A stretch of 22,366 nucleotides of DNA, counting the filler, from an uncultured bacterium (GTDB lineage: Bacteria > JAGOEH01), in NCBI GenBank assembly GCA_964632485.1. It is 10 parts of 10 records of this genome, joined end to end, with 100 filler letters (N's around TTAATTAATTAA, not from the genome) between each part and the next. Parts side by side here need not be neighbours in the genome. Positions count along the whole stretch, not along the records: positions 11,936 to 13,728 come from CAZWDO010000061.1; positions 13,829 to 15,611 come from CAZWDO010000062.1; positions 15,712 to 17,394 come from CAZWDO010000063.1; 7 more parts are not named here. One strand, given 5' to 3'. This document shows positions 1 through 22,366 of this stretch, piece by piece. The notes under the pieces were generated by a model. That model did not search any database, had not been told where the DNA came from, and worked only from the letters and a program-made list of their open reading frames with translations. The first letter of the stretch is position 1. Each line of letters begins with the position of its first letter. The translations under genes and the position numbers were made by a program.

Positions 1-205
1 CCGATCCGGCATCCATACGCAACCATCGTCATGCCGGACTCCGATCCGGCATCCAGTAGTAAAAGATGGATTCCTGCCTCCGCAGGAATGACACCTATGT
101 TCGTCATGCCGGACCCCGATCCGGCATCCAGTAGTGAAAGATGGATTACTGCCTCCGCAGGAATGACGCCTATGTCCGTCATGCCGGGCCCCGATCCGGC
201 ATCCA
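1..205. repeat. Tandem REP-like palindromic array, 75-bp period
   Basis: GTCATGCCGGnCnCCGATCCGGCATCCA starts at 28, 103 and 178 (partial copy at 1-15), alternating with TGGATT(C/A)CTGCCTCCGCAGGAATGAC. Each half is a hairpin and the two halves are inverted relative to each other. Confidence 0.9.
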
Positions 206-275
206 TGGATCTCTCGCCCGAACAGAACACAACGGCGAGCCTTTCTTGCGACTTTCTAAAAAACTAAAAAAAAGC

Positions 276-304
276 TTGACTTTTAATGGTCTTTATATTA
301 TTAT
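276..304 (+). promoter_or_regulatory. Candidate sigma70 promoter upstream of cysD
   Basis: TTGACT (276-281), 17-nt spacer, TATTAT (299-304). AT-rich context, so a chance match is possible. Confidence 0.4.
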
Positions 305-464
305 TAATAGATGCGATGGTTATGAATTGCATAAAATCATAATTAAATTTTACATTGACCGTGCGACAGCTTTGTATATTTTGACAATATTAGATAATTG
401 AACTATTATTAACCTGTTAAAATAAAAGAGATTCACTTCACCACTACTGAGCGCCTGAAACAAC

Positions 465-1318
465 ATGGATCATTTAACCCAACTCGAACAAACCGCCATT
501 TACATCCTACGCGAAGCTTATAGTCAATTTAAAAACCTATGCATGCTTTGGTCAATCGGCAAAGACAGTTCAGTACTGCTTTGGCTGTCGCGCAAAGCAT
601 TTCTGGGGCATGTTCCGTTCCCGCTCATCCATATCGACACTCATTATAAAATACCCGAAATGATTGAACATCGGGATCGGCTGGTTCGGGATTGGCAATT
701 GGACCTCATTTATGGAGTTAACCAAGAGGCCTTAGATCAATCCGAAACATTTCCCGATGGGCGCGCCAGCCGGCTGGATTGTTGTCGCAAGCTGAAAACA
801 GAAGCGTTGAAACGGACGCTGGAGGGTACGGGAGTTCGATATCGCTAGAATCGCATCTGGAGCCGTTTACCGGTGTTATCGCCGGAATTCGCGCCGATGA
901 GGAGGGATCCCGTTCCAAGGAACGATATTTTTCACCCCGCAACTTAGAAAATCATTGGGAGATCGGTGATCAACCGCCGGAATTCTGGAACCAGTTTAAT
1001 ACTGATTTTCCCGTCGGAACTCATGTCCGCATTCATCCCTTGCTGGATTGGACCGAACTCGATATCTGGCGTTATATTGAGCGCGAAGGCTTCCCGGTCG
1101 TTTCCCTCTATTTCAATCAGGGCAGTGGAAAACGCTATCGTTCGCTGGGTTGCGCGCCCTGCACCTTTCCGGTCGATTCTGATGCCTGTACGACCCAGGA
1201 GATTATCTATGAGTTGGAACATGGAAAATTCGCCCAGATCGCCGAACGTTCAGGTCGCGAACAGGACAAAGAAGACGGCGGGGGTTTGGAAGAATTGCGT
1301 AAAGAAGGATACATGTGA
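465..1318 (+). pseudogene. cysD: Sulfate adenylyltransferase subunit 2, frameshifted near 845-860
   Basis: The first frame has LWSIGKDSSVLL and HIDTHYKIPEMI and stops at TAG 846-848. The second frame has [42 protein letters not shown] and [10 protein letters not shown]. The stop overlaps the cysN start (TGATG). Confidence 0.88.
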
Positions 1319-3108
1319 TGGAATCGATCCGACTGGTTGTGGCCGGACATGTGGACCACGGCAAAAGCACTATCATTGGCCGATTGTTAGCGGATACAGA
1401 TTCACTGCCCCAGGGGAAACTGGAACAGGTGCGGGAAAAATGCCGACGGAATGCCCGACCCTTCGAGTATGCTTTTCTGCTGGATGCCCTCAAAGATGAG
1501 CAATCCCAGGGAATTACAATCGATGCGGCCCGAATTTTTTTTTCGTACCGCCAACGTCAGTATCTGATCCTTGACGCTCCGGGACATATCGAATTTATCA
1601 AAAATATGGTGACCGGGGCATCCAATGCCGATGGGGCCTTATTAGTCATTGATGCCGCCGAGGGAATCCGCGAGAACTCTCGCCGCCACGGCTACCTTCT
1701 CTCTCTGTTGGGTATCAATCGCATTATCGTTTTAATCAATAAAATGGATTTAATCGATTACGGTGAAACAATATACCGGAATCTAACCGAGGAATATGCT
1801 CATTTTCTGGCGAAACTGGGTATCCAGGCGCTGGAATATATACCCGTCAGCGGACAAAAAGGCGATAATCTCTCCACGCTCTCCACAAATATGCCCTGGT
1901 ACGCCGGGCCGATTCTAATCGATGCCATACAAAATTTCCAAGCGGTTATGAACGAAAGTAACGGAAACCTGCGCATGTTTGTGCAGGATATCTATAAATT
2001 CACCGCTCATAACGATACCCGACGGATTGTTGCCGGGAAAATCAGTAGCGGAAGTTTTAAAAACGGCGATGAAATCATTTTTTATCCATCGGGTAAAAAA
2101 ACAACCATAAGAACAATCGAAACATTTCCCCACGACGCGGCAATTCACATGGAAAGCGGCCTCAACTGCGGTATTACCCTGGAAGAGCAACTCTATATTC
2201 GGCGCGGAGAATTACTATGCAAAGCCGGAGAAAAAAATCCTTCAATATCCGTTCGATTCAGCGCGCGAATATTCTGGACCGGAAAGCTCCCCTTACAACT
2301 CGAACATGAATACATACTTAAACTGGGCGCGAATCGGGTAAAAATGCGCGTGGAAAAATTAACTCGTGTCTTTGATCCGGCTGAGATGAATATGCTGGAA
2401 AAGCGAGCTTATGTCAAAAAAAACGAAGTCGCTGAATGCGTGATCCGCTTACAACGTCCTATCGCCTTTGACTGCGATCCCGCTATACCGGAAACGCATC
2501 GTTTCGTGATTGTTGATCAATACCGCATCAGTGGCGGCGGCATTATTATCCAAACCCTGGATGATGATGAAACCTGGGTACGCAATCAGGTCATTCTGCG
2601 GAATCAAAAATGGGAAAAAGGGCAGATATCCGAACGTGAACGGGCGGAACGGCTGAATCAGCGCTCAGTTTTACTACTGATTAGCGGAGAAAAAGATAGC
2701 GGAAAAAAACCCTTAGCTAAAACCCTTGAAAAACAATTATTTCAAGAAGGCAAACTGGTCTATTTTTTGGGAATTCGCAATATCCTCTATGGCGTTGACG
2801 CGGATATCAGCCATGAAAAAATCGCGCAACACCAGGAACATATCCGGCGTATGGCTGAAATCGCCTATATTATGCTCGATCTGGGCGCCATTGTCATTAT
2901 CACAGCTACTATGCTTTCATACGAAGATGCGCAGATCATTCAAACCGTTATACCCGAAGAAAAAGTCCGCTTGATATGGCTGGGTGAAACCGTTCCGCCA
3001 GGAATCATTCCCTCGCTCAGTTTTCCCCAGATGAAAGATATGGCTCACACCATCTCCGAAATTAAGGATCATCTACATGCCCAGGGAATCATTTACCGCC
3101 CCTGGTAA
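1318..3108 (+). CDS. cysN: Sulfate adenylyltransferase subunit 1 (EF-Tu-like GTPase) with C-terminal APS-kinase-like domain (CysN/CysC-type fusion)
   Basis: [23 protein letters not shown] and NKMD G-motifs. C-terminal SGEKDSGKK...[10 protein letters not shown] segment. ATG 1318 overlaps the cysD TGA. Confidence 0.92.
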
Positions 3109-3182
3109 TATTGATGATCCGATCTCTACTTACTATATAATGAACAAAAATCAAAGCAAATACCTTTTTATAAAAGAACCTC

Positions 3183-3373
3183 ATGAATTTCTATGAATTG
3201 ATCCGGATTCTTGAGAAAAATGGATTGAAACGATTAAAAGAAAAAGGCTCGATCTGATATATTATAAACAAGGGCGCGATCCGTTAATCAGAGTTGATTA
3301 TCATGGAAATAAAGAAGTCCCTACCGGAACATATCAATTCATTCTAAAAAACGCTGGGTTAAAAAATAAATAA
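3183..3373 (+). pseudogene. hicA: HicA-family toxin, nonsense codon plus frameshift
   Basis: MNFYELIRILEKNGLKRLKEKGSI* (TGA 3255-3257), then in a shifted frame YYKQGRDPLIRVDYHGNKEVPTGTYQFILKNAGLKNK*. Lies directly upstream of a HicB-like ORF. Not in the ORF track. Confidence 0.8.
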
Positions 3374-3389
3374 TTTCAGGGAGTTTATC

Positions 3390-3629
3390 ATGCAAAATTT
3401 GGATTATACCCTAATTATCGAAGCGACAGAAGAGGCTGATTTCTTTGGGTTTAATTCACCGGAGCTTGAAGGCTTTACCGGAATAGGCCATTCAATTGAA
3501 GATTGTGTTTACAAAGCTAGATATGGTATGACTGACCATATCAATTTACTGAAAACGATGGGCTTGCCAATACCCAAAAAAATCCTGATCCCAAAATTAT
3601 CATTCAAACGGATATTCCAAGCGCATTGA
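3390..3629 (+). CDS. hicB: HicB-family antitoxin (short form)
   Basis: YTLIIEATEE...SPELEGFTGIGHSIEDCVYKAR...GLPIP pattern, GGGAG RBS upstream, paired with hicA. Confidence 0.8.
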   Translation: MQNLDYTLIIEATEEADFFGFNSPELEGFTGIGHSIEDCVYKARYGMTDHINLLKTMGLPIPKKILIPKLSFKRIFQAH

Positions 3630-3660
3630 ATCGATAATCCATTGGGATTATGAAAGTTAG

Positions 3661-3760
3661 NNNNNNNNNNNNNNNNNNNNNNNNNNNNNNNNNNNNNNNN
3701 NNNNTTAATTAATTAANNNNNNNNNNNNNNNNNNNNNNNNNNNNNNNNNNNNNNNNNNNN
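3661..3760. other. Artificial contig linker
   Basis: N44-TTAATTAATTAA-N44, stops in all six frames. Confidence 0.98.
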
Positions 3761-3804
3761 CCTCCTCGTTAATCAAAATATAATCCCAATATTTTAAAAA
3801 TCAA
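3761..3804 (-). promoter_or_regulatory. Promoter and RBS for a minus-strand gene beyond the contig edge
   Basis: Minus strand: TTGATT-16-TATATT, then GAGGAGG at the contig end. Confidence 0.5.
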
Positions 3805-3873
3805 GTCTTTTTTACCGCTTGACTGAAATAACCATCAAAATGGCAGCGACATTGTCATTTCTTACATTAAGTA

Positions 3874-4248
3874 ATGAAGGTCAAACATTTTTCTCCTTAA
3901 TTATTTTTTGCGCATCTATACGAAAATATCCTTCCAATAAGTGATATCAACCCACCGCCAGTTCCGTACAACCTGTAAATTCACGACAGCCTGGCTACCC
4001 GCGTCATTACCTGGAGTTATAGTCCAGTTACCGACTTGAGCGGGTTCGGCGTGTACCGCGAAGATGACCAGGGGTTGATCGAACTGAAAGCCAATTATCC
4101 ATACGCGTACTATATCGATAGCGCCTTTCAGCCCACCGTATATTATCGCTATGGGATTCGCTCTCTCGATCTATTCGGCAATTTAAGCGATACGCTCTGG
4201 AGTCCGACCATGGCCTCGATTAGCCCGGGAGGAGAATTGAACCATCGC
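3874..4248 (+). pseudogene. Decayed fibronectin type III-like domain gene
   Basis: One frame reads MKVKHFSP*LFF...DINPPPVPYNL*IHDSLATRVITWSYSPVTDLSGFGVYRE...YYIDSAFQPTVYYRYGIRSLDLFGNLS. In-frame TAA at 3898 and 3976. The PP-x-P-x-NL, W, VYR, Y-x-D, YRY and D-x-x-GN pattern is FN3-like. Confidence 0.6.
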
Positions 4249-5778
4249 TTAAGCGATAAACCACTCCGCGATATTGCGCGCCTCGCGGGAAAAACCGATG
4301 CCCAACTTCACCACTTCGCGACTGTCGGCCTGCCAGGCAGCGCTATAGCCTTTTTCCTCGATCTGCCGCATGGCTTCCTCGGCTGCGCCCAGCCTAAACT
4401 CCATGATGTAGATGCGCTGCTTCGTTTCGACTACCGCATTGATACGGCCTCGGTGCGTCTGTACCTCGCAGCTCAACCGCACCCCCACCAGCTTCAGTGC
4501 AATGTAAATCACAGACTGATAATAGTACTCCAAATGGTTAATGAATATCTGATAAGGTATGGAGGCAAAGAGCGATTGCAGACCGGAAATGAACAACTCC
4601 ACATTCCCTTCTTCCAAAGCGTCCTCCAACTGGAACACTGCGGCGCCGGTTTCGCTCTGCACCTGATAACTATAGGCTTCAAGCAGATTGTTCAGAAACG
4701 ACACCCGCACCTCTTCGTTGGGATACGACAGATAATAGCGATCCGCTTCCCAATCGATCCGCTTGATGGTCAAATATCCCGTCTGAAACAGTAATGAGTA
4801 GATATCGAGACGCCTAAGCTCGAATTTGTCGAAAAATGATTGGCTCACCGCCAGATTCGAGAGCTTCGCCACTTCGATCTGCCGATCCCGGATCGCTTCC
4901 ACTAAAAACGTCGGCGTGCCCGTGGTAAACCAATAGTTGCGAAACTGTTTAAAACTCAACAGATTCAATATGGAAAATGGATTGTGCAAAAAATCCAAAC
5001 CGCTCCAGGAGTATCCGTTGTACCACATCTTGATTTTAGCGAACAACTCCGCATCACTCAGTTGAAATTTGGCTGCAAGCGCGACGAGGTACTCCCCATA
5101 GAAGCATTCAATCTCCGGCCACGTATAACCGAGCAACTCGTTGTGCTGATCGCTGATCGTGATATCCTGCAGGTTGTTCAGATCGCTGAAGATGGAAACC
5201 TTGCTGAATTTGGAAACGCCGGTCACAAACACAAAGCGCAGATAGCTGTCCAGCCCCTTGATCCCCGAATAAAAATTCTTCAGTATCTCGCGATTGGACT
5301 CGGCCTGATCCAGGTCGGTCAGATAGTCGATGATCGGCTTGTCATACTCGTCGATCAGCAAAACCACTTTCGCCTCGCTGGAAAGCTCTTTCACCAGATA
5401 CATCAGAATATCCTTGGGATCGCTGAAGGGAAGTTCGATCTGATAATCAGCGGCGATTTGTCTGAGGTGTATTTCCAGCCCTTTAGACAAACCATGGGTT
5501 TTATAGTTGACCTGGGAATAATCGATATGGATCACCGGGTGAACCGGCCAGTCAATTTTGTCGTAAATCCAGGTCTCACGAAACAGCTCGCGCTTGCCGC
5601 GGAAAATCTCCCTGAACGTGGAAACCAGCAGGGATTTGCCGAAGCGTCGCGGTCGGGAAAGGAAATAATATTTGCCGGAACTGATCAATTCGTGGACAAG
5701 CTCTGTTTTGTCCACATAGACATAGCCGCCGCCGATCAGTTCCGATAGGGATTGGATGCCGATGCCGAGTTTCTTCAT
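4249..5778 (-). CDS. AAA-ATPase-like + PD-(D/E)xK nuclease family protein, copy 1 (509 aa)
   Basis: Start reassigned to ATG 5778 (MKKLGIGIQ) by match to copy 3. YVDKT, SRPRRFGKS (Walker A), LLIDEYDKP (Walker B), VTGVSKFSKVSIFSDLNNL, LLFQTGYLTI. The nuclease region reads RINAV...MEFR. Confidence 0.9.
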   Translation of the reverse strand: MKKLGIGIQSLSELIGGGYVYVDKTELVHELISSGKYYFLSRPRRFGKSLLVSTFREIFRGKRELFRETWIYDKIDWPVHPVIHIDYSQVNYKTHGLSKGLEIHLRQIAADYQIELPFSDPKDILMYLVKELSSEAKVVLLIDEYDKPIIDYLTDLDQAESNREILKNFYSGIKGLDSYLRFVFVTGVSKFSKVSIFSDLNNLQDITISDQHNELLGYTWPEIECFYGEYLVALAAKFQLSDAELFAKIKMWYNGYSWSGLDFLHNPFSILNLLSFKQFRNYWFTTGTPTFLVEAIRDRQIEVAKLSNLAVSQSFFDKFELRRLDIYSLLFQTGYLTIKRIDWEADRYYLSYPNEEVRVSFLNNLLEAYSYQVQSETGAAVFQLEDALEEGNVELFISGLQSLFASIPYQIFINHLEYYYQSVIYIALKLVGVRLSCEVQTHRGRINAVVETKQRIYIMEFRLGAAEEAMRQIEEKGYSAAWQADSREVVKLGIGFSREARNIAEWFIA

Positions 5779-5784
5779 AATAGT

Positions 5785-5812
5785 AATATAGACGATTTTG
5801 ATTAAAATGCAA
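5785..5812 (-). promoter_or_regulatory. Leaderless-type promoter of copy 1
   Basis: TTGCAT-16-TATATT-6-ATG, with no Shine-Dalgarno. Same layout upstream of copy 3. Confidence 0.65.
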
Positions 5813-5823
5813 GAAAAAAAAGA

Positions 5824-5850
5824 TGGATTCCGGATCAAGTCCGGAATGAC
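5824..5850. repeat. REP-like hairpin between tandem AAA/nuclease genes
   Basis: TGGATTCCGGATCAAGTCCGGAATGAC, same family as 1-205 and 9972-10099. Confidence 0.85.
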
Positions 5851-5874
5851 AAGGAAAAATAATTATCGAAGCGT

Positions 5875-7328
5875 CTAGCCGACAAGCCAGTCGCCGATAT
5901 TGCGGTCCTCGCGCGAAAAACCCACCCCCAGCTTCACCACTTCCCGGCCGTCCGCCTTCCACGCAAGAGCGTAGTCCCGTTCCTCGATCTGCTTCATGGC
6001 TTCTTCCGCCGTCCCCAGCTTGAACTCCATCACATAGACGCGCCGCTTCGTCTCCACCACCGCATCGATCCGCCCTTTGCTCGTTTGGACCTCGCACGCC
6101 AGACGAACGCCCACCAATTTGAGGGCGATATAGATCACCGAGTGGTAATAATACTCCAAATGATCGATGAATATCTGGTACGGAATCGAAGCGAACAACG
6201 ACCGCAGACCGTCAATGAACAACTCCACATTCCCTTCTTCCAAAGCGTCCTCCAACTGGAACACTGCGGCGCCGGTTTCGCTCTGCACCTGATAACTATA
6301 GGCTTCAAGCAGATTGTTCAGAAACGACACCCGCACCTCTTCGTTGGGATACGACAGATAATAGCGATCCGCTTCCCAATCGATCCGCTTGATGGTCAAA
6401 TATCCCGTCTGAAACAGTAATGAGTAGATATCGAGACGCCTAAGCTCGAATTTGTCGAAAAATGATTGGCTCACCGCCAGATTCGAGAGCTTCGCCACTT
6501 CGATCTGCCGATCCCGGATCGCTTCCACTAAAAACGTCGGCGTGCCCGTGGTAAACCAATAGTTGCGAAACTGTTTAAAACTCAACAGATTCAATATGGA
6601 AAATGGATTGTGCAAAAAATCCAAACCGCTCCAGGAGTATCCGTTGTACCACATCTTGATTTTAGCGAACAACTCCGCATCACTCAGTTGAAATTTGGCT
6701 GCAAGCGCGACGAGGTACTCCCCATAGAAGCATTCAATCTCCGGCCACGTATAACCGAGCAACTCGTTGTGCTGATCGCTGATCGTGATATCCTGCAGGT
6801 TGTTCAGATCGCTGAAGATGGAAACCTTGCTGAATTTGGAAACGCCGGTCACAAACACAAAGCGCAGATAGCTGTCCAGCCCCTTGATCCCCGAATAAAA
6901 ATTCTTCAGTATCTCGCGATTGGACTCGGCCTGATCCAGGTCGGTCAGATAGTCGATGATCGGCTTGTCATACTCGTCGATCAGCAAAACCACTTTCGCC
7001 TCGCTGGAAAGTGTCTCGATCAACTCGATCAGTTTCCCGCCATAAGCGGGATTTTTCAGCTCTACCCCATAATCCCCCGCCAATTGATCCAGATAATAAT
7101 GTAAAGCAGGTTCCAGGCCTTGCTCCCGGTACTGGATCTGGGTGAAATCAATATGGATCACCGGGTGAACCGGCCAGTCAATTTTGTCGTAAATCCAGGT
7201 TTCGCTGAACAATTCGCGATTGCCAGTGAAGATTTCCTTGAGAGTGGAAACCAGCAGGGATTTGCCGAAGCGCCGCGGTCGGGAAAGGAAAAAATACCCG
7301 GCAGAACTGAGCAGTTGGTAAATCAGCG
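5875..7328 (-). CDS. AAA-ATPase-like + PD-(D/E)xK nuclease family protein, copy 2 (5' end cut by contig edge)
   Basis: Frame is open to the contig end (LIYQLLSSAGYFFLSRPRRFGKS...). Intact GRIDAV...MEFK nuclease motif. Confidence 0.9.
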
Positions 7329-7428
7329 NNNNNNNNNNNNNNNNNNNNNNNNNNNNNNNNNNNNNNNNNNNNTTAATTAATTAANNNNNNNNNNNNNNNN
7401 NNNNNNNNNNNNNNNNNNNNNNNNNNNN
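7329..7428. other. Artificial contig linker
   Basis: N44-TTAATTAATTAA-N44. Confidence 0.98.
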
Positions 7429-7838
7429 TCACCCCGTTGGCGGCGATTGTTTCCCAAGCCTTGTCGAAGTATTCGAACCGCGACAGTATTCAGATGAGCG
7501 AAAAACATGTAAAGATGGTGATGATGGCCTATCTGACGCTGAGCAATGCGTACATGGCGTACAGCGAATATGAGCTGGAGCGGCGTTACGCGGATATTTA
7601 TCTGAAGGCCCGGATGAAGGAAGTGAAGGTGGAAGCGGCGATCGAGCTAAAATATCTATCGTTGGAAGTGGCCCGGGATGCAACCAGAGTCGAAGAGCAA
7701 AGAGAAAAAGGCATCGAACAGGTGAAATGGGACCTGGCGCATCTGCCACGGCACGAGGGCATGGAGCTGCGTGGCTACCTGCTGCGCTTCATCGGCTGCG
7801 AGGTTACGGTCGAAGAGATAACGCCGGATAGTAAGTAG
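7429..7838 (+). CDS. C-terminal PD-(D/E)xK domain of a second-subfamily AAA/nuclease gene (partial)
   Basis: 7429-7564 is a close but non-identical match to 15476-15611. SEYE...RYADIYL...IELKY nuclease motif. Confidence 0.85.
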
Positions 7839-8028
7839 TGTCTGTCCACAAAGTAGGGATTTTTATTTTTCCCGGCATGATCAGAGTAAAAACCAATCGA
7901 ATTATGACCTCAATTTATTCAAATAGAGAGTTTTACATTCAAATGCCGCTCTAATTTCATATTTTGGGATAGACCTTTCCCCTGCAATCCCCAGCTCCCT
8001 CTAATCGATGTTGTTCGATTCAACTAAA

Positions 8029-9399
8029 TCAGCTCAGTTGAATCTGCTTGAAGAGCATGGCCGACATCACGCGGACGTTGTAGGCGATCACACTCCAGAA
8101 CACCTTGGACTCGAACCGCTGCCGTCCTTTCCAGACGCATCGACGCAGCTCAAATCGTCGTTTGATATTCGATATCACGCCTTCAATGCCGCTCCGCCAT
8201 TTCTTCAATTGAGTTTCCAGCGTCTTGCTTTGAACCATCGATTTCAAGCGCCCCACCGTTTTGTTGAACACCACATTTTTGATTTTGAATTCACCATGCG
8301 CCACGTCCAAATTCTTCCCGCTGGCATATCCGCCATCGGTCACCAACGATTCAATCCGTCGTCCATAGTTTGAATCCATTCGCTGCAAAACCCCGGGAAA
8401 CGTTTCCCGATCCGAAATATTGCCGTCATAAACCTCGCAGTCCAAAATCAGGTTCTCACGTCTAGTCGCCACCGATACCTTGTGTCCGAATTTCACCTCC
8501 CGATTCCCCTTGACAATAATATCTGTATGCGGCTCAAAAATGGAAATGATTTTCTCCGAAGCCGGAACCGCTTTCTGCTCGATTATCCGCTGATACGCCA
8601 CATCGTATATCTTCCGACTCATCGGCAACAGCTCCTCAATCGATTCCACGAGCCGACGAACTTCCCGATCCATCGATCCGATATCCCAGTGAGATATCTC
8701 CCGCAGTTGCTGCTCCGCGCGCTTCATATAGGAGATAAACAATTTCAATTGATCCTCAAAGGTCTCTTTCCGCTTCTGGGGCTTCTTCTCCACATTGATC
8801 TTGAAAAAATTCTTCTTCGCCTGCTTGCATTCACTGCGATACTGTTGCTGCAGATGCCGGCTTAGTTTCTTCATGTTCTCATCCAGCTTCCGGATACAAT
8901 CCCAAATCAGACTGTTGTCCGTCGGATAGTGAATATTCGATTCCACTACCGTCGTGTCCACCCGCAACCGCTTGATGATATCCGACGAAAGATTCAATTC
9001 CTCCAATGCGATACGATTGAGTTCCACCATCACTCGCCGCAGCGATTCCGGCAGAATTGCCGATATGTATTTCTGCAATACCTGGAATGAAAAAACATTC
9101 CGGCGATGCAACTTTAAAAACAGCTCGCAAATCTTTGAATCCTTCTCCGCATATTCCAGCTCGCGATAGTTCAGTCTGAATATCTCTTTATACAAGGCGG
9201 CCCGGAGTACCTGCTCGACGGTCGGGGAATCATTTCGCCCCATCTTAATATCGCTTTAACGGATCGGGAGAATATCATCGGCAATCAACAGATAAATATC
9301 CGGATGAAGTTCTAATATGCTATCTAAGATCAACAACTCAGGATTGTCCTCCCAGAGTTTTTCCTCAAACCGGAGCCGATTTTCACAAAATAACTTCAT
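8029..9399 (-). pseudogene. DDE transposase with in-frame TAA at codon 48
   Basis: True start ATG 9399 (MKLFCENRL) with AAAGGAG RBS. Stop at 9256-9258, same frame as ORF 9243. Motifs VDTTVVESNIHYPTD, VKFGHK, TDGGY, WRSGIEGVISNIKR. Confidence 0.85.
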
Positions 9400-9446
9400 T
9401 TCTCAAATCTCCTTTGCTATAGTTTAATAATTAACCAACCGATTGT

Positions 9447-9475
9447 AATATAACACAAAAGAGATGAAAAGTCAA
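9447..9475 (-). promoter_or_regulatory. Transposase promoter
   Basis: TTGACT-17-TATATT with extended TGn. Confidence 0.6.
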
Positions 9476-9575
9476 GCATTTTGTTGCCAACAAACAATAT
9501 TTTTTCTGCTGATATATATTTTTATAATATATCTATCTATTTATGCTGCAATATGTTGTATTTATGGACAGGCTC

Positions 9576-9825
9576 TATTTAATGAGTTTGCTCGTCCGTC
9601 TAATTTAAATATTTCCGTTTCATTTTTATTCAGGGGTTGGATTACTGCGCTAAACTGATCAAAAATTAAGTTCCACAATACAAAATCACACACCAAATAA
9701 TGAGCTCTTATTAGTATAAGTATATATTTATCCACTACATCAACAATAGCTGCATCAAATAAAGGTGCATCCTGTTCAATTGATAGGAAAATTGATAACG
9801 GGTCAGAAACGTTTTTTGCCTTCAT
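9576..9825 (-). CDS. Small hypothetical ORF running into the IS end
   Basis: Preceded by TTGATT-17-TATTAT-6-ATG (9860-9825). No recognisable domain. Confidence 0.3.
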
Positions 9826-9861
9826 AAATGGATAATATGAAATCTTTTTCCAAAAATCAAG

Positions 9862-9961
9862 NNNNNNNNNNNNNNNNNNNNNNNNNNNNNNNNNNNNNNN
9901 NNNNNTTAATTAATTAANNNNNNNNNNNNNNNNNNNNNNNNNNNNNNNNNNNNNNNNNNNN
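9862..9961. other. Artificial contig linker
   Basis: N44-TTAATTAATTAA-N44. Confidence 0.98.
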
Positions 9962-9970
9962 CGAAAACCC

Positions 9971-10099
9971 GTAGATTCCGGGTGCGAGCCGCACGGGCAA
10001 TCAAGTCCGGAATGACAAGAGAAGATGGATTTCGGGCCATGCGCGGAATGACGGAGGTAGCGGTTACCCATGGATTCCGGGTCGGAGCCCGGAATGACG
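9971..10099. repeat. Cluster of three REP-like units downstream of copy 3
   Basis: Three T(G/A)GATT(C/T)C...GGAATGAC units. ATCAAGTCCGGAATGACAAG is shared with 5834-5853. Confidence 0.85.
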
Positions 10100-10110
10100 C
10101 ACTCACCTAA

Positions 10111-11640
10111 TCAGCCGATGCGCCAGTCGGCGATATTGCGCTGCTCGCGCGAAAAACCGATGCCCAGTTTCACTACCTCGCGTCCGTCTGCCTGGTAGGG
10201 AATGCCGTAACCCTTATCCCCGATCTGCTTGAGCGCCTCATCGGCCGTGCCCATCTTGAACTCCATAACGTAGATGCGCTGCCGGGTCTCGATCACCGCG
10301 TCGATGCGTCCCTTATGCGTCTGCGCCTCACAGGTCAGGCGCACCCCCACCAGTTTCAGCGCAACATAAATCACCGACTGATAGTAATACTCCAACTGCT
10401 CGATGAAAATTTGGTAGGGAATGGAGGCGAACAACGCTTGCAACGCCGAGATGAACAGTTCCATATCGCCGCTCTCCAGGGCATCCTCCATGCGAAAGAT
10501 CATGGCGCCGGTCTCGCTCTGCACCCGATGGCTGAACACTTCCAATAAGTTGCGCAACAAAGACACCCTCACCTCTTCGTTCGGATATGACAGATAATAG
10601 CGATCCGCTTCCCAATCAATCTTCTTGATCGTTAGATACCCGGTCTGGAACAGCAATGAATAGATATCCAGCCGTCGCAGTTCAAATTTGTCGAAAAACG
10701 ACTGGTTGACAATCAAGCGGGAGAGCATGTTCACATCAATATGGCGATCCCGGATCGTTTCGACCAGAAAGGTCGGCGTGCCCGTGGTGAACCAGTAATT
10801 CTGAAATTGACGGGAACTGAGCAGATTCAATATCGAAAATGGATTATAGAGGAAATGCTCGCCATCCCACGAATAGCCATTATACCAGGAGCTGATCCGG
10901 GCGAACAATTCATCCGGGCGGAATTTGAATTTATCAGCCAGCGGTTTGAGATAATCCCCATAAAAATGCTCGATTTCCAGCCACGTATAGCCGAGCAATT
11001 GATTGTAGGGTTCGTTGATTGTGATATCCTGCAGATTGTTCAGATCGCTGAAGATGGAAACCTTGCTGAACTTGGAAACACCGGTTACGAAGACAAAACG
11101 CAACTGCTCGCCCATCCCTTTGATACTTGAATAGAAGCTTTTCAATATCTCGCGGTTGGCTTCGGCTCGGTCAAGATCGCCGAGATAATCGATGATCGGT
11201 TTGTCATATTCGTCGATCAGCAACACGACTTCGGCTTTTTGGTAAAGGAACTCGACTAACTCGATCAATTTTCCCCCATAGGCGGGATTGGTCAATTCAA
11301 TTCCATACGACCTCGCCAATTGATCCAAATAATAGTGCAAGGCAGCCTCCAGACCCCGCTCCCGATATTGAATCCGGGTAAAATCGATATGAATCACCGA
11401 ATGCTCGCGCCACTCGATGCGGTCATAAATCCACATGTCGCGGAAAAGTTCGCGGTTGCCGCTGAAGATTTCCTTGAGCGTGGAGACCAGCAGGGATTTG
11501 CCGAAGCGCCGGGGGCGGGAGAGGAAAAAATACTTGCCGGAACTGATCAGTTGATGAATGAGTTGGGTTTTATCCACATAAACGTAACCGCCAGAGATCA
11601 ACTCCGAAAGGAATTGGATGCCGATGCCGAGTTTCTTCAT
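10111..11640 (-). CDS. AAA-ATPase-like + PD-(D/E)xK nuclease family protein, copy 3 (509 aa, complete)
   Basis: Same motifs as copies 1 and 2. GRIDAV...MEFK intact. Confidence 0.92.
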   Translation of the reverse strand: MKKLGIGIQFLSELISGGYVYVDKTQLIHQLISSGKYFFLSRPRRFGKSLLVSTLKEIFSGNRELFRDMWIYDRIEWREHSVIHIDFTRIQYRERGLEAALHYYLDQLARSYGIELTNPAYGGKLIELVEFLYQKAEVVLLIDEYDKPIIDYLGDLDRAEANREILKSFYSSIKGMGEQLRFVFVTGVSKFSKVSIFSDLNNLQDITINEPYNQLLGYTWLEIEHFYGDYLKPLADKFKFRPDELFARISSWYNGYSWDGEHFLYNPFSILNLLSSRQFQNYWFTTGTPTFLVETIRDRHIDVNMLSRLIVNQSFFDKFELRRLDIYSLLFQTGYLTIKKIDWEADRYYLSYPNEEVRVSLLRNLLEVFSHRVQSETGAMIFRMEDALESGDMELFISALQALFASIPYQIFIEQLEYYYQSVIYVALKLVGVRLTCEAQTHKGRIDAVIETRQRIYVMEFKMGTADEALKQIGDKGYGIPYQADGREVVKLGIGFSREQRNIADWRIG

Positions 11641-11646
11641 ATTAAT

Positions 11647-11674
11647 AATATAGGCAATTTCCGAAAAAATGCAA
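11647..11674 (-). promoter_or_regulatory. Leaderless-type promoter of copy 3
   Basis: TTGCAT-16-TATATT-6-ATG. Confidence 0.65.
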
Positions 11675-11715
11675 GAAAAATGATACCGGTAAATTTCAGG
11701 AAGCCAATATCAATC

Positions 11716-11744
11716 TTGACAAAAGCAGCGTATATCATTATAAT
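11716..11744 (+). promoter_or_regulatory. Consensus sigma70 promoter, divergent from copy 3
   Basis: TTGACA (11716-11721), 17 nt, TATAAT (11739-11744). Confidence 0.75.
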
Positions 11745-11835
11745 ATGATTGTGTGGCCTAACCGATAGCGCCAACGCAAAACCAAATACAACGCGTTCAT
11801 GGCGGCGGAATCGGCGCGAGCCCGGCAGCAGCATG

Positions 11836-11935
11836 NNNNNNNNNNNNNNNNNNNNNNNNNNNNNNNNNNNNNNNNNNNNTTAATTAATTAANNNNNNNNN
11901 NNNNNNNNNNNNNNNNNNNNNNNNNNNNNNNNNNN
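11836..11935. other. Artificial contig linker
   Basis: N44-TTAATTAATTAA-N44. Confidence 0.98.
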
Positions 11936-11999
11936 GAGCGTTTGCACCAGGAAATTGGGCATGCCTTCATTGATGAGCATGGCGGAATGATATAGGAAA

Positions 12000-12220
12000 A
12001 AATCGGGTTTCATCGTTCAATCCATACATTTCAAATTGGTTGAACCGCTTTCTCCATTTGGCAATTATGTTTTTAATGACTTCCAATTTGGTTCTGATCT
12101 CGTATACGGAACACTTCTCGTAGCTCAATAAAGAAATCCGAGCACTGATCACCATTTGCTATGGACTGGTCAGCTTGTTTACAATCTCTTGCTATTTCCT
12201 TTTCGTCTCGTTATTCTGTT
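12000..12220 (-). pseudogene. IS630-family transposase N-terminal HTH remnant
   Basis: ...K*QEIVNKLTSP*QMVISARISLLSYEKCSVYEIRTKLEVIKNIIAKWRKRFNQFEMYGLNDETR resembles the RARIILL...V-x-KWRKRF...GL-x-D-x-x-R pattern. Internal stops. Confidence 0.65.
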
Positions 12221-12274
12221 CTGCATCCAGCTTGCCAACTCCTCCGCAAACTCCCAATCCTGCGGCAGCATCAA

Positions 12275-12682
12275 CGACACTCGCTGACTTTGCTAAAAAA
12301 CGCGGAGAACCACGGTCCGACCAAAATGAAAAAGAACGCATTCAGAATGCTCTTCAACTAAATCAGACACTAACCACTGCTTAATATTATAAAAAAGGAA
12401 CTTGGGCTTTTATTGAAATAGTCCGGCAAAGTGCAAACTCGGCGCTTTTCCCATGATTGGTTAGAAAAAGCTCGGACTTCAGATCTATGGATGTTCGCCG
12501 AGGTTGCTGACACGCTCAGTCGGTTCGCTGAAGAAATCCTGGCTCACTATGATGGATTCTTTTCTACCGATCACCTTGAAGGAATTAATAACAAAATCAA
12601 AACCCACAACCGCGAAGTCTACAGCTATCGCGAAAAAGAATTCCTCAAGCTCCTCATCTATGCAATCCACCAATTTAAATAA
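12275..12682 (+). pseudogene. ISL3-family transposase C-terminal remnant
   Basis: LLKNAEN..., ERIQNALQLNQTLTTA*, and EILAHYDGFFSTDHLEGINNKIKTHNREVYSYREKEFLKLLIY (degenerate EGxNNKIK...AYGFRD motif). Multiple stops and frameshifts. Confidence 0.8.
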
Positions 12683-12786
12683 TCATTTAACGGATGAATT
12701 TAAAAAAATCATTTCTATATATTTCTTTAATAAAGTTTCTATTTAAAAAATGATATCTATTTATTATTAAAATTAATAAAATTAAA

Positions 12787-13728
12787 GTAACAGGTCAGGT
12801 CCAATGTAATTTTTTTTTGTAGATAGTCATTTTTATCTGGACTCCGGATGGATAATTTATTATTTTTCCACATGAACGAACCGATAATAGTCCAAACCCG
12901 ATTCTTAAGGCCCGCAGACATTGAATTCATCCAGAGTTTAATCGACGATAATCCCAATTGGAACCGTACCCAATTGTCGCAAGAATTGTGCCGGATATGG
13001 GATTGGAAGACCCCCCGAGGTCAATGGAAAGATATGGCCTGTCGTGAGATGTTGCGTAAGCTGGAGGCTAAGGGACTGCTGCAATTGCCGCCATTGGCTG
13101 GCATCGGCCGCCAGCGTCGTCGGACCTCCTCGTCAGATTCAACGCAACTCCTTTTCGAGACGATGGAGGCGATGCCAACCCCTCCGCTGATCCGACGTTC
13201 GCTTTCGGACCTTCAGCCCCTGCGTTTCGAGCGGGTGGAAGACCCGGCTCAAGCCGCGCTGTTCGGCGACTTGCTGTCCCGGTATCATTATCTGGGGTAT
13301 CGACAGCATGTGGGCGAGCATATGAAGTATCTGGTTTATGATTGCCAGGGAGAGGCGGTATCGTGCCTTCTGTTTGGATCGTCGGCCTGGTCGTGCGCGG
13401 ATCGCGATCGATATATTGGGTGGGATCGGCAGACGCGGATTCGACATTTGCATCTGATGACGAACAATATGCGATTTTTGATTATGCCGTGGCTTCTCTC
13501 GCCGAACCTTGCCAGCCACATGCTGTCGCGGATCGCCCGGCGGATTGGCTCGGACTGGCAATGCAAGTATCGCCATCCGGTGGCGATGCTGGAAACGTTC
13601 GTGGAAACGAATCGGTTTCGGGGCGTTTGCTACCGGGCGGCCAACTGGATTTATGTGGGGCGTACCAAGGGACGCAGCCGTAACGATCGCTACAATCGGC
13701 TCGAAGTTCCCGTGAAAGATATTTATCT
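12787..13728 (+). mobile_element. Left arm of IS66-family element (left IR plus passenger gene)
   Basis: GTAACAGGTCAGGT at 12787 is the reverse complement of the ends at 17328-17339 and 22020-22033. The last 55 nt of the contig equal the first 55 nt of both transposase contigs. Confidence 0.85.
12872..13728 (+). CDS. DUF4338 / Druantia DruA-like protein (3' end continues on contigs starting 15712 and 20853)
   Basis: YHYLGY...GEHMKYLV, FGSSAW...RDRYIGW, NNMRFLIMPW, NLASHMLS, LETFVE...FRGVCYRAANW..VGRTKGR, VPVKDIY. Alternative start at 12848. Confidence 0.85.
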
Positions 13729-13828
13729 NNNNNNNNNNNNNNNNNNNNNNNNNNNNNNNNNNNNNNNNNNNNTTAATTAATTAANNNNNNNNNNNNNNNN
13801 NNNNNNNNNNNNNNNNNNNNNNNNNNNN
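13729..13828. other. Artificial contig linker
   Basis: N44-TTAATTAATTAA-N44. Confidence 0.98.
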
Positions 13829-13841
13829 CGGATATTCTGTT

Positions 13842-13870
13842 TTGACTTTTTAACCGGATTTCATTATGAT
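13842..13870 (+). promoter_or_regulatory. Candidate sigma70 promoter
   Basis: TTGACT-17-TATGAT. Confidence 0.55.
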
Positions 13871-13924
13871 GTAATTGCCGCATTTTCTGTTTAACTCTGA
13901 ACTCATGAAAACCGCAAATTATTT

Positions 13925-13956
13925 GCCGTGTGGCATAAGCTACCCGGCTTTTTTTT
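13925..13956 (+). terminator. Rho-independent terminator
   Basis: GCCGTGTGGC-ATAA-GCTACCCGGC stem (one mismatch, one G-U) followed by T8. Confidence 0.7.
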
Positions 13957-14132
13957 ATTTTTGGGAAGCAGGTCAAATCGTATAATATCAAAATAATATC
14001 AAAGAATCAAATTGTCAAGGAGAAAATCATGTAAGAAAAAAAATTGAAAAAAAGAAAAAGAATATCTATTACCCGTGGACTCCGGGTCAGAGCGCGGCTG
14101 GAGCGCCATGCGAACGCACTCAATTTTTTCGC

Positions 14133-14161
14133 TTGACATGTGTTGCGATCGGCATTATATT
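14133..14161 (+). promoter_or_regulatory. Promoter of the gene at 14200
   Basis: TTGACA-17-TATATT, with GGGAG RBS before ATG 14200. Confidence 0.7.
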
Positions 14162-14199
14162 GACAATGGAACCTACAACCTTCCAGCGGGAGTTTCGCC

Positions 14200-15611
14200 A
14201 TGGCCAAACGCATTCCCTACGGATTGCAATCTTTCACCCAAATCCGCGAACAGAACTGTTATTATATCGATAAAACCCAGTATATAGAAAGACTGGAAAC
14301 GCATGAAAGCTGGTATCCGGTTTTTCTGCGCCCCCGGAAATTCGGCAAATCGCTGTGGATCGACACGCTGGCCGCCTATTACGACATCCGGCGCAAGGAC
14401 GACTTCGAGCGGCTCTTCGGCGATCTCTACATCGGCCGGAACCCCACGCCGCTGCGCAACAGCTATTGCATCCTGCGTTTCAACTTCAGCGGCATCCAGA
14501 CCAGCGACGAAGCATTGCTGAAAAGCGATTTCAGAAATAAACTCATGGTTGCTCTCGATCATTTTTCAACTTATTACAAGCTTCCCACCATGGCTTTCAA
14601 TGAATCCCATGAACCGGCGGCGATACTCAACCGTTTTTTTGAGCATGTAGAAGGAGAATTGGGCAAGCGAAAAATTTATCTCCTGATCGACGAATACGAC
14701 CATTTCGCCAACGAACTGTTCAGTTTCAACTATGAGCTGTTCCGGGATACCGTTTCCAAGACTGGCTTTGTGCGCAAGTTCTACGAAGTGATCAAGGAAG
14801 CGGCGGGCCAGTCCTTGGAGCGCATCTTCATTACCGGTGTCTCGCCCATCACCCTCGACAGCCTCACCAGCGGTTTCAATATCCCCTCGCACCTGACCAC
14901 GAATGCTCAGTTTAACGAAATGATGGGATTTACCGAAGAAGAAGTTCAATACCTGATTGACGACCTGGGCTTCTCCATCGATATTCAGGAGATGCGCGAC
15001 TATTACAACGGCTATCTGTTTTCGCCCGACGCTAGTGTCAGGGTCTATAACAGCGACATGGTTCTCTATTTTCTCAAGGAATACCGGGACAGTCATAAAG
15101 CTCCGGCGGAGGTACTGGATATCAACATCGCCTCGGATCACAAGAAACTGGAACTGATCCTCGAACCAAAAGGGGAGCGGCGGGCGATCCTGGAGCAATT
15201 GCTCTCCGGGGAACCGCTGGCGATCCAACTGACGCGGCTGTTCGATCTGGAAGTGGGGCGCACCCTTGAAGACTACAAGTCCATGCTGTTCTACCTGGGA
15301 TTCGTGACCGTTGTTAGCCGGAAACTGGGATTGGTCTATTTTCAGGTGCCCAATTATGCCATCGGCAATTTATATTTCAGTTTTTTCCGGAGTCTGTTGT
15401 CCCTGCAAGGTCAGCTTAGCTTCAATTCGGTTGAAGTGGAGGAAGCGATCAACCGACTGGCATTGGAAGGAGAGATCACCCCGTTGGCGGCGATTGTTTC
15501 CCAAGCGCTGGCGAAGTATTCGAACCGCGACAGCATTCAGATGAGCGAGAAGCACCTCAAGATGGTGATGATGGCCTATCTGATGTTGAGCAATGCCTAT
15601 ATGGTGTACAG
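14200..15611 (+). CDS. AAA-ATPase-like + PD-(D/E)xK family protein, second subfamily (3' end cut by contig edge)
   Basis: RIPYGLQSF, YYIDKT, LRPRKFGKSL, LLIDEYDHFAN, FITGVSPITLDSLTSGFNI, YYNGYLF, LFYLGFVT. Confidence 0.9.
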
Positions 15612-15711
15612 NNNNNNNNNNNNNNNNNNNNNNNNNNNNNNNNNNNNNNNNNNNNTTAATTAATTAANNNNNNNNNNNNNNNNNNNNNNNNNNNNNNNNN
15701 NNNNNNNNNNN
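15612..15711. other. Artificial contig linker
   Basis: N44-TTAATTAATTAA-N44. Confidence 0.98.
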
Positions 15712-15815
15712 GCAGCCGTAACGATCGCTACAATCGGCTCGAAGTTCCCGTGAAAGATATTTATCTCTTGCCGCTGATCGATGATGCCCGGAAGAAGCTG
15801 CTCCATGGGATTTAA
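15712..15815 (+). CDS. 3' end of DUF4338 gene, variant A
   Basis: ...[26 protein letters not shown] 15813-15815 overlaps the transposase ATG at 15805. Confidence 0.85.
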
Positions 15816-17323
15816 ACGGATCATATCGCGCTGGGCGTCGGGATTCGCGGAAGATGGCGATCGTCGGTTCGACGAACTTCATAGGAACTTGATGGCGCTG
15901 AACGCGACGCTCGGCGCCTTGAGGGACGAGCTTGCGTCGGCAATGAAGGAAATCGAGGAGCTCAAGGCGGAACGGGACCGGTTGCAACAGGAGAATGAAC
16001 GGCTCAAGTCGGCGTTGAAACATGCGGTCGATCAATTGGTCAAAGACAGCCACAACAGCGGTAAGCCGCCGTCATCGGACGGGTTGAAGCGCAAGACGCG
16101 CAGCTTGCGCACCGCTTCGGGCAAGCCCGCGGGCGGGCAGCCGGGCCATGCCGGCCATACGCTCGAATACAATACTTGTCTATCCGCTGACCGAATGCGT
16201 CCACTGCGGCGGTTCGCTGGCGGATACGCCGGTCGATGCCGTGGAGCGTCATCAGGTTTTTGATCTGCCGGTTTTGAAGATCAAGGTGATCGAACATCAG
16301 TCGCACGTCAAGGTCTGCCCCCATTGCCGAAAAAGGAGCCGGGCCGCGTTTCCCGACGAGGCCGCTCATCGGGTTTAATACGGCGCCTCCATTCAAACCC
16401 TGGCCGCGTATCTGTCCAATATGCAGGTGGTTCCCCTCAACCGGATCGCCCTATTTTTCGAGGATCTGTTCGCCATGCCGATCAGCAAGGCCTCGATCAT
16501 CCAATTCAATCGAACCTGCCACCGAAAATTGGCCGACGTCGAAGCGAGGATCGTGGAAACGATTCTCGCCTCCCCGGCGCTTCATGCCGACGAAACCGGT
16601 CTGTATTGTCAGAACAAACGGCAGTGGATGCGCAGTCTGGGCGCCGAGACGGCCACGTATTATGCCAGGCATGAAAAGCGGGGGCGAGCGGCCATAGACG
16701 AAATCGGGATTCTGCCCCGATATCGCGGTATCTTGATGCATGATTTCTGGAAATCGTATCTGGAGTACGAATGCGATCACGCCCTGCGCAATGTCCACCA
16801 TCTGCGCGATCTCAACTTCATCATTGAACAGGACGGCGCGATCTGGGCGGAAAAAATGAAACAACTGTTGCTCGATAGCAAGAAGGCCTTGGACGATCAC
16901 AAAGCCGACGGCGTGTCCGCCGCGCTGGATGACGAGGAACGCCGCTCATTTAACCAACGCTATTGGGAGATCATCAGCGAGGAATTGTCGGATATGCCGC
17001 CGCCTGGTCGGACACCTCCCAAACGGGGTCGAACCAAACAATCCAAATCCAAAAACCTGCTCGACCGGTTCTGCAACTACCGAACCGAAATCCTGCGCTT
17101 CATGGATGATTGGCGCGTTCCCTTCGATAACAATCTCGCTGAACGGGATATTCGAATGGCCAAAGTTAAACAGAAAATTTCCGGCTGCTTTCGAACCCTG
17201 GAGGGAGCTGATCAATTCTGCCGAATTCGCGGCTATATCTCAACGGCCATGAAAAACAACGTCAGCGCATTTCAAGCCCTGCACGGCGTCTTCTCTAATA
17301 ATCCCTTTATCCCATCTTCCTAA
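15805..17323 (+). pseudogene. IS66-family transposase (TnpC-like), copy A
   Basis: Coiled coil, [21 protein letters not shown], CxxC zinc finger, LHADETG, LMHDFW, HHLRDL, PFDNNLAERDIRMAKVKQKISGCFR. Frameshift near 16170 and TAA at 16376-16378. Right IR at 17328-17339. Confidence 0.9.
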
Positions 17324-17339
17324 CCATCTGACCTGTTAC

Positions 17340-17394
17340 GAAGATTTTATCGCGACGGTATTGCAGCATGTACCACCTAAAGGGAAACACTTGA
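17340..17394 (+). mobile_element. Fragment of IS91-family (Y2) transposase flanking the IS66 end
   Basis: Translates EDFIATVLQHVPPKGKHL, matching the EFI-x-x-x-L-QHV-x-PKG motif that precedes VRYYG. Only 18 codons are visible. Confidence 0.6.
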
Positions 17395-17494
17395 NNNNNN
17401 NNNNNNNNNNNNNNNNNNNNNNNNNNNNNNNNNNNNNNTTAATTAATTAANNNNNNNNNNNNNNNNNNNNNNNNNNNNNNNNNNNNNNNNNNNN
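17395..17494. other. Artificial contig linker
   Basis: N44-TTAATTAATTAA-N44. Confidence 0.98.
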
Positions 17495-19032
17495 CAATGA
17501 TAGATCGGGGTATAATCGACAATATCCCCGCCCTTAAAATTTCTGAATACATCTACGATTTTGTATTTATCATGATATAATCGGATCATTTCCTCTGCCG
17601 ACATGCTCAGATCGTAGCTGAACAACAAGCGTTTTCCAAATTCTTTCTTTTTTTGGATTGCTTCGGTTTTCACCTTGAAGCGAATTTCCCGTTCATCATC
17701 GTTGCATAGCAGATCATATCCCAGGTAGCGTTCGGCTTTCGAATTTTTGATATAGAGTGTCCGGAGTTTTTTGTCAATCAGCTCGCGGATTTTGTCGTCG
17801 CTGCTCTTCGATTTGCCGCGAATCTCTTCCTTGATCAGCCGTTGAACTTCAAGTATCCGATTTTCAAATGAGCGCAACTGATGGTTTTTTTCTATCTCGG
17901 AATAGGTCATCACAACCCTGGCTTTCCGATTAAATACAATCTCTTCACGATCCGTATAGCGCCATTTCGAGTATTCACGGTCAATTTGCTTCAGTTTGAT
18001 TTCCCGCAACGACTTGTGACTTTGGAAACTAATACTGCCGACAAACGATTTGATGAGTTCGTTCTCTGAGAGTTTTTCAATATTATGGGCCGAATTGTTT
18101 CCTTTATCAAATACAACCACATATCCATCCATCTGATGATAAAATTCAGATAATTGTTGAGTAATTCGCGCCATCGCTTCGGGAAACAGGCTGCTGTCAT
18201 GATGATTGGCCTGATAAACAGAATGAAACAACGGGATGCCGTATGAACTCTCGACTGCCAAAATCAATCCCGTTAACCGATGGCTGCTTTTGCCATCCTT
18301 GCTTTTGCCGGTCTGCGGTAAAATACAATGCGAATTGTCCCCGGATATATAATGGCAAAAATTCGTCGTATCATACAATATTGCATTTGTAGATAACTGA
18401 TATTGGGTCATGAGCCGTTGATAAATTCTGCTTTCAATCTCCCATAATTGGGGGCTGAGTAGATACATGGCTTGTTCGGTGGTCGTCATCTTCTGCTTCC
18501 GACGCGATTGATACTGTTTCATCTGTTCTTCCAACCGTTCCTGGGGAACTACCCGATCATACGCCTGCCAGAAATGATCACTCGTCATTCGCTTCGGATC
18601 AATCCGCATGAATTCCGGCAGTTTGGTCTTTGTAAACCATTCGCCAATGGAATTCTTGCTGTGATGATGCCCAACCCGGTTGATCGCCGCAATTACTAAA
18701 TATTCACCAATACCGATCCCGCCAATTTTCCCCGGACATACATCATTGATTATATCGACGATGGATAGTTCCCGGGCAACTGAATATAAAGCCATTTCCA
18801 GTCCAAAAGATTTCGTATAAACTTGAGTCGGTTGAGGAGCGTTCCGGCATCTGTCAAGAATCGTTTCGGCGGCGCCGAGATAGTACTCTTCCGTGATAAC
18901 TCTACTTTTACCCGAGCCTTTTCGCTTATTTTTGGCATGGGTATCAAGATCGCATTTTACTCGGTATGAATTCCGATAATAATAGTAGGTTCTTCCTGAA
19001 GATTTGTTCAGCTTTTTTGTGATTCGTCCCAT
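17495..19032 (-). CDS. IS1634-family transposase (3' end cut by contig edge)
   Basis: GRTYYY, LVIAAINR...SKNSIGEWFTKT, LYDTTNF, GKSKDGK, YQANHHDS, VVFDKGNNS, PIYH. Start at ATG 19032 is supported by the promoter. Confidence 0.85.
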
Positions 19033-19038
19033 ACTTAC

Positions 19039-19067
19039 AATATAACAATTAATCAATTGTTTGTCAA
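19039..19067 (-). promoter_or_regulatory. Leaderless-type promoter of IS1634 transposase
   Basis: TTGACA-17-TATATT (with TGn)-6-ATG. Confidence 0.75.
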
Positions 19068-19099
19068 GTGTTTATTTATATATAAAAATACCCTCACAG

Positions 19100-19199
19100 N
19101 NNNNNNNNNNNNNNNNNNNNNNNNNNNNNNNNNNNNNNNNNNNTTAATTAATTAANNNNNNNNNNNNNNNNNNNNNNNNNNNNNNNNNNNNNNNNNNNN
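19100..19199. other. Artificial contig linker
   Basis: N44-TTAATTAATTAA-N44. Confidence 0.98.
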
Positions 19200-19484
19200 A
19201 ACAAATGAAAATTGTTCAGTTGATGGAGCATAAGCAGCACCACTATAAGCAGCAAGATCAGCAAGGCTAAGTCTTACTTGTTGAAGTGGAAGATTAGCTC
19301 CTCTATCTTTAATAATTTTGATAGTTTGATTTGCAGCAGAAAGTGCAGTAAGAACAGTATTGTCCAAATCACATATTGCAACTGCACCTGGATCAGCACC
19401 AGGAAGCATTTTTGTAACAGTAGTAGTGATACGTTGAGGAACGATAAATACACTCTTAATGTTATTTTTTGAATCTAAAGCCAT
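19200..19484 (-). CDS. Phage structural protein, N-terminal part (possibly crAss-like auxiliary capsid protein)
   Basis: Ala/Thr/Val-rich ORF MALDSKNNIKSVFIV... after an AT-rich leader. Product inferred mainly from its position after ring-like genes. Confidence 0.5.
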
Positions 19485-19536
19485 TTTTTTAAAATGTTAA
19501 TTTGTTGTTGTTTTGTTTTACAAATATATGAAATAT

Positions 19537-19716
19537 TTATTCTAAATTCTCTGCACTTAATTGGTTAGCAGGTATCTGTTCTCTCACTGCTGCAGAGAGT
19601 AATTTTACAGCGATGTCACAGATACTTTGATGTGATATAGGATCTAATTTACAATTTACTTGTAATAAAGGATTAGATAAATTGATTATTAGCGCAAAAA
19701 CAGAAAGAATTGATGA
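19537..19716 (-). CDS. C-terminus of a second ring-like protein (rest lost in the 10-N gap)
   Basis: NCKLDPISHQSICDIAVKLLSAAVREQIPANQL repeats the C-terminus of the upstream gene, with many substitutions. Confidence 0.5.
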   Translation of the reverse strand, partial: SSILSVFALIINLSNPLLQVNCKLDPISHQSICDIAVKLLSAAVREQIPANQLSAENLE

Positions 19717-19726
19717 NNNNNNNNNN

Positions 19727-20472
19727 AAAACATCTGCTGTGAGTTGGTTAATTGGTATTTGTTCTCTTACTGCAGCAGACAGTAATTTTACAGCAATATC
19801 ACAAATTCCTTGATGAGTTAGAGGATCTAATTCACAATTAGTTTGTAATGTTGAATTATTAAGATTTACAACTATATCATTAGGGTATCTTAAATACCTT
19901 AAATAATATTCAGTTACTCTAAATGTTCCATCATCAATAATACCATGGATTTTTCTTTCAACACCATTAACAGTTTTTTTACCATGTTCTATTCTCCACA
20001 CAAGACCTTCACTACCATTACAGTATGGCCTTTTATAAGGATTAGCATAACTTAAGTTATAATCATCATGTGAGATAGGAATAGTCATCATTCTGTTATA
20101 TGTAGAAGTAGTTCCACATTGAGGAATATTTGTAACAGTAGATTCATATATAGGTATCATAAAATCAACTGGCAATGCCCAGAGTTTTTCTCCAGGCAAA
20201 GTACCAGTTTGATCTATAGGTTGTAACTCAAATACAGGTGGAACAGCGTCTTGTGAATCTTTAACTAAAGCTGATAAACCTTGGATTCTTATTTCAGTTT
20301 CTTCAAACCCTTCCATGTTTCTGTTACTCTTAGGGTTTAACCTTTGAAGAATATAGTACCATTGTGCTTTAGTTAATAGAATAGTTGCCTCAGCATCTTC
20401 AAACCCAGGTGCACTTTGTGAATATAGTGCATCATAGGTTACAAGAACATCCCACATCTGATTAGCTGTCAT
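19727..20472 (-). CDS. crAss-like phage tail ring / head-tail connector-like protein
   Basis: SQSAPGFEDAEATILLTKAQ...NPKSNRNMEGFEETE.R...LSALV, NPYKRP, YYLRYLRYP, CELDP..H..I.D.AV match my recollection of Crassvirales ring proteins. AAGGAG RBS. Confidence 0.65.
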
Positions 20473-20752
20473 AACCTGATTGCTCCTTTAGTCTTTCTAC
20501 AATAGCAAAGTTTTCTGGATCTTCAGTCCACTTAATAGCTTGAACTTGAGAACCAATATCTTTACCATCTAAGAATTGATATGTTTTTTCTTTACTAATA
20601 ACTAGTGATCCTGACTTAACTGCTCTCATTAAAAGTAATTTAGAATCTTTGTGAATGTCTTGAACTATCTTAAGGAAGTTTGTAGGTGAATCATTAACAA
20701 TCTTACCCACATAGGCAAAAACATAATCATAGTTTGTAGTGTTAGTAATTCT
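20462..20752 (-). CDS. C-terminal part of a conserved phage protein (similar to the gene following the major capsid gene in crAss-like phages)
   Basis: Frame is open to the contig edge (RITNTTNYDYVFAYVGKIVNDSPTNFLKIVQD...KLLLMRAVKSG...DPEN). Overlaps the next start. Confidence 0.55.
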   Translation of the reverse strand, partial: RITNTTNYDYVFAYVGKIVNDSPTNFLKIVQDIHKDSKLLLMRAVKSGSLVISKEKTYQFLDGKDIGSQVQAIKWTEDPENFAIVERLKEQSGYDS

Positions 20753-20852
20753 NNNNNNNNNNNNNNNNNNNNNNNNNNNNNNNNNNNNNNNNNNNNTTAA
20801 TTAATTAANNNNNNNNNNNNNNNNNNNNNNNNNNNNNNNNNNNNNNNNNNNN
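20753..20852. other. Artificial contig linker
   Basis: N44-TTAATTAATTAA-N44. Confidence 0.98.
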
Positions 20853-20956
20853 GCAGCCGTAACGATCGCTACAATCGGCTCGAAGTTCCCGTGAAAGATA
20901 TTTATCTGTTGCCCCTGATCGATGAAGCCCGGGAGAAGCTTATCCATGGGATTTAA
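20853..20956 (+). CDS. 3' end of DUF4338 gene, variant B
   Basis: ...[23 protein letters not shown]. Overlaps the transposase ATG at 20946. Confidence 0.85.
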
Positions 20957-22017
20957 GCGGATCATATCACGCTTGACGCCGAAATTCGCGGGAGATAGCG
21001 ACCGGCGATTCGATGCGCTCCATCAGGACTGGATGGCGATGAGCGAGAAGCTCGGCGCCTTGAGCGACGAGCTTGCCTCGGCGCTGAAGGAGATAGAAGA
21101 GCTCAAGGCGGAACGGAATCGGTTGCTGGAGGAGAATGAACGGCTCAAGTCGGCGTTTAAATATGCGGGCGATCAATTGGCGAAAGACAGCCACAATAGC
21201 GGCAAGCCGCCGGCATCGGACGGTTTGAAGCGGAAGACGCGCAGTTTGCGAACCTCTTCGGGTAAGTCTTCGGGCGGGCAGCCGGGCCATGCCGGTCATA
21301 CGCTCGATCTGGTGGAGCAACCGGACGAGATCATCCCGCATACATTGTCTGTGTGCGTCCATTGCGGCGCGTCGCTGGCCGAAGTCCCGGTAGAGAGTGT
21401 CGAACGCCATCAAATTTTTGACTTGCCGGTTTTGAAGATAAAGGTGACCGAACACCAGTCGGAAGTCAAGGTATGCCCCCATTGCCAAAAAAGGAACCGG
21501 GCCGCTTTTCCCGAAGAGGCCACCCATCGGGTTCAATATGGCGCCTCTATCAAAACGATGGCCACTTACCTGTCCAATATGCAGTTGATTCCCCTGAACC
21601 GCATCGTCCACTTTTTTCTGGATTTGTTCGCTATGCCGATCAGCAAGGCCTCGATTATCCAATTCAATCGAACCTGCCACCAAAAATTGGCCGACGCCTG
21701 CGGTGAAATCCCCAAAACGGGGTCGAACCAAACAATCCAAATCCAAAAACCTGCTTGACCGGTTCTGTAACTACCGAACGGAAATACTGCGCTTCATGGA
21801 TGATTGGCGCGTTCCCTTCGACAATAATCTGGCGGAACGGGATATTCGCATGGCCAAAGTTAAACAGAAAATTTCCGGATGCTTTCGAACCGAGGCTGGA
21901 GCCGATCACTTCTGCCGAATTCGCGGCTATATCTCAACGGCTATGAAAAATAATGTCAGCGCTTATCAAGCTCTACACGACCTATTCTCTAATAACCCCT
22001 TTATCCCCTCATTTTAA
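20946..22017 (+). pseudogene. IS66-family transposase, copy B, with internal deletion
   Basis: Colinear with copy A but lacks the equivalent of 16539-17002 (464 bp, including the DETG and HD motifs), causing a frameshift at about 21696. Right IR at 22020-22033. Confidence 0.9.
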
Positions 22018-22236
22018 TCACCTGACCTGTTACAATTTTATTATATAAGATGACACTATACCAGAGACATAACAAACCGGAAACCAATCCGAATATTAAA
22101 AAGATGGTTGCCGGGTAGTCGCTAAAACACTTCATCCCCAACCCAAGCAGGAATATATGTGGCTGAAAATAAATGCTTGGTGATTCAGGAGTATAAGAGA
22201 AGGGCAAAGAATAAAAAATATCCAACTGTTCTGAAT

Positions 22237-22350
22237 TGTCAGGGGCCACATGAATTCCCCACTTTTTAGCCCGTTAGGGTCAGCAGTATTCCCCACCCGT
22301 AGGGTCAAAGGAATTCCCCAGTCTCAGGGTCAAAGCAATTCCCCACTTTT
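22237..22350. mobile_element. IS21-family terminal repeats (probably two abutting ends)
   Basis: TGTCAGGGGCCACATGAATTCCCCAC begins with TG. AGGGTCA-N5-ATTCCCCA recurs at 22276, 22301 and 22326 (25-bp period). Reiterated ATTCCCCA boxes are typical of IS21 ends. Confidence 0.65.
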
Positions 22351-22366
22351 TCACATCGTTTGTTAA

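Follow-up and report, generated by a model that had tools for sequence, protein, structure and literature searches.

A DUF4338 gene within decayed IS66-family insertion sequences and its association with DDE transposases

What does a gene of the DUF4338 family, whose Pfam entry (PF14236) carries the name of the anti-phage protein DruA, do between the ends of an insertion sequence? The question is raised by a 22,366-nt stretch of DNA (hereafter the window) from an uncultured bacterium (assembly GCA_964632485.1), which is made of ten contigs (the longest of 3660 bp, the shortest of 1514 bp) separated by 100-N linkers. The original prediction placed there an IS66-family element that carries a DUF4338 gene in place of tnpA and tnpB and can be reconstructed across contigs. 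Canonical members of the IS66 family have the gene order tnpA-tnpB-tnpC, while those of the ISBst12 subgroup have tnpC only; their terminal inverted repeats (IRs) begin with GTAA and their insertion generates an 8-bp target-site duplication. Taken as a whole, we consider it probable that the locus represents a decayed, two-gene IS66-family insertion sequence whose DUF4338 gene is a portable module working with DDE transposases, and not anti-phage cargo.

Decayed copies in the window

The window contains fragments of a two-gene IS66-family element (Table 1) that come from at least two decayed copies and probably from three or more; an intact copy would be about 2.53 kb long. All sequence features described in the original prediction were reproduced. 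As predicted, a GTAA-initial IR at 12787 precedes the DUF4338 ORF, at a distance of only 60 nt from its ATG, and on contigs 7 and 10 the transposase is followed by a right end. The left IR agrees with these ends in 13/14 (contig 7) and 14/14 (contig 10) positions, and the mutual homology of the two contigs ends exactly at ...CTGACCTGTTAC (17339 and 22033). The flanks of the element (AAATTAAA, GAAGATTT and AATTTTAT) do not match one another, in line with the earlier observation that the 8 nt left of the element match neither right flank, and, since they are unpaired, the ends found in the window come from different copies. Past 17339, contigs of three runs show three different flanks, and empty-site-like sequence lies in front of 17340 in the runs X1, X2 and X3. 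The left flank is what remains of the C-terminal part of an ISL3 transposase gene.

Table 1. Features of the element and its surroundings, in window coordinates.
Feature	Position	Strand	Basis or remark
ISL3 transposase gene, C-terminal remnant (flank, outside the element)	12431..12682	+	PF01610, E 1e-11
Left terminal inverted repeat, GTAACAGGTCAGGT	12787..12800	+	read directly; fits GTAAC...TCAGGT termini of related elements
DUF4338 gene, first 293 codons, cut at contig end	12848..13728	+	PF14236 (DUF4338/DruA), E 2.7e-34
Assembler overlap, 55 nt	13674..13728	+	connects contig 5 with contig 7 and with contig 10; identical at 15712-15766 and 20853-20907
DUF4338 gene 3' end, contig-7 variant, TAA 15813-15815	15712..15815	+	translation; tail aligns with C-terminal tails of full-length relatives
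IS66-family tnpC, contig-7 copy, pseudogene	15805..17323	+	three ORF fragments: DUF6444, zf-IS66, DDE_Tnp_IS66
Right terminal inverted repeat, contig 7, ATCTGACCTGTTAC	17326..17339	+	homology with contig 10 ends at 17339
DUF4338 gene 3' end, contig-10 variant, stop TAA 20954-20956	20853..20956	+	in-frame continuation of the contig-5 ORF
IS66-family transposase, contig-10 copy, pseudogene	20946..22017	+	464-nt internal deletion near 21694/21695
Right terminal inverted repeat, contig 10, ACCTGACCTGTTAC	22020..22033	+	perfect complement of left IR

The DUF4338 ORF is undamaged as far as contig 5 reaches, and its reading frame runs unbroken over both joins to the two TAA codons, where its stop overlaps the transposase ATG (15805 and 20946) by the predicted 11 nt on both contigs. 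The gene occupies the place originally described for it, inside the IRs and immediately before the transposase gene, with which it overlaps. The window copy departs from the canonical three-gene IS66 layout, with tnpA and tnpB upstream of tnpC, and tblastn found no tnpA- or tnpB-like sequence in the window, either upstream of the DUF4338 ORF or elsewhere outside it. A weak tnpB match inside the ORF (tblastn, E 0.005) was rejected, the probability in an hhalign profile comparison being 0.9%.

Both contigs encode an IS66-type DDE transposase with its zinc finger, and both genes are broken. The contig-7 tnpC has lost 17 nt after 16166, which shifts the frame, and has a TAA at 16376-16378; these lesions are seen against contig 10 and against the X2 and X3 contigs (17 letters present, C at 16376). 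Its fragments match DDE_Tnp_IS66 (PF03050, E 1.2e-41) and zf-IS66 (E 6e-10), the DDE fragment reaching 209 bits against NF033517 (cut-off 180), and the ORFs at 20922-21758 and 21703-22017 of contig 10 match the N-terminal and C-terminal parts, respectively, of NF033517 and PF03050. Together with the DUF6444 match and the GTAA-initial IRs, these results bear out the assignment to the IS66 family; as both transposases are dead, no activity can be deduced from the window copies.

The two halves of the element meet in the 55 nt whose threefold identity had been pointed out at the outset. The identity stops at exactly 55 nt, contigs 7 and 10 differing from the next base on, and none of the ten contigs are linked except 5 to 7 and 5 to 10. 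The shared stretch is an assembler k-mer overlap and, since it links contig 5 to both partners, the join is an ambiguous graph adjacency and not a determined sequence. The joined length is 2515 bp via contig 7, matching the predicted value of about 2.5 kb, and 2068 bp via contig 10. That the contigs share a 55-mer by chance, or belong to more than one organism of the bin, the element then being absent from this genome, would fit the short contigs of the window, the two different continuations of contig 5 and the absence of any target-site duplication between the left end and the two right ends. We nevertheless regard such an artefact as extremely improbable: the reading frame is kept at both joins and leads into a tail with homology to full-length relatives, 123 other loci have the same layout in contiguous sequence, and single contigs from an independent sample (X2 and X3) cross 15712, extending 322 and 769 nt to its left. 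The proposed reconstruction is partly verified, by the in-frame 55-mer and by the length to which the X2 and X3 contigs reach beyond 15712, and within the window it remains a graph adjacency.

Recurrence, mobility and exchange among relatives

Relatives of the gene were found in species genomes (585) and in metagenome contigs (597); from each set the 80 best were analysed, and 148 of these loci were testable, having 600 nt or more of downstream sequence. A DDE transposase adjoins the DUF4338 gene in 143 of the 148, and the predicted combination with an IS66 transposase, downstream on the same strand, recurs in 123. The order tnpA-tnpB-DUF4338-tnpC is found in 55 of these 123 IS66-linked loci. 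DUF4338 is an add-on to IS66 and not a general replacement of tnpA/tnpB: the original wording, 'in place of tnpA/tnpB', describes the window copy, which has neither, but not those 55 loci, where tnpB is kept. In 70/122 loci the transposase start overlaps the DUF4338 stop or lies at most 20 nt away, with ATGA overlaps in 28 of the 70. Five of the 148 loci are without an adjacent transposase, and one of these (L023) has a C5 DNA methyltransferase instead. The family profile matches 12,411 representatives at 50% identity and 5,176 clusters at 90% identity; this kind of element is very widespread and apparently undescribed, and our literature search, whose scope excluded IS catalogues and a 2010 review, found no paper describing a DUF4338 gene within IS66 elements.

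In multi-copy genomes, the DUF4338 gene lies inside GTAAC IRs with 8-bp target duplications (L004, L025, L026, L044, L008, L014, L029 and L157). Identical copies within one genome share units of 2381-2495 bp that reach from upstream of DUF4338 to past tnpC, and five genomes contain 8, 3, 74, 17 and 1 PF14236 matches, as against 0 in 14 control genomes. DUF4338 is under purifying selection. Its dN/dS, a check suggested with the original prediction, is 0.07-0.27 (8 informative pairs of 9 tried), as low as that of the transposase (0.11-0.39).

The association extends to IS4, IS701, ISKra4, IS1182-like and ISAs1 transposases, and takes three forms. DUF4338 is encoded by a gene of its own that is translationally coupled to the transposase gene (two- and four-gene IS66, ISKra4-like, IS1182-like, IS701 and IS4), it is fused N-terminally to the transposase (IS4/Tn5-like, IS701-like and ISAs1) or, occasionally, it lies downstream of the transposase. 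Among the longer relatives (514-2000 aa), 96/97 contain a DDE transposase Pfam domain and are thus fused (47 Tn5-type, 29 DDE_5, 11 DDE_Tnp_1, 5 ISAs1 and 4 IS66), and fused ORFs of 765-792 aa are present as multiple identical copies. On a tree of 158 rows, the type of partner changes at least 29 times. Exchange among six transposase families fits equally well a self-serving cargo that needs no contact with the transposase.

Fold of the DUF4338 protein

In its AlphaFold2 model (pLDDT 84.6), the window protein is composed of a winged-helix-like N-terminal domain and a GNAT domain, the latter corresponding to DUF4338, and the closest solved relative of this modelled domain is, remotely, Mom of phage Mu. 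Mom (8bv8) heads the structural matches of both independent aligners used, Foldseek (E 4.5e-5) and VIA-align (Z 13.2, rmsd 2.9 over 149 residues); other GNATs reach at most 11.9 in the latter, so that the Z margin of Mom over generic GNATs is only 1.3. The N-terminal domain, which Mom lacks, matches winged-helix proteins with a Z of 5.8 or less. At the sequence level, the window protein scores below the gathering threshold of the Pfam Mom family (PF25680; 14.9 bits, cut-off 27.1), sub-threshold matches are found for 37/49 members (best E 3e-4), and hhalign against the Mom family alignment gives an E of 6.6e-4 over 114 columns, at a probability of only 27%.

Mom carries out the Gly-tRNA-dependent N6-carbamoylmethylation of DNA adenine, with H58, Y59, R111, S124, D149, R151 and Y159 as active-site residues (PMC13219725). 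The near-invariant H147/Y148, S223, E/D253 and Y262 of DUF4338 are paired by hhalign with H58/Y59, S124, D149 and Y159 of Mom, placing 5/7 active-site residues opposite identical or similar conserved ones, whereas R111 and R151 are left without a clean counterpart. The alignment suggests that the catalytic residues of Mom are largely conserved in DUF4338. The two proteins also differ in their carriers, Mom being a phage gene and DUF4338 being encoded in insertion sequences, with 0 matches to the DUF4338 family among 50,697 phage records.

Possible roles in transposition, restriction and defence

The DUF4338 gene had initially been considered as either a transposition accessory or stand-alone defence cargo. 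In the second case, it would be a stand-alone or Druantia-type (DruA) anti-phage gene riding an insertion sequence. Mobile elements often carry defence genes, the Pfam family is shared with DruA of type I Druantia, and a fused relative (P0303) is named 'Druantia anti-phage system protein DruA' by NCBI. The window protein has no full-length match to the curated DruA model of PADLOC (PDLC00002), which covers only residues 155-202 (48 residues, E 3.7e-4), the proteins of these insertion sequences having about 300 aa as against the 407 positions of the profile, and it has 0 matches in NCBIfam. Neither druB, druC, druD nor the DruE helicase was found in the window, and no Druantia component was matched by the 40 flanking ORFs (at least 450 aa) scanned in the 48 longest loci (at least 7 kb), a scan that set aside 46 further ORFs of at least 450 aa, mostly adjacent transposase genes and ORFs overlapping these. 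The proteins are linked or fused to transposases, and up to 74 matches in one genome are the behaviour of an insertion sequence and not of a defence island. The defence reading is already disfavoured, and we hold it to be very unlikely. The family bears the label of an anti-phage protein, yet its sampled members are overwhelmingly parts of insertion sequences, and censuses of defence systems that rely on 'DruA' or PF14236 would have their counts inflated by transposons.

We favour instead a role in transposition. Between its GTAAC IRs, the element encodes two proteins. One, of about 310 aa, has a winged-helix-like N-terminal domain and the DUF4338 domain; the other is a DDE transposase of the IS66 type, and the stop of the first gene overlaps its start codon. 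The DUF4338 protein would cooperate with DDE transposases during transposition; it is presumably catalytically active, and its substrate may be nucleic acid at the transposition complex or close to it, where it could mark, for instance, the element ends or the target DNA, to the putative benefit of transposition. A more specific proposal, which we consider rather unlikely, is that DUF4338 is a Mom-type nucleic-acid-modifying acyltransferase, possibly aminoacyl-tRNA-dependent, that was recruited repeatedly by at least six unrelated DDE transposase families, either as a coupled gene or fused to the N-terminus, and that marks DNA at ends or targets in the course of transposition as a self-encoded epigenetic control. 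DruA of type I Druantia would then be an offshoot of this transposon module, and the IS proteins would not be defence genes.

The DUF4338 protein could also be a Mom-like DNA-modifying enzyme carried as a passenger, one that modifies host or vehicle DNA generally and has no part in the transposition reaction, protecting, for example, IS-bearing plasmids or chromosomes from restriction or other DNA-targeting immunity. Mom as the closest solved structure, with its catalytic residues largely conserved, agrees with such anti-restriction or epigenetic cargo, as do the pairing with a C5 DNA methyltransferase in L023 and the movement of the gene among six transposase families, of which a self-sufficient passenger would be capable. 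However, 96/97 longer relatives are covalently fused to a transposase, and a protein that is scarce and acts in cis is an odd vehicle for a genome-wide modifier; close overlaps with the start of the transposase gene are frequent, and the family is absent from the phage records searched, although Mom is a phage gene. We therefore judge this alternative unlikely.

On the preferred reading, cooperation with transposases, a domain resembling a DNA-hypermodifying enzyme that is conserved under purifying selection and swapped among six families would point to an as yet unstudied step in, or control of, DDE transposition, and the role of DUF4338 is directly testable with intact relatives in laboratory strains. 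Compared with known IS66 elements, the transposase is of the usual build (coiled-coil N-terminus, IS66 zinc finger, DDE_Tnp_IS66 core), as are the GTAA-initial termini and the 8-bp duplications of relatives, and the window copy resembles the ISBst12 type in having neither tnpA nor tnpB. The elements differ in the extra 0.9-kb gene upstream of tnpC, encoding the winged-helix-like and Mom-like GNAT protein, and in its frequent position between tnpB and tnpC. Accessory and regulatory arrangements are familiar from TnpB of IS66, IstB of IS21 and the Dam control of IS10 and IS50, where the transposase is likewise accompanied by a second function that is encoded with it or coupled to it. DUF4338 is unrelated to TnpB, as the profile comparison above indicates, and the parallel with Dam and IS10 is one of idea only, namely that transposition could be gated by a mark on the DNA, as Dam methylation gates that of IS10; here, in contrast, the putative marking enzyme would be encoded by the element itself and be common to six transposase families.

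Pieces of an IS66-type element on three contigs

Contig 5 of the ten contigs in the window carries a left inverted repeat followed by an ORF that matches PF14236, Pfam's DUF4338 family, currently named 'DruA' (Table). The final 55 nt of this ORF also open contigs 7 and 10, whose sequences part at the next base, and when all contig ends were compared, these two were the sole 55-nt links (5 to 7 and 5 to 10). We infer that this overlap, at exactly 55 nt, was left at a branch by a de Bruijn assembler running at k=55, so that the join of contig 5 is an adjacency in the assembly graph rather than a determined sequence. At both joins the DUF4338 ORF stays in frame for 17 more codons until a TAA, where it overlaps the transposase gene by 11 nt, counted from the ATG, and the C-terminal tail gained in this way aligns with the tails of full-length relatives. 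Contigs 7 and 10 are ~88% identical to each other up to ...CTGACCTGTTAC, where their similarity stops exactly (positions 17339 and 22033), and this end complements the left repeat at 13 of 14 positions in the former and at all 14 in the latter. All sequence statements of the original prediction were thus reproduced (the repeat at 12787, the ORF, the 55-nt identity, the 11-nt overlap and the right ends). No two of the three 8-nt flanks pair, which implies at least three copies of the element.

The transposase belongs to the IS66 family (DUF6444, zf-IS66 and DDE_Tnp_IS66 domains; NF033517 at 209 bits), and both of its copies in the window are dead: the contig-7 copy is missing 17 nt after 16166 and carries a TAA at 16376-16378, and the contig-10 copy has lost 464 nt of its catalytic core. 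Contig 7 alone was compared with Logan contigs of sequencing runs. Contigs of runs X2 and X3, which come from an independent sample, span 15712-16764 at ~97% identity and keep both the 17 letters deleted in contig 7 and a C at 16376, so an intact close relative exists; as they extend to the left of 15712 by 322 and 769 nt, respectively, a single contig runs through the junction position. The sequence after 17339 comes in three different versions in three runs and, in the same comparison, the common sequence ahead of 17340 resembles an empty site, which together fix the right boundary and indicate insertion polymorphism. Our genome and metagenome scans gave no near-identical intact copy, identities there being at most 53%; one 204-aa protein (P0003) is 97% identical.

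Features of the window and of the modelled DUF4338 protein
Feature	Position	Strand	Evidence or remark
75-nt tandem repeat	26-205		2.4 copies, 94% identity
AAA-ATPase_like (PF09820) + PD-(D/E)XK (PF08011, PDDEXK_9), paralogue 1	4249-5835	-	domain matches
The same, paralogue 2	5875-7209	-	domain matches
Transposase gene, DDE_Tnp_1 / DDE_Tnp_1_6	8029-9240	-	alone on short contig
AAA-ATPase_like + PDDEXK_9, paralogue 3	10111-11637	-	domain matches
ISL3 transposase remnant, C-terminal 83 aa	12431-12682	+	PF01610, E 1e-11
Left inverted repeat GTAACAGGTCAGGT	12787 (start)
DUF4338 ORF, 293 codons, runs off contig end	12848-13728		PF14236, E 2.7e-34
AAA-ATPase_like + PDDEXK_9, paralogue 4	14200-15611	+	domain matches
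crAss-like phage tail ring protein 3/4, contig 9	19537-20469	-	PF25710, E 1.7e-26
25-nt units GGGTCAAAG.AATTCCCCA..., 3-4 repeats	22243-22351		immediately right of contig-10 IS copy
DUF4338 protein, N-terminal three-helix domain	residues 13-74		AlphaFold2 model
DUF4338 protein, disordered linker	residues 87-106		AlphaFold2 model
DUF4338 protein, C-terminal domain	residues 119-293		AlphaFold2 model

Recurrence of the layout and diversity of transposase partners

The family is large, with 12,411 representatives at 50% identity matching its profile. Pattern scans of species-representative genomes collected 585 relatives, and those of metagenome contigs 597; we examined the best 80 of each (160 loci, 38-53% identity), which range from Bathyarchaeia to Bacillota, Verrucomicrobiota, Acidobacteriota and Planctomycetota. 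Setting aside 12 loci with less than 600 nt downstream, an IS66-type transposase lies directly downstream on the same strand in 123 of the other 148, another adjacent transposase is found in 20 (ISKra4-like, IS4, IS701, IS1182-like, or IS66 upstream or on the opposite strand), and an adjacent transposase is absent in five. The ISKra4-like partner, seen at nine loci, scores above the NCBIfam cut-off in three and below it in four, with weak Pfam UPF0236 matches alone in two, and the IS1182-like partner is also below cut-off. At one of the five loci without an adjacent transposase (L023:2689-4113), a C5 cytosine DNA methyltransferase replaces the transposase, overlapping the DUF4338 gene by 4 nt.

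In multi-copy genomes the repeated unit measures 2381-2495 bp, extending from just upstream of the DUF4338 gene to just after tnpC, and is bounded by GTAAC-type inverted repeats, with 8-bp duplications that are exact; because our inverted-repeat finder is crude and yields many chance pairs at two mismatches, only pairs with none or one were used. Intact examples are the 2413-bp element of L014 and the 2461-bp element of L025/L026. These boundaries, repeats and duplications place the DUF4338 gene inside the element. Five genomes hold 8, 3, 74, 17 and 1 PF14236 matches, and 14 control genomes hold none.

The proposal that DUF4338 stands in place of tnpA and tnpB does not apply generally: ORFs resembling both lie immediately upstream in 57 of the 160 loci, including 55 of the 123 linked to IS66, and all seven tnpB-like ORFs tested match PF05717. 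As in the window, 37 loci have no tnpB despite sufficient upstream sequence, which in another 31 is too short for a judgement. A likeness to IS66 TnpB inside the DUF4338 ORF (tblastn E 0.005) was dismissed as chance (profile comparison probability 0.9%).

Nor is the DUF4338 module tied to IS66. A DDE transposase domain is present in 96 of 97 relatives of 514-2000 aa, and these comprise 47 Tn5-type, 29 DDE_5, 11 DDE_Tnp_1, five ISAs1-type and four IS66 proteins. In closed genomes, fused ORFs of 765-792 aa recur as identical copies, and a DUF4338::ISAs1 fusion is annotated as one CDS on a PGAP-annotated plasmid. A quick maximum-likelihood tree built from 158 DUF4338 rows needs at least 29 changes of partner type, the minimum possible being 7, and groups an IS4-linked protein with an IS66-linked sister of the same bacterial family (SH-aLRT 98). 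In a genome with ~35 copies (G003; loci L166 and L171), DUF4338 is fused to an ISAs1-type N-terminal domain and the DDE domain follows in the next frame, which would be due to a programmed frameshift or to a defect common to the copies of this highly amplified element.

The dN/dS comparison proposed together with the original prediction gave 0.07-0.27 for DUF4338 (Nei-Gojobori, eight informative pairs of nine tried) versus 0.11-0.39 for the transposase. At 70 of 122 loci, the earliest transposase start codon either overlaps the stop of DUF4338 or is at most 20 nt away from it, with 37 ambiguous cases and 15 larger gaps. In one Verrucomicrobiae genome (L021, L022 and L013), DUF4338 and the transposase disagree in synonymous distance by more than tenfold for two copy pairs, and the disagreement runs in opposite directions in these pairs, which indicates recombination between IS copies and reshuffling of their two genes, matching the window with its one DUF4338 arm and two transposase variants.

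A Mom-like domain and its possible role

The AlphaFold2 model of the window DUF4338 protein (pLDDT 84.6) has three parts (Table), of which the C-terminal domain has a GNAT fold. Its best Foldseek match is the DNA-modifying enzyme Mom of phage Mu (8bv8, E 4.5e-5), which also ranks first in an exhaustive VIA-align comparison (Z 13.2, rmsd 2.9 over 149 residues; next GNATs at most 11.9). At the sequence level, Mom is the sole other enzyme family that recurs in the Pfam matches of 49 family members, with sub-threshold matches to its Pfam model in 37 of them, and a profile-profile comparison with the Mom family alignment gave E 6.6e-4 over 114 columns (probability 27%); a PDB sequence search with the family profile returned no match at E 1 or below. 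Mom residues H58/Y59, S124, D149 and Y159 (numbering checked on the Mu protein) pair with H147/Y148, S223, E253 and Y262 of DUF4338, whereas R111 and R151 have no secure counterpart. The paired Mom residues are named as belonging to the active site in passages of PMC13219725, which describe Mom as a Gly-tRNA-dependent DNA adenine modifying enzyme, and DUF4338 is termed a GNAT-like acetyltransferase domain in a passage of PMC10853773 on DndF fusions; passages of the YprA/Druantia preprint do not treat the DruA fold. Folded alone (pLDDT 77.8), the N-terminal domain matches winged-helix DNA-binding domains weakly (Z at most 5.8), and 10 of the 49 members give a hint of HTH_32 at E 0.017 or weaker.

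The original prediction offered two roles for this protein, a transposition accessory or stand-alone defence cargo, of which we favour one tied to the transposase. The PADLOC DruA model matches only 48 residues of the window protein (E 3.7e-4) and no NCBIfam model matches it; there are no Druantia genes in the window, no Druantia component among 40 flanking ORFs of 450 aa or more from 48 loci that are 7 kb or longer (46 other such ORFs, mostly adjacent transposase genes and overlapping ORFs, were left out), and no DUF4338 relatives among 50,697 phage records. Together with the fusions to transposases, the coupling of the two genes and the IS-like copy numbers, these observations argue against defence cargo and for a transposase-tied role, the main rival of which is that the DUF4338 protein is a self-sufficient DNA-modifying passenger. 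A complex prediction for the transposase of one related locus (L014) and its DUF4338 protein scored 0.00 and 0.00, which is not evidence either way.

Our search found no published link of DUF4338, PF14236 or DruA with transposases; as ISfinder, TnPedia, subscription IS66 reviews and supplementary files lay outside it, the architecture may already bear an IS name, and such architectures might be listed in Supplementary Data S2-S3 of PMC10853773 or in the homologue network of PMC13219725. The point of interest is what a Mom-like enzyme domain contributes to DDE transposons. Counts of Druantia may also be inflated by IS-borne DUF4338 proteins. A 586-aa protein with PF14236 and an IS66 DDE domain (P0303) carries the NCBI name 'Druantia anti-phage system protein DruA'.

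Other features of the window

The ten contigs, separated by 100-N linkers, decrease in size from 3660 to 1514 bp and contain many repeated and mobile genes. Among these are four AAA-ATPase_like/PDDEXK_9 paralogues that share 75-90% identity over stretches, a similarity that is probably why the assembly breaks at these contigs. The ISL3 remnant stops ~105 nt before the left repeat of the IS66-type element, so that two ISs lie side by side. Contig 9 has a G+C content of 26-36%, far below that of the other contigs, and may come from a phage that was binned with the source genome.
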